A stretch of DNA of 64,000 nt from an uncultured Candidatus Rokubacteria bacterium (GCA_963771355.1 CAVYTA010000006.1:1216001-1280000), one strand, 5' to 3'. Positions 1-64,000 are shown, numbered from the stretch's first letter. Notes: generated by a model not told the origin, from the sequence alone. Program-made: numbers and translations.

Positions 1-26
1 TCGATGATGACGCGTGAGGAACAGCT

Positions 27-464
27 ATGAGACGGCTGCTCAGAGCGATCACGGTCGTCACGGCCATCTTCCTTCTCGTCGTGCCGGCCGCCACTCACGC
101 GCAGCAACCAGCAATGCCGGTGATCGGTTTCCTCGGCACCTCGACGGCCGCGGCTTGGGCAGGTTACGTGGCCGGGTTCCGTCAGGGGCTCAGCGAGGCT
201 GGCTATGTCGACGGCCGCAACGTCACGATCGAATTCCGCTGGGCGGAGGACCGATCCGATCGATTGTCGCCGCTCGCGGCTGATTTGGTCGGCCGTCAGG
301 TGACCGTGATCGTCACAAGCGCTGGAACGGCTCTGGCACTCGCGGCGAAGGCCGCGACTCCGACTATCCCCGTCGTTTTCGTGATGGGGGCCGACCCCGT
401 CAAGTTCGGTCTCGTCGCCAGTCTCGGTCGTCCGGGAGGGAACCTCACGGGGGTGTCAAGCTGA
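27..464 (+). pseudogene. C-terminally truncated ABC transporter substrate-binding protein (ABC_sub_bind-type)
   Basis: Signal peptide followed by MPVIGFL...[16 protein letters not shown]...[13 protein letters not shown]. Stops at 145 aa; the two paralogs in this window are about 335-340 aa. Confidence 0.8.
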
Positions 465-519
465 GGCGGAGGCGGAGGGCATCGTTGCTCGTCTACCCCA
501 TCGGCGGCACTCTTACGTA

Positions 520-1068
<549 letters not shown>

Positions 1069-1100
1069 CTATCGGGCCTCAGACGGCTCCGAGCGCCGCC

Positions 1101-1135
1101 GCCTAACCCGCCGCTGAACCGCAGTATCGTTAGCC
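1101..1135 (+). mobile_element. Degenerate (internally deleted) attC-like site
   Basis: GCCTAAC (RYYYAAC) ... GTTAGCC just after a gene end. Left arm CCGCCGCTG resembles the 4706 site, but the whole site is only 35 bp. Confidence 0.5.
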
Positions 1136-1399
1136 GCTATGATGTGTGACCGATCGGTGCGAGCATGCGCGGGCGCGCCCTGGAAGGCGCGCATGTGTCA
1201 GAACGAGGGAGGTTCCAGGGCTGGCGATGACGGTTAAGACACTGCGCCCCCAATCGCGAGTGGCGCGATCACGGACAGTGAGCGTGAAGTTCGGTCGGCG
1301 CCACGAGGCCGGACGCGCGCTTCGTCATACTGTCGACTCACGCTGCGCGGAGCTAATCGTGCAGGGTGTGCCACGATCGGACACGGCGAGTGCTAAGTG

Positions 1400-1563
1400 A
1401 CAACGCATCACGCTGGGGCCCGGTAGCGGCCATCGCCGCGATCAGCATGAACAGCAATTGAAGGAGCTCGCGACCCTCGGCATCAAGCGGGTCGGGCTCA
1501 TGATCTGCGAGACGCTTTTGCTTGGCACTGCTGGTCCTCGCGCTCCTGCGCTGGGGCGGCTGA
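1400..1563 (+). pseudogene. Frameshifted 3' remnant of a YeiH-type putative sulfate exporter
   Basis: Joining three frames gives SRWGPVAAIAAISM / QLKELATLGIKRVGLMICET / FCLALLVLALLRWGG*, which resembles the C-terminus of this family. Confidence 0.5.
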
Positions 1564-1623
1564 AGGCGCAAGGCACCGCCCCAGATCGCTGCCTGTGAGT
1601 GCGCTCTCTTCAAAGGATAAGGC

Positions 1624-3324
1624 ATGAACGGCTGGAAGCGTTGGCTGCCCGGGCTGCAGATGGCCAGCCGGTACGAGGCCGCCTGGCTGCCGCACGATCT
1701 TATGGCCGGCCTGGTACTGACCACGATGCTGGTGCCGGTTGGAATTGCCTACGCAGTGGCCTCGGGCGTCCCGGGGATCTACGGCCTGTACGCCACCATC
1801 GTCCCGCTGCTCGCCTACGCCCTGTTCGGCCCGAGCCGGATCCTGGTGCTGGGGCCGGATTCCGCGCTCGCCGCGGTGATTCTCGCGGTCGTGCTGCCTC
1901 TCTCTGCCGGCGACCCGATGCGCGCCGTGGCCCTGGCGAGCATGATGGCGGTGGTGTCGGGACTGGTGTGCATTCTGATCGGCGTAATGCGCCTGGGATT
2001 CGTCACCGAGCTGCTGTCCAAACCGATCCGCTACGGCTACATGAACGGCATCGCGCTCGCCGTGCTGATCAGCCAGCTGCCGAAGCTGTTCGGCTTTTCG
2101 ATCGACAGCGTCGGGCCGCTGCGCGACCTCCTGCGGATCGCGCGGTCGATCCTGGGCGGCCAGGCCAACTGGACGGCGTTCGCGGTCGGCGCCGGCACGC
2201 TGGTGGCGATCCTGCTGCTCAAGCCCTGGAAGCGAATCCCCGGCCTACTGATCGCGGTCGTGGGCGCCACGGTCGCGGTAGGCGCGCTCGGCCTGGACGA
2301 GAGCGCCGGGGTGAAGGTGCTCGGTCCGCTGCCGCAAGGCCTGCCGTCGTTCGCGCTGCCGTGGATAGATCTCGCCGACCTCGTCCAGGTGGTGATCGGC
2401 GGCTGCGCCGTCGCCCTGGTGGCGTTTGCCGACACGAGCGTCCTGTCGCGCACGTATGCGGCCAAGACCCGCTCCCAGGTCGATCCGAACCAGGAGATGA
2501 TCGGCCTGGGCGCCGCGAACCTGGCGGCCGGGCTGTTCCAGGGCTTCCCGATCAGCAGCAGCTCCTCGCGCACGCCGGTCGCCGAAGCCGCGGGCGCGAA
2601 GACCCAGCTCACCGGCGTGGTCGGCGCCGCGGCCGTTGCCCTGCTGCTGTTAGTCGCACCCAATCTGCTGGAAGACCTGCCCAGCAGCGCGCTGGCAGCC
2701 GTCGTGATTGCGGCGGCCATCGGCCTGTTCGAATTCGACGACCTGCGCCGCATTTTCCGCATCCAGCGCTGGGAGTTCTGGCTGTCCGTCGTTTGCTTCG
2801 TTGGCGTCGCAGCATTCGGAGCGATTCCCGGCATCTGCTTGGCGATCGTCATCGCCGTCATGGAGTTTCTCTGGGACGGCTGGCGGCCACATTACGCCGT
2901 GCTGGGCCGAGTCGACGGCATCCGGGGCTTCCACGACATCAAGCGCTATCCCGAGGCGCGGCTCGTTCCGGGCCTGGTCCTGTTCCGCTGGGATGCGCCG
3001 CTCTTCTTCGCCAATGCCGAGCTGTTTCACCAGCGCGTGCTCGAGGCCGTGGCGCAATCGCCGACGCCGATGCGCCGGATCATCGTGACCGCCGAGCCGG
3101 TCACCAGCATCGACGTGACCTCGGCGGACATGCTCGCCGAGCTGGAGCATGCCCTGCGCGAATCGGGCATCGAGATGCGCTTCGCGGAAATGAAGGACCC
3201 GGTCAAGGACAAGCTGAAGCGCTTCGAACTGTTCGAGCGCTTCGGTACCGCGAGCTTTCATCCTACCGTGGGCGCCGCCGTCGACGCCTACCTAGAAGAG
3301 CACTCGGTGGATTGGAAACCCTGA
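1624..3324 (+). CDS. SulP family inorganic anion transporter with C-terminal STAS domain
   Basis: DLMAGL...VPVGIAYA...GLYA, many TM segments, DPNQEMIGLG, PLFFANA, DVTSA. Confidence 0.95.
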   Translation: MNGWKRWLPGLQMASRYEAAWLPHDLMAGLVLTTMLVPVGIAYAVASGVPGIYGLYATIVPLLAYALFGPSRILVLGPDSALAAVILAVVLPLSAGDPMRAVALASMMAVVSGLVCILIGVMRLGFVTELLSKPIRYGYMNGIALAVLISQLPKLFGFSIDSVGPLRDLLRIARSILGGQANWTAFAVGAGTLVAILLLKPWKRIPGLLIAVVGATVAVGALGLDESAGVKVLGPLPQGLPSFALPWIDLADLVQVVIGGCAVALVAFADTSVLSRTYAAKTRSQVDPNQEMIGLGAANLAAGLFQGFPISSSSSRTPVAEAAGAKTQLTGVVGAAAVALLLLVAPNLLEDLPSSALAAVVIAAAIGLFEFDDLRRIFRIQRWEFWLSVVCFVGVAAFGAIPGICLAIVIAVMEFLWDGWRPHYAVLGRVDGIRGFHDIKRYPEARLVPGLVLFRWDAPLFFANAELFHQRVLEAVAQSPTPMRRIIVTAEPVTSIDVTSADMLAELEHALRESGIEMRFAEMKDPVKDKLKRFELFERFGTASFHPTVGAAVDAYLEEHSVDWKP

Positions 3325-3325
3325 A

Positions 3326-3365
3326 AAGCAAAAAAGACCGGACCTCTTGCGAGACCGGGTTCTTC
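3326..3365. terminator. Intrinsic terminator-like hairpin
   Basis: A-tract, then GACCGGACCTC-TTGC-GAGACCGG, then TTCTT. On the minus strand it has a GCAA loop and a U-tract. Confidence 0.6.
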
Positions 3366-3549
3366 GTCTCGAGTATAGGGTGGCGAAAACCTACTTTTGC
3401 AACGAAGGCACACTTTCATCGTCGCAACTCCGTCTGCCCCGGATCGGGCGTGCTGGTACGACGGGCCGTCAAGGCGGGTGCTCGAGCCACCGGAAGCGAC
3501 GGAGCCCGTAATCGCGACGGTCGATCATGCTGATATCCGTGGGAGCGTC

Positions 3550-3638
3550 GTCTAACAACCGATTGGTGCGGCCGGCGTCCAGGTTACGGTGACAACCTCT
3601 AGACGTGGTAGCGCCGCCGCTCAACCGGAGCGTTCGGC
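3550..3638 (+). mobile_element. attC-like integron cassette recombination site (89 bp)
   Basis: GTCTAAC...GTTCGGC with imperfect complementary arms CCGATTGGTGCGGCCGGCG / CGCCGCCGCTCAACCGG containing extrahelical bases. Confidence 0.75.
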
Positions 3639-3672
3639 GACTTCGCGAAACTCAACGGTCGGAGGACAGCCT

Positions 3673-4698
3673 ATGCTTGGTCGCACCCCTCATCCTTGTG
3701 CCTGGCTCCTCGCCTCGCGATGCGCGCTTGTCCTTTCCGTGATTCTGGGCATGCTCGCTGCGTCCCTCCCGGCGGCGGCGCAGGCGCCCCAGAAGGTCTA
3801 TCGCGTCGGTCACCTTGCGGCACCGGGTCGAACACCCGACGGTGCCCCGCCGCGCGTACTCCGTGAAGCGTTGCGAGAGCTCGGCTACGTCGAGGGCCAG
3901 AACATCGCATACGAGGCCCGTTTTGCTGAGGGCAAGCTGGAGCGGCTGCCAGATTTGGCGGCCGAGCTCGTCCGGCTCAAGGTCGACGTCATCGTGGCGC
4001 AAGGGGGGGCGTCGACGGAGGCGGCAAGGCGAGCGACATCGACGATTCCGATCATCATGGCGCCGGCCTCGGGGGATGCCGTGGCGGTCGGATGGATCGC
4101 AACCCTTGCGCGCCCAGGCGCGAACGTCACCGGATTGAGCGATGAGTCCATCCAACTGAGTGCCAAGCGGATGGAGCTTCTCAAGGAGGCGCTGCCGAAA
4201 GCAGCCCTGATCGCGATCATCTGGAACGCCAACGATCGTGGTATGACGCTGCGCTACCGCGAGATCGAGAAAGCGGCGCTCACCCTCCGTGTGGAGGTGC
4301 AAGGGCTGGGCGTGCGCGATCCCGAGGACTTCGCGGCGGCATTCGCCACGATGACACAGCGCAGGCCAGACGCGATGTTCCTGGTTGCGGACGCTCTCAC
4401 GAACATCAATCGTAAACGGTTTGTCGAGTTCGCGGCGACCCACCGCATTCCGGCAATGTATGAGTCCAGCGTCATCGTCCGCGAGGGGGGGCTGATGTCG
4501 TACGGGTCCAGCTTCGAGGACGAGTTCCGTGAGGCCGCCCGGTACATCGATCGCATTCTCAAGGGCGCGAAGCCGGCGAATCTGCCCGCCGTGCAGCCAA
4601 CGAAGTACTACTTCGTGGTCAATCTCAAGACGGCGACCACTTTGGGGCTGACGTTTCCCCAGTCCCTGCGCCTCCGGATCGACGAACTGGTCGAGTAG
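3673..4698 (+). CDS. ABC transporter substrate-binding protein (orphan, cassette-borne)
   Basis: GGAGG RBS at 3661; LRELGYVEGQNI, LVRLKVDVIV, RPGANVTG, GGLMSYG, ILKGAKPANLP. Confidence 0.9.
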   Translation: MLGRTPHPCAWLLASRCALVLSVILGMLAASLPAAAQAPQKVYRVGHLAAPGRTPDGAPPRVLREALRELGYVEGQNIAYEARFAEGKLERLPDLAAELVRLKVDVIVAQGGASTEAARRATSTIPIIMAPASGDAVAVGWIATLARPGANVTGLSDESIQLSAKRMELLKEALPKAALIAIIWNANDRGMTLRYREIEKAALTLRVEVQGLGVRDPEDFAAAFATMTQRRPDAMFLVADALTNINRKRFVEFAATHRIPAMYESSVIVREGGLMSYGSSFEDEFREAARYIDRILKGAKPANLPAVQPTKYYFVVNLKTATTLGLTFPQSLRLRIDELVE

Positions 4699-4705
4699 AT
4701 GGATC

Positions 4706-4762
4706 GCCGAACAAGCCGCTGCAGCGGACCGGCTGCGCCAGCCCTGAGCGCCGACGTTAGCC
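4706..4762 (+). mobile_element. attC-like integron cassette recombination site (57 bp)
   Basis: GCCGAAC...GTTAGCC beginning 7 bp after the stop codon. Arms CGCT[G]CAG / CTGAGCG have an extrahelical G. Confidence 0.75.
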
Positions 4763-4819
4763 GTCGTGCGGCCGGGCGCGGCCGGCGGATAGGCTACAAT
4801 CGGCTCTAAAGGAGGGCCG

Positions 4820-5347
4820 ATGCGGCTCCTAGCCCTTACCCTGCTCCTGCTCTTCGCGTCCCCGGGCTCCGCGCAGATGTCGCCATTCGAATTCAATGGT
4901 GTCGCGCTGGGAACCGATCTCGCGTCGATCGAGCGCACGTCCCGCTTCTCGTGCACGGAGTCGCGGAGCCCGGTCGCGGACCAGCTCTGCCGCCTCAAGT
5001 CGGGTGAGCGCGAGACCATCGGCGACGCCCCGGTGAAGGGGCTCTTCCTCTACTTCTATTCGGGCAAGCTCGAGATGATCTCCCTCACCCTCGAGCCAAA
5101 GCACTTCCCCGACGTCGTGGGCGCCCTGACGAAACGGTATGGCACGGGAAGCATAGAAACCGAGACCGTGCAGAATCTCACCGGCGGAACGTTCGAGAAC
5201 AAGATCTATTCCTGGCGCCGAAACAAGGCAACGCTCGAAGCGCAGACCTACGGCAGGAACCTCGAAACGTCGTCCCTGATCTATCGCACCGACTTTTCCC
5301 TGGAGGAGTATACGCGGCGGAGCAGCGCGAATCCGGCGGGCCGCTAG
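4820..5347 (+). CDS. Hypothetical exported protein
   Basis: Signal peptide, AAGGAG RBS, TACAAT -10-like element upstream, two Cys. Confidence 0.8.
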   Translation: MRLLALTLLLLFASPGSAQMSPFEFNGVALGTDLASIERTSRFSCTESRSPVADQLCRLKSGERETIGDAPVKGLFLYFYSGKLEMISLTLEPKHFPDVVGALTKRYGTGSIETETVQNLTGGTFENKIYSWRRNKATLEAQTYGRNLETSSLIYRTDFSLEEYTRRSSANPAGR

Positions 5348-8300
5348 CCCGAGGCCCACACGTCCACGAGATACCGGTTCCGCGCGACGAGATCGTCGAG
5401 CCATGCCTCCGCCTGCGCCGCCGTCCCGCCGGTCTTCGCGCGGTGGATGGCGGCGAAGGCGCGCCGCACGTCGGGAGCCATGCGGGTGGCGTCCCCGCAG
5501 ACGTAGACGATCGCGCCCGCCTCCAGGAGGGTCCAGACGTCGTCCTTCCGCTCGACAACCTCGTCCTGCACATAGACGCGCGCCCGGTCGGCCACCCGCG
5601 AGAAGCAGGGATAGAGCGACGCCACCCCTCCCTCGGCGAAGGCGCGCAGCTCCCCTGCGTAGATGAAGTCCTGCTCGGGATGTCGGCAGCCGAAGAAGAG
5701 GAGGGCGGGGCCGATGGGCCGGCTCTGCGCACGCAGAGCGGCGCGCTCCTGGAGGAAGCCGCGGAACGGGGCCAGGCCGGTGCCGGGGCCGATCATGATG
5801 AGGGGCGTCGTCGGATCGTCGGGGAGGCGGAACGCCGACCGGGTGTCCTTCACGAACGCCTGGACGAGGCTTCCCTCCCCCTGGCGGAGGAGGTGATTCG
5901 AGCACACGCCCTCGAAGACCCCGCGGCCGGACCGCGCCTCGCCCGCCACTACCGCCACCGTGATGCTGCAGCGCCGCGCGTCGTGGAGCGGCGACGACGA
6001 GATCGAGTAGTAGCGCGGGCGGAGCGGCGGGAGCATCTCGAGATACACGTTGAACGGGAGCTGGCAGGCCGGGTACTCCTCGAGGAGGTCGAGCACCGAC
6101 TTGCGGCGCGCCATCACCTCGTCCTTGTAGCGTGCCTCGTCAGCCGCCAGCGCGGCCAGCCGCGGCCGCGTCCACGGGCATTCCGTGTGCTCGACCATGG
6201 TCTGGAGGTGGCGGCGCGAAGCGACCTCCTGGAGCTCCAGGTAGTCGCCGAGGAGGCGCGCGAGCGCGATCGGCGCGTCCACGGGGAGGAAGCCCGGGCG
6301 CCCGCCCTCGCGGTGGAGCCGCACGTGACTGGCCGGATCCAGGCCGAAGCGCGCGGTCACCCGGGCGACAAGCGCGTGGGGATTCCGCGGCGCCACGCCC
6401 AGATGGTCGCCTGCGCGATACGCCACCCCCGCAGGAAGCTCGAGCTCGAGGTGGCGGGTCGAGCGCTCCGACGGGAAGGGGCCGCGCCTTGGTGTGGAGC
6501 TCACGGTTAACGGCCACGCGCATGGGGCGGGCGCCATGGCCGTCCTCGCGAGTGCCCGCATCCGGCCCCGCCACGATCTCGACGGTGAGGTGCGCCGGCT
6601 CGGCGGCTTCGGCGGGGGTCAGCTCGACCCCCAGCGTGGTGGCGACGGCGCCCCAGAGCGGCTCCTGCCAGGCTTCGAACTGAGCGTCGAAGTCGTCCCG
6701 CGCGTCGCCTTCACCACGTGGGTGTAAACGCTGGGCGCCCAGCGCCTCGAGCCGAGCATCGATCAGGCGCGGGATGGCCTGGAACGTCGCCGCCCAGTCG
6801 CGGTTGCCGCAGCCGAACACCGCATAGCGGACGCCGGCGAGGGCGCCGGGGGCGAGCCCGCCGTCGCGCAGCCAGTCGCAGAAGCGCCCGGCATTGTCGG
6901 GGGGCGTGCCGTTGTAGGACGCGGTGGTGATGAGGACGGCACCCTCGCGGGGCAGCCGGCCGGCGTACTCGTCGAGGGACGCGACGGTCACTGCGAAGCC
7001 TTGCCCCTCGCCTGCCTCGGCGATGCGCCGCGCGACCTCCTCGGCGGTGCCGAGGTTCGACCCGTACAGCACGATGGAGCGGGGTCTGGTGGCCTGGGCG
7101 AGAGGCGCGCGCGGCCGGCGCGACGCGGGCGGCCACCGCCGCGCCCGTGCTCGTGGTGGCGACCGCACGTCCCGTCGCCGCGCGATCGCGGTCGGTGCGG
7201 CGCCGGACCTTGATGCGGAACTGGTCCGGCTTCACCGTGAGGGTTTCCTTGAGGGTAAGCCGGTAGCGCGTGTGATCGATGAGCTTGAAGCGCTGGAGGA
7301 TCATCCCGAGGACGAGCGCCGCCTCCTGCAGGGCGAACTGCCGGCCGATGCAGGCCCGCTGGCCATTGCCGAAGGGCTTGTACGCGTTGGCGGGACGCTG
7401 TCGCTCCGCCTCACGGCTGAAGTTGTCGGGGTTGAAGACGTCGGCCTGCTCGCCCCACACCTTCCGGTCGCGGTGGAGCATGGGACTCAGCACCACGATC
7501 TGGTAGTTCTTCCGCATCCGGTACAATCCGCCAATCATCTCGTCCTTGTACGGCGACAGCGCGAACACCGGCGCGGTGGGCCAGAGCCGGAGCGATTCCT
7601 TCAGGATCTGCTCGAGGTAGGCGAGCTGATTCACCTGGGCGTAGGTGGGTAACACCCCCGGATCCGGCCCGAGCACGCGATCCACCTCGGCGGAGGCGCG
7701 GGCGAGCACGTCGGGATTGTTGAGGAGATAGTAGACGGCGAAGGAGAGGAGCCCGCTCGTGGTCTCGTGGCCGGCGATGAGGAAGGTGATGACCTGGTAG
7801 CGGATATTGAGGTCGTCGAGCCGTTCGCCCGTCTTCCGGTCGACGCCGGAGAGCATGTGGCTGAGGAGATCGGGCTTGTCGGCGAGGTCGTCGCCGCTCT
7901 CCCGCCGCTCCCGCACGATCCGGTCCACCATCTCGTTCATGTAGCGGATGTCGGCGCGGAGCTTCCGCTCCCGGTCCTTCTTCACGATGCTCTCGAGCGG
8001 GAGACCCCGGGTCTCCATCGACGTGCCCAGCGCGCCGATCATGGCGCCCACGAAGGGGTGCGGCGACTCCCGGTAGAACGAGTTGAAGCGGTAGCCGAAG
8101 CCGCAGAGGCCGATGGTGTCGAGCGTCAGCGACGTCATGTCATGGGTGACGTCGATCTCGTCGTCGGCGTTGAGGCGGTCCCACTTGAGCACGAGCTGCT
8201 CGGCGATGTCGAGCATCATGGGGTGATAGCCCTGCATCGCGCGCTGGCCGAAGCTCGGCAGGAGGATGTTGTGCGCTCGGGACCAGTTGGGCTCCTGGGT

Positions 8301-8594
8301 GTAGGCGGTGAAGAGCCCGTCGCCCGCGAAGTCGCGCAGCCGGCGGAGAGCTCCGCGCACGCTCTTGTCGAAGCGCGACTCGTCACAGAGCTCGTCCACG
8401 AGGTCGAATCCCGAGACGATCACCACCGGCTTGCCGAGCATGTCGAGCCAGTAGATCGGACCGTACTCTTGGGCCAGCTTCATCATGTCCTGCACGGGCG
8501 AGATGGTGGTGAGCGAGAGGAGATTGCCCAGGACGAAGGTCCGCGGCGGATGGGGGATCGGGGTGAGGGCATTCTTCTTCGCCATCTCGCTCAC
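5344..8594 (-). pseudogene. Bifunctional cytochrome P450/NADPH-P450 reductase (CYP102/BM3-like) with two apparent frameshifts (~7075, ~6485)
   Basis: Heme domain (AGHETT, ESLR, FGNGQRACIG), flavodoxin domain (YGSNLGTAE, FGCGNRDW) and FAD/NADPH domain (RYYSISSSP, GPGTGLAPFRGF, YLVDVW) lie in three consecutive reading frames. The shifts may be sequencing errors. Confidence 0.9.
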
Positions 8595-8648
8595 CCGCCC
8601 CGCGGGCCGGTGCTGCCACGGACCTGCCTCAGCGCCATCGCGCCGGAC

Positions 8649-9065
8649 TCAGGCCCGCGGGCCGCCGCCCGGGCGTAGCGTCTCTCCCGCGCGGACGAGG
8701 GCCTCCATCCACAGCTTGTAGGCCTTGCCCTGGGCCTGGGTGAGGCGGGAAATGGCGTCGGAGAGTTCGGTGGGGGAAGCGCCGGTGGCCAGCGCCAGGG
8801 GCAGGCGCATCCAGGCCTGCCCGGCGGCAAAGGCAGCCTCGTGCAGCTCGCGGAGCGCCGCCGCCCCCTCCGCGGAGATCCCGGCGCCGGCGCGCGGGAG
8901 CTGGGCCGTCCACGCGCCCGTCACCTCGCCCAAGCTCCGCGCGGTGTTGTTCCAGAACTCTTGCGCCTGGCGGAACCCTTCGAGGAGCGAGCGCGAGCCC
9001 GTCTCCCACATCTGGCGCATTTCTTCCGGATTCATGCCGGGGGGTGTGCCGGGCGGCGCGGCCAT
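8649..9065 (-). CDS. Hypothetical helical protein, possibly PHA-granule associated (PhaE/phasin-like)
   Basis: Strong AAGGAGG RBS. Amphipathic Trp/Ala/Gln-rich helices similar in style to 20610..21131. Confidence 0.65.
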   Translation of the reverse strand: MAAPPGTPPGMNPEEMRQMWETGSRSLLEGFRQAQEFWNNTARSLGEVTGAWTAQLPRAGAGISAEGAAALRELHEAAFAAGQAWMRLPLALATGASPTELSDAISRLTQAQGKAYKLWMEALVRAGETLRPGGGPRA

Positions 9066-9083
9066 GGGGTACCTCCTTTGCGG

Positions 9084-9662
9084 CTATTCCACGAACTCGG
9101 TCAGTCCCGTGACGTCGTAGGCCATGACCACGAGGTCGCGCGTCCGTCCCGCGTGATCCACCACGAAGTCCTGGAGCAACGCCTCCGGCTTGAAGCCGAG
9201 CCGCTCGAAGGTGGCGATGGCCCCCTTCTGGTCGGTGGTCATCTGGGCGACGATCTTCCGCAGACCCCGCTCGCGCCCGATGGAAAAGATCTCGCCGGCG
9301 AGGGCGCGCCCCAGGCCACGGGATCGGTACGGGAGGCCAACCTGAGTGCGGATCTCGCCGAGATGGCGTTGCCAGGCGACGCGGTTCTGGACCAGGGAGG
9401 CGTAGCCCGCAGTCTCTCCATTCGCCTCGGCGATCACGGTGGTGGCAAGCCCGGCCTCGAGATTGCGCACCCACAGCGCCACCGCGCCGGGGTCCGTGAT
9501 GTCCATCCGGAGAAAGAGGAGGTCGTCTTCGGGCAGATTCCGCGCGAAGGTCGCGATGCGCGCCGCGTCCGCCGCGGTCATGAGGCGCAGGCTCACCGGC
9601 GTTCCGTCCCCCAGCCGCACGGTGTGCGGATACGCGCGCGCAGTCGCGCGCGGCGGGGTCAT
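9084..9662 (-). CDS. GNAT family N-acetyltransferase
   Basis: VRLGDGTPVSLRLM, YRSRGLGRAL (motif A), AIATFERLGF (motif B). Confidence 0.9.
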   Translation of the reverse strand: MTPPRATARAYPHTVRLGDGTPVSLRLMTAADAARIATFARNLPEDDLLFLRMDITDPGAVALWVRNLEAGLATTVIAEANGETAGYASLVQNRVAWQRHLGEIRTQVGLPYRSRGLGRALAGEIFSIGRERGLRKIVAQMTTDQKGAIATFERLGFKPEALLQDFVVDHAGRTRDLVVMAYDVTGLTEFVE

Positions 9663-9775
9663 GGAGAATCCTTCTGGTGGCGCATTGGCGGGTAACGCAT
9701 GGGGAGCCAGTATAAACGAGCCCTCCACGCGACACCACCGCCGACGGGGAGCGGGCACGGTACAGTGGCAGGAGC

Positions 9776-11500
9776 ATGAGCAGGATCGTCGCGACGAGCC
9801 GCGGACGGCTGGAGGGCAGCGAGGAAGGCGGTCTCGTCGTCTTCCGCGGCATTCCGTTCGCGCGGGCGCCGGTGGGCCCGCGCCGCTTCCGCCCGCCCGA
9901 GCCGGCGGAGCCGTGGGACGGCGTCCGTGAGGTCCGGCGCTTCGGTCCAGCGGCTCCGCAGAACGCCGCCGAGATGGGGCCGATCTTCCGACTCGGGATC
10001 GGCGAGACCAGCGAGGACTGCCTCTACCTGAACGTGTGGACCCCCGCTCCCGACGGCGCGCGGCGGCCGGTGCTGGTGTGGATCCACGGGGGCGCCTTCG
10101 TACTGGGCGCCGGCTCGCAGCTCCTCTACGACGGCTCCACCCTCGCCCGGCGCGGCGACGTCGTGGTCGTCACCCTCAACTACCGGCTCGGCACCCTCGG
10201 GTTCCTCCACCTCGCCACGCGCTTCGGGACGGACCTGCCCGCCACCGGCAATGAGGGGCTGCTCGACCAGATCGCCGCGCTCCAGTGGGTACGCGACGAG
10301 ATCGCGTCCTTCGGCGGCGATCCCGGCAACGTCACCATCTTCGGCGAGTCGGCGGGGTCCATGAGCTGCGCCACACTACTAGGGACCCCGCGCGCCCAGG
10401 GTCTCTTCCACCGCGCCATCCTCCAGTCCGGGGCCGCCAACTACGTGTGGTCCCGGGAGACCGCCGCGGCCGTCGCCGAGGCGGTCCTGGTCGCGCTCGA
10501 CATCGGGACGGCGGAGGCGCTATCCGCAGTCCCGCCCGAGCGGCTGCTCGCCGCCCAGCGCCGCATCTTCCTCGCGCTCGTGCTCGGCCGGGAGCACCTC
10601 CTCAATGACCTGTCCCCGGGGGGACAGCGAGTGGTGGGCGCGGCCTTCCTCGGCCTGACGCTGGCGCGCCGACCGCTCGGCGGGGCGGCCGGCGCGCTCA
10701 CGCGCGGCCTCGTCGGCGTGCTCCGGCGGCGCCAGCGGGCGCGCGCGTCGAGATCGACGCCTTCCGAGACGCCCCCCCTGCTCGTCGGGCTCCGCACGCG
10801 GGGACTGCCGTTCCAGCCGGTGGTGGACGGCCAGCTCCTGCCGCGGCCGCCCCTGGAGGCCATCGGGGGCGGGATGGCGCGACGGGTCCCCGTGCTCGTG
10901 GGGACGAACCGCGACGAGTCGAAGCTCTTTCTCTTCCTCGATCCCGAAGCCGGCGCGCTCGACGCGGCGGGCCTCGAGCGGCGCTGCGTGGAGATTCTCG
11001 GCGAGCACGCCGCGCGGGCGGTGGCGGTGTACCGGGCGGCGCGGCAGGCGCGCGGCGAGTCGATCGAGCCGGCCGAGCTCTGGGCCGCGATCGAATCGGA
11101 CCGGACCATGCGCCATCCCGCCATGCGGCTCGCCGAGCGGCAGCGGGCGCATCAGTCGCGCACCTACGCGTACCTCTTCACCTGGCCTTCACCCTTCATG
11201 GGCGGCATCCTCGGCGCCTGCCACGCCCTCGAGCTCCCCTTCGTCTTCGGCACCCTGGGCCATCCGTTGCTCCGCCCGTTCGCGGGCAAGGGGCCCGCCG
11301 CCGAGGCGTTCGCCGCAAAAATCCAGGACGCCTGGCTGGCTTTCGCACGCACCGGCGATCCCTCCCACGGAGGGATCGGAGACTGGCCCGCCTACGACGC
11401 GACCCGCCGGGCCACCATGGTGCTCGACCGCGAGTGCCGGGTGGAGCTCGCCCCCCGCGAGCCAGAACGCGCCTTCTGGGACTCGCTGGGTTCGGACTAG
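9776..11500 (+). CDS. Type B carboxylesterase/lipase
   Basis: FRGIPFA, SEDCLYLNVWTP, WIHGG, GESAG nucleophile motif, GTNRDE, GACHALELPFVFG. Confidence 0.95.
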   Translation: MSRIVATSRGRLEGSEEGGLVVFRGIPFARAPVGPRRFRPPEPAEPWDGVREVRRFGPAAPQNAAEMGPIFRLGIGETSEDCLYLNVWTPAPDGARRPVLVWIHGGAFVLGAGSQLLYDGSTLARRGDVVVVTLNYRLGTLGFLHLATRFGTDLPATGNEGLLDQIAALQWVRDEIASFGGDPGNVTIFGESAGSMSCATLLGTPRAQGLFHRAILQSGAANYVWSRETAAAVAEAVLVALDIGTAEALSAVPPERLLAAQRRIFLALVLGREHLLNDLSPGGQRVVGAAFLGLTLARRPLGGAAGALTRGLVGVLRRRQRARASRSTPSETPPLLVGLRTRGLPFQPVVDGQLLPRPPLEAIGGGMARRVPVLVGTNRDESKLFLFLDPEAGALDAAGLERRCVEILGEHAARAVAVYRAARQARGESIEPAELWAAIESDRTMRHPAMRLAERQRAHQSRTYAYLFTWPSPFMGGILGACHALELPFVFGTLGHPLLRPFAGKGPAAEAFAAKIQDAWLAFARTGDPSHGGIGDWPAYDATRRATMVLDRECRVELAPREPERAFWDSLGSD

Positions 11501-11534
11501 GGGCTGTAGCTGGCGCGAGCTAGACGAACGGCAA

Positions 11535-12924
11535 CCGGGCGTCGAGAAGGGTCCAGATGCGAGGCGGCGCCCGAGATCCGCCTGCGAGGCGTACCCCTGG
11601 TACGTTGAGCAGTGGGCTTGCCCCGCTTTCGTGGACACCCCCCGCACAAACGTGCGATAGGAGTGGTCCATGAGCGAGCGACGGAAGCGGCGGACGTTTA
11701 GCGAGGCCTTCAAGGCGGAAGCAGTGCGGCTCGTGCGGGATGAGGGCAAGACCGTGGCCGCGGCGGCGCGGGCGCTCGATCTCGCGCGAGTCGGCGTTGC
11801 GGCTCTGGGTCCGCGATGCCGAGCGCGAGGCGCGGCACACCGGGGCGCTGAGTAACGGCGGAGCGCAAAGAGCTGGAGCAGTTGCGGCGAGAGAACCGCA
11901 CGCTCCGGATGGAGCGCGACATCCTGAAAAAAAGCGACGGCCTTCTTCGCCAAGGACCACGCGTGAGGTTCGCGTTCATCCAGGCGGAGAAGGCCACCTT
12001 CCCGGTCACGGTACTCTGCCGGGTGCTGGGGGTCTCCCGTGCGGGCTTCTACGCCGCTCAGAGCCGCCCGGTGCCGCCGCGGGTCACGGCGGATGCCCGG
12101 CTGGCGGTGCAGATCGCCGCGATCCACCGGGCGAGCCGACGGTGCTACGGCAGCCCGCGCGTGCACGCCGAGCTGCGGGCCCGCGGGCAGGGCACCAGTC
12201 GCAAGCGGGTGGCGCGGCTCATGCGGCGCGCCGGGTTGGCGGCCCGCCGCCGCCGGGCCTTCCGGGTCACCACCCAGTCGCGGCATACCCACCCGGTGGC
12301 CCCGAACCGGCTGGCCCGGCAGTTCACGGCCCCAGTCCCGGATCGCGTCTGGGTGACCGACATCACGTACCTGGCGACGGTCGAGGGCTGGCTGTACCTG
12401 GCGGTGGTGCTGGATCTGTTTTCCCGCCGGGTCGTCGGTTGGGCCGCGAGCGACCGCCTCGGCGAAGGCGTCGCGCTCGAGGCGCTTGGGAATGGGGCTG
12501 GCCCGGCGCCGGCCGCGGCCCGGGCTGCTGCATCACTCGGATCGGGGCTCGCAGTATGCCAGTGCGGAGTATCGCGCGGTCCTGGCCGGGCACGGGATGG
12601 ACACCGCAGCATGAGCGCGGGTGCGGCCAGCTGCTGGGACAACGCCGTGGCCGAGAGCTTCTTCGCCGACGCTCAAGGTCGAGCTCGACCACGACGGCGC
12701 CTGGCGGACGCGGGCGGAGGCGCACCGCGCGGTGTTTGACTACATCGAACTCTTCTACAACAGCGCACGCGGCGGCACTCGACGCCTCGGCTATCTCAGC
12801 CCGCGTGGCCGTTCGAACGGCAGTGGCAGCACACCGCGTAGTGAACCTGTCCACGGAATCGGGGCAAGTCCAGCAGGCGGACGAGTGGCGCCAACGAAGC
12901 AGATGGGCCCTTATCGGCGCCCGG
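11535..12924. repeat. About 126-bp nested palindromic element (REP/MITE-like) interrupted by IS3
   Basis: Removing the IS restores the pairings CCGGGCGTCGAGAAGGGTCCA/TGGGCCCTTATCGGCGCCCGG, GGCGCC/GGCGCC, TCCGCCTGC/GCAGGCGGA and CGTAC/GTACG. Confidence 0.75.
11613..12872 (+). mobile_element. IS3 family insertion sequence (1260 bp) with frameshifted transposase
   Basis: TG...CA ends; 25-bp IRs TGGGCTTGCCCCGCTTTCGTGGACA / TGGACTTGCCCCGATTCCGTGGACA (22/25); 4-bp target duplication GCAG; OrfA (RRTFSEAFKAEAVRLV) and OrfB (YGSPRV, WVTDITY, WDNAVAESFF); A7G slippery site at 11927-11934. Confidence 0.95.
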
Positions 12925-12926
12925 CG

Positions 12927-13688
12927 CTAGCCGGCGGTGTGGCCGCCGTCCAGAAAGATCGTCTGCCCCGTCATGTAGGACGAGGCGGACGAGGCCAGGT
13001 AGACCGCGAGGGGACCGATCTCGGACAGCTCGCCCGTCCTCCGCATGGGCACATCGCGCAGGAGCCGGTCGCGGACCTTCGGGTCCGCAAAGGCCTCCGC
13101 GTTCATGTCGGTGACGAACCAGCCCGGCGCGATGGCGTTGACCTGCACGTCGTAACGCGCCCACTCCACGGCGAGGCACTTGGTGAACGCGATGACGCCG
13201 CCCTTGGACGCGGCGTAGGACGTGTAGCCGGCCAGCCCGGCGGTCGCCATCACCGACGCCATGTTGATGACCTTGCCGGACATCTGTCCGGTGAGCTGCG
13301 CGGCGGCGGCGCGGCAGCCGTTGAAGACTCCCACGAGATTGACCTGGATGGTCCGGACGAACTCCTCCGGCGGCATCTCGAGCACCGGTCGCACGCCGGC
13401 GATCCCGGAGTTGTTCACGACGATGTGGAGACCGCCCAGCCCGCCGATGGTCCGCGCGACCAGGGCCTCCACCTGCGCGTACTCGGCCACGTCGGTGCGC
13501 ACCGCGAGGGCCCGCCGCCCGAGCTTCTCCACCTGGTGCGCGGTCTCATCGATCTCGGCGGTGGAGCGGGCGGCCACCGCCACATCGGCGCCGGCCTCCG
13601 CGAGAGCCAGGGCCATCGCCCGCCCCAGCCCGCGGCTGGCCCCCGTGACGATCGCTATCCTGCCGTCGAGATGAAACGGGGTCCCCAT
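12927..13688 (-). CDS. SDR family oxidoreductase
   Basis: TGASRGLG, NNSG, YAASKGG, VNAIAPG. Confidence 0.92.
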   Translation of the reverse strand: MGTPFHLDGRIAIVTGASRGLGRAMALALAEAGADVAVAARSTAEIDETAHQVEKLGRRALAVRTDVAEYAQVEALVARTIGGLGGLHIVVNNSGIAGVRPVLEMPPEEFVRTIQVNLVGVFNGCRAAAAQLTGQMSGKVINMASVMATAGLAGYTSYAASKGGVIAFTKCLAVEWARYDVQVNAIAPGWFVTDMNAEAFADPKVRDRLLRDVPMRRTGELSEIGPLAVYLASSASSYMTGQTIFLDGGHTAG

Positions 13689-13693
13689 CAGTC

Positions 13694-15487
<1,794 letters not shown>

Positions 15488-15497
15488 GGTTGTCTCC

Positions 15498-17009
15498 TCA
15501 CACCTGTGTGCGGAGCTCTTTGCGCAGGACCTTCCCGATCGGGCTCTTGGGAAGGGCCTCCACGAAGCGCACCTGCTTGGGGCACTTGTAGCGGGCCAGC
15601 CGGGTCTGGCAGAAGGCCATGACCTCGTCGGCGGTGGCGTTCTGGCCGTCGCGGAGCACCACGAAGGCGAGGACGTCCTCGCCCATGAGGGGATCCGGCA
15701 TCCCGATCACCGCGGCCTCCGCCGTCTTCGGAAACGCGTAGAGGGTCTCCTCCACCTCGCGGGGGTAGATGTTGAAGCCGCCGCGGATGATGAGATCCTT
15801 CTTCCGCTCGACGATGTAGAGGAAGCCGTCCCCGTCCAGGCGCCCCATGTCGCCGGTGTGGAGCCAGCCGCCCCGCACCGTGCGCGCCGTCTCGTCGGGA
15901 TCGCGGTAGTAGCCGAGCATCACGTTCGGGCCCTTCACGCACACCTCGCCCACCTCGCCCGGGGGCAGCGGCCGGTCGGCGTCGTCCTGGATGGTGACCG
16001 ACACCCCCGGGATGGGCTGGCCCACCGAGCCCAGCTTGCGCACCCCGGACAGCCGATGCGCCGATACCACCGGCGCGGCCTCGGTGAGCCCATAGCCCTC
16101 CATCATCTTGCCGCCGAACTTCCGCTCGAAGGGCTCGACCACCTCCACCGGGAGCGGCGCCGCCCCCGAGCCCCAGACCCGCATCGACGAGGTGTCGAAG
16201 CGGTCCGCCTCGGGATAGTTGAGGAGGTAGAGGAACATGGTGGGAACGCCCGACATCGCGCTGGCCCGGAATTTCTGGATGGTCTCCAGCACCGCCTCCG
16301 GGTTGAACCAGCGCAGCAGCACCGCGCGGGTGCCGAGGATGCTTCCCGCGTTCATGAGGGTGAGCCCGTACGAATGCGACAGCGGCAGCACTGCCACCGC
16401 CCACTCGCGCCGGTCCAGCTCGTAGAGCTCGGCGGCGGCGCGGGCGTTGGCGGCGAGGTTCGCGTGGGACAGCGCCACCCCCTTCGGCCTCCCCGTGGTG
16501 CCGGAGGTGTAGAGGATCACTGCGACCTCGTCGTCCTCGCGGTCGATGGTCTCGAAGCGCTCGTGCTCCCCCGCCGTCTCCGCGGCGAAGGACCGGGTGC
16601 GGCCGTCGGGGTCACCCTCGCCGTCCACCACCAGCACGTGGCGGAGCGTGGGGAGCACTCCGATCTGGTCCTCGACCTTCCACACCATGTCGGGGGACGT
16701 GATCACCACCTTGGCCTCGGAGTGGGCGAGGATATGCGCCACCTCGGCGGATCCCAGAAGGAAGATCACCGGCACGATCACCGCGCCCGCCTTGAGAATG
16801 CCGCCGTAGCTCTGGGTGACCTCGGGGCAGTTCGGGAGCATCACCGCCACCCGGTCGCCCGGCTCCACGCCCAGGCGCCGGAGGGCGTTGGCGAGACGGC
16901 GCGACGCGCGATCGGCTTCGACATTGGTGATCTCGCGCCCCTCGAAGGACAGCGACACGAACTCGCCGTACTTGCCGAGGCTGTCCTCCCCGAGCCGGGC
17001 CAGGTTCAT
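15498..17009 (-). CDS. Long-chain-fatty-acid--CoA ligase (FadD/LcfA-like)
   Basis: YTSGTTGRPKG, EGYGLTE, TGDMG, PKSPIGK. Confidence 0.93.
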   Translation of the reverse strand: MNLARLGEDSLGKYGEFVSLSFEGREITNVEADRASRRLANALRRLGVEPGDRVAVMLPNCPEVTQSYGGILKAGAVIVPVIFLLGSAEVAHILAHSEAKVVITSPDMVWKVEDQIGVLPTLRHVLVVDGEGDPDGRTRSFAAETAGEHERFETIDREDDEVAVILYTSGTTGRPKGVALSHANLAANARAAAELYELDRREWAVAVLPLSHSYGLTLMNAGSILGTRAVLLRWFNPEAVLETIQKFRASAMSGVPTMFLYLLNYPEADRFDTSSMRVWGSGAAPLPVEVVEPFERKFGGKMMEGYGLTEAAPVVSAHRLSGVRKLGSVGQPIPGVSVTIQDDADRPLPPGEVGEVCVKGPNVMLGYYRDPDETARTVRGGWLHTGDMGRLDGDGFLYIVERKKDLIIRGGFNIYPREVEETLYAFPKTAEAAVIGMPDPLMGEDVLAFVVLRDGQNATADEVMAFCQTRLARYKCPKQVRFVEALPKSPIGKVLRKELRTQV

Positions 17010-17021
17010 GGCGGCAGTATC

Positions 17022-17348
17022 TTAGCGGGGCGTCACGCGGAACGCCTCGATGGAATTCGAGCTGGCGCGGTAGACCCCTTCCACCTCCACCGGCGCCCCC
17101 GGCCGCGCCGGGAAGGCTCCCGGCGCCACCACGTCCACGCTCATCCCGCCCGACATGAGGGTGAAGCGCTGGCTGGCTCCGCTCGGCACGCCCGCGATGC
17201 CCACCGTGCCGGTGACGATCACCTGCTGCTGGTCGAACCGGCCGCGCTCGGTGAACAGCACCGAGAGGGGAACCGGCTGGGCCAGGGCGGGAGATCCCGT
17301 CACCACCATCGCGAACGCCAGCAGCAACCCCGTCAGCAATCTTTTCAT
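17022..17348 (-). CDS. Small exported protein, probable OB fold
   Basis: Signal peptide; VIVTGTV...VEVEGVY beta-strand pattern. Confidence 0.7.
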   Translation of the reverse strand: MKRLLTGLLLAFAMVVTGSPALAQPVPLSVLFTERGRFDQQQVIVTGTVGIAGVPSGASQRFTLMSGGMSVDVVAPGAFPARPGAPVEVEGVYRASSNSIEAFRVTPR

Positions 17349-18037
17349 GAGCAGTCCTCCTTGATCGCCTCGAGCCGCGCGATGGGGCTCGGGTGCGTCG
17401 AAAGCCAGTTGAAGTATTCGGGCCGCCGGCTCTCCCGCGCCAGGCGCCGGAGCAGCGCGGCGAGCGCGCGACAGCGGGTGCCGTCGCCCGGCAGCCGGTT
17501 CAGCAGCTCCACCGCGTAGCGGTCCGCTGCGCGCTCCTCGTCGCGGTCATAGGCGCGGAACTTGGCCAGCTCGGCGGGCTGGCGCGAGAGCATGGGCCCC
17601 GCGCCGCGCTCCTCCTGCCGGCGGGCCCGGCGCGCCACCGCGTGCTCCAGCTCCACATGTCCCAGCTCGTGCGCGAGCGCGGCGCGCAGCTCCTCAGGGG
17701 GAAGCTGCGCCAGCGCGCCTTCGGTCACGAGGAGGCTGAAGCGGCATGACGGGTGCGGCGCCACGCCGAGGTTGATGTGCTTCATCGGCAGGATCCCGAG
17801 GCCCACCGCGCAGCCGTCTTCCGGGCCCCGCCATACCCCGGAGGCGCGCAGGAGCGGGGCCAGGGCCGCCGAGATACGGAACCGGTCGTCCTCCGTCGGC
17901 GCCCGGGGTTGTACTGCCGGGCGGACGGGCGGCTTCTGCTTCTGCTGAGGGGCCTGGGAGGCACAGCCGGCCAGGAACGCCAGGGCGAGGAGAGCAATGG
18001 CTCCCAAAGGCCGACACCTTGACGCAATATAGCGCAT
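17345..18037 (-). CDS. M48 family metallopeptidase, lipoprotein (start uncertain)
   Basis: LAGC lipobox, AHELGH, EERAAD, STHP. Confidence 0.88.
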   Translation of the reverse strand: MRYIASRCRPLGAIALLALAFLAGCASQAPQQKQKPPVRPAVQPRAPTEDDRFRISAALAPLLRASGVWRGPEDGCAVGLGILPMKHINLGVAPHPSCRFSLLVTEGALAQLPPEELRAALAHELGHVELEHAVARRARRQEERGAGPMLSRQPAELAKFRAYDRDEERAADRYAVELLNRLPGDGTRCRALAALLRRLARESRRPEYFNWLSTHPSPIARLEAIKEDCS

Positions 18038-18048
18038 TGCGTTATCAT
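18019..18048 (+). promoter_or_regulatory. Sigma70-type promoter of the phasin-like gene, overlapped by a palindrome
   Basis: TTGACG-18 bp-TATCAT; inverted repeat TGACGCAAT-N7-ATTGCGTTA. Confidence 0.55.
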
Positions 18049-18115
18049 GACTCCATGGTTACGCCGCACTGTGACAACGGCGTCACGAATGCTTCCGAGA
18101 CGGAGGAAACGATCA

Positions 18116-18565
18116 ATGACGATGGCCACCCCAGGAACTGACCTCTTCGCCCAGATGACCGGCACCGCCGTGGAGATGTTCACCCTCTACGCCGACATGA
18201 ACCAGAAGGTTCTCCGCGAGCTGGTCGACCTCTCCGCCAGCGCCGCCAAGGAAGGCGTCCGCCTTTACGCGGAGCTCCAGTCCTCGGCGGTCGAGGCGGT
18301 GAAGGATGGCCAGGCCTATGCCCTCCGACGCCAGACCGACTTGCAGGACCCGCCGACGGACCCGCTCGCCTTCTGCCAGCGCGGCATGCTGGATTCGACG
18401 GAGGGCGCGCAGCGAGCCTTCAAGCTCTTCGAGGACAATGCCCAGGCGGTGACGCGGTCGGCCGAGCGGCTCCAGGTCAGCGCCGATCAGGCCGGCAAGG
18501 AGATCCAGGCCACCTTGGCCCACCTCTCGGATCGGGTGAAGTCGCTCTACGCACCCCTCGCCTAG
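18116..18565 (+). CDS. Phasin-like PHA granule-associated protein
   Basis: GGAGG RBS; about 149 aa, helical, Ala/Gln-rich; adjacent to phaR. Confidence 0.65.
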   Translation: MTMATPGTDLFAQMTGTAVEMFTLYADMNQKVLRELVDLSASAAKEGVRLYAELQSSAVEAVKDGQAYALRRQTDLQDPPTDPLAFCQRGMLDSTEGAQRAFKLFEDNAQAVTRSAERLQVSADQAGKEIQATLAHLSDRVKSLYAPLA

Positions 18566-18609
18566 CACCATCGAGTGGTGGACGCGGGCCGGGCCGTCCC
18601 GGCCCGCGA

Positions 18610-19116
18610 TCACTTCTCGCGTCGCTTCTCCAGCCGCTCCTCCAGCGCGCGCAGCTGCTCGCGGAGCGCCGCCACCTCGTCCCGCAGCGCCTCCGCCTCG
18701 CCCGCTCCCTCAGCCTTGCGCTCGGACGCCCCCGCCGGCGGCGCGGCCTTCGGGGCCGTCGCCCAGCCCGCGCGCGACGCCCATTCGCGGAACACGCGGT
18801 CGGCCTCGCGCTGGCTGGTCATGATGGCGTCGAGACTCGACTTCATCGTGCCCTGCACGAAGTCCTGCCAGGCCTGGCCGTGCTTGATGAGCTGGTGGAG
18901 GAAGGCGGTGGGGAGCGCGGCGCGGTGGTTGCGCTCGTTCTCGAGAATGATCTGGGCCAGCGTCACCGAGGTGAGATCCTCGCCGGTGGACACGTCCACC
19001 ACCGAGATCTCCTTGCCGGCGCGGATCAGCTCCTCGAGCTCCTCCAGCGTGACGTAACGGCTCTCCTGCGTGTCGTAAAGCTTACGGTTGGAGTACCGTT
19101 TGATCACGTACGCCAT
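18610..19116 (-). CDS. phaR: PHA synthesis repressor PhaR
   Basis: IKRYSNRKLYDTQESRYVTL...TGEDLTSVTLAQIILE (PHB accumulation regulator N-domain). Confidence 0.92.
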   Translation of the reverse strand: MAYVIKRYSNRKLYDTQESRYVTLEELEELIRAGKEISVVDVSTGEDLTSVTLAQIILENERNHRAALPTAFLHQLIKHGQAWQDFVQGTMKSSLDAIMTSQREADRVFREWASRAGWATAPKAAPPAGASERKAEGAGEAEALRDEVAALREQLRALEERLEKRREK

Positions 19117-19214
19117 GGCGGGAGTCTAACACCGCGCGTCAGGGCCCACAAGCCGCCACCCCCTCGCCCTGATATACTGGCGCACCCTTCACGACCTCGT
19201 CAGGAGGACGCGCC

Positions 19215-19958
19215 ATGTTGCTCGAAGGACGCACCGCGCTCGTCACCGGAGGCTCCCGCGGCATCGGACGCGCCATCGCGCTCGCGCTCGCCGAGGAGGG
19301 CGCCGACGTCGCCATCAACTACGTCTCCAGCGAGGCCACCGCCCGCAGCGTGGCGGACCAGGTCCAGAAGCTGGGTCGCCGAGTCATGCTCGCCCAGGCC
19401 GACGTGGCCGATTACCCCGACACCTATCGGATGGCGCAGGACGTGCTGAAGGAGTTCGGGCACGTCGACATCCTCGTCAACAACGCCGGCATCACGTCGG
19501 ACAAGAGCTTCGTGAAGATGGACCACGCCTCCTGGCGCCGGGTGCTGGCCATCAATCTCGACGGGGTCTTCAACTGCACCAAGGTGTTCATCGACCAGAT
19601 GCTCAAGCAGAGCTTCGGCCGGGTGGTGAACATCACCTCGGTCATCGGTCAGATCGGCAACTTCGGGCAGGCCAACTACGCCGCCTCCAAGGCGGGCGTG
19701 GCCGCGTTCACCAAGTCCCTGGCCAAGGAGCTGGCGGGCAAGGGCATCACCGTGAACTGCGTGGCGCCGGGCTTCACCGAGACCGACATGGTCACCGCCA
19801 TTCCGGAGAAGGTGCGCGCCAAGCTGCTGGAGCAGATTCCCATGCGGCGCTTCGGGAAGGCGGAGGAGGTGGCACGCGCCTGCGTCTACCTCTGCTCCAA
19901 GGACGGCGACTACGTGACGGGGGCGGAGCTCTCCATCAACGGGGGGCTGTTCATGTAG
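19215..19958 (+). CDS. phaB: Acetoacetyl-CoA reductase (PhaB/FabG-like)
   Basis: TGGSRGIG, GQIGNFGQANYAASKAG, ELSINGGLFM C-terminus; PHA gene context; TGATATACT extended -10 upstream. Confidence 0.8.
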   Translation: MLLEGRTALVTGGSRGIGRAIALALAEEGADVAINYVSSEATARSVADQVQKLGRRVMLAQADVADYPDTYRMAQDVLKEFGHVDILVNNAGITSDKSFVKMDHASWRRVLAINLDGVFNCTKVFIDQMLKQSFGRVVNITSVIGQIGNFGQANYAASKAGVAAFTKSLAKELAGKGITVNCVAPGFTETDMVTAIPEKVRAKLLEQIPMRRFGKAEEVARACVYLCSKDGDYVTGAELSINGGLFM

Positions 19959-20004
19959 GGCGAGCCGAAGAGCACCCTGTGCTCTGAGGCGAGCAATACG
20001 AAAA

Positions 20005-20613
20005 TCAAGGGCGTCGCCTCACCGCCGCGGCACCGATAGCAGGATCCCCTTGAAGGCGCCGAGGCGCCGCAAGCGCGAGCGCGCTGAGGCTCAGCATCCC
20101 CATCATGGCCGCGCCCTGGGCCGCCCACGCCCACGGGCTCAGCGCCCAGAGCGTCAACAGCGCGGCGGGATCCGCCACCCGCTCGTAGCGCACGGGGGTG
20201 CGCGACGGCATCACCAGGGCCTCGCCGCCGAGCACTTCCTCGCCGCGCTGATTCACACACACGGTCCGGAGCCGAACTCGATTCTTCTCCAAGATGATCT
20301 CGGTCACCTCCACCCGCGCGGTGACGGTGTCGCCCAGCTTCACCGGCCGGAGGAACTTCAGGTCCTGCGAGAGGTAGATGGTACCGGGGCCCGGCAGGCG
20401 CGTGCCGATCACCGCCGACACCAGGCCGGCCGTCCAGATCCCCGGCGCGATTCGCTCCTTGAAGAGCGTGCCGGCGGCGTAGGCCGGATCGGAGTGGATG
20501 GGGTTGTAGTCCCCCACGGAGTCCACGAAGCCCGCGATGTCTCCGTCGGTGGCCACGCGCGTCACCTCCGCGCGGTCGCCCACCTCGATGCGGTCGATGG
20601 TGACTCCGATCAT
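20005..20613 (-). CDS. phaJ: MaoC family (R)-specific enoyl-CoA hydratase (PhaJ-like) with C-terminal extension
   Basis: GDYNPIHSD, IGTRLPGPGTIYLSQDLKFLRPV; ATGA overlap with the upstream gene. Confidence 0.8.
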   Translation of the reverse strand: MIGVTIDRIEVGDRAEVTRVATDGDIAGFVDSVGDYNPIHSDPAYAAGTLFKERIAPGIWTAGLVSAVIGTRLPGPGTIYLSQDLKFLRPVKLGDTVTARVEVTEIILEKNRVRLRTVCVNQRGEEVLGGEALVMPSRTPVRYERVADPAALLTLWALSPWAWAAQGAAMMGMLSLSALALAAPRRLQGDPAIGAAAVRRRP

Positions 20614-21131
20614 GCCGAGCCCACCGGGCCCCGCCCACCCGCCTCCAGACGGCGGAGCACGGCGTCCACCTTGTCCTCCACACCCTCGAGCTTCTCCTCG
20701 AGCTGGATGAGCTGCTGGGCCACCGCGATGAGCTGGCTGCGCGACGCGAGCCCCAGGCCCGCCAGCGACGCCTCCAGCTGCTGCTCGGCCGCCTTCTTCA
20801 CCGGGCTCGCCGCGTTGAGGAAGCCCTCCATCTGCTTGCCGAGGGTCTTGGCGAAGGCCTCGGTGCCCATGGCCTGCTCGAGCACCTTGGACCAGGCGGC
20901 GATCCACTGGTCGAGGAACTGCTTCCACTGGACCATGAGATCCGGCGAGGCCTGCCCCTGCGTCATCACCTTGGACCAGGCGGCGACGCCCTGGTCCATG
21001 AAGGGGCGCCAGAAAGCCTGAGGGTCCATCGGCGCCGCCTGCGGGGTGCCCAGCATCTTGAGCCAGGCCTGGCTCCCCTCCTCCACCTGCTTCTTCCACA
21101 TGTCGAACAGCTGGTTGCTCGCATCCGCCAT
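20610..21131 (-). CDS. phaE: PHA synthase accessory subunit (short PhaE-like)
   Basis: W-rich helices, MGTEAFAK, C-terminal LGLASRSQL...LEEKL coiled coil; directly follows phaC. Confidence 0.75.
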   Translation of the reverse strand: MADASNQLFDMWKKQVEEGSQAWLKMLGTPQAAPMDPQAFWRPFMDQGVAAWSKVMTQGQASPDLMVQWKQFLDQWIAAWSKVLEQAMGTEAFAKTLGKQMEGFLNAASPVKKAAEQQLEASLAGLGLASRSQLIAVAQQLIQLEEKLEGVEDKVDAVLRRLEAGGRGPVGSA

Positions 21132-21143
21132 TGGATGTTCCTC

Positions 21144-22247
21144 CTACGACCTGGCCGCCAGCCAGGACGCGACCTTGGGCCAGCAGTGCACCGAGGCGCC
21201 GCGTCCCGCGATGAGGGAGATGTGCCCGCCCGGCAGCTCCACGTACTCGCGGTCGGCGCTGGAGACGGCGGTGATGAGCGGCTTCACGCAGGCGGGCGGC
21301 GCGATATTGTCTTCCTTGGCGCCCACCGCGAGCACGGGGGCGTGGATGTTCCGCAGGCTCACCGGACGGCCTCCCATGCGCAGCTCGCCCCGGACGAGCC
21401 GGTTCTGCTGGTAGAAGTCCTTCACCCACTGGCGGAAGAACTCGCCGGGAAACGGGAGGTACTCGTTGGCCCACTTGTTGAGCGCATTGAATCCCGAGAC
21501 GTACTCGGGATTCCACAAGTTCCACCAGAGATTGATGTTGGTGGAGAGATCCATGGTCGGCTTGAGGAGCTTGAAGCCGGCCTTCACCATGTCGGCGGGA
21601 ATGCTGCCCATGGTGTCCACGTACTTGTCCACGTCGAAGTAACGCGCGTCGAGCCACTGGGCGAAGAGTCCCGCGTGGGCGAAGTCGATGGGCCCCGCCA
21701 TGTCCACGAAGTTCTTCAGCGGGAACTCGGGTGTGGAGCCCAGGAAGCTCGCCGAGATGGGCGCGCCCATGCAGTACCCCAGCACGGAGATCTCGCGCGC
21801 GCCCGAGGACTCCAGCGCCTTGCGCGCCATCCGAGGCAGGATCTTGGTCACGACGTCCTCGAAGGTGAGGCCGTTGTCCTCCGGCCCGAACACGCCCCAG
21901 TCCACCAGGTACATGTCGAACCCCTGCTGCGTCATGTGCTCCATGAACGAGCCCCGGCGCATGAGGTCGAAGATGTAGGGCCGGCTGATGCCGAGGTTGG
22001 GGACGAACAGCACCGGGGTCCGGTGCGTCCGCTTGGACTCGTACCGGTACAGGCGCGACTTGTTCTTCCGGTAGATCTCCTGGCGCGGCGTGGGTCCGAG
22101 CTCGGGCTCCTTGGGATTCATGACCATCTCGGAGAAGTGCTTCATGCGGAGGAAGTTCCGATTGACCTCCTCCTGCCAGCGCGCCCGCACCTCGGGGGAC
22201 ACCCCGGGCATCTCGGGCACCACCATGGTGAACAGTTCGTCCTTCAT
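21144..22247 (-). CDS. phaC: Class III-type PHA synthase PhaC
   Basis: 367 aa; RPYIFDL, VDWG, lipase box GYCMG, PFPGEFFRQ, catalytic D (EDNI) and H (GGHIS). Confidence 0.9.
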   Translation of the reverse strand: MKDELFTMVVPEMPGVSPEVRARWQEEVNRNFLRMKHFSEMVMNPKEPELGPTPRQEIYRKNKSRLYRYESKRTHRTPVLFVPNLGISRPYIFDLMRRGSFMEHMTQQGFDMYLVDWGVFGPEDNGLTFEDVVTKILPRMARKALESSGAREISVLGYCMGAPISASFLGSTPEFPLKNFVDMAGPIDFAHAGLFAQWLDARYFDVDKYVDTMGSIPADMVKAGFKLLKPTMDLSTNINLWWNLWNPEYVSGFNALNKWANEYLPFPGEFFRQWVKDFYQQNRLVRGELRMGGRPVSLRNIHAPVLAVGAKEDNIAPPACVKPLITAVSSADREYVELPGGHISLIAGRGASVHCWPKVASWLAARS

Positions 22248-22264
22248 GTGTGACCTCCTCCCCT

Positions 22265-22294
22265 ATCCTACGCGGGCCTGACGCTTCGCGTCAA
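22265..22294 (-). promoter_or_regulatory. Putative phaC promoter with overlapping palindrome
   Basis: TTGACG-18 bp-TAGGAT on the minus strand; TGACGC-TTC-GCGTCA at 22279-22293. Confidence 0.5.
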
Positions 22295-22312
22295 GAAGGG
22301 GCCCGCAGCGGA

Positions 22313-22339
22313 CCTCTCCCCCCCGCCGGGAGGGAGAGG
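22313..22339. repeat. REP-like hairpin
   Basis: CCTCTCCC...GGGAGAGG intergenic inverted repeat. Confidence 0.55.
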
Positions 22340-22350
22340 GAACGGGAAGG

Positions 22351-22671
22351 CTAGACAGAAAAGAGGGACCCGACCTTCATGGCGAGGCCCATGTCCCCCT
22401 TCAGCTTGAGCTTGCCCGACATGAAGGCCATCTGGCCGGAGAGCTTGCCGCCGATCATGTCGAGCCAGTCCTGGGACGACATGCTGAGCGTGAGGTTCGG
22501 CGCCGCCGCCGCCCCCTCGTTCACCGCGCAGGTCCCGTCCTTGATCACGGCATGCCAGGTGCCGCCCTGGTCGCCGGTGATGTCGTACTGGATGGTGGAG
22601 TTGACCCCGGTCGCCTTGCTGGGCTGAAACCGGCTCGCCATTGCGTCGAAGGTTTCCTTCACTGTGGGCAT
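22351..22671 (-). CDS. SCP2 sterol/lipid-binding domain protein
   Basis: QMAFMSGKLKLKGDMGLAMK. Confidence 0.92.
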   Translation of the reverse strand: MPTVKETFDAMASRFQPSKATGVNSTIQYDITGDQGGTWHAVIKDGTCAVNEGAAAAPNLTLSMSSQDWLDMIGGKLSGQMAFMSGKLKLKGDMGLAMKVGSLFSV

Positions 22672-22704
22672 GATTGATCCTCCTGGTTGGTGCGCTGGCC
22701 TCGG

Positions 22705-23454
22705 TTAGAACGTGAACAGGTCCATTCCGCCCGTCACCGTGAGAATGGCGCCGGTGATGTAGCGGGCGCGCTCGGAGCACAGGAAGGCGATGGCATTGGC
22801 CACGTCCTCCGGCTGCCCTTCCGTCTGCATCGCGACGCGCTTGACCATCCGCTCGTACAGCGGCGAGAGGTTGGCGTTGGGGCCGATGATGCCGGGGGCG
22901 ATCACATTGCTCGTGATGTGATAGCGCGCGCCTTCGAGCGCGACCGACTTGGCGAAGCCGATCACGCCCATCTTGCTCGTCGAGTAGGCGGTCTGCCCGA
23001 AGCCCCCCATGAGGCCCGCGATCGAGGCCATGGAGATCACGCGGCCCCAGCTCCGCTCACGCATGCCCGGGAACACTGCCTTGGTGACATTGTACGTGCC
23101 GGTGAGATTCACCTGGAGGTTGAGGTCCCAGGCCGCGTCGTCCATGTCCTTGAGCTGGCCCAGCGTGTAGATGAGGCCGGCGTTGTTGACGCAGATGTCC
23201 ACCGGGCCCACGTCGGCCTGCGCGCGGCGGAGGACCTCGGCGAGGCCCGGACGGTCGGTGATGTCCACCTCGTAGCCGCGCGCGACCCCGCCGCCGCCGG
23301 CGATCTCCTTGGCCGTTTCCGCGGCCCCCTCGCCGTTGAGGTCGAGGACGATGACCCGGCAGCCCTCTGCGGCGAGGGTGAGGCAGTCCTGGCGGCCCAG
23401 GCTCCGGGCTCCCCCCGTGACCAGCGCCACCTTGTCCTTCAGGCCGAGATCCAT
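22705..23454 (-). CDS. SDR family oxidoreductase (3-oxoacyl reductase-like)
   Basis: TGGARSLG, NNAG, YSTSK. Confidence 0.9.
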   Translation of the reverse strand: MDLGLKDKVALVTGGARSLGRQDCLTLAAEGCRVIVLDLNGEGAAETAKEIAGGGGVARGYEVDITDRPGLAEVLRRAQADVGPVDICVNNAGLIYTLGQLKDMDDAAWDLNLQVNLTGTYNVTKAVFPGMRERSWGRVISMASIAGLMGGFGQTAYSTSKMGVIGFAKSVALEGARYHITSNVIAPGIIGPNANLSPLYERMVKRVAMQTEGQPEDVANAIAFLCSERARYITGAILTVTGGMDLFTF

Positions 23455-23519
23455 TGCTAGCTCGCTCCGCTCGCAACCATTTCCATATTCGCTCGCCTCG
23501 CCTCCGGCTGCGGCTCGCC

Positions 23520-24293
23520 CTACTTTCCCTTGAACTCTGGCGCACGCTTCTGGAAGAAGGCCTGCAGCCCCTCGCCCGCGTCCTCCGTACGGATGACCTT
23601 CTCGAAGGCGCGGATCTCGATCTCGATACCCTTGTCGATGGGCTCCTCGAGCCCGTCGTCCACCGCCTCGATGATGAGCCGGGTGGCGATGGGCGGCCGC
23701 TTGCCCAGCTCGCGCGCGAGCCCCTTGGCGTCGTTGAGCGTCTCGCCGTCCTTGGCCACGCGGTTGACGAGCCCGATCCGGTGGCACTCCGCCGCGGAGA
23801 TCTGGGTGCCCAGGATGAGGTGCTCGAGGGCCAGCCCGCGCCCGATGAGACGGGGCGTGCGCTGCGTGCCGCCGTAGCCGGGAATGATGCCGAGGTTGGA
23901 CTCCGTCTGCCCCATGCGCGCCGTCTCCTTGAGGATCCGGATGTGGCAGCCCATGGCGATCTCACACCCGCCGCCCAGCGCGTGCCCGTTGATGGCGGCC
24001 ACCACCGGCTTGGGGAAGCGCTCGATGCGCCGCACCACGCTGTTGCCAAACCGGAGAAAGGCCGCGATGTCCGGGCCCGAGAAGGCGGAGCCGAGGTCGG
24101 CCCCCGCGCAGAAAATCTTGTCGCCCGCCCCGGTGATGATCAGCGATCGCACGGCGTCGTCGGCCTGGAGCTCGGAGAGCGCGGCATTGAGCTCGCGCAT
24201 CAGGTCTTCGCTGATGGCGTTGGCGGGGGGCCGGTTCAGGGTGATGACCGCGAAGGATTCCTCGCGCGTGACGACGATGTTCTCGTACGGCAT
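23520..24293 (-). CDS. Enoyl-CoA hydratase/isomerase
   Basis: FCAGADL, ALGGGCE, GIIPGYGGTQR. Confidence 0.93.
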   Translation of the reverse strand: MPYENIVVTREESFAVITLNRPPANAISEDLMRELNAALSELQADDAVRSLIITGAGDKIFCAGADLGSAFSGPDIAAFLRFGNSVVRRIERFPKPVVAAINGHALGGGCEIAMGCHIRILKETARMGQTESNLGIIPGYGGTQRTPRLIGRGLALEHLILGTQISAAECHRIGLVNRVAKDGETLNDAKGLARELGKRPPIATRLIIEAVDDGLEEPIDKGIEIEIRAFEKVIRTEDAGEGLQAFFQKRAPEFKGK

Positions 24294-24321
24294 CGGTGGA
24301 TGGCTCCTTGACGCGCGCGGC

Positions 24322-24903
24322 TCAGCGGGGGGCGAGGCCGCGGAGGAAAAGGTCGGCGAGGGCCTCCGCGGTGTCGGCGAGGCGATAGCCGCGCTTGCCC
24401 AGCACCCACGAGGTGGCCATCTGGTCCATGGCGCCGAAGAGGGCCTTGGTGGCGACCTTCACCGGCAGGCCCTTCCGGAAGCGACCCTCCGCCACGCCCT
24501 CTTCCAGGACGGAGGTGATGAGGGCGAAGTAGGACGCGATCTCGTGCGCCGAGGCCCCCCGGAAGAACTTCTGTCCCTGCCGCTGCTCCACCTGGACCAC
24601 CTCGGCCAGCTGCGGGTCTTCCTCCAGCATCTCGAAATGGAGACGGATGAGCCGGGAAAGCTTCGCCACCGCGTCCGGCTCGTCGGCGATCGCCTTGCGC
24701 AGGCTCCCCACGAACTGCGCCATCTTGTCGCGGAAGAGAGTGACGAGGATGTCGTCCTTGGTGCGGAAGTAGAGATAGATGGTCCCCGCAGCAATGCCGG
24801 CTTCCCTGGCAATGTCGGAGACGCGCGAGTTGTAGTAGCCCTTGCGGGCGAAGACCCGGACGGCCGCCTCGATAATCTGTTGGGGCTTCTCAGGATCGCG
24901 CAT
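24322..24903 (-). CDS. TetR family regulator (FadR/YsiA-like)
   Basis: HTH DIAREAGIAAGTIYLYFRTKDDIL. Start placed at 24903 because 24924 lies only 3 nt from the -10 element, upstream of the expected transcription start. Confidence 0.9.
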   Translation of the reverse strand: MRDPEKPQQIIEAAVRVFARKGYYNSRVSDIAREAGIAAGTIYLYFRTKDDILVTLFRDKMAQFVGSLRKAIADEPDAVAKLSRLIRLHFEMLEEDPQLAEVVQVEQRQGQKFFRGASAHEIASYFALITSVLEEGVAEGRFRKGLPVKVATKALFGAMDQMATSWVLGKRGYRLADTAEALADLFLRGLAPR

Positions 24904-24908
24904 GGGGG

Positions 24909-24955
24909 ATGACTGAACCGCCATTCATCTTAGTCAGGCCACCCGGTCCTGTCAA
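24909..24955 (-). promoter_or_regulatory. Sigma70 promoter with a palindromic operator over the start site
   Basis: TTGACA-17 bp-TAAGAT; ATGAATGGCGGTTCAGTCAT imperfect palindrome at 24909-24928. Confidence 0.75.
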
Positions 24956-25002
24956 ACGCAAAGTCGGCTCGGCTCGCCCGCCGGCGGAGGGCTGATCCGC
25001 GG

Positions 25003-25644
25003 TCAGGGATCGAGAAGCGCCGACACGAAGCGCGTCAGGCGCTCGAAGTCCGGCGCTGGCACGTTCACGAAGACGAGCGCGGCGCTCCGATCGTTCACCT
25101 CCCATACCACCGCGCGGAGTAACAGCGGCGCGGGGTCGCCGTCGGGCGGGAGCCGCACGTCGACCTGCTCTCCCGCGCGCAGGACGAGCCCGGTGGTGAT
25201 CCGCGCACCGAACGCGCTGAGGTCCAGCGTCTCCGCGGGCACCTGCGCGCCCCCCGCGTGACCGAGGGTCACCACCACCGGCACGTACGCGCGCGGCGAG
25301 CGACGGCGGGTCTCCCAGGGATCGAGGCGGGGACGTTGACGGCGGATCGCGCGCTCGGGCAGGCTGCCGCCCGCGCTGACGAGGTCCACCGTGATGCCCT
25401 CCGGGTCGCTCCGCACCACGCGTCCCGCCACCGCCACTACCTCCATGCGGTCGGGCGGGCCGGGCAGGGTCAAGCGCAGGACCACCGGGGTGTCGGCGGC
25501 GAGCTCGATGGGCACCCTGACGCGAACGCCCGAGGTGCTGACATCGAAGACGTGTCCGCTCACCGTCTCGCCCTGCGGCGTCTGGAGCTGGACCGGCCAG
25601 TCGGCCCGGGCGCGCTGGGCGCCACGCCGATCCTCGCGCGCCAT
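25003..25644 (-). CDS. Tandem PilZ domain protein
   Basis: RRGAQR...DVSTSG and RRRSPR...DLSAFG. Confidence 0.85.
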   Translation of the reverse strand: MAREDRRGAQRARADWPVQLQTPQGETVSGHVFDVSTSGVRVRVPIELAADTPVVLRLTLPGPPDRMEVVAVAGRVVRSDPEGITVDLVSAGGSLPERAIRRQRPRLDPWETRRRSPRAYVPVVVTLGHAGGAQVPAETLDLSAFGARITTGLVLRAGEQVDVRLPPDGDPAPLLLRAVVWEVNDRSAALVFVNVPAPDFERLTRFVSALLDP

Positions 25645-25658
25645 ACCGGTGGCCGGCC

Positions 25659-26285
25659 TCAGCTCCCGCGCTCGACCAGACGGCCCACGTACTGGCTCAG
25701 GCGCGCAAAGTCGCTGCTGCGGAGATTGGCGAAGACGAACACGGCCCCGCGGTCCGCCAGGGTCCAGACCACCGCGGACAGGTGCAGCGGATCTCCGTCA
25801 CCCTCCGGCTGGAACTCCAGCCTGGCGGTGTCTCCCGGCTGCAGCTTCAGGTCCGTGGCGATCCGCGCCCCGAAGGCGCTGAGGTCGAGCGTCCTGCCGC
25901 TGACCGCTTCGCCCCGCCCCACGCGAATGCTCACCGGCAGCGGCCGCGTGACACGCGGACCGCGGCGGCGCGCGTCCCAGCCGCCCACCAGCGGCTCGAC
26001 CCGGCGGGCCTCGGTCTCGGGCAGCCCGATGAAATCCAGTGCCAGGCCGTCGGCTTCTCGCCGCGCGACCCGCGCCACCACCTCCAGCCGGTTGGCCCCG
26101 CGCGGCAGCGTGATCCGGAGCGTGACGGCGGCGCCCACCGGGAGATCGCCGGACACGCGGACGCGCACGCCGGAGGTGCTGATGTCGAGGACGTGGCCCT
26201 CGAGGACCCCCCGCTCGAAGGTCTCGAGCGTCACCGGCCAGCTGGCTCTGGCCCGTGCCGCTCCGCGTCGGTCTCGCCCCTTCAC
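25659..26285 (-). CDS. Tandem PilZ domain protein (paralog of its neighbour)
   Basis: RRGAAR...DISTSG and RRRGPR...DLSAFG; GTG start inferred. Confidence 0.85.
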   Translation of the reverse strand: MKGRDRRGAARARASWPVTLETFERGVLEGHVLDISTSGVRVRVSGDLPVGAAVTLRITLPRGANRLEVVARVARREADGLALDFIGLPETEARRVEPLVGGWDARRRGPRVTRPLPVSIRVGRGEAVSGRTLDLSAFGARIATDLKLQPGDTARLEFQPEGDGDPLHLSAVVWTLADRGAVFVFANLRSSDFARLSQYVGRLVERGS

Positions 26286-26394
26286 CCTTGCGTCCTCATG
26301 CCCGCACCAACTTGCGTCCCGGGCCCGGCCGGTGTCAAGTCCGCTGTCGCTCCCCGCGCAGCGAGCCCCCGCCGACTGAGGTAAGATGGCGCCC

Positions 26395-27330
26395 ATGACG
26401 ATCAAGTACCGCATCGGCATCATGCCGGGCCCGTGGCCGCCGGGCCGCGAGGGCGCCGACTTCCTCTGGAGTCTCTGCGACCTCTGCGAGCGCACCGAGG
26501 TCGACTCGATCTGGCTCTCGGACCGTCTTTCCTCGCCGGTGCCCGTTCCCGAAGTGATGACGACACTGGCCGCCATCGCCGCGCGGACCACCAGGCTCAA
26601 GTTCGGGCCGAGCGTGATCGTGCTGCCCTATCGCACGCCGGTGGTGGCGGCGAAGGAGATGGCCACGGTGGACTGGCTCTCGCGCGGGCGCCTCTTCCCC
26701 GCGGTGGGCGTGGGCGTGGAGCTCCCGCGCGAATTCGAGGCCTCGGGGGTGGCGTTTCGCGAGCGGGGTCGGCGCACCGACGAGGCCATCCGCGTGATCC
26801 GCATGCTCTGGACGCAGGACGAGGTGACGTTCCAGGGCGAGTTCTACAAGCTCGACCGGATCAGCGTGCTGCCCAAGCCCTGGCAGAACCCGCCTCCCAT
26901 CTGGATCGGCGGCAAGAGCGAGGCCGCGCAGAAGCGCACCGCGCGGCTCGGCGACGGCTGGATGCCGTCCTTCATCACCCCGGACGAGTTTCGGACGGGT
27001 GTGGAGCGCGTGCAGGAGCTCGCGGCCGCCGAGGGGCGCGCGGTGCCCGTGGATCACTTCGGCACCCTCATCAACTTCGCGCTGGCGGACTCGCCCCAGG
27101 CCGCCGCGGCCCTGGCCGGCCCCTTCATCCCGCGCGGACGCGTGGACGAGGCGACCATCCAGCAGTGCACCGCCTTCGGGCCCGCGGAGGTCGTGGCGGA
27201 GCGCATCGAGGAATACGTGAAGGGCGGCGGCTCGAAGTTCATCCTGCGGCCCCTGGGCCCGCCGGACACGATGCTCGACCAGCTCGCGCGGCTCGCCGCC
27301 GAGGTCATTCCCGCCTTCCACGCGCGCTGA
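26395..27330 (+). CDS. LLM class flavin/F420-dependent oxidoreductase
   Basis: SIWLSDR, AAIAARTTRLKFG, PPIWIGG, RTARLGDGW. Confidence 0.9.
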   Translation: MTIKYRIGIMPGPWPPGREGADFLWSLCDLCERTEVDSIWLSDRLSSPVPVPEVMTTLAAIAARTTRLKFGPSVIVLPYRTPVVAAKEMATVDWLSRGRLFPAVGVGVELPREFEASGVAFRERGRRTDEAIRVIRMLWTQDEVTFQGEFYKLDRISVLPKPWQNPPPIWIGGKSEAAQKRTARLGDGWMPSFITPDEFRTGVERVQELAAAEGRAVPVDHFGTLINFALADSPQAAAALAGPFIPRGRVDEATIQQCTAFGPAEVVAERIEEYVKGGGSKFILRPLGPPDTMLDQLARLAAEVIPAFHAR

Positions 27331-27334
27331 GCCC

Positions 27335-28324
27335 ATGCCCATCCCCCTCCGCCCCCCTCGCCGCGCCGTCTTCGCGCTCGCCGCCACCCTGCTTCTCGGC
27401 GGCTGCTCCTCACTCATCTCGATCGACTTCACGCCGCGTATCAAACCGCTCGAGGAGGAGACGGTCGAGGGCTCGCGCTTGAGCTCGAGTAAGATCTTGC
27501 TCCTCGATCTCTCCGGCCTCCTCCAGGAGGACACGCCCAGCCTCTCGCTGACCACCCCGCCTCCCCACGTGCCCCTCCTCGCCCGCGTGCGCGAGGAGCT
27601 GCGCCGCGCCTCGGAGGACAACAAGGTGCGCGCGCTGGTGGTGCGCATCAACAGCCCGGGCGGGACCATCACCGCCTCCGACGTGCTCTACAAGGAGATT
27701 CGCGAGTTCAAGCAGCAGCGGAAGGTGCCGGTGGTGGCGGCCATCATGGACGTGGGCGCCTCCGGCGGCTACTACGCCGCCCTGGCCGCGGATCAGATCC
27801 TCGTGCACCCCACCACCATCACCGGCAGCATCGGCGTGATCATGGTGACCCTGAACGCCCAGGGCCTTCTGGAGAAGATCGGGGTGGCACCGCTCGCCAT
27901 CAAGTCGGGTCCACTCAAGGATGCGGGTTCGCCGTTTCGCGGCCTCACCGACGAGGAGCGCGGAGTCTTCCAGGGGGTCATCGACGACATGTATGGGCGC
28001 TTCGTGCGCCTGGTGGCGGAGTCGCGGAAGATCCCCGAGGCGCGCGTGCGGGCCTTTGCCGACGGGCGCATCTACACCGCGGAGCAGGCCCGCGGGCTGG
28101 GGCTGGTGGATCGCGTGGGCTATCTCGACGAGGCGATCGAGATGGCGAAGCAGGCTGCCGGCCTCACCGAGGCGCGCGTGGTGATGTACCACCGGCCGCG
28201 CGAGTACCGCGCCAACATGTACTCCGCCGCCCCGGTCACCCCGGGCGCGGACGCCTTGCTCGGCCAGCTCGCCGGCGCCCTGGGGGGTCCGGGGACCCGC
28301 TTTCTCTATCTCTGGTGGCCCTGA
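27335..28324 (+). CDS. sppA: Signal peptide peptidase SppA (S49), lipoprotein
   Basis: LGGC lipobox, RINSPGG, ASGGYY, TGSIGV, DGRIYTAEQA. Confidence 0.92.
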   Translation: MPIPLRPPRRAVFALAATLLLGGCSSLISIDFTPRIKPLEEETVEGSRLSSSKILLLDLSGLLQEDTPSLSLTTPPPHVPLLARVREELRRASEDNKVRALVVRINSPGGTITASDVLYKEIREFKQQRKVPVVAAIMDVGASGGYYAALAADQILVHPTTITGSIGVIMVTLNAQGLLEKIGVAPLAIKSGPLKDAGSPFRGLTDEERGVFQGVIDDMYGRFVRLVAESRKIPEARVRAFADGRIYTAEQARGLGLVDRVGYLDEAIEMAKQAAGLTEARVVMYHRPREYRANMYSAAPVTPGADALLGQLAGALGGPGTRFLYLWWP

Positions 28325-28388
28325 TCCCCGGCTCGACGCCACCAAATCCTTCCGGGGCGAGGGTCCCCGGTGCTAGCGTGAACGGGCC

Positions 28389-28790
28389 ATGCCTCTTCGG
28401 TCCCTGAGCGTCACGAAAGCGGGCAATCGGCGTGGATTCACCCTCATCGAGCTGATGGTAGTCGTCGCGGTGATCGGCATCCTCACCGCCATCGCCATCC
28501 CGCTCTACACCAACATGCAGCTCCGCGCGCGGGTGGCCAAAGCGCAGGGCGACGCGCGGGCCCTCGTCTCCGCCATCAGCCTCTACTCCGCGCACATGCA
28601 GTCGCTGCCGCCCAACTTGGCCGCGCTCAACTCGGCCGCCGTCAATAACCTGGGCGCCACCGCAGGGCCCTTCATGGCCTCCACCCCGAACCCGCCCGAG
28701 GGCTGGACCACCTACGGCTACACCTCGACGGCGGGGGGCGTGTACGTGGTCTCGACCACCGGCGATAGCTTCGTCGTCAGCCTGCCCTGA
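28389..28790 (+). CDS. Type IV pilin / pseudopilin
   Basis: Class III signal peptide G|FTLIELMVVVAVIGIL. Confidence 0.9.
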   Translation: MPLRSLSVTKAGNRRGFTLIELMVVVAVIGILTAIAIPLYTNMQLRARVAKAQGDARALVSAISLYSAHMQSLPPNLAALNSAAVNNLGATAGPFMASTPNPPEGWTTYGYTSTAGGVYVVSTTGDSFVVSLP

Positions 28791-28803
28791 CGGGCGGCCG
28801 CCC

Positions 28804-29487
28804 TCACTTCGGCTCCGGCATCCCGTAGCCCGCCATATCCTGCTGCTGGTTCCAGCGTAGCCAGCCCGCCTCGCTCTCTTCCCGGGTGAGCGGGCGATTG
28901 CCGCCCGGTGTGCCCGTCGCCGGAACCAGCAGCTCCTCGCCCGGCCGGACCGTGCGCTCCCACTTCGCGCCCTCCCCCGACGCGCGCGCCAGCGCCAGAC
29001 CGTGGAAGACCCGCACCAGCACCGAGCCATCGGGGGAGACCCGGATGCCGGTGCCGCCGCTCCGCACCGCCACCGTGACCGGTCCCGCCTCCACCTCGAC
29101 CGCGGTCCGTGTCACGGACAGGGGCAGCACCGCCACCCAGATCCACCCGCCGTCCTGCTTGATGCGCACGGCGCGATCCGACGCGGGCGCCCCCGCCCCC
29201 GGCTCGGCGACGAAGAGCTGGGTGAGCTGGGCCATGCGGATGGCGTGCCCGCTCGTCGTCCGCAGCACGAACCGGCCGCCCGGGAGCGCGCGGGCGCCAT
29301 CGCCCTCGGCCACCTCATCGCGGAGCTTGGCCTTGACCCATGTATTGCTTCCCTTCTTGAGGATCTCGGAGGGCCCGTTGATGGTAGAGGCTACCAGGGG
29401 GGTCTCCTTGGGCTGGGCGAGCGCGGGCGCCGTGACACACGCGAGCGCGGCGAGGACGAGGGGGATCAGCAGCGCCTTCGACTTCAT
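28804..29487 (-). CDS. Exported FecR-domain-like protein
   Basis: Signal peptide; VEVEAGPVTVAVRSG...VRVFHG pattern. Confidence 0.65.
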   Translation of the reverse strand: MKSKALLIPLVLAALACVTAPALAQPKETPLVASTINGPSEILKKGSNTWVKAKLRDEVAEGDGARALPGGRFVLRTTSGHAIRMAQLTQLFVAEPGAGAPASDRAVRIKQDGGWIWVAVLPLSVTRTAVEVEAGPVTVAVRSGGTGIRVSPDGSVLVRVFHGLALARASGEGAKWERTVRPGEELLVPATGTPGGNRPLTREESEAGWLRWNQQQDMAGYGMPEPK

Positions 29488-29519
29488 CCGTCGAGTCCTT
29501 TCTATCGGGGGCCGGCCGG

Positions 29520-30302
29520 TCAATGGCCGGTCCAGCGGGGCGCGCGCTTCTCGAAGAAGGCGGTGACGCCTTCCCTGGCATCGTCGGAGAGGAAGACCAG
29601 CGTGGTCAGCTCACGCAGATAGCGAAGGGCGGCGCCGTACTCCATCTCGGTGGCCGTCGCCGCCGCCTCCTTGGCGAGCCCCAGCGCGGTGGGCGAGAGC
29701 CCGGCCAGTCGCGCGGCCAGCGTGCGCACCTCATGCTCGAGGTCGCCCCGAGCCACTACCCGGCTCACCAGGCCCATGTCGAAGGCCTCCCGCGCGGACA
29801 CCGGCTCGCCCGAGAGCACCATGAGCATGCCCCGCTTCCGGCCGGCGGCACGAAGGACGGGGGCCATCACGACGAGCGGGAGCAGGCCGAGCGTGATCTC
29901 GGGGAGCCCGAAGACGGCGTCGTCCGACGCCACCACCACGTCGCACCCCACCGCGAGCCCGCAGCCACCGGCCAGGGCGAATCCGTGCACCTGGGCGATC
30001 AGCGGCGTCCGCATCCGCGCCATGGCCTCGAGGATGCGCGGCAGACCGCTGAAGGACTCGCGTGCCTGCAACGCGGTGCCGCGGTCGCCCACGCCCTTCA
30101 GGTCCGCGCCCGCGCAGAAGGCCTTGTCCCCCGCCCCGCACAGCACGATCACGCGCGCGGCGGGATCGGCCTCGAGCGAGATCAACGCCTGCTCCAAATC
30201 GAGGAGCAGAGCCGGGTTGAGCGCGTTCCGCACCTCGGGACGATTGAGGGTGACGGTGGCGATGCCGTCCCGCGTCTCGACCAGCACCGTCTCCCCGCTC
30301 AC
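29520..30302 (-). CDS. Enoyl-CoA hydratase/isomerase family protein
   Basis: LNRPEVRNAL, FCAGADL, FGLPE; GTG start overlaps the upstream stop. Confidence 0.9.
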   Translation of the reverse strand: MSGETVLVETRDGIATVTLNRPEVRNALNPALLLDLEQALISLEADPAARVIVLCGAGDKAFCAGADLKGVGDRGTALQARESFSGLPRILEAMARMRTPLIAQVHGFALAGGCGLAVGCDVVVASDDAVFGLPEITLGLLPLVVMAPVLRAAGRKRGMLMVLSGEPVSAREAFDMGLVSRVVARGDLEHEVRTLAARLAGLSPTALGLAKEAAATATEMEYGAALRYLRELTTLVFLSDDAREGVTAFFEKRAPRWTGH

Positions 30303-30886
30303 GCGGCGCCCTCCGCCCCATCCACCAGCTCGAGGAACTGCTTGAGGATGCGCGCGGTGGCGCCCCACACCACGTCCTCCACCGAGACCTGATAGAAGTG
30401 TACGGGATGGGGTTCGCCGCCGCGCTCCCAGATCTCGGTGCGAAAGATCGAGGGATCGCGAAGGAGGTCCAGGGGCACCTCGATCACCCGCTCGATCTCG
30501 CGCCCGTCGGGCTTGAACTCCACCGGGCCGCGGATGATCCCCACCACCGGGGTGATGACGAACGGGGTGGCCCGCGTGGCGGTGTCGTCGAGGAGCCCCA
30601 GCACCTCGACGGACTCCGCCGGGATCCGCGCCTCTTCCCAGGCCTCGCGCAGCGCGGTCTCCACCCGGGAGGCATCGCGCTCCTCGCAGATGCCGCCGGG
30701 AAAGGAGAACTGCCCCTTGTGATGCGGCACCGCCTCCGATTTCTTGGTGAACAGGATGTGCGGGCCGCCGTGATCGGTGATGGGCAGGAGCACGGCGGCG
30801 GAGACGAGATCGCTCCGGTCCAGCGCCACGCGCGGGTGGCGGGACAGCGCCGTGTCCAGCCGCCGGCGCAGGGTCTCCAGATCCAA
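30299..30886 (-). CDS. CoA pyrophosphatase (Nudix, NudL-like)
   Basis: HKGQFSFPGG, TALREAWEE, VWGATARIL. Confidence 0.9.
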   Translation of the reverse strand: MDLETLRRRLDTALSRHPRVALDRSDLVSAAVLLPITDHGGPHILFTKKSEAVPHHKGQFSFPGGICEERDASRVETALREAWEEARIPAESVEVLGLLDDTATRATPFVITPVVGIIRGPVEFKPDGREIERVIEVPLDLLRDPSIFRTEIWERGGEPHPVHFYQVSVEDVVWGATARILKQFLELVDGAEGAA

Positions 30887-30902
30887 ATCCAGGCGGCTCC
30901 GC

Positions 30903-31685
30903 CTACCGCGCCTGGAAGCTAGGCTTCCGCTTCTCCGCGAAGGCCTTGGGGCCTTCCACGGCGTCCTCGGTGCCCCGCAGCGTGCCGGACAGAAAGGCCT
31001 CGAGCCGGAGCCCGTCGTCGAGCGGCATGGTGAGCCCGCGCAGAACCGCTTCCTTGGCGGCGCGGACGGCGAGCGGTCCGCGCTCGCAGATGGTCTCCGC
31101 CCACTCGCGCGCCGTCCCCATCAGCTCCGCGGCGGGCACCACCGCGTTCACCAGGCCGTAGTGGAGCGCCTCCGCGGCGGTCAGCGTCTTCGCCATGAGG
31201 ATCAGCTCCATCGCCTTGGCCAGCGGAATGGTGCGCGGGAGGCGCTGCGTGCCGCCCGCGCCGGGCATGATGGCCCAGCGGACCTCGGGCAGGCCGAAGG
31301 TGGCGTGGGGCACCGCGATACGCAGGTCGCAGGCCAGCGCCAGCTCCATCCCACCGGCCAGGCAGTGGCCGTTGATGGCGGCGATCATGGGCTTCCAGAG
31401 GGGGAGCCCGCGCGTGATGCCGCCGAGCCCGTAGTCGTTGTGACCGCGGCGCCGCGCGCCCTTGCCGAAGGCGGCGGGAATCATCTTCTTGAGGTCGGCG
31501 CCCGCGGAGAAGGACTTGTCCCCCGCCCCCGTGAACAGCGCCACCCAGGCTTCGTCGTCGTCGCGGAAGCGCGTCCACGCCTCGATGAGTGCGGTGTGCG
31601 TCTCGGGGTCGATGGCGTTCATCGCCTCGGGACGGTCGATGGTGATGGTGACGACGTGGCCGGCCTGCTCGTAGCGAACGGTCAT
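30903..31685 (-). CDS. Enoyl-CoA hydratase/isomerase family protein
   Basis: FSAGADL, LAGGME, FGLPE, GGTQRLPR. Confidence 0.92.
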   Translation of the reverse strand: MTVRYEQAGHVVTITIDRPEAMNAIDPETHTALIEAWTRFRDDDEAWVALFTGAGDKSFSAGADLKKMIPAAFGKGARRRGHNDYGLGGITRGLPLWKPMIAAINGHCLAGGMELALACDLRIAVPHATFGLPEVRWAIMPGAGGTQRLPRTIPLAKAMELILMAKTLTAAEALHYGLVNAVVPAAELMGTAREWAETICERGPLAVRAAKEAVLRGLTMPLDDGLRLEAFLSGTLRGTEDAVEGPKAFAEKRKPSFQAR

Positions 31686-31703
31686 GAGATCCTCCGACCG
31701 ATC

Positions 31704-32504
31704 CTACGACATGACGAACCCGCCGTCCACGTTGATCCCCTGGCCGGTGACGCCGCGGGACTCCGGCAACGCGAGAAAGACGGCGGCGCTGGCAATCTCC
31801 TCGGCTTCGATCATGCGACGCTGCGGCACCCGGCGCTTGATGTGACGCTCGAACACCTCCTCGCCCCCCACGTCCTCCATCACCCCCTCGCGGCTCCGGA
31901 CCTTTCGCGGCGCCAGTCCCATGCCCGCGCGCACGTAGCCGGGGCAGAGCGCGTTCACGGTGATGCCGGGATAGCCCTGGGAGGCGAGCTCGGTGGCCAG
32001 CGCCCGCGTGAGCCCGATGACCCCGTGCTTGCTCGCCGCGTAGGCGGAGACGTAGCCGAAGCCCCCCATGCGCCCGTAGATGGAGGAGATGGTGACGATG
32101 CGCCCTTCCCTCTGGCGCATCATGTGCGGGAGCGCGGATCGGATGGCGCGGTAGGTGCCGTTGAGGTTGACGTCGATGACCCGCGTCCAGTCCGGCTCCG
32201 GCTGCTCGGCGAGGAGCCCGCCCCCGGCGATCCCGGCGCAGGTCACGAGCACGTCGAGCGAGCCCAGCTCCGCCACCGCGCGCGCCGCCATGGCATCCAT
32301 GTCCGCGAGCCGCGTCACGTCGGCGCCGAGCGCCAGCGCGCGGGCTCCGAGGGCCGCGGCCTCGCGCGCCACCGCCTGCACCTCCGGCTCGACGTTGGAG
32401 GCCACGAGGAGCGCGGCGCCCTCGCGGGCGAGCGCCAGCGCGATGGCGCGGCCGATGCCGGTGCCGCCGCCGGTGACCACCGCGACCTTTCCCTTCAAGC
32501 GCAT
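31704..32504 (-). CDS. SDR oxidoreductase (3-hydroxybutyrate dehydrogenase-like)
   Basis: TGGGTGIG, YAASKHG, NALCPGYV. Confidence 0.88.
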   Translation of the reverse strand: MRLKGKVAVVTGGGTGIGRAIALALAREGAALLVASNVEPEVQAVAREAAALGARALALGADVTRLADMDAMAARAVAELGSLDVLVTCAGIAGGGLLAEQPEPDWTRVIDVNLNGTYRAIRSALPHMMRQREGRIVTISSIYGRMGGFGYVSAYAASKHGVIGLTRALATELASQGYPGITVNALCPGYVRAGMGLAPRKVRSREGVMEDVGGEEVFERHIKRRVPQRRMIEAEEIASAAVFLALPESRGVTGQGINVDGGFVMS

Positions 32505-32552
32505 TGGGGGCCCGTCAGGCGCATTCGGGAGCCACCGGCGCGCGGGGCCCGC

Positions 32553-33329
32553 TCAGACGAAGCGGCAGGAGACGGAGCCGAGCCGGGTGAAGGAAGCGCG
32601 CACCGACTCGCCCTTCTCGGGGCGGAGGATCTTGGAGATGGACCCGGTGAGCACCACGTCACCGGCGGCGAGCCCGCGCCCCATGCGCCCGAGCGTGTTG
32701 GCGAGCCAGGCGAGCGAGGTGAGCGGGTTGCCAAGCACCTCCGCCGCCGTATTGGTCGCCACCACCTGGCCGTTCTGCTCGAAGACCACCCCTTCCAGCG
32801 CGAGATCGAGCGCCGCCACCGGCGTGAGCGGCCGGCCGAGCACGATGGCGTTGGCGAAGACCCCGTCCGCCACCACGTCCGCCCCGCTCGCCTTGCCCGA
32901 GCAGCGGAAGTCGATCAGCTCGAAGGACGGCATGGCGCCCTCGACGGCGAGCAGCGCGGACACCGGCGTCACGCCGGGCCCGGCCAGGTCGCGCTTGAGG
33001 AGAAAGGCCACCTCCACCTCGACCCCCAGCGACGCGAACCGGCTGATGGGGATGGAGTCGCCGCCGGAGTACACGCCCGAGCCCAGCATGAACCCCAGCA
33101 CGGGCTCAGTCACGCCGTACTGTCCCTGGATCGCCGCGTTGGTGAAGCCGGCCTTCCAGCCGATGACCCGCTCGCCGCGGAGCACCAGCGCCTGCTCCAG
33201 GGCGCGCTGCACCCCGTAGGCTTCCCCCAGGGAAAGGTCCGGATACTTCTCGGTCAGCGGGGTCACGGCGCGGTGGCCGTCCCGGCTCTGGAGGAGATGA
33301 TCCACGGCGGCGTCGAGGGCGATGGGCAT
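32553..33329 (-). CDS. 2-keto-4-pentenoate hydratase-like protein (FAH superfamily)
   Basis: GWKAGFT, VEVEVAF, ELIDFR, LGNP, GDVVLTGS. Confidence 0.88.
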   Translation of the reverse strand: MPIALDAAVDHLLQSRDGHRAVTPLTEKYPDLSLGEAYGVQRALEQALVLRGERVIGWKAGFTNAAIQGQYGVTEPVLGFMLGSGVYSGGDSIPISRFASLGVEVEVAFLLKRDLAGPGVTPVSALLAVEGAMPSFELIDFRCSGKASGADVVADGVFANAIVLGRPLTPVAALDLALEGVVFEQNGQVVATNTAAEVLGNPLTSLAWLANTLGRMGRGLAAGDVVLTGSISKILRPEKGESVRASFTRLGSVSCRFV

Positions 33330-33340
33330 GCGGTGACTCC

Positions 33341-33685
33341 TTACCTTCTCTTTGGCTTCTTTTTCAGTCGCTTGGCTGGCTTCGCCTTCGACCGGGCCTT
33401 AGGCTTGGGCCGCGGCCGTGCGGCGCCGGCGCGGGCGGCGAGATGCGCGGCGTTCCGGGCTCCCACCGAGCCCGGGGGCACCGCCCCCGAGCGAATGGTC
33501 CGTATCCAGCCCGCGAGCTCGACCGCGAGCTCCGGATAGCAAGCCGCCCGATAGGCCTCGAGGGCGAGGAGCGCCGCGGGATCCTTCCAGGGCTTGAGGA
33601 CGAAGGGCGCCTCCGGATCCGTGGGATCGAAGGGCCCCTCGGTGCCCATCGGCATCACGATGTATCGTCGGGTCAGCTCCGCCAT
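33341..33685 (-). CDS. Hypothetical protein with Lys-rich C-terminal tail
   Basis: GGAGG RBS; FVLKPWKDPAA core; basic tail. Confidence 0.75.
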   Translation of the reverse strand: MAELTRRYIVMPMGTEGPFDPTDPEAPFVLKPWKDPAALLALEAYRAACYPELAVELAGWIRTIRSGAVPPGSVGARNAAHLAARAGAARPRPKPKARSKAKPAKRLKKKPKRR

Positions 33686-33775
33686 GGCAGGCGCCTCCGC
33701 TGTCGGCTGGGTCGAGACATGCCCCGGCAGAGTACGACAGCCGCGCGCGGCTGCGCAACGGGAGCCGAAGAAGGG

Positions 33776-33961
33776 CTAGGCGGCGCTCCGCTTCCGCTTC
33801 TTGGGAATGCGCGCGCCCGCCTGGCGCGCCTCGCTCAGCGCGATGGCCACGGCCTGCTTGCGCTTGCGGACCTTGGCTCCGGACGAGGAGCGGAGGCCCC
33901 CCTGCTTGTACTCCCGCATGACCTTGCTGACTTTGCGCTGCCCTTTGGACTTGGCCTTCAT
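33776..33961 (-). CDS. Small basic protein (DUF6496-like)
   Basis: KVMREYKQGGLRSSSGAKVRKRKQAVAIALSEAR; GGAGG RBS. Confidence 0.8.
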   Translation of the reverse strand: MKAKSKGQRKVSKVMREYKQGGLRSSSGAKVRKRKQAVAIALSEARQAGARIPKKRKRSAA

Positions 33962-34038
33962 CGCGTGTCCCTCCCCGCCGCCGGAGACCGGGGCGCGCTC
34001 CTGCCCCCGGTCCCCGGCACGTGATGATGGTGTGTCGG

Positions 34039-34119
34039 TTACTTGCAATTCTTCTCGTGCTCGCGCATCTCCCGCTCCGAGGAGAAGCTCTTGCCGCACT
34101 TGCCGCACTTCATGTCCAT
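34039..34119 (-). CDS. 26-aa single zinc-finger microprotein (not in the ORF track)
   Basis: MDMKCGKCGKSFSSEREMREHEKNCK*; GGAGGTG RBS; C-x2-C-x3-F-x5-M-x2-H-x3-C. Confidence 0.8.
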   Translation of the reverse strand: MDMKCGKCGKSFSSEREMREHEKNCK

Positions 34120-34149
34120 GGCTCGCTCACACCTCCTCTCAGGCGCGCC

Positions 34150-34974
34150 TCAGGCGCGCCGCCTGGCCGCGACGCGAGGCCGTCTCGGCGGCGCGGCCGC
34201 CTTCTTCTTCGCCAGGCTCTGCTGGAGGGCCTCCATGAGGTCGATGACCTTGCCCTTGGGCGCTCGCGGCGCCGCGAGGGCCACCACCTTGCCCTTCGCC
34301 TTCCGCCTGACCACGTCGAGCACCCGCGCGCGATATTCGTCCTTGTACTTTTCGGGCCGGAACTGATCCTCCGAGAGCTCCTCCACCAGCCGGACCGCGA
34401 GCTTTCGCTCGGACTCTTTGGGCTTGACCGCCGGTCCCACGTCGATCTCGCGCGCGGTGCGGATCTCGTCGTGGTGGTAGAGCGTGTGCAGCACGAGGCC
34501 GGGGCCGCCCGGTCGGATCAGCACCAGGCTTTCCTTCCCACGCAGGACGAACCGCGCGATGCCCACCCGCTTCACCTGTCGTAGGGCGTCGGCGAGCAGG
34601 TGATACGGCTTGGCGCCTCCCTTGTCGGGACCCACGTAGTACGCCTCGTCCAGGTGCACCGGGTCCACCGATTCCAGGGGGACGAACTCCGCGATGTCGA
34701 TCTCCCGGGAGGCCTCCGCCTCCAGCGCCTCGAGCTCCTCCGCGGTCATCTTCACGTGGCGGCCGCGCTCGATCTCGAACCCCTTCACGAGCTGGTCACG
34801 CTCCACCACCTCCTCGCAGTGCGGGCACCACGCCTGGTACTTGATGCGGTGGCCGCACTTGGCGTGAAGCAGGTGAAAGGAGACGTGCCGCGAGACCGCG
34901 GCGGGGTAGAGCCGGATGGGGATGGACACCAGCCCGAACGAGATGGTCGCGGAGGCCAGCGGACGTGGCGGCAT
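34150..34974 (-). CDS. ku: Ku protein (NHEJ end-binding)
   Basis: ISFGLVSIPIRLY, LVKGFEI, IDIAEFV, YKDEYR, VIDLMEALQQSL, basic tail. Confidence 0.95.
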   Translation of the reverse strand: MPPRPLASATISFGLVSIPIRLYPAAVSRHVSFHLLHAKCGHRIKYQAWCPHCEEVVERDQLVKGFEIERGRHVKMTAEELEALEAEASREIDIAEFVPLESVDPVHLDEAYYVGPDKGGAKPYHLLADALRQVKRVGIARFVLRGKESLVLIRPGGPGLVLHTLYHHDEIRTAREIDVGPAVKPKESERKLAVRLVEELSEDQFRPEKYKDEYRARVLDVVRRKAKGKVVALAAPRAPKGKVIDLMEALQQSLAKKKAAAPPRRPRVAARRRA

Positions 34975-35002
34975 TGAATAGCCCTCCCGCAGATGGGGAA
35001 AG

Positions 35003-35019
35003 AGCAATGCCCATGCCAG
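35003..35019 (-). promoter_or_regulatory. Sigma54 (-24/-12) promoter upstream of ku
   Basis: CTGGCATGGGCATTGCT = GG-N10-GC with TTGC. Confidence 0.75.
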
Positions 35020-35113
35020 GGAAAAAAGCTGCGGAGTTTCGAGCCTTATCGAGCGGGGGCGCTACAGTGGGGACCGCGCCTGCCCGGTAGCGAGAACCCG
35101 ACCGGGGCTTTCC

Positions 35114-35650
35114 TTACCCGCCGGCCGGGTGCGTATGGCCGTAGGGCACGTCGAGGACATAGATGATCTTGCCCAGGGCGATGAACTCGGCGATGGCCCA
35201 GGACAGCTCCAGCGTCTCGTCATCGCTGAACTGGCCCCGGAGGTCCGCCCAGAGAGCGTCATCCACCTTGTGATGATCCTCGTACATGCGGTCCGCGTAG
35301 CGGAGCGCTACCTTCTCGCGCTCGGTGAACGGCCCGCGCTCGTAGTCGCCCAGCGCGGTCACCAGCTCCTCGGTGATCCCTTCACGCCTGCCCGAGGCGT
35401 AGCGGGTGGTCATTCAGTAGTGGCAGGTATTGCGCTGGGCCAGCCGCAGCCGGACCAGCTCCTTGGTGCGGTGCTCCACCAGCCCCAGCCGCACCAGCGG
35501 CGAGTAGAAGCGGACGAAGCGCTTCAGCGCCTCCGGCAGCCGCCCAAAGGTGCGGATGAAGTTGGGATCGCCCCCGTCCGCCGTCCACTTGGCCAGCATG
35601 TCGCGGAGCTCGGGATCGAGTCCGTCCTCGGGCATCATGGGCATCCGCAC
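35114..35650 (-). CDS. AhpD/carboxymuconolactone decarboxylase family protein, predicted selenoprotein (CxxU)
   Basis: Two abutting in-frame ORFs joined by TGA (35414-35416): KELVRLRLAQRNTCHY-U-MTTRY...FTEREKVALRYA. Confidence 0.85.
35378..35406 (-). promoter_or_regulatory. Bacterial SECIS-like hairpin
   Basis: UACGCCU-CGGGC-AGGCGUG stem-loop; the loop starts 19 nt after the UGA and has G at its second position. Confidence 0.7.
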
Positions 35651-35673
35651 GGCGGTTTCTCCCGGCGCGGCCG

Positions 35674-36768
35674 CTAACCGCGCAGCTTGAGCACGTTACA
35701 GGTGGCCACCGAGCGCTGGAAGCCCTTGAGGGTCAGGTCACCGACGTCCTCCACCTCGATCTCCCCCTCGAGCTGCGCGGCCACGCGCCGCGAGGCCAGG
35801 ATCTGGCCGGGCTTGGCCTCGCCACAGAGCCGCGCGGCGAGATTGGTGACCGTCCCGATGGCGCCGTAGTCGAGCCGTCCCTCGAAGCCGATGGCGCCGA
35901 TGGTGGCATAGCCCTGGGCGATGCCGACCCCCAGGTCGAGCTCGAAGCCCTGCTTGCGCCACTTCCCCATCAGCTCGCTCACCCGGGTGCGCATGGCCAC
36001 CGCCATGCGCACCGCGCGGGCGGCGGCATCGGGCACCAGCACCGGGTCGTTGAAGAACACCATCATGCCGTCGCCGGTGAAGCGCTCGAGCGTCCCTTCA
36101 TGCTCGAGGATGAGGCGGCCCATCTCGGCGTGGTACTCCCGCAGCACCCCCATGACCTCCTCGGGCTCGGCGGTCTCCGCGAAGGCGGTGAAGCCGCGGA
36201 GGTCCAGGAACACCACCGCGATCTCGCGCCGGTGCGTCTTGAGGGGATCGTCCGCCCCGCCGGCCAGGATGGCTTCGGCCAGGGCCGGCGAGAAGAAGCG
36301 CTTGAGCCGGCCCAGGCGCTCGAGCTGCGTCACCTGCTCGGTCACCCGCTGCTCGAGCTCGCGGTTCAATCCCGCGAGGGCATCGTCGAGCTCCTTGATC
36401 CGCAGGAGCGAGCGCACCCGGGCCAGCAGCTCGGGCTGATTCACCGGCTTGCTGAGGAAGTCGTCCGCCCCGACCTCGATGCCCTTCACCCGCTCGTGCA
36501 CCGCGTCCAGCGAGGTCACCATCACCACGGGAAGCCGCGCCGTCTCCGGATTCGCGCGGAGGCGCGCGCACACCTCGTAGCCGCTCATCTCGGGCATCAT
36601 CACGTCGAGGAGCACCAGATCCGGACGCTCGGTGGCGATCCGATCGAGCGCCTCCGGGCCCGAGGCCGCCGTGGTCACCGTGAAGCCCTTGACGCGCAGG
36701 AGGTCGGCGAGGAGCTTGACGTTGAGCGGCGTGTCGTCCACCACCAGGATGCGGGCGCCGTCACTCAT
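35674..36768 (-). CDS. Receiver domain-class III adenylate/guanylate cyclase
   Basis: REC (VVDD, LDVMMP, SKP) plus VFLDLRGFT, FTGDG, IGTVTNLAARL. Confidence 0.93.
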   Translation of the reverse strand: MSDGARILVVDDTPLNVKLLADLLRVKGFTVTTAASGPEALDRIATERPDLVLLDVMMPEMSGYEVCARLRANPETARLPVVMVTSLDAVHERVKGIEVGADDFLSKPVNQPELLARVRSLLRIKELDDALAGLNRELEQRVTEQVTQLERLGRLKRFFSPALAEAILAGGADDPLKTHRREIAVVFLDLRGFTAFAETAEPEEVMGVLREYHAEMGRLILEHEGTLERFTGDGMMVFFNDPVLVPDAAARAVRMAVAMRTRVSELMGKWRKQGFELDLGVGIAQGYATIGAIGFEGRLDYGAIGTVTNLAARLCGEAKPGQILASRRVAAQLEGEIEVEDVGDLTLKGFQRSVATCNVLKLRG

Positions 36769-37141
36769 GGGCTGGGGCTCCCCGCCGGCGTGTCCAGCAT
36801 GCGCCGTACGGCGGCGACGAACTCCTTCACGCTGATGGGCTTGGACTGGTAGCCGTCGAAGCCCGCGGCGAGGATCTTCTGGCGGTCGTGGGTCATCGCG
36901 GAGGCGGTGACCGCCATCACGGGAATGGCGCGCGTGGCGGGCTGGGCCCGCAGCTGGATCAGCGCCTCGATCCCGCTGATACCGGGGAGCTGGATGTCCA
37001 TGAGGATGAGGGCGGGCGGAGTCTCCAGCGCCAGGCGTACGCCCTCCTCGCCCGTCACCGCCTCGAGGACGCGGTAGCCGTGGTACTGGAGCAGGTCGCG
37101 CTCGAGCTTCCGATTCTTCTCGTTGTCCTCCACGATGAGGA

Positions 37142-37157
<16 letters not shown>
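36765..37157 (-). CDS. Single-domain response regulator (DivK-like)
   Basis: IVEDN, LMDIQLP, VTASAM, SKP. Confidence 0.93.
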
Positions 37158-39535
<2,378 letters not shown>

Positions 39536-39611
39536 GGACCCACAATAGCAGATGGGGCATGGTCCACGCAGCATCGGGCGACGCGTCCTGGTAAGATTGC
39601 AGGAGGCCCCC

Positions 39612-40838
39612 ATGGCGCGCCATCTCTGCATCGTCGCCCGGGACAACTCGCCGCTCTACGGCTTCCTCACCATTGCGTTCAGCGAGCGGCCGGCCGGCAC
39701 CGATATGCTCGACGTGGTGCTCGACCGGCGGCGGGCAGAGGCGAGCCGGGAGCGCGACCGTCAGGCTCTGTCCCCGGCTTCCGCCCCCCCCTCCGCCTAC
39801 ACGGACCGGCGCCGGCACGCCGGGGTTGCCGAGGCCCTGCAGACGCGCGGCTATGCCATCGTCGCCGGCCCCGGTGCCGAGCCCCGCGCGAGCGACGAGG
39901 CGTTCATCGAGCGCGCCGTGGGCATCCTCGCCGACGTGGAGCGCCGCGGGCCCCTGGCGCTCCGATTCCACCAGCAACGGCGGGCGGTGGGCCGCGCCAT
40001 CGTGGGCGCGTCCATCGGCGCGGTGATCGTGTTCGCCATCATCTGGGTGCTGACGACGCTCCCGACGGTCGGCGGCCTCGCGCGCATCACGGATGATCTG
40101 AGTCGCTGGACCGATGCCGGCGTGAGTCGCCTCGGGGAGTCGTGGACGGCCCTGCGCCGCGTGTTCGTTCCCACCCCGATCGTCCGCGAGTCCGACGGGG
40201 CCCGGGCGCGCTCCCCCGAGCCGGCAATCGCCCCGGCGCCCGCTCCGGCGACCTCGATGGTCGAGCCCCCGCGCGCGTCGCCCCCGGCGCCGACAGAGCC
40301 GGAGCGCGCGGCACCTGCATTGCCCCCCGCCCCCCTGCGCCCGGCCCTCGAATCGCCCCGCGCGGTCGAGCGTCCACCGGTATCCGCGCGTCCCGCGCCC
40401 CGGACCCCGGCGGCGGAGACGGCCCGTTCCGCGCCCCGCGCGCCCTCGGCCCCCGAGGCACCGTCGCGCGATGGCCGGTCCCGCGAGGTGACCTCCCGCG
40501 AGCCGGCGCTGCTCGAGTCGTCGGAGCTCGGGGACAGCCGCTCCTCCCTGACCGCCTTCAGCGGCCTGCCGCGCGTGGAGCTGTCCCGCCAGCCGTCGGG
40601 CGCCGGCACCGTCTACACCGTGCGCCTGGCCGATCGCGGGGGGCGCCCGGTGCCGGGTGCGGAGGTCTGGATGCGGGGCCAGACGGGAGACGGGGAGGGG
40701 CGCGAGACGCGGCTCGACGCGGTGGATCCGCCCGGGACCTACCGCAGCAGCCCGCTGCCCCCGGGCACGCTCTCACCCCAGCTCACCGTGCGCGTGTACT
40801 TCAGCAATATGCGCGTCGAGGTCCCGGTCGAGCCCTGA
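39612..40838 (+). CDS. Hypothetical membrane protein: DRR-motif N-domain, TM, Pro-rich linker, C-terminal beta domain
   Basis: AGGAGG RBS; VVLDRRR...TDRRR; hydrophobic VIVFAIIWVL. Confidence 0.8.
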   Translation: MARHLCIVARDNSPLYGFLTIAFSERPAGTDMLDVVLDRRRAEASRERDRQALSPASAPPSAYTDRRRHAGVAEALQTRGYAIVAGPGAEPRASDEAFIERAVGILADVERRGPLALRFHQQRRAVGRAIVGASIGAVIVFAIIWVLTTLPTVGGLARITDDLSRWTDAGVSRLGESWTALRRVFVPTPIVRESDGARARSPEPAIAPAPAPATSMVEPPRASPPAPTEPERAAPALPPAPLRPALESPRAVERPPVSARPAPRTPAAETARSAPRAPSAPEAPSRDGRSREVTSREPALLESSELGDSRSSLTAFSGLPRVELSRQPSGAGTVYTVRLADRGGRPVPGAEVWMRGQTGDGEGRETRLDAVDPPGTYRSSPLPPGTLSPQLTVRVYFSNMRVEVPVEP

Positions 40839-40863
40839 AGCGGACGGGGCGCGCGCCGACCGG

Positions 40864-41385
40864 CTAGGTGGCGGAGTAGTCGCGCGCCAGGGGCGGTCGC
40901 ACCTCGTCCCCGCTGAAGAGCACCGTCGCGATCACTTCCACGCTGGCGCCCCCGCCCAGCCCCTGGCAGCCGATGGCGGCGCGCGTGGGCTTGCCGCGCT
41001 CGCCATAGAGCTCCACGAGCAGATCGGCGGCGCCGTTGATCACGCGCGGCTGGTCGTTGAAGCCCGGCGCGGAGTTCACGAAGCCCAGCAGGTGGACGAA
41101 CTGCTCCACGCGGTCGAGGTCTCCCAGGGCGTGCTTGATGACGCCCAGCGTGGTCAGCGCCGCGTAGCGCGCTGCCTCGTAGCCCTGGGCGATCTCGAGG
41201 TCCTTGCCCACCACCCCGGGAAGATACCCACGGCCGTCGCGCACCGGCGTGGTCCCGCAGAGATAGAGCAGCCCCTTCACGGGGAAGTGCGAGATGTAGT
41301 GCGCGCCCGACGCGTTCACGCGCCAGAGCTCCTCCAGGTTGGGCACCGCCAGCCCGAGCCGCTTCAGGTTCTCTTCGACGCGCAT
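40864..41385 (-). CDS. RidA/YjgF family protein
   Basis: GFVNSAPGFNDQPRVINGAADL, TRAAIG. Confidence 0.88.
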   Translation of the reverse strand: MRVEENLKRLGLAVPNLEELWRVNASGAHYISHFPVKGLLYLCGTTPVRDGRGYLPGVVGKDLEIAQGYEAARYAALTTLGVIKHALGDLDRVEQFVHLLGFVNSAPGFNDQPRVINGAADLLVELYGERGKPTRAAIGCQGLGGGASVEVIATVLFSGDEVRPPLARDYSAT

Positions 41386-41396
41386 GGACTCTCTCC

Positions 41397-42497
41397 TCAG
41401 GCGAGGCCGTAGAGCTCGGCCACATTGTCGTGGACGAGCAAGTTGCGCTCCACGGGGGTGAGGTGACTGGCGTGCTTGGCGAGCAGCTCCTGCGACCGCG
41501 GCCAGGTCGAGTCGCTGTGGGGGAAGTCGTTCGCCCAGAGCAGCCGGCGGATATTGCAGAGGTCCTTGACCTGGAAGGCCACCCAGTCGTCCTGGAACGT
41601 GGTGTAGACGTTCTCGCGGAAGTACTCGCTCGGCATGCGGGTCAAGGTGCCCGCGGGGAGCCAGTAGCGGTGGCGCTCATACGCGTGGTCCATCCGGTAC
41701 ATGTAGTGCGGCACCCAGCCTGCGTCCGCCTCCACGCACACCACGCGCAGCCGCGGATGCCGCTCGAACACGCCACCCAGAACGAAGGTGCCCAGGATGT
41801 CCTGGCACCCGCGGATGATGGCGAGGAACCCGTTGAGCTTGGGACCGCGCGTGAGCCGGCCCAGGGCGTCGTCCCGGCTGGTGAGGATGTGGAAGGACAG
41901 CGGCAGACCCAGGTCCACCGCCGCCTCGTAGAAGGGGGCGTACACGGGATCGTCGTAGTCCGCCACCGCCGGATTGCCGGGCAGCATGACGCCGCGCAGC
42001 CCGAGCGCCTTGATGCGCCGTAGATCGGCGATGCCGTCCTCCACCGAGCGCATCGCGGTCTGGCCCACGCCGATGAGCCGGTCGGGGTGCGCGCCGCAGA
42101 ACTCCGCGATCCAGAGGTTGTAGGCATCGAAGCAGGCCTGCTTGTAGTCGAAGTCGGGATGGTTGCAGATCATCATGCCCACGGTGGGATAGATGACTTC
42201 CGCGGAGACGCCATCGAGATCCTGGTCCGCCAGGCGCGCCTCCGGATCCCAGCCGCCCCGGTGCAGATCCTCGAAGCGCACGCCCCACATGGTCAGCTCG
42301 CTGGCGTCCTTGCCCGCCGCGGCAATGAGCCCCATGGGGATGGACTTGGGCATGCCGTCCACCACGAAGACATCGCCCCGCTGGGCATCGTGGACCAGGT
42401 GCGGCGCCCGGTCGCGGAAGCGCCGGTCGATGCGGTCCACGTAGGTGCCGGGGGGCTCGGTCACGTGCGAGTCGGCGGAGATGACGGGCTTCAGCAT
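41397..42497 (-). CDS. Amidohydrolase family protein (Amidohydro_2)
   Basis: ISADSH, EVIYPT, SFH, WANDFPHSD. Confidence 0.9.
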   Translation of the reverse strand: MLKPVISADSHVTEPPGTYVDRIDRRFRDRAPHLVHDAQRGDVFVVDGMPKSIPMGLIAAAGKDASELTMWGVRFEDLHRGGWDPEARLADQDLDGVSAEVIYPTVGMMICNHPDFDYKQACFDAYNLWIAEFCGAHPDRLIGVGQTAMRSVEDGIADLRRIKALGLRGVMLPGNPAVADYDDPVYAPFYEAAVDLGLPLSFHILTSRDDALGRLTRGPKLNGFLAIIRGCQDILGTFVLGGVFERHPRLRVVCVEADAGWVPHYMYRMDHAYERHRYWLPAGTLTRMPSEYFRENVYTTFQDDWVAFQVKDLCNIRRLLWANDFPHSDSTWPRSQELLAKHASHLTPVERNLLVHDNVAELYGLA

Positions 42498-42508
42498 CGG
42501 CGGTCCTC

Positions 42509-43459
42509 CTAGACGCCTGCGGTGTCGCGGATCAGCCCGCCGAAGCGCTCCATGCGCTCGAGGCTTTCGGGAAGACTGTCGCTCCGGAAGTCGAAGATCA
42601 GCTCGCTCACGCCGAGGCGCGCGTAGGTGGCGACGTCGTCCGCGATCTGAGCATGGCTGCCCGAGAACGGGCGCCGCTCCGCTCCCGCCGCGTCGAGCGC
42701 CTGGGTGACGTCGTACACCGGCGCCTTGTAGGAGATGGTGAGCGCGCGGGGATCGCGTCCCTCCTTCTCGGTGAGCCGGAAGAGCTCGTCCAGCGACGCG
42801 CGCAGCTCGGCGGGCCGGAGCGGCACGGCGGGATTGGCGCCCACCGGATGCCATCCGTCACCGTGGCGCGCCACCCGGCGGAGCGCGGCGGGGCTGTGGC
42901 CGCCCACCCAGATGGGCGGGTGCGGCTTCTGCACCGGCGCGGGCAGACAGCGGATGGACTCGAAGCGGTAGAACTCGCCCTCGAACGAGGCGGGCGACTG
43001 CGTCCAGAGCGTCTTGAAGATGCGCAGGTACTCGTCGCTCACCGCCCCGCGCCGGTCGAAATCCGGCGCGCCCAGCGCCCGGAACTCCTCGCGCATCCAG
43101 CCCACTCCCACGCCGACGGTGACGCGCCCATTGGAGAGCACGTCGATGGTGGCGAGGGTCTTCGCCGTCACCACCGGGTTGCGATGCGGCAGGATCATGA
43201 CGCTCGAGACCAGGCGCAGCCGGCGCGTCTTGCCCGCGATGAAGGCCATGAGGGCGAGCTGCTCGAGCGCGTCGCCGCCGCCGGGAAAGGCTCCCGTCAC
43301 CGTATACGGGTACTTTGACGTGATCGTCACCGGGAAGACGACATGGTCCGCGATCATCACCGAGGCGAAGCCCAGCGCTTCCCCGCGCGCCACCAGCGTC
43401 TCGAGCGCCTCCGGCGCGGCCGTCGGACCGCGGGTGGGTAGATAAAAGCCGTAGCGCAT
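42509..43459 (-). CDS. LLM class F420-dependent oxidoreductase
   Basis: ADHVVFP...YPY, GVGWMREEF, PIWVGGHS. Confidence 0.9.
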   Translation of the reverse strand: MRYGFYLPTRGPTAAPEALETLVARGEALGFASVMIADHVVFPVTITSKYPYTVTGAFPGGGDALEQLALMAFIAGKTRRLRLVSSVMILPHRNPVVTAKTLATIDVLSNGRVTVGVGVGWMREEFRALGAPDFDRRGAVSDEYLRIFKTLWTQSPASFEGEFYRFESIRCLPAPVQKPHPPIWVGGHSPAALRRVARHGDGWHPVGANPAVPLRPAELRASLDELFRLTEKEGRDPRALTISYKAPVYDVTQALDAAGAERRPFSGSHAQIADDVATYARLGVSELIFDFRSDSLPESLERMERFGGLIRDTAGV

Positions 43460-43589
43460 GGCGAGCTCGCCTCCCTCTTCGTCGTGAGCGGCGCGGAGAT
43501 GCTAGCATACCTGCGCCGCGGGCGACCAGCCCGCGCGGGGGCGACGCGCACGAGCGGACGATCGAGCACACAATGAGAGGGAGGCGACG

Positions 43590-44372
43590 ATGGCGGGGTC
43601 CCGGCTGGCCGGAAAGGTCGCGATCGTGACGGGCGCGGGCTCGCGCGCGGAGGGCATCGGCAATGGCCGGGCCGCTGCCGTGCTCTTCGCCCGCGAGGGC
43701 GCGCGCGTGCTCTGCGCGGACCGGAGCGGAGCGGCCGCGGAGGCCACGCGCGCCATGATCGCGTCCGAGGGCGGCCAGGCGGCCGTGCTGGAGGTGGACG
43801 TCACGCGGACCGAGGACTGCCGGGCCATGGTGGAGGAGACCCTGCGCCGCTGGGGGCGCCTCGACGTGCTCGACAACAACGTGGGCATCGGCGGCCGCGC
43901 CACCGTGGTGGAGGTGGACGAGGCGGACTGGGATCACCTCATGCGGGTGAACGTGACCAGCATGATGCTCACGTGCAAGCACGCCATTCCCGCCATGGCC
44001 CGCAGCGGCGGCGGCTCCATCATCAACATCTCGTCCATCTCGGCCCTGCGGCCGCGGGGCCTCACCCCCTACACCGTCTCCAAGGGCGCGGTCATCGCGC
44101 TCACCCGCGCCATGGCCATCGACCACGCCGCCCAGGGGGTCCGGGTCAACTGCATCGCCCCCGGGCCCGTCTACACTCCCATGGTCTTCGGGGACGGCAT
44201 GTCCGCCGAGCTGCGAGAGCGCCGGCGCCAGGCCTCTCCGCTGGGGATCGAGGGGACGGGCTGGGACATCGGGAATGCGGCCCTCTTCCTGGCCTCGGAC
44301 GAGGCCCGCTACATCACCGGCGTGGTGCTGCCCGTCGACGGCGGCGTCACGCTGACGAGCGCCTCGCGCTAG
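43590..44372 (+). CDS. SDR family oxidoreductase
   Basis: TGAGS..GIGNG, NNVG, YTVSK. Confidence 0.92.
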   Translation: MAGSRLAGKVAIVTGAGSRAEGIGNGRAAAVLFAREGARVLCADRSGAAAEATRAMIASEGGQAAVLEVDVTRTEDCRAMVEETLRRWGRLDVLDNNVGIGGRATVVEVDEADWDHLMRVNVTSMMLTCKHAIPAMARSGGGSIINISSISALRPRGLTPYTVSKGAVIALTRAMAIDHAAQGVRVNCIAPGPVYTPMVFGDGMSAELRERRRQASPLGIEGTGWDIGNAALFLASDEARYITGVVLPVDGGVTLTSASR

Positions 44373-44396
44373 CGCGCTCGCGGCGACGCGTCGCGA

Positions 44397-45173
44397 TCAG
44401 ACGAAGACGGCCGGCGCCTGCGGGGTGGCCGCCCACTGCGCGGGGTCGTGGCCGAAGAAGACGCGCGCGCCCTGCGCGTCGCGCAGCTGGCGCAGCGAGC
44501 CGAGCGAGCGGGACATCTCGGCGGTGTCCCAGACGATGGTCGGCAGGATGTCGCGATCCATGTTCTCCTGCGTGTAGCAGGCGTCGGCGGTGAGCGCCAC
44601 CGTGGCGCCCTTGCCCAGGCGCAGCACCAGGGACTGATGCCCCGGGGTATGGCCGAAGGTGGGAACCAGGAGCACGCTCCCGTCCCCGAACACGTCGTGC
44701 TCCCCCTCCACCGTCCGGTAGGACACGGGCACGTTCCAGTCCAGCTCGCTCGGCTTGTAGCGGCCGGTGGCCAGAACCTCGGGCGACCGTGCCGCGTCCA
44801 GCTCGGCCTTCTGGACGAGGACCGTGGCGTGCGGGAAGAGCGCATTCCCACCGCAGTGGTCGAAGTGCAGGTGCGAGTTCGCCACCAGGGTGATGTCGGC
44901 GGGCGTCAGCCCCACCCGGGCGAGCCCGCTCGCCACGTCGTCGCCGGGCCTCGAGCGGATCCCGAGCCGCTTGGCGCGCTCAGGCCCCAGGCGGCCCACG
45001 GGGTCGGTGATGGAGGCGGGATGGACCCCCGTGTCGAAGAGGAAGCGCCCCTTCGGGTGGACGATGAGGAAGCACGGCACCGGCACTGTCCAGCGTTGCA
45101 CCGGCCCGTCGGGGATCATCTCGTGGCGTCCGAGATCGATGTAGCCGCCGCAGAGCGTGTAGACGGTGAGCAT
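44397..45173 (-). CDS. N-acyl homoserine lactonase family protein (MBL fold)
   Basis: SHLHFDHCG, HDVFGDG, GHTPGH, GHD. Confidence 0.88.
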   Translation of the reverse strand: MLTVYTLCGGYIDLGRHEMIPDGPVQRWTVPVPCFLIVHPKGRFLFDTGVHPASITDPVGRLGPERAKRLGIRSRPGDDVASGLARVGLTPADITLVANSHLHFDHCGGNALFPHATVLVQKAELDAARSPEVLATGRYKPSELDWNVPVSYRTVEGEHDVFGDGSVLLVPTFGHTPGHQSLVLRLGKGATVALTADACYTQENMDRDILPTIVWDTAEMSRSLGSLRQLRDAQGARVFFGHDPAQWAATPQAPAVFV

Positions 45174-45183
45174 GGCGGCCGCG

Positions 45184-46146
45184 CTACTGTAGCTCGGGAA
45201 TGACCCAGAGGGGCCGCCCGCCGCCGGCCACGCGCTGGATATTGTCGAAGCCGTTGCGGAAGCGCGAGACCCAGTTCTCCCAGGTCGGCCCCGCGCTGTG
45301 CGGGGTGAAGGTGACGGTGGGCAGCCCGAAGAGCGGATGGTCCTTCGCCGGCGGCTCCTCCACCAGCACGTCGAGCCCCGCCCCCGCCAGTCGCCCCGAT
45401 TCCAGCGCCTTCTGCAGCGCGGGCTCGTCCACCACCGGGCCCCGGCAGGTATTGATGAGCACCGCGCCCGGCTTCATCAGCCCGAGCTCGCGCGCGCCGA
45501 TCAGGTGCCGCGTGCGATCGTCGAGCGGCACGTGGAGGCTCACGACATCGGACCCGCGCAGCAGCTCGTCCAGGAGGACGAAGCGTACGCCCAGCGCGTC
45601 CTCCTCGTGCTCGGTGAGGCGCCGCACGTCGTAGTAGACGACGCGCGCATCGAAGGCGGCCACCCGGCGCGCCACCTTCTTGCCGATATTGCCGAGCCCC
45701 ACGATGCCGAACGTGCGCCCCGACAGCTCGTGCACCCGCGCCTCGGCGAGGTCGGTGGCCCGCCAGCGGCCCGCCACCACGTCGATGTGCAGCCGCACCA
45801 GCCGCTTCAGCACGGCCAGGGTCAGCATCAGCGTGTGCTCGGCCACCGCGGTGGCATTGGCCCCGCCGTTGTTGGACACGGGCACCGCGGCCTTGCGGGC
45901 CGCCTCCACGTCCACGTGGTCATAGCCCGCGCTGAGGAGCTGCACCAGCTGGAGCTTGGGGGCGGCGCGGAAGAACTCCCCGCCCATTCGCCGCGCCAGC
46001 CCGAGGTAGAAGTCCGCGTCCGCCGCGGCGGCATAGAACTCCGGGGTGCCCGGCTCGGCGATCACCAGCTCGAACCCGGCCGGGGTCATCGAGCGGGCGA
46101 TCTCGAGGATCACGTCGGACTGGCGGGGCGCGAAGAGGATCTTCAC
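45184..46146 (-). CDS. D-isomer-specific 2-hydroxyacid dehydrogenase
   Basis: GLGNIG, INTCRG, LDVLVEEP, TPH; GTG start. Confidence 0.9.
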   Translation of the reverse strand: MKILFAPRQSDVILEIARSMTPAGFELVIAEPGTPEFYAAAADADFYLGLARRMGGEFFRAAPKLQLVQLLSAGYDHVDVEAARKAAVPVSNNGGANATAVAEHTLMLTLAVLKRLVRLHIDVVAGRWRATDLAEARVHELSGRTFGIVGLGNIGKKVARRVAAFDARVVYYDVRRLTEHEEDALGVRFVLLDELLRGSDVVSLHVPLDDRTRHLIGARELGLMKPGAVLINTCRGPVVDEPALQKALESGRLAGAGLDVLVEEPPAKDHPLFGLPTVTFTPHSAGPTWENWVSRFRNGFDNIQRVAGGGRPLWVIPELQ

Positions 46147-46484
46147 TGCTGCGCCAGCGGCACGGTGGCGGTCACGCAGGGCTGGGCGCCGTGCACCCGC
46201 GTGGTATGCCCCTTGCCCGTGGTGTCCTCGACCAGCCGCGCGTCTCCGGCGCCGAACACCTGCTTCGTCCCGTCCCCCAGACCGATCTCGAGCTGGCCCG
46301 ACAGGATGATGACGAACTGCCGGCGCGGCGCCGGATGCCAGTCGATGAAATGCCCCACCGGATCGGTGCGGAAGGAGATTCGCGTGGTGGCGAGGCCCGT
46401 GGTCCAGTCGGGCGTCTTCGCCAGATCGATGGTTTCGAAATGCGACTGCCCGTCGGACCCGGTGTAGAGACGAAACGTTCCCAT
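46143..46484 (-). CDS. Cupin-like protein
   Basis: DWHPAPRRQFVIILSG...EDTTGKGH. Confidence 0.8.
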   Translation of the reverse strand: MGTFRLYTGSDGQSHFETIDLAKTPDWTTGLATTRISFRTDPVGHFIDWHPAPRRQFVIILSGQLEIGLGDGTKQVFGAGDARLVEDTTGKGHTTRVHGAQPCVTATVPLAQQ

Positions 46485-46540
46485 GGCGTCCTCCCCGGGG
46501 GATGCTAGCACAGCCCGCCCGCCGCCTAGCCACCCCCCGC

Positions 46541-47668
46541 CTATTCACCCATGGCCAGCGCCGCGCGCGAGATCGGGACCGCGCCGCCCCCGCGCTGGAG
46601 CCAGTCGGACTCCCGGAAGGCCTCGCTGATCCGCTCCAGCGGGAACACGTGCGAGATCACGCGCTCGAAGGGGAAGCGGCCCCGCGTGCGCTCGAGAAAG
46701 GCCAGCGCCTCCCCCAGGGCCCACGGCGAGTAGTTGGACACGCCGACCAGCCGCACTCCGCCGCGCACGAGCGCGGTGGCGTCGTACGAGAAGACATTGC
46801 CCGGCGAGATGCTGCCGACTTCCAGATAGGTGCCCCCGCCGCGCAGCATGCGCAGGCCCTCCGGCACCACCTGCGGATAGCCGACGAAGTCCGCCACCAC
46901 GTCGGCACCGAAGCCGCCGGTGAGGTCCATCACCGCCTGGATGCGCCGCTCCGGCGTGTCGAGCTCCCGCAGCGAGAGCGTGTGATCCGCGCCGAAGTCC
47001 CGCGCGAGCGCCAGCCGCTCCGGGACGCCGTCGACCACCAGTACCTGGTCCGCCCCCATGTCGCGGGCCACCGCCACCGCGTTGATGCCGAGCCCGCCCG
47101 CCCCCTGCACCACCACCGTGTGGCCGAAGCGGAGCCCGGCGCGCTTGAACCCGTAGATGACCTGGGCGAGCGCGCAGTTGGCCGGCGTCGCCATCACGTC
47201 CGGGATCTCCTCCGGCAGCCGGAAGATGAAGTGGCCGGGACGGAGGTAGTAGTAGTCGCCGTAGGCATTGTTGAAGTAGGGCGGGGTGCCCGCCACGCGA
47301 TTGGCCCGACCCTTCCGCGGGCAGGCGCCCATCTCGTCCTGGAGGCAGACGGGACAGCGCCCGCAGGGAAAGAAGTAGCAGTACGTCACGCGATCGCCCT
47401 CGCGCAGCGGCGCGCCCAGCGAGTCCGTGGTCACTCCCGCCCCCAGCCGCTCCACCCGCCCGCACATCTCGTGGCCGAAGGTGAGGTCCTTCGGCGTCTC
47501 GCCGTAGAGTCCCTTCATCTCGCCGCGCCAGATGTGCAGATCCGAGCCGCAGATGCCGGCATGGGTGAGCCGCACCAGCACCGCGCCCGGCTCCGGGTCC
47601 GGCACCGGGTACTCGCGCAGGTCGAAGTCGCCGCCGTACTTCTGGAGCACCGCCACGCGTCCCTTCAT
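46541..47668 (-). CDS. Zinc-binding dehydrogenase (MDR)
   Basis: CGSD, GHE, CGRCPVC...C, GAGGLG. Confidence 0.92.
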   Translation of the reverse strand: MKGRVAVLQKYGGDFDLREYPVPDPEPGAVLVRLTHAGICGSDLHIWRGEMKGLYGETPKDLTFGHEMCGRVERLGAGVTTDSLGAPLREGDRVTYCYFFPCGRCPVCLQDEMGACPRKGRANRVAGTPPYFNNAYGDYYYLRPGHFIFRLPEEIPDVMATPANCALAQVIYGFKRAGLRFGHTVVVQGAGGLGINAVAVARDMGADQVLVVDGVPERLALARDFGADHTLSLRELDTPERRIQAVMDLTGGFGADVVADFVGYPQVVPEGLRMLRGGGTYLEVGSISPGNVFSYDATALVRGGVRLVGVSNYSPWALGEALAFLERTRGRFPFERVISHVFPLERISEAFRESDWLQRGGGAVPISRAALAMGE

Positions 47669-47695
47669 CTCCGTCTCCTTGTCCTGGACTCTGCG

Positions 47696-48706
47696 TCAGA
47701 GGATCTTCGCCATGACTTGCTCGGCGAAGAGCGTGAAGATGTGCTCGCGCGCCGCGAAGCCCTCGCCGGGCACCTGCGGCAGCAGGATGATGCGCCCGAT
47801 CTCCGGCACCGTCATCACCCGCCGCACCCCCTCGCGCACCTCGTCCGGATTGCCGGCGAGCGCCATCAGGTCCACCAAGTGGTCGGGCACGAGCTCGCGG
47901 TGCCGCGAGGCGGCGGTGGCGTGCTGGAAGGCGTCGTATTCCCGCCGCAGCCGCTCCACCGCCGGCCGGTCCTCCTCGCGGAACGGTACCGGCAGCGGAT
48001 GGCGCAGCGCGGAGGCCACGCGCCCGCGCGCGTGGTCGCGTGCCACCGTGCGGTCGGAGCCGATCGACATCGGCGCCCAGATGGCGAGGTCGAGATCGGC
48101 CAGCGTCTTGCCCGCCTCGCGCGCCCCCTGGGCCACGAAGCCGAGGCCCGCCCGCAGGATGTCGGGATCCACGCTGGAGTACATGATGACGCCGTCGCCC
48201 ACCCGGCCCGCGGCGGCGAGCATGCGGGGGCCCGAGCCGGCCGCGTAGACCGGAATGTCGCGCGGACGCTCGAGCCACGCCAGCCGCGCATCGGTGCCCC
48301 GCTCGAGGCGGATCGACTCGCCCTTCGTGAGGCGACGGAGCGACGTGGCCATGGACTCGAGCGTCGCCGTGCGCGCGGTCTCGGCGAGGGTGAGCCCCAT
48401 GGTCTGGGCCGCGCTTCCGCCGGTCCCCACGCCGACCACGGTACGGCCCGGGATCAGCTCGTCCAGGCTCGCGATGGCGCTGGCGGTCACGGAGATGTGC
48501 CGCGTGTGCGGGACGGTGATGCCGGGCCCGAGCCGGACGCGCGAGGTGCCGAGCGCGCACGCGGTGAGGGTGACCCAGAGCTCGCGGCACACGAGGTGGG
48601 TGTCGGTGATCCACACCGTGTCATAGCCGAGCGACTCGGCAAGCTGCGCCTGCTTCACGATGGTGGCCACCGGCTGGCTGCCGAGAATCCCCACGTCGAA
48701 CTTCAT
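47696..48706 (-). CDS. LLM class (Mer-like) oxidoreductase
   Basis: AESLGYDTVWITD, AGSGPRML, GDGVI. Confidence 0.88.
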   Translation of the reverse strand: MKFDVGILGSQPVATIVKQAQLAESLGYDTVWITDTHLVCRELWVTLTACALGTSRVRLGPGITVPHTRHISVTASAIASLDELIPGRTVVGVGTGGSAAQTMGLTLAETARTATLESMATSLRRLTKGESIRLERGTDARLAWLERPRDIPVYAAGSGPRMLAAAGRVGDGVIMYSSVDPDILRAGLGFVAQGAREAGKTLADLDLAIWAPMSIGSDRTVARDHARGRVASALRHPLPVPFREEDRPAVERLRREYDAFQHATAASRHRELVPDHLVDLMALAGNPDEVREGVRRVMTVPEIGRIILLPQVPGEGFAAREHIFTLFAEQVMAKIL

Positions 48707-48723
48707 GCTAGCCTGGACCCTCC

Positions 48724-49758
48724 ATGTCGCCCGTCGTCGTCCTCCTCAGCCCGACCCCTCTCGACTCGCCGCGCGGAAACGCCGTCACCGTAGCACGGAT
48801 CGCCCGCGGCCTGCGGGCCCGCGGCGTGGAGGCGCACGTGTGGCACGCGCCCGACGCCGCGGCTGCCGCCGCGCTCGAGTCGGAGGCGGCTCGAATGCGC
48901 CCGGCCCTGGTGCACGCCTTCCACGCCCGGCACGCCGGACCGCTCGGACGGACGCTGGCGGCGGCCGCGGGCGCCCCGCTGGTGATCACGCTCACCGGCA
49001 CGGACGTCAGCGAGGATCTCCGGCATCCCGCGCACGGGCCCGTGGTCCGCGAGACGCTGCGCGCCGCCGCGGGCGTGACCGCGTTCCACACGAGCGTGGT
49101 GGGCGCGCTGGGCGCCGACGGGCCCGCGCTGGGGGACCGGCTCGCCGTGGTGCCGCAGAGCGTGAGCTTCGAGCCGTCGGGCGCAGCCACCCCGCCGCCG
49201 ATCTCCGGCGATCCGTGCCTCCTCTTCCCGGCCGGGATCCGCGCCGTGAAGCGGCCCGGACTGCCGCTGTCCGCGCTGGAGGGACTCGCGCGGCGCCGGC
49301 CGGCCGCGCGGCTCTGGTACGCCGGCCCCGTGCTCGAGCCGGCGGAGCACGCGCGGCTCGTCGCCGGCCTCGCCGGTCGTCCCTGGGCGCGCCAGCTCGG
49401 CGCGGTACCCCACGCCGCGATGCCGGCGCTGCTCGCCACGGCGGACATCGTGCTCAACTGCTCGCGCTCCGAGGGCGGCATGGCCAATGCCGTGCTCGAG
49501 GCGCTCGCCCTCGGTCGTGCCGTGCTCGCCTCGGACATCCCGGGCAACCGCTCCCTCATCGAGCCCGGCGTCACGGGCCTCCTCTTCCACGGGGAGACGG
49601 AGCTGGCGGAGGGCGCCGAGCGGCTCGCCGCCGATCCCGCGCTCCGGAGCCGCCTCGGCGAGGCGGGACGCCGGCTGGTGGCGGAGCGCTTCACGCCCGC
49701 CGTCGAGGCCGAGGGGTATCTGGCGATCTACGCGCGGGTCTGGGCCGATGGGCGCTGA
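48724..49758 (+). CDS. GT4 glycosyltransferase, SenB/GLT1D1-like subfamily
   Basis: GNAVT, HAFHA, ITLTGTD, PQSV, SRSEGG.ANAVLEA, SDIPGN. Confidence 0.85.
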   Translation: MSPVVVLLSPTPLDSPRGNAVTVARIARGLRARGVEAHVWHAPDAAAAAALESEAARMRPALVHAFHARHAGPLGRTLAAAAGAPLVITLTGTDVSEDLRHPAHGPVVRETLRAAAGVTAFHTSVVGALGADGPALGDRLAVVPQSVSFEPSGAATPPPISGDPCLLFPAGIRAVKRPGLPLSALEGLARRRPAARLWYAGPVLEPAEHARLVAGLAGRPWARQLGAVPHAAMPALLATADIVLNCSRSEGGMANAVLEALALGRAVLASDIPGNRSLIEPGVTGLLFHGETELAEGAERLAADPALRSRLGEAGRRLVAERFTPAVEAEGYLAIYARVWADGR

Positions 49759-50458
49759 GGCGCGCGACGACGGACGGCTCCTCTTCCTCTACGGCGGCTG
49801 CACCTTCCAGCTCGACGCCGGGGTGCAGGCGCCCAAGGCGGGCTCGCTCCTCTTCTGCCGCCATCTCGGCGCCCGCGCCGGCGAGCGCGTGCTCGAGCTC
49901 GGCTCGGGCGCGGGACTGGCCGCCGTGCTGGCCGCACGTGCGGGTGCGCATGTCGTCGCCACCGACATCCGCCCGGAGGCGGTGGCCTGCACGCGCGACA
50001 ATGCCGCCCGCAACGGCGTGCGCGTGGACGCGCGCGAGGGCGACGGCTTCGCGCCGGTGCGGGGGATGCGCTTCGACCTCATCGCGACGAGCCCGCCCCA
50101 GATGCCGACCCCGCCCGGCTTCGAGCGCGACGACGCCGAGGCCGCCGCCGACAACGGCGGGCCCGACGGCTGGGCGCTGCTCGAGCGGGTGATCCTCGAG
50201 TGCCCCGCGTATCTCACCCCCGGGGGGCGGCTCGTGTTCACGCTCTTCGACTTCCTCGGCATCGAGCGCGCGCGGCACCGCCTGCGCGCGGCCGGGCTCG
50301 AGCCCGCGGTGCTCGCGCGCGAGGCGCAGCCCTTTCCCCGCCTCGGCCACGAGCGGCTCGACTATCTGCGCGGCCTCGACGTGGAGGGCACCATTCCCCG
50401 TGACGCGCGTCCCCGCACCGTCGAGCGCTACGTCCTCGAGGGGCGCCGGCCGGCATGA
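49748..50458 (+). CDS. Class I SAM-dependent methyltransferase (HemK-related)
   Basis: VLELGSGAG, ATDI, FDLIATSPPQ (NPPY-like motif), LTPGG. Confidence 0.88.
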   Translation: MGAEARDDGRLLFLYGGCTFQLDAGVQAPKAGSLLFCRHLGARAGERVLELGSGAGLAAVLAARAGAHVVATDIRPEAVACTRDNAARNGVRVDAREGDGFAPVRGMRFDLIATSPPQMPTPPGFERDDAEAAADNGGPDGWALLERVILECPAYLTPGGRLVFTLFDFLGIERARHRLRAAGLEPAVLAREAQPFPRLGHERLDYLRGLDVEGTIPRDARPRTVERYVLEGRRPA

Positions 50459-51393
50459 CGGCGCGTGCCTTCCTCGGCATCGACGTGGGCGGCACCACCA
50501 CCTCGGCGGGACTGGTGACGGCTCAGGGCCGCGTCGTGGCCGGCCGCCGCCGCCCCACCCATGGACCGGCCGGCGGCGACGCGGTGCCGCGACTCCTCGC
50601 GCTGGCCACGGAGGTCGCGGGGCTGGCGCGGCCGCGCGGGTACCGGCTCGCCGGCGTCGGCGCGGGCGTGCCCGGCATCGTCGACGGCGCCACCGGCGTC
50701 GTCGGCGGCGAGGCGCACAATGTGCCCGAGCTCGGCGGCGTGCCGCTGGCGCGCCTCCTCACCCGCGCGCTCGGCGTGCCCGCCGCGGTGGACAATGACG
50801 TGAACGCCCTCGCGCTCGGCGAGTGGATGTGGGGGGCGGGGCGCGGCGCGCGCTCCCTCGTGCTGCTCGCGCTCGGGACGGGGGTGGGCGGCGGCATCGT
50901 GCTCGACGGGCGGCTCTACCGCGGGGCCGCCGGCTTCGGCGGCGAGCTGGGCCATGTCCCGGTGGAGCTCCACGGCCGGCCCTGCGTGTGCGGGGCGCGG
51001 GGCTGCCTCAAGGCCTACGTCGCCGGGCCCGATCTCTCCGCGGAGGCCTCGCGGCGGCTCGGCCGCCCCGTGGATGCGGCGGAGCTCTTCCGCCTGGCCG
51101 CGGGCGGCGACGCGACGGCGGCGGCCGTCGTCGACCAGGCGCTGGAGGCGCTCGCCGCCGGCCTCACCATCATCGTCAACGGGCTCAATCCGGAGCGGCT
51201 GCTGCTGGCCGGCGGCATCGCCCGCGCGCTCGCCCCTCGCGCCGCCGAGCTCCGCGCGCGGCTCGCCCGCCGTGCGTATGCCGGCGCGCTCGCCACCACC
51301 TCCCTCCGCTTTCTCGGCCTCGACAAGCGCACCACGGTGCGGGGCGGCGCCGCGCTGGCGCGCCAGGCGGCAATCGCGCGCGCTCACGCCTGA
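50455..51393 (+). CDS. ROK family sugar kinase
   Basis: GIDVGGT, NDVN, GTGVGGG, GELGH, CVCGARGC. Confidence 0.92.
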   Translation: MTARAFLGIDVGGTTTSAGLVTAQGRVVAGRRRPTHGPAGGDAVPRLLALATEVAGLARPRGYRLAGVGAGVPGIVDGATGVVGGEAHNVPELGGVPLARLLTRALGVPAAVDNDVNALALGEWMWGAGRGARSLVLLALGTGVGGGIVLDGRLYRGAAGFGGELGHVPVELHGRPCVCGARGCLKAYVAGPDLSAEASRRLGRPVDAAELFRLAAGGDATAAAVVDQALEALAAGLTIIVNGLNPERLLLAGGIARALAPRAAELRARLARRAYAGALATTSLRFLGLDKRTTVRGGAALARQAAIARAHA

Positions 51394-51454
51394 CCGCGCG
51401 CTTGCGCGCCGGCGCCGCCTTGTGCGAGCATCCCGTCCAACGGGAGGAAGCTCC

Positions 51455-52300
51455 ATGGGCCAGATTGTGTTTGCCGGCGCGATGTCGCATGTCCTCGACC
51501 CCGACTACTACGACCGCGCCTGTGGAGCGGCCGGCCGCCAGAAGGTCACGGAGTGCATGGCGGAGATCGCGCGCATGGGCGAGCGCCTCACCGCGGCGCA
51601 ACCGGATGCTCTCATCGTGGTGGCCGACGACCATCTCAACGCCTTCTCGTTCAACGCGGTGCCGGCCATCTGCGTGCGCATCGGGCGAGACGTGCAGCGC
51701 ATGGTGCAGGACCACGCCGAAGCCTTCGACAAGGTGCTCGACCACATGCCGGAGCGGTATCCGCTCCACGAGGGCCTCGCCAACGAGATCCTGGAGCGGG
51801 GGATGGCGGCCGACTTCGACCTTGCGTTGTCGTGGGAGGCGCCGGTGGACCATGCCTTCCTGAGCCCGGTCAATACCATGCACGGCACCCGCCCCATCCC
51901 GCCCCTGGTGCCCATCTGGGTGAACTCCTTCGTCGCGCCCCAGCCCACCGCGCGGCGCTGCTTCGCGTTCGGGCGGCACATCGCAAAGGTCGTCGCCGCC
52001 GCGCCCTGGCGGGTGGGCATCATCGCCACCGGCGGGCTCTCGCATTTCCCGGAGCTGTCGCTGCCGCGCGTGGGCGAGACCGACACCGTGTTCGACCGGC
52101 GGCTCATCCACTGGATGGAGGCGGGCGAGCACGAGCCGCTGCAGGCGCTCACCGCGGACGAGCTGCACAAGGCCGGGGAGCACGAGTTCCTCAACTGGAT
52201 GGTCCTGCTCGGCGCCGTCTCCCCTGCCCGCGCCGCCGTGCGCTACTTCGGCGAGCTGCCGCGCATCAACCTCGCCGCGGTGGAGTGGAGCCTCGCGTGA
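51455..52300 (+). CDS. Extradiol dioxygenase class III, large subunit (LigB-like)
   Basis: MSH, DDH, VDHA, ATGGLSH, EFLNW. Confidence 0.85.
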   Translation: MGQIVFAGAMSHVLDPDYYDRACGAAGRQKVTECMAEIARMGERLTAAQPDALIVVADDHLNAFSFNAVPAICVRIGRDVQRMVQDHAEAFDKVLDHMPERYPLHEGLANEILERGMAADFDLALSWEAPVDHAFLSPVNTMHGTRPIPPLVPIWVNSFVAPQPTARRCFAFGRHIAKVVAAAPWRVGIIATGGLSHFPELSLPRVGETDTVFDRRLIHWMEAGEHEPLQALTADELHKAGEHEFLNWMVLLGAVSPARAAVRYFGELPRINLAAVEWSLA

Positions 52301-52512
52301 GCCGCTACGCGGTCAATAGCCTGCTCTACCGCCTGAAGAAGGACCCGGAGTACCGGGCGCGCTTCCTGGCGGACGCTCCTTCCGCGCTCGCCGGGCTGGA
52401 CCTCACCGAGGCCGAGCGCGCCGCCTTCGTCGCGCGTGACATGCGGCGGATCAACGAGCTGGGTGGGTATCTCCATCTCGTCATGTCCGTGCCCGGCCTC
52501 GCCGCTCACTGA
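52297..52512 (+). CDS. LigA-like small subunit
   Basis: YAVNSLLYRL...RARFLAD...LTEAERAAF...ELG; GTGA overlap. Confidence 0.8.
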   Translation: MSRYAVNSLLYRLKKDPEYRARFLADAPSALAGLDLTEAERAAFVARDMRRINELGGYLHLVMSVPGLAAH

Positions 52513-52650
52513 CTGACTGCCCAGCCCGCTGTGCAACGGGCGGTCACCCCGTGTGCCACATTGCGTAAATCGCAGGCGTTTTTCCGTCAACTGTGGCGGC
52601 TCGAGTACCCGATATCGTTGAAATATCGGATGTCACGCATCGCGTCAGCA

Positions 52651-52667
52651 CTGGCACGGATCTGGCT
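52651..52667 (+). promoter_or_regulatory. Sigma54-type promoter
   Basis: CTGGCACGGATCTGGCT (GG-N10-GC); AT-rich CCGATATCGTTGAAATATCGG just upstream. Confidence 0.6.
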
Positions 52668-52693
52668 TCTCCTGAGGGGCAAAGGAGATTGCC

Positions 52694-52918
52694 ATGATCG
52701 GAATCGAGACGGTGGGGCTCTTGCTGATGGGCGGGATGTACGCGGGGCTGGTGGTATCTCAGATCTCGGGGGCCGGCCCCCGGCCGGCGTCCAGCGATCC
52801 GGCCGAGAGCGCGCCGCTGCCCGCGCGCAGCCCGGTGGTGGGCGGCGACTTCGTGGACCCGACGGAGACCGACCGCCGGATGCAGGTCGAGCAGGCGCGC
52901 TGGCGGCTGCTCTGCTAG
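52694..52918 (+). CDS. Small hypothetical membrane-anchored protein
   Basis: AAGGAG RBS, N-terminal hydrophobic segment. Confidence 0.7.
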   Translation: MIGIETVGLLLMGGMYAGLVVSQISGAGPRPASSDPAESAPLPARSPVVGGDFVDPTETDRRMQVEQARWRLLC

Positions 52919-52919
52919 C

Positions 52920-54710
52920 TCAGCCCAGGAAGTAGCGGCGCGGATCGAAGAGGCGGATCAGCCCCAGCTCCTCATCCGTGGGCGCCGCGAAGCGGCGGAG
53001 TCGCGGCGCCACCTGCAGATCCCACCCGCAGGCGGCGCGCGCGGCCTGCGCCGCTTCAGCCTCCGGCGCCGTCCCCAGGATTCCCGTCAGGCGGAGCTCC
53101 CCGTGCTCCCCGTCCTTCTCGTAGACCCCGAGCTGGGACACCACCGTGCGCACGGTGCGGCCGGGCGCGGTGATGTAGGGCACCTTGTCCACGAAGCGTC
53201 GCGCCGACTGCTCGAGGCAAACCACCACCTCGCGCGCGGACGAGGTGATGTCGTTGGCTCCGCCCGAGCCGGTGACATAGGTCACCCCGGGGATGATGGT
53301 CGAGTTGATATTGCCGTGCTTGTCGATCTGCCCCGCCGCCAGCGAGCCCAGGCACTGGTTGTGGCGGCCGCCCATGAAGATCCCCATCACGTGGAGGATG
53401 TCGGTGAGCATCTTGCAGGAGGGGAAGTTGCGGAAGGAGAAGACGAAGGGCTCGGCCGGCCGCGGGAGATACCCGACCATGCCGGTCTCCGCCATGATCT
53501 CGATGTCCACGCCGGCGCGCTTCAGCTCGTAGCCGGCCAGCCAGGCGGCCAGGTTCGAGTTCCCCACGCCGGCGAGAAAGGTCCGGTAACCGCGCGCGCG
53601 CACTTTCTCCGCGAGCATCCGGGCGGCGGCGGTGACGGCCAGCTCGGCCCCGGTGGGCGCCGGGCCCCCGCTCGAGCGTGGGACCGGGAGCCGGCTCGCG
53701 AGCGACTCCAGCTCGGACACCCAGGCGTCGGTGTGGGCGCGGCCCTTGGTCTCCATGATCTTGGCGTAGCCCACCTTGGCGAGATACGCGGCGTGATCCG
53801 GCAGGTCGAGCATCCACTCCCGGATCCAGGCGTCCGCGGTCTCGGGCTTCCGGAAGGCCTGGCGGCACTCCAGGATCCAGTCGATGTCCTCCGCGTAGCT
53901 CTCGAGCTCGGGCACGTTCATGCCCCACATGCCGCCCGGGTGGTTGCCATGCGGCGTCTCCACCACCGCCTGCACGTACTGGGCGGGGAGGCGAACGAGA
54001 TTCGCGTGGCGGCGGATGAAGTCGGTGGAGACGATCTTCTCCACCGTGACGATGGCGCCGCGGCGCGCGGCCATGGCGCCGTAGAGATTCTCGTTGAGGG
54101 GCGGCGCGGCGATGAGATTGCCCGAGCGATCGGCGGCCCAGGCATGGATGAGGGCCATGTCGGGCACCAGGGCGCGGACGAAGGCCACGCGGCCCTCGGT
54201 GCCGAAGGGATCGTCGGCGACGATGAGGTCGCCGGCGCGCGCGTTGTCCTCCTCCATCGAGGAGCCCAGCAGCGAGCGCGTGGGCAGGAACGGCACGCCC
54301 ATGGCGCCGGCAAGGAGCCGCAGCGGGAAGGTCAGCATGGACCAGTTGGAGACGTCGAGCCGTCCGTCCAGCACCGCGCGCGAGATGAGCGGCTGCGGCG
54401 TGGGGAACGGATAACCTTCGCCCATGAAGGTGGTGATCACGCGGCGGACGAGGCCGCCGTGGATGAGCGCCGTCCAGGGGGAGCCGAGGCCGACGGTGGC
54501 GACGGTGAAGTTCGGTCGCCGGCCCCACCACTGACGGACCAGCTCGCGAATGAGCGGGTTGGCGCGGCCATGCGCGGCGCCGAGATAAAGGGTGTCGCCG
54601 GCGCGCACGTGCCGCCCGACCGCCTCGGCCAAAGTGGTGAGCTTGTCCGGCCCCTCGTGGGGGGGCACGTCGAGGCGGCGTGCGATCAGCTCTTGATAGT
54701 GGGAGTCCAT
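52920..54710 (-). CDS. Family I CoA-transferase with fused alpha+beta subunits (glutaconate CoA-transferase-like)
   Basis: GVPFLPTRSLLGS, ADRSGN, AETG, GQIDKHGNINST, GSGGAND. Confidence 0.85.
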   Translation of the reverse strand: MDSHYQELIARRLDVPPHEGPDKLTTLAEAVGRHVRAGDTLYLGAAHGRANPLIRELVRQWWGRRPNFTVATVGLGSPWTALIHGGLVRRVITTFMGEGYPFPTPQPLISRAVLDGRLDVSNWSMLTFPLRLLAGAMGVPFLPTRSLLGSSMEEDNARAGDLIVADDPFGTEGRVAFVRALVPDMALIHAWAADRSGNLIAAPPLNENLYGAMAARRGAIVTVEKIVSTDFIRRHANLVRLPAQYVQAVVETPHGNHPGGMWGMNVPELESYAEDIDWILECRQAFRKPETADAWIREWMLDLPDHAAYLAKVGYAKIMETKGRAHTDAWVSELESLASRLPVPRSSGGPAPTGAELAVTAAARMLAEKVRARGYRTFLAGVGNSNLAAWLAGYELKRAGVDIEIMAETGMVGYLPRPAEPFVFSFRNFPSCKMLTDILHVMGIFMGGRHNQCLGSLAAGQIDKHGNINSTIIPGVTYVTGSGGANDITSSAREVVVCLEQSARRFVDKVPYITAPGRTVRTVVSQLGVYEKDGEHGELRLTGILGTAPEAEAAQAARAACGWDLQVAPRLRRFAAPTDEELGLIRLFDPRRYFLG

Positions 54711-55063
54711 ATCCTCCTCTTGACGCGCGAGGGGACCCAGCGGGCCAGGCGCTTCGCCACGGCGGCGGTGGCGTCCAGTGACGCCGGATCGCCCGGCCAG
54801 TATTTCAGGACGATCGACCGGTCGAGCACGTTCAGGAGCCCGTCCAGCACCACCGCCACCAGGAGGGCGTCGTCGAGATAGCCGACGATGGGGAGGAAGT
54901 CGGGGATGAGATCGATGGGGCTGGCCAGGTACACCGCCACCGCCGTCAGCGCAATCTTCGCGGCGCGGGGTACCGCGCGGTCGGCGAGGAGGCCGGTCAG
55001 CATTCGCGCAAGCCGGGGCAGCAGGAGCACCAGTTGCTGGATCGCGCGGAACGGCCCGTTCAC
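54686..55063 (-). CDS. YkvA/DUF1232 family membrane protein
   Basis: YLASPIDLIPDFLPIVGYLDD. Confidence 0.9.
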   Translation of the reverse strand: MNGPFRAIQQLVLLLPRLARMLTGLLADRAVPRAAKIALTAVAVYLASPIDLIPDFLPIVGYLDDALLVAVVLDGLLNVLDRSIVLKYWPGDPASLDATAAVAKRLARWVPSRVKRRIWTPTIKS

Positions 55064-55067
55064 GACG

Positions 55068-57062
55068 CTACTCGAGGCTCTCCGCGACGAGCTCGGCGAT
55101 GTCCTTCACCTGCAGGCGCTCCTCCGCCCCCACGACTTTTCGCCCCAGGTCCACCATTGCGAGGCAGAAGGGGCAGGCGCTCGCGACCACGTCCGGCGCG
55201 ACGGACAGCGCCTCCTCCACTCGGATGACGTTGACGCGCTTCTTGGCCGGCGTCTCCATCCACATCTGCCCGCCCCCGCCCCCGCAGCAGAGCCCGCGCT
55301 CGCGGTTGCGCGGCATCTCGATGAGCTTGAGGCCCGGCACGTAGATCGCGGTCTCGCGGGGCGCATCGAAGATCCCGTTGTACCGGCCCAGATAGCAGGA
55401 GTCGTGAAAGGCCACCGTCTTGTCCAGCGGCTTGGTGGGCGTGATGCGGCCCTCGCGAAGCAGCTCGCGGATGACCACCGAGTGGTGGAGCACCTCGAAG
55501 CTCCCGTCGAACTGCGGGTACTCGTTCTTGATGGTGTTGAAGCAGTGCGGGCAGTGGGTGATGACCTTCTCGAACGCGTACTGCTTGATGTGGCCGACGT
55601 TCTCCTCGGTCACCATCTGGTAGAGGTACTCGTTGCCCAGCCGCCGGGCCACCTCCCCGTGGCAGCGCTCCTCGGCCATGACCCCGAAGGACACCCCCGC
55701 CCGCTTGAGGATCTTGACCACCGACCGCGCGATGGCCTGGTTGCGGCGGTCGTAGGAGGCCGAGCAGCCCACCCAGTAGAGGAACTCCACCGGCTTGCCC
55801 GGCTCCAGCACGGGGACGTCCAGCCCCTCCGTCCACGCGAGCCGCTCGGTGGGCGCGAGGCCCCAGGGATTGCCCGCCCGCTCGATGTTCTGAAGGGTCA
55901 TGGGCGCGGTGGACGGGAGCGTGCCCTCCGAGAGCGTGAGGAAGCGCCGGAGGTCGATGATGGTGTCCACGATGTCGATGTGGGCGGGGCACTCCTCCAC
56001 GCACGCCATGCAGGTGGTGCAGGCCCAGAGCTCGTCGGCCTGGATGACGTCGCCGTGCAGGGGCCGGGTGTCGCCGTCCAGCATGTAGCGCTTCAGCTTG
56101 ACGATGACCGCCTTGGGGTTCAGCGCGCTGCCGGACAGATAGGCGGGGCACGCGTCCTGGCAGCGGCCGCACTCCACGCAGGCGTCGAAGTCCAGCCGCC
56201 GCTTCCAGGAGAACTCCTCGAACTTGGAGATGCCGAGGCTCTCCGCCTCCTCGATGTTCTCGATCTTGGCGATGGCGCCGCGGGGGCCCAGCTTGGAGAA
56301 GAAGATGTTCAGAGGGGTGGTGATCAGGTGCATGAAGTACGAGTGCGGGACCAGCGCGATGAAAGCGAGCGCCACCACCGCGTGGAAGAGCCAGACTCCC
56401 AGGTAGAGGCTGCGTAACGCGCCCTCCCCGAGCCCCACCCCCAGGAACATCTGCCCCAGCGCGTAGCCCACCGGGGACCACGGCGCCCACCACGGCTTCA
56501 CCACCGCCAGCCGGCACGCCTCCATCACGAACCCGGTGGCGTTGATCACGAACAGAATGAGAAGCGCGTAGGCGAACTGGGGGGCGGGATCCACCCGCGC
56601 CGGCCGCTTGATGAAGCGGCGGTAGCACGCCATGCCGAGCCCCACCACGAAGAAGAGGCCGAACATGTCCAGCACCAGCTCGTAGAAGAGGTAGAAGTTC
56701 CCCTTGAGCAGCTTCACCCCCAGGAGCGGGAGTGTGATGTCGTAGTCGATGGTCGCCAGCACCGTGCCCATGAACAGCGCCAGGAAGCCCCAGAACACGG
56801 TGGCGTGCATGATGCCGGGGTAGGCCTGCGAGAGGACGCGAACCTGGAGGAGGCCGTAGGTGATGACCAGCCCCACCCGGGTGGGCAGGTGATCCCAGCG
56901 CATCTCGTAGCGGCCGCCCATCCAGATGCGCGCGCGCCGGCTCAGTCCCCACGCGAAGGCGGCCACCGCCAGCGCGCCGCCGATGTAGAGCGCGATCTGC
57001 GCCCACGACGGGACATTCCAGAACGTGTCGCGAAAGGGCAGGTCACCGTAGAGGGGGTTCAT
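55068..57062 (-). CDS. Membrane Fe-S oxidoreductase (FadF / heterodisulfide-reductase-related)
   Basis: TM domain with His residues, CVECGRCQDACP, CTTCMACVEECP, CCG-type domains (HDSC, CCGGG, CPFC). Confidence 0.92.
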   Translation of the reverse strand: MNPLYGDLPFRDTFWNVPSWAQIALYIGGALAVAAFAWGLSRRARIWMGGRYEMRWDHLPTRVGLVITYGLLQVRVLSQAYPGIMHATVFWGFLALFMGTVLATIDYDITLPLLGVKLLKGNFYLFYELVLDMFGLFFVVGLGMACYRRFIKRPARVDPAPQFAYALLILFVINATGFVMEACRLAVVKPWWAPWSPVGYALGQMFLGVGLGEGALRSLYLGVWLFHAVVALAFIALVPHSYFMHLITTPLNIFFSKLGPRGAIAKIENIEEAESLGISKFEEFSWKRRLDFDACVECGRCQDACPAYLSGSALNPKAVIVKLKRYMLDGDTRPLHGDVIQADELWACTTCMACVEECPAHIDIVDTIIDLRRFLTLSEGTLPSTAPMTLQNIERAGNPWGLAPTERLAWTEGLDVPVLEPGKPVEFLYWVGCSASYDRRNQAIARSVVKILKRAGVSFGVMAEERCHGEVARRLGNEYLYQMVTEENVGHIKQYAFEKVITHCPHCFNTIKNEYPQFDGSFEVLHHSVVIRELLREGRITPTKPLDKTVAFHDSCYLGRYNGIFDAPRETAIYVPGLKLIEMPRNRERGLCCGGGGGQMWMETPAKKRVNVIRVEEALSVAPDVVASACPFCLAMVDLGRKVVGAEERLQVKDIAELVAESLE

Positions 57063-57241
57063 GGCCCGAACAGAATCCGTTGGGTCTTCCGAGTTGTCAA
57101 GAGTTTGACCGCGACGACCGCACTCGCCACAGATGACTCCGACGACGTCGTGGAAGATGAATCGGTCAGGACCGCGACCGCATCCGCGACGCTTACAAGA
57201 CCGCCGGCGTCGCGGAAGGACTCTGGGAGGCGGCGTCGAAG

Positions 57242-58252
57242 CTACTGGACCACGTGGTCGGCGCGGGCGGTGATGGCTTGCGGGATCGTCAACCCCAGGC
57301 TGGCGGCGACCTTGAGGTTGACCACCAGCTCGAGGTGGGTCGGCTGCTCGGCGGGCAGCGTAGCCGGCTTGGCGCCCTTGAGGATCCGATCCACGAAGAA
57401 GGCCACGCGCCGGCTGAGCCCGATGAGGCTCGGACCGTAGGACGCAAGCCCGCCCCTGTCCACGTACTCGCGCAGCTCGTAGATCGCCGGTATCCGGTGC
57501 TTCACGGCCAGCTCGACTATCTGCCGCGATGTGGTCCATGTCAGCGGGTCGGTCACCACCGTGAGCCCCTCGACCCGCTCTTGGGTCATGGCGGTGAACG
57601 CAGGCGGGATCTCGGACTCCGACCGCACAGGGAGCGACAGGAGTGTCACACTCAGCTGCCGCGCCGTCGCGTCGGTCTCCCGGAAGCCGAGGATGCCCGC
57701 CGGATTGGCCGGGTTCCACAGCACGGCCACGCGAGTGGCGCGCGGCACGATTTGCTTGAGCATCTCCAGCCGCTTGCCGGAGAGCTCGGTTGACAGGGCG
57801 CCGATCCCGGTGATGTTGCCTCCGGGCCGGGCCAGGCTGGAGATGAAGCCAAGCCCGACCGCGTCACCCACGGCCATCATGACGATCGGAATGGTGCTCG
57901 TCGCCCGTCGAGCGGCTTCGACGGCGGGATCGGCAACCGCGACGATGACATCCACCTTCAGCCGGGCCAAGTCTTCGGCGCTGGCCGTGAGTGCGGCGCG
58001 GCGTTCCGGCTGGGTCGTCGCCGTCAGGGGCGCGAATCGATACTCGACTTTGATGTTTTTGCCCTCGACCCAGCCCAGCTCGCCCATCGCCTCGCGACCC
58101 GCATTGAGATAGGGCATGGCGAAGGCGATCGGCCCGCCCCACAGCACGCCGACGCTCGGCATCCGTCCGGCCGCGGGCTGAGCCGGCGCGGGCGGGGCGA
58201 GCGTGAGGAGCGCCGCCAGCGTCACGACTACCCGGAGCCACGTCGATCTCAT
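57242..58252 (-). CDS. ABC transporter substrate-binding protein (orphan)
   Basis: LGWVEGKNI, RPGGNITG, GGLASYG, ILKGAKPATLP. Confidence 0.9.
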   Translation of the reverse strand: MRSTWLRVVVTLAALLTLAPPAPAQPAAGRMPSVGVLWGGPIAFAMPYLNAGREAMGELGWVEGKNIKVEYRFAPLTATTQPERRAALTASAEDLARLKVDVIVAVADPAVEAARRATSTIPIVMMAVGDAVGLGFISSLARPGGNITGIGALSTELSGKRLEMLKQIVPRATRVAVLWNPANPAGILGFRETDATARQLSVTLLSLPVRSESEIPPAFTAMTQERVEGLTVVTDPLTWTTSRQIVELAVKHRIPAIYELREYVDRGGLASYGPSLIGLSRRVAFFVDRILKGAKPATLPAEQPTHLELVVNLKVAASLGLTIPQAITARADHVVQ

Positions 58253-58308
58253 CGGGGATCCTCCGCGAGGACAACCGGTTCCTTATACCACATCCTTCGT
58301 GGGGAGGC

Positions 58309-58341
58309 GGGAGGGCGCTCCCAGGGAAGAAGCGCCCTCCC
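58309..58341. terminator. Hairpin after the cytochrome genes
   Basis: GGGAGGGCGCT-N11-AGCGCCCTCCC. Confidence 0.55.
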
Positions 58342-58362
58342 ACCGTGACGCGACGGCGAGCG

Positions 58363-58839
58363 CTAGCTCTTGATTTCCGGTCCGCGGAACGCGTTGTGAC
58401 AGGCCCCGCAGGACGTGCGGCCCATCTCGGTCACGGCGGCCTGCGTGGCCGCCTGGTCCTTGCCCCGCGCGATGCCCCTGACCTTCTTCGCCTGGTCCTC
58501 CAGACTCTTGGCGTAGCCATCGAACTCCGCCCGCTTCTGCCAGATCTCCGGCTTCGCCCGCGACTTCGGCGAGGTCGAGCCCGGCGGGAAGAGCGCGGGG
58601 ATCTGCTTGGCAGTGCTCGCGAGCACTTCCGCATCGGCCGCGACGGCCTCGACATTGCCGGCCCGCAGCTTGGCCGTGATGTCGGTCATGGCCTGCCCCT
58701 GACGCTTCATGAGCGCCTGTCGGTCGGCGATGACGTCGCCGGAGCCCGCCATCTTCTTGTCGCCGCTGGCGCAGCCGGCGATGAGACCCGCGGCCAGACT
58801 TCCCACGACCAGGGTCACGGTGATTGCCCGTCGCTTCAT
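58363..58839 (-). CDS. Cytochrome c'/c556 (class II), probable lipoprotein
   Basis: IAGC lipobox, RQALMK, AKPEIW, C-terminal CGACH. Confidence 0.9.
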   Translation of the reverse strand: MKRRAITVTLVVGSLAAGLIAGCASGDKKMAGSGDVIADRQALMKRQGQAMTDITAKLRAGNVEAVAADAEVLASTAKQIPALFPPGSTSPKSRAKPEIWQKRAEFDGYAKSLEDQAKKVRGIARGKDQAATQAAVTEMGRTSCGACHNAFRGPEIKS

Positions 58840-58875
58840 ATCGCCTCCTTGGCTAGAGGGCACTGCACGCCGCCG

Positions 58876-59760
58876 CTACTTCCCGATCTTGTTGTGGACC
58901 GGCGGGATGGACTTGAGGTAGTGGGCGATGGCGAGACGATCCGCCTTCGTGAGGTCCTTGTATCCGGCGGTGGTCCCGTGGATCACCTCGGCCATCAGAC
59001 CCGACGCGACGTCGCCGTCGGCCTTGTTCCCGGTGCCGAGATAGTCGGCGATCTGATCCACCGTCCAGGTGAGCCCGGTGGTCTTGTCGGGCGTGATGTT
59101 CGGGACCTCGGAGTCCTCGGGTCCCTTGGGGTTGCCGGCCAGGAAGCGCGAGTTGTCGGTGGCCATGGTCATGGTCCGGGGAGTATGACACTCCCCGCAG
59201 TGCGACACCGCCCGCACGAGATACTCGCCGCGCGCGACGCCGCCGGTGGGCGCGGTGGGCGGCGGCGTCTCCTTCGGCGCGAAGGCGGCCAGCCAGGCGG
59301 GCAGGAACACCGACTCGAACATCGGCACCGTGATCTGCTTCGGCTGGTTCGGCCGGTTGACCGGAGGCAGGCTGCGGAGATAGGCGGTCACGGCCTTGAG
59401 GTCGCCCTCGGCCATGCCGTTGAACACGGTATACGGATGCACGGGCAGGAGCCGCTCGCCGTTGGGGCGGCGTCCCAGGCGGATGGCGGTGATGATCTGC
59501 TCATCCGTCCAGGAGCCGATGCCCGTCTTGGGATCGGGAGTGATATTGCTGGAGAAGACGGTCCCGAAGGGCCCGTCGTACTTGCGGCCGCCCGCGTTGA
59601 CGGGCTGCTTGGGCACGGTGTGACAGCCGCACCCACCGGTGGCCCCGAAGACATACTTCCCCCGGGCCAGCTCCGCGGCGCTGGGAGCCTGGGCGGCCGC
59701 CGGGGCGACCCCGGCCAGCGCCATCCCGACCAAAGCAAGCAGACCAAGGACGTGGCCCAT
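58876..59760 (-). CDS. Diheme cytochrome c
   Basis: Signal peptide, ARGKY..GGCGCHT, NITPDPKTGIG, ARGEYL..HCGECHTPR. Confidence 0.9.
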   Translation of the reverse strand: MGHVLGLLALVGMALAGVAPAAAQAPSAAELARGKYVFGATGGCGCHTVPKQPVNAGGRKYDGPFGTVFSSNITPDPKTGIGSWTDEQIITAIRLGRRPNGERLLPVHPYTVFNGMAEGDLKAVTAYLRSLPPVNRPNQPKQITVPMFESVFLPAWLAAFAPKETPPPTAPTGGVARGEYLVRAVSHCGECHTPRTMTMATDNSRFLAGNPKGPEDSEVPNITPDKTTGLTWTVDQIADYLGTGNKADGDVASGLMAEVIHGTTAGYKDLTKADRLAIAHYLKSIPPVHNKIGK

Positions 59761-59825
59761 GAACTCCCCCAGTAACTGGTGACGAGGCGCCGGAGTTCCC
59801 CTGGGGACGCGACCGAGACTGGCGA

Positions 59826-60299
59826 TCAGCCGCCTCCGTCCAGGCGGGCCTCGGCCAGGCGGGTCTCCATGACGAGCGCGTCCTCGCCGGTGTCGAAGTA
59901 GTACCCCTTCCGCCGGCCGATCACGCTGAAGCCCAGGCTCTCGTAGAGCCCCAGGGCCTCCGAGTTGGTGGGGCGCACTTCCAGGAACGCGAGCGTGACG
60001 CCGCGGCCGCGGCCGTCCTCCAGCACGCTCTGGATCAGGCTCCGGGCCAGCCCCTGGCGTCGCCGGTCGGGATGCACGGCCAGGTTGGTGATGTGGATCT
60101 CGTGACCGATCTCCCACAGGCAGAGATAGCCGAGCAACCGGCCCTCGAGACGGATGACCAGGCAGCGGGCCACCCGATTCTGCATGATCTCGTACCGGAA
60201 GGCGGCGCGCGACCACGGCGTCTTGAACGACAGGCGCTCGATGTCGAGGACCTCGTCGAGGTCCTCCAGCGCCATGGGGGCGAGCGCCAGCGCTCGCAT
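59826..60299 (-). CDS. rimI: Ribosomal protein S18-alanine N-acetyltransferase
   Basis: HITNLAVHP, LEVRPTN, RRKGYY..GEDALVM; follows tsaB. Confidence 0.92.
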   Translation of the reverse strand: MRALALAPMALEDLDEVLDIERLSFKTPWSRAAFRYEIMQNRVARCLVIRLEGRLLGYLCLWEIGHEIHITNLAVHPDRRRQGLARSLIQSVLEDGRGRGVTLAFLEVRPTNSEALGLYESLGFSVIGRRKGYYFDTGEDALVMETRLAEARLDGGG

Positions 60300-60985
60300 C
60301 ACGCGGTTCGCCGCGCCTTGAGCTCGGCCTCGGACGGCCGCAGGTAGAGGGGCGTCACCGCCTCCGCCGCGATCCCGTGACCGGCGGCGAGCATGGCGTG
60401 CCCGAGCTGGGCCACCGTGGCCGGCGAGGGCAGCCGCCGCGCCGGCGGCGCCTCGCGCACGCCCCCGCCCATCCGCGCCAGATACGGACGGCACGCGGGC
60501 ACTCCGTCGCCCAGCACGATGACGGGCGCCACCAGCTTCGCCGCCACCGCCTCGGGCGAGAGCGCCAGATAGTCCCACTCGCGTGTCATCTCGCACTCCC
60601 GCCACCGGTAGAGCGAGCAGAAGACCTCACCCTTGCGCGCGTCGAGCAGGGGGCAGACCGGCGCGTCCGCGAAGGGCAGCGTCGCGGCCAGCGCGTCGAG
60701 CGTGGGCACCGGGGCCACCGGCAGCCCCAGCGCCAGGGCCAGGCCCTTGACGGTGGCGATGCCCACGCGGAGCCCCGTGAACGAGCCGGGGCCGATGGAA
60801 ACCGCGAGCCCCTCCAGCTCCTTTGCCGACCAGCCACAGTCGGTCAGCAGCCGGTCCACCACCACCATCAGGCGCTCGGAGTGCGTGAGCGCGATGGACA
60901 CCGTGGTCTCTCCCACGAGGCGGTCACCGTCCAGCAGCGCGGCGCCTCCCGAGAGGGTGGCCGACTCGATCGCCAGGATCTTCAT
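60299..60985 (-). CDS. tsaB: t6A biosynthesis protein TsaB
   Basis: ILAIES, HSERL, GPGSFTGLRVG, DARKGEV, PLYLR. Confidence 0.95.
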   Translation of the reverse strand: MKILAIESATLSGGAALLDGDRLVGETTVSIALTHSERLMVVVDRLLTDCGWSAKELEGLAVSIGPGSFTGLRVGIATVKGLALALGLPVAPVPTLDALAATLPFADAPVCPLLDARKGEVFCSLYRWRECEMTREWDYLALSPEAVAAKLVAPVIVLGDGVPACRPYLARMGGGVREAPPARRLPSPATVAQLGHAMLAAGHGIAAEAVTPLYLRPSEAELKARRTA

Positions 60986-61076
60986 CGCCGGGCCAGTTTA
61001 CCCGCGTATCTTTCCGGTTGACAAGGCAGCGCCCGGATTCCATTCTGACCGCCAACCCCTCTGGAAGGAGCCCTGA

Positions 61077-61763
61077 ATGACCCCGCCGCCCTCGCGCAAA
61101 GACAGCGAAACCATGGACGCGGAGGTGCGCGAGAAGATTCATCTCGAGATCCTCAAGCGCACCGGCGCCTACCACGCCAACGACCACATCCTCCTCCCGT
61201 CGGGCCAGCACACCACGGAGTACATCGAGAAGACCCTCGTCACCACCGAGCCCTCGTTCACGGAGGGGCTGGGCGCGGTGATCGCCAAGCACTTCGCCCC
61301 CTGGCCCATCGACGTGGTGGTGTCGACGGGGCCGGGCGCGCTCATCCTCTCCCACTGCGTGGCGCGCGCGCATCCCTCGCGGCCCACCGTGCTGTACGGC
61401 ACCAAGGGGGTGAGCGGCGGGAAGCGCCGCGTGACGCTCCCGGTGGAGTTCCACCGCCTCATCCAGCCGAACACCAAGGTCCTGGTGGTGGAGGACCTCG
61501 TGAGCTCGGGCGCGACGGTGCGACTGCTCACCGAGCTCGTGGAGAGCCTGGGCGGCAAGATCGTCGGGATCGGCGCCCTCTGGCGTCGGACCAAGCGCAG
61601 CGACGTCGACGGCAAGACCATCTTCAGCCTCGTGAGCCGCGACTTCCCGACGTACCCGCCGGAGAGCTGCCCCCTCTGCAAGAAGGGCATGCCGCTCAAT
61701 CGCGAGTTCGTCAAGCGACGCGACGAGCGCAAGCCGTCCACCGCCGAGGAGGACGACGAGTAG
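61077..61763 (+). CDS. Type I phosphoribosyltransferase (orotate PRTase-like)
   Basis: LPSGQHT, VLVVEDLVSSGAT, CPLC; TTGACA-17-CATTCT promoter at 61018-61046 and AAGGAG RBS. Confidence 0.85.
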   Translation: MTPPPSRKDSETMDAEVREKIHLEILKRTGAYHANDHILLPSGQHTTEYIEKTLVTTEPSFTEGLGAVIAKHFAPWPIDVVVSTGPGALILSHCVARAHPSRPTVLYGTKGVSGGKRRVTLPVEFHRLIQPNTKVLVVEDLVSSGATVRLLTELVESLGGKIVGIGALWRRTKRSDVDGKTIFSLVSRDFPTYPPESCPLCKKGMPLNREFVKRRDERKPSTAEEDDE

Positions 61764-61843
61764 CCCGCTGCCGCGCCGCGGGGCCCACCCCCAAGATATG
61801 GGCCCCGGAGGGGCCGAGAACCCCCTCATCCTGTATTTTCTCC

Positions 61844-61872
61844 TTGACAGCATTTTTTCACCCCCTTAGAGT
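61844..61872 (+). promoter_or_regulatory. Sigma70 promoter
   Basis: TTGACA-17 bp-TAGAGT with an AT-rich upstream tract. Confidence 0.75.
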
Positions 61873-61925
61873 CCGAACTGTCCTAACTCCGCACGACGCG
61901 CGCGGATCGGGAGGGAGGTGACACG

Positions 61926-61964
61926 ATGGCGAAGAAGAAGGCTACGAAGAAGAAGAAGAAGTAA
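61926..61964 (+). CDS. 12-aa Lys-rich micropeptide MAKKKATKKKKK (not in the ORF track)
   Basis: GGAGGTG Shine-Dalgarno 5 nt before the ATG; own promoter; downstream hairpin. Confidence 0.65.
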   Translation: MAKKKATKKKKK

Positions 61965-61983
61965 GGCGCCTACGTAGTGGCGC

Positions 61984-62016
61984 TCGGCCCTGTCGGCCCC
62001 ATCCCGGCAGGGCCGA
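61984..62016 (+). terminator. GC-rich hairpin after the micro-ORF
   Basis: TCGGCCCTGTCGG-N7-CCGGCAGGGCCGA; no U-tract. Confidence 0.5.
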
Positions 62017-62134
62017 ACCATCTCGGCGGATGTCCTGCTCTTGCGCGTACGCGCTCCGTCTCGTCGTCGCTTTCCTCAGACCTCCGATACGCCCCGACTC
62101 GTCCGGCTCCCTTCCCGGTTGTGCTTGTGCTTAA

Positions 62135-63886
62135 ATGCCTTCGTATGACCGACGGCGGGACCCTCCCCGCGCACATCGGCTCGACGTGACGGGGACCCGG
62201 GCCCTCGTCGATCGGCTGACGGCCATCGTCGCGCGGTTCGCCGCCGAGGACGGCAACGAGAAGCTCGGCCTGCTGGACCAACTAGCGAGCTCGCCGATCA
62301 GGTCACCGGCGACTCTCGCGAGGCTCCACGAGGCGCTCTGCTTCCTGCGGGCGTACCCCGACGGCCCCGAGGTCCAGGAGCGGGTGGAGCGCGCGCTGGC
62401 GGCGTTCCCTGCGCGCGTCGCGCGGCTCAGACGGCCGGCCAGGGCGCGGCTCCACGACTCCGGGATCGCGGGCACCAGGCTCGACTACCCGTTCGGCCTT
62501 CCGATGGCGCGCTGGCTCGCGTCGCGCTTCCCGGCCGACGTCGAGGTCGCGTGGCGGCGCTTCGAGGACACCGAGCGGCTGGAGGAGCTGCTTCCCCTCC
62601 TCGTCACCCACCAGGAGAGCGAGGCGTTCAGCGAGGGCGGGCTCCACCCGCGACAGTGGCTCGCGCTGGCCAAGGGCCACCGCTGGCTGAGCGACCTGCG
62701 GACCCTCCTCGAGCTGTTCGAGCGTGCGCCCGTGCCGCTCGCCGCCCGCGACGCGCTTTTCGAGGGCCTGGCGCTGCCGATCGAGTGGCGCCTGCGCGGA
62801 ACGGCGCCGTCCCGCACGCGAGCCGTCCTGCCGGGCGGTCCGCGCTCCATGCACGGGGCGGGGTACGGCGACGGGCTCCGGCGCGGTGGCGTCGACTTCG
62901 CCCGCGAGATCACTCGGCCGCTTCCCCCTCCGCGCCCGGCCGGCCGGGCGCTGAGCCGGTCTCTGATCGATATGGCCCGGGCGTCGATGGCCACCCGGGC
63001 CCGCGAGCTGTACGCCTTCTCGCACCCCAACCCCAACGACGTGCTCGTGGCCGACCCCGGCCGCGGGCTGCGGGTGGCGCTGATCGGCCTGGCGCCGGAG
63101 TTCCGACTGCCGGTCCAGGCGTACTACGCCTTCCTGCTCCTGAAGAACGGCGTCCCCGTGAGCTATGGTGCCGGCTGGGGCATGTGGGGAAGGCTCGAAT
63201 GGGCGCTCAACGTGTTCGAGTCCTTCCGTCAGGGCGAGTCGGCGTTCGTGGCGAGCCAGATCCTGCGCGTCTACTACCACGTCTTCCGCATGCGCGCGGT
63301 GCTCGTGGACCGGTACCAGATCGGCTACGAGAACGAGGAGGCGCTCCGCACGGGTGCCTTTTACTTCTATCGCCGGCTCGGCTTCGGGCCGATCGACCCG
63401 GCGGCGCAGCGTCTGGCCGAGGAAGAGCAGGCGAAGATCGCGCACGACCGGGGATACCGCTCGCCGCCGTCAGTGCTCCGCCGGCTGGCCCAGACCGACC
63501 TGATCCTGCGACTACCGGGTTCCGCGCCCGACCGCGTGACCGCCAGCGCGCTGGCCGCCCTGGTCTCGCGCCGCATCGGACGCGAGTTCGGCGGCGACCG
63601 CCGGGCCGCCCAGCGCGCCGACCGGGCGCGGGTGGCCCGCGCCCTGGGTTCGGCTCTGCCGGCGCGCTGGGCGGCGGAAGAGCGCCGCTGGTTCGAGCGG
63701 CTGACGCCGCTGGTGGCGCTGGTGACCGACCTCGAGCGGTGGCCTCCCAGCGAACGGGCGCGGCTCATGGCCGTGATCCGCGCCAAGGGCGGCCCGAGCG
63801 AGCTCGCGTATCTCAGGAAGCTCGACCGCCACCGGCGGCTCCGGGCTGCCCTCGGCGCGCTCGTGGGCGGAGGCCGGTTGCCTTGA
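62135..63886 (+). CDS. Large hypothetical protein with GNAT-like motifs (start uncertain, possibly GTG at 62186)
   Basis: Long protein-like ORF; NVFESFRQGES and NEEAL..GAFYFYRRLGF. Confidence 0.8.
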   Translation: MPSYDRRRDPPRAHRLDVTGTRALVDRLTAIVARFAAEDGNEKLGLLDQLASSPIRSPATLARLHEALCFLRAYPDGPEVQERVERALAAFPARVARLRRPARARLHDSGIAGTRLDYPFGLPMARWLASRFPADVEVAWRRFEDTERLEELLPLLVTHQESEAFSEGGLHPRQWLALAKGHRWLSDLRTLLELFERAPVPLAARDALFEGLALPIEWRLRGTAPSRTRAVLPGGPRSMHGAGYGDGLRRGGVDFAREITRPLPPPRPAGRALSRSLIDMARASMATRARELYAFSHPNPNDVLVADPGRGLRVALIGLAPEFRLPVQAYYAFLLLKNGVPVSYGAGWGMWGRLEWALNVFESFRQGESAFVASQILRVYYHVFRMRAVLVDRYQIGYENEEALRTGAFYFYRRLGFGPIDPAAQRLAEEEQAKIAHDRGYRSPPSVLRRLAQTDLILRLPGSAPDRVTASALAALVSRRIGREFGGDRRAAQRADRARVARALGSALPARWAAEERRWFERLTPLVALVTDLERWPPSERARLMAVIRAKGGPSELAYLRKLDRHRRLRAALGALVGGGRLP

Positions 63887-64000
63887 CTCTCGTTCCGGGA
63901 GGCGGGTGCGGTGCCCCGTTTCGAACGACGCTGGCGAGAGGTGCGAGCGGCCAAGCGTGTCGGTCTACCCCAGCAGCCACTTACGCGCAAGGTGACGGCG

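Follow-up and report, generated by a model that had tools for sequence, protein, structure and literature searches.

Three overlapping genes of an uncultured Rokubacteriales bacterium, which encode a GT4 glycosyltransferase (GT), a SAM-dependent methyltransferase (MT) and a ROK-family kinase, form a real, conserved and uncharacterised module whose predicted chemistry is a variation on that of SenB (Table 1). In the window, the whole stretch of 64,000 nucleotides that was analysed (C6:1216001-1280000 of genome G000), GT and MT overlap by 11 bases and MT and the kinase gene (ROK) by four, all on the plus strand, and the arrangement given in a preliminary description of this DNA is confirmed. Read together, the three small soluble enzymes would convert selenophosphate and a UDP-sugar into a selenosugar and further into a methylseleno-glycoside and its 6-phosphate, a reading put forward tentatively, with slightly less than even confidence in the whole.

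Table 1. Coordinates of the module genes, of their diagnostic sites and of a candidate selenoprotein gene in the window.
Feature	Position	Strand	Remark
GT4 glycosyltransferase (GT), 344 aa, SenB-sister clade (NF038229-like), predicted selenosugar synthase	48724..49758	+	
Methyltransferase (MT), SAM-dependent, 236 aa, HemK/N6AMT1 fold, predicted Se-methyltransferase	49748..50458	+	
ROK-family kinase, 312 aa, predicted glycoside 6-kinase	50455..51393	+	
GT N19-A-V-T22, equivalent to SenB N20/T23 (sugar C5' hydroxymethyl contacts)	48778..48789	+	
GT T91-G-T93-D94, equivalent to SenB T83/T85/D86 (selenophosphate pocket)	48994..49005	+	
GT K176, counterpart of SenB K158, for which Se-P cleavage is proposed; frequent in other GT4s as well	49249..49251	+	
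MT SPPQ replacing NPPY	50090..50101	+	PQ invariant in 44/44 homologues; first position N/S/T/G
ROK K186 at the site of the NagK anomeric-OH-binding acid	51010..51012	+	D187 in P. shigelloides, E186 in E. coli
CMD/AhpD-like candidate selenoprotein	35114..35650	-	In-frame TGA 35414-35416, giving CHYU; outside the module

The initial assignment of the GT to the SenB subfamily was based on motifs that are all found (GNAVT at residues 18-22, HA at 67-68, LTGTD at 90-94, QS at 145-146 and SRSEGG at 247-252) and holds in part, as the enzyme groups with SenB and not with ordinary GT4s, but on a separate branch and below the SenB cut-off. Its best NCBIfam profile, matched over the full length with 339.4 bits, is that of the uncharacterised GPMC family 4 glycosyltransferase (NF038229; cut-off 400 not reached), followed by the SenB profile TIGR04348 with 105.9 bits (cut-off 300 not reached) and by other generic GT4 profiles with 55 bits or less. 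The cut-off of NF038229 is passed in none of 101 genomes of the phylum, and the partners of the GPMC glycosyltransferase, an MBL hydrolase, a conserved hypothetical protein and a sigma-54 regulator, are absent among the genes flanking the window GT. The best PDB matches by sequence are SenBs, and a profile-based PDB search scores SenB and BshA alike. The AlphaFold model (pLDDT 92.6) shows a GT-B fold with TM-scores of 0.72-0.77 to SenB (liganded and RsSenB chains; 0.69 for 8fbx) and of up to 0.83 to BshA, GlgM or MshA, so that the fold search does not single out SenB against these three enzymes and was discarded as a pointer.

In SenB, selenophosphate is bound by N20, H58, R61, T83, T85 and R155, K158 is assigned to cleavage of the Se-P bond, and N20, T23 and E231 contact the sugar (PMC10891094, PMC10702425). 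At 15 signature sites, comprising 14 residues named in either of these two sources and the conserved R25, the window GT equals SenB at 14, the sole difference being H70 in place of R61, where most relatives have R. The signature string is identical between most Rokubacteria GTs and three of four true SenBs, and each of 12 other GT4s matches at six sites or fewer. Within the pocket and catalytic set (N20, T23, H58, R61, T83, T85, D86, Q131, R155, K158, E231 and E239) 11 of 12 residues are identical in the window GT, although K176, R173, E250 and E259 recur widely in other GT4s. A set of 142 full-length members that represent the family at 50% clustering conserves N19 in 135, H67 in 123, T93 in 133, D94 in 140 and K176 in all. 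A quick tree of 73 rows, with Rokubacterial outgroups only and subject to a long-branch warning, unites the GT family and SenB in one clade against the 12 other GT4s (SH-aLRT 100), in which four SenBs occupy their own branch (100) and the window GT belongs, together with NF038229, to a separate clade of 52 rows (95). Judged from its sequence, the GT probably works like SenB but is no member of SenB. With SenB (TIGR04348; PDB 8JJN, 8JJT, 8FBX, 8K5U) of the senABC selenoneine pathway it has in common the GT-B fold, the pocket and catalytic residues and a SelD in the genome, whereas identity to a true SenB is 29% and neither senA nor senC is adjacent. Since the GT is instead partnered by a methyltransferase and by a kinase, its sugar product would be retained and would not serve as selenium donor to hercynine.

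The lack of an adjacent senA or selD had been recognised at the outset. In G000, selD is located on contig C4 (C4:225335-226252, L157) and encodes a fused oxidoreductase-SelD with a CGGCAAK motif, which scores above the TIGR00476 and TIGR03169 cut-offs and below the cut-off for not-SelD fusions; selA, with a SelB-like frame behind it, is also present, and the best SenA-like match (241.8 bits, cut-off 420 not reached) lies approximately 1 Mb away from the module. In the triad-forming lineage the type of selD has changed, with the Cys fused SelD in the genus versus a short SelD with an in-frame TGA in most relatives. The selenoprotein candidate of the window is real as a sequence and marks, as first suggested, selenium use by the organism, but it has no tie to the triad.

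Genome-level co-occurrence of GT and selD is uninformative because selD is near-universal in the Rokubacteria set (38 of the 41 genomes with a GT, against 55 of all 61) as well as in Desulfobacterota (20 of 22 versus 141 of 151). With respect to neighbourhoods, a selenium gene (selD, LysR_Sec or the TIGR04553 putative selenate transporter) is found within 5 kb of the GT at 21 of 33 non-triad loci in relatives, namely selD at 15, LysR_Sec at 15 and the TIGR04553 transporter at nine; eight of the remaining loci are cut by a contig end (less than 2 kb of upstream DNA) and four are without selenium genes. Among non-triad metagenome GT loci, 39 of 55 carry selD. LysR_Sec, in the available part of the source reported only in SelD-containing organisms (PMC5322559), stands directly downstream of the GT at all eight loci from other orders of the class, and the order YdjC-GT-selD occurs at one of 21 Desulfobacterota loci (20 genome loci and L010, G241 being left out). 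The linkage of GT and selD in Rokubacteria is one inherited arrangement and not one operon, as a divergent anti-sigma gene is usually located between them; in the genus of the window both genes are gone from this ancestral locus. Inherited gene order accounts for the Rokubacteria linkage but for neither the SenB-like pocket nor the two other arrangements.

That the acceptor is of a phospho-type without selenium (thiophosphate, sulfide or another phosphorylated small molecule), leading to a methylthio- or other glycoside phosphate, appears fairly unlikely, as the GT stands beside selenium genes in three different arrangements. Such an acceptor would be consistent with the phosphate bound in the SenB crystal pocket (PMC10891094) and with the same or a near-identical pocket in family GTs from six archaeal genomes in which no SelD over the cut-off was found (G138, G139, G140, G414, G589, G590; completeness not stated), the two weak matches that were checked being ThiL. 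It would also agree with phosphatase-like partners elsewhere, a PhnP-like MBL protein in the GPMC set and a HAD phosphatase that, along with a hydrolase and an MFS transporter, adjoins the GT homologue of a Streptomyces plasmid, where no selenium gene lies within 18.8 kb. From pocket and neighbourhoods we infer that the acceptor of the GT is probably selenophosphate, supplied in trans by the C4 SelD, and a selenosugar of some form would be its probable product. As does SenB, which forms a 1-seleno-beta-sugar (10.1101/2022.04.13.486033), the GT would join selenophosphate to a UDP-sugar, with UDP-GlcNAc the probable donor. Upstream of the GT, DsbD/CcdA-like and thioredoxin-like genes were observed at archaeal and Rokubacterial loci (L011, L013, L056, L065, L078, L079) and might serve the redox needs of a product with a thiol or selenol group. 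Canonical senB, considered as a stand-in where the GT is missing, was detected in 0 of 61 genomes at E 1e-36, a threshold at which the controls gave no match either. Elsewhere in the class, L278:668-2352 (G071), on a contig assigned to Methylomirabilota, holds a true senB next to a SenA-like gene.

The second gene product had been described as a HemK-like methyltransferase with a variant SPPQ motif, and indeed SPPQ occupies residues 115-118 in place of the NPPY of HemK/PrmC glutamine methyltransferases, and the score exceeds the TIGR00537 (HemK2/MTQ2) cut-off (97.1 versus 87 bits). Across 44 homologues the first position of the motif is N in 23, S in 10, T in eight and G in three, the Asn thus being replaced in 21, the second is P in 37, A in five and L in two, and the last two are P and Q throughout. 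NPPY uses its Asn and Tyr to position a weak nitrogen nucleophile, residues that a selenolate would not need. Loss of these residues would fit a selenolate acceptor; provided that selenophosphate is the acceptor of the GT, it is moderately likely that selenium rather than nitrogen is methylated, whereby the MT would cap the selenol to give a methylseleno-glycoside. With HemK2/N6AMT1 and the aminosugar N-methyltransferases (GenN and apramycin N-methyltransferase) the MT shares the class I fold and a GG-x-DG segment, but differs by [NSTG]-[PAL]-P-Q in place of NPPY, by an identity of 25% or less in the fold search and by its linkage to a GT. Among solved structures, the closest in fold are N-methyltransferases (N6AMT1/KMT9, gentamicin GenN, PrmC, AerE), no S/Se-methyltransferase was singled out by the fold search, and in the ESM Atlas the MT matches generic methyltransferase clusters only. 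With aminosugar N-methyltransferases, including those for gentamicin and apramycin, among the nearest solved relatives, N-methylation remains a serious rival.

In this alternative, the GT makes a selenosugar that the deacetylase YdjC deacetylates in trans, and the MT methylates the freed 2-amine to yield an N-methyl-glucosamine selenoglycoside. YdjC, which the preliminary description does not mention, is part of the ancestral MT operon: when unlinked from the GT, the MT is found in the order small protein-MT-YdjC-ROK, with MT-YdjC-ROK at 25 of 28 MT loci, two others ending at YdjC and one being of the triad type. The adjacency recurs in Desulfobacterota, where the flanks of the GT contain YdjC at 14 and an MT homologue at nine of the 21 loci, eight of these nine carrying an ATP-grasp ligase domain (Pfam checked on one). 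The YdjC frame of G000 is open, and the enzyme could supply the free amine. On the other hand, YdjC was left behind when the triad moved. In G000 the old MT locus now reads small protein-YdjC-ADH (C6:1439480-1441609) and the old GT locus LysR-transglutaminase-antisigma-MoxR (C6:1370783-1374509); MT, ROK and GT have thus left two loci and now stand together. The same gap, with small protein-YdjC-ADH at the old locus, is seen in G141 with gene order MT-ROK-GT, so that in both genomes the three genes were relocated together and YdjC stayed. Furthermore, YdjC is retained in 18 of 19 genomes without GT and MT, and all six such genomes examined at the ancestral MT locus show small protein-YdjC without MT and ROK; a GT::MT fusion (P0292) contains no YdjC domain, and homologues do not consistently retain the Asn of the amine/amide-activating motif. 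N-methylation is an unlikely outcome and Se-methylation stays the preferred one. The small protein of these loci, a conserved protein of 103 aa without Pfam match or ESM Atlas match above 0.9, is encoded immediately 5' of MT or YdjC throughout Rokubacteriales (C6:1441307-1441609 in G000; L137:4698-5006). At L187:6095-6763, a PIG-L deacetylase gene is found 3' of the GT where other loci have YdjC, a possible non-orthologous replacement.

The third enzyme, annotated from the start as a sugar kinase, matches the ROK profile PF00480 with catalytic Asp and zinc motif and stays below every NCBIfam cut-off. It shares DxGGT, the N-D catalytic pair, the E/H sugar contacts and the zinc cysteines with ROK sugar kinases such as NagK, glucokinase and NanK, but, unlike the NagK-type kinases of free hexoses, is devoid of the acid that binds the sugar 1'-OH. 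NagK of P. shigelloides uses D105 as the base, N104 and E154 to hold the 3'-OH, and D187 to engage the 1'-OH (PMC10031466); the last residue aligns with E186 of E. coli NagK and with K186 of the window kinase. In 33 module ROKs this site is K in 17, A in 13, V in one and D in two, the acid thus being absent in 31, with N114, D115 and E164 invariant in all 33. Close homologues of the kinase have K in 119 of 120 cases, and canonical ROKs from the same genomes keep E in all seven with a readable motif. Loss of the acid fits a substrate blocked at C1, i.e. a glycoside, and a C1-substituted glycoside is a likely substrate, which would be phosphorylated at carbon 6, with the MT and kinase steps in either order. 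A paralogous ROK branch of the same clade, which occurs in two GT-less genomes, also lacks the acid (eight of eight readable among nine members), so that loss of the acid characterises a glycosyltransferase-paired subfamily rather than the triad alone; the paralogous loci L293:3003-6827, L296 and L299 adjoin an alpha/beta-hydrolase::GT28-like fusion, with an OsmC-like gene at two of the three, and form a cassette separate from the module.

Conservation of the triad, the check suggested at the outset, is evident, as GT-MT, with or without ROK, is kept in related genomes and metagenome loci. Of 61 genomes, 36 have both GT and MT and 19 have neither (55 concordant), although these kin are not independent and 14 of the 19 double absences belong to one genus; five genomes have only the GT and one only the MT, its contig beginning inside the MT. 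GT and MT are adjacent in eight of 41 GT genomes and at 24 of 80 metagenome loci, 18 of the latter with ROK. Of the 25 metagenome loci nearest to the window GT (at least 61% identity), 24 have room downstream, and in all 24 the MT directly follows the GT, which is more than chance. The GT clade is near-core in Methylomirabilota (85 of 101 genomes searched, after dropping two non-orthologous matches) and present in 22 of 151 Desulfobacterota genomes; a second fusion, P0390, joins an ATP-grasp domain to the GT. A search for homologues in phages found none. The view that a protein methyltransferase, a housekeeping sugar kinase and an orphan GT are unrelated neighbours held by inherited gene order, for which speak the restriction of the GT-MT-ROK order to one clade in the tree, a single origin with L009 that is not rejected (p-AU 0.204), the five genomes with GT and no MT match, at least two of them real losses (G038, G039), and the complete genome G067 with a GT and no MT or YdjC match, is very improbable, given joint presence or absence of GT and MT even when unlinked, the GT::MT fusion, MT-GT adjacency in a second phylum and a separate NPPY-type PrmC candidate region and canonical ROK in G000. 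An independent origin of the L009 order MT-ROK-GT was suggested by three trees and is not established.

The seleno- or thio-sugar pathway of the preliminary description is hence partly substantiated, on its selenium side, by the SenB grouping, the conserved triad, the selD, selA and selB-like genes and the linkage of the GT to selenium genes in relatives. The 6-phosphate would keep the glycoside from leaving the cell or initiate its recycling, and deacetylation by the unlinked YdjC may be a further step. The resulting compound would act as a store of, or a sink for, selenium that resists oxidation and stays in the cell. In its most specific form, the proposal of a second, selenoneine-independent selenium pathway in Rokubacteria and other uncultured bacteria, in which a methyltransferase dedicated to selenosugars and a ROK kinase specific for glycosides lead to a methylseleno-N-acetylhexosamine and its 6-phosphate, is doubtful as yet. 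If true, it would define genetically a way to make the type of compound that is the main selenosugar excreted by animals. The very few selenium-specific pathways would gain a new end product, the uncharacterised NF038229 family a function, and methylselenosugar synthesis a model. Urinary 1-beta-methylseleno-N-acetylgalactosamine belongs to the type of compound predicted here but is made in animals, and the accessible part of the source names no synthase (PMC12936836). In the literature examined, SenB-type enzymes are described only as the first step to selenoneine, and a search that left subscription journals and supplements mostly outside its scope found no account of the GT clade or of a bacterial methylselenosugar pathway. 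Actinomycetes reportedly harbour a non-canonical sen cluster that includes a selenosugar lyase together with a deacetylase, which may narrow the novelty.

The GT and a divergent luciferase-like gene have their start codons only 17 bases apart (window 48706-48724), with no clear ribosome-binding site, and their promoters must be located within coding sequence; no sigma-70 promoter or Rfam match was obtained. The RNA data comprise four runs of one study, as contigs only, with pieces of up to 411 bases among the matches listed. Downstream of the triad, a LigB-like extradiol dioxygenase gene and a small LigA-like gene follow on the plus strand (window 51455-52512); like the upstream LLM gene, they are kept only in the closest relatives and were excluded as module parts.
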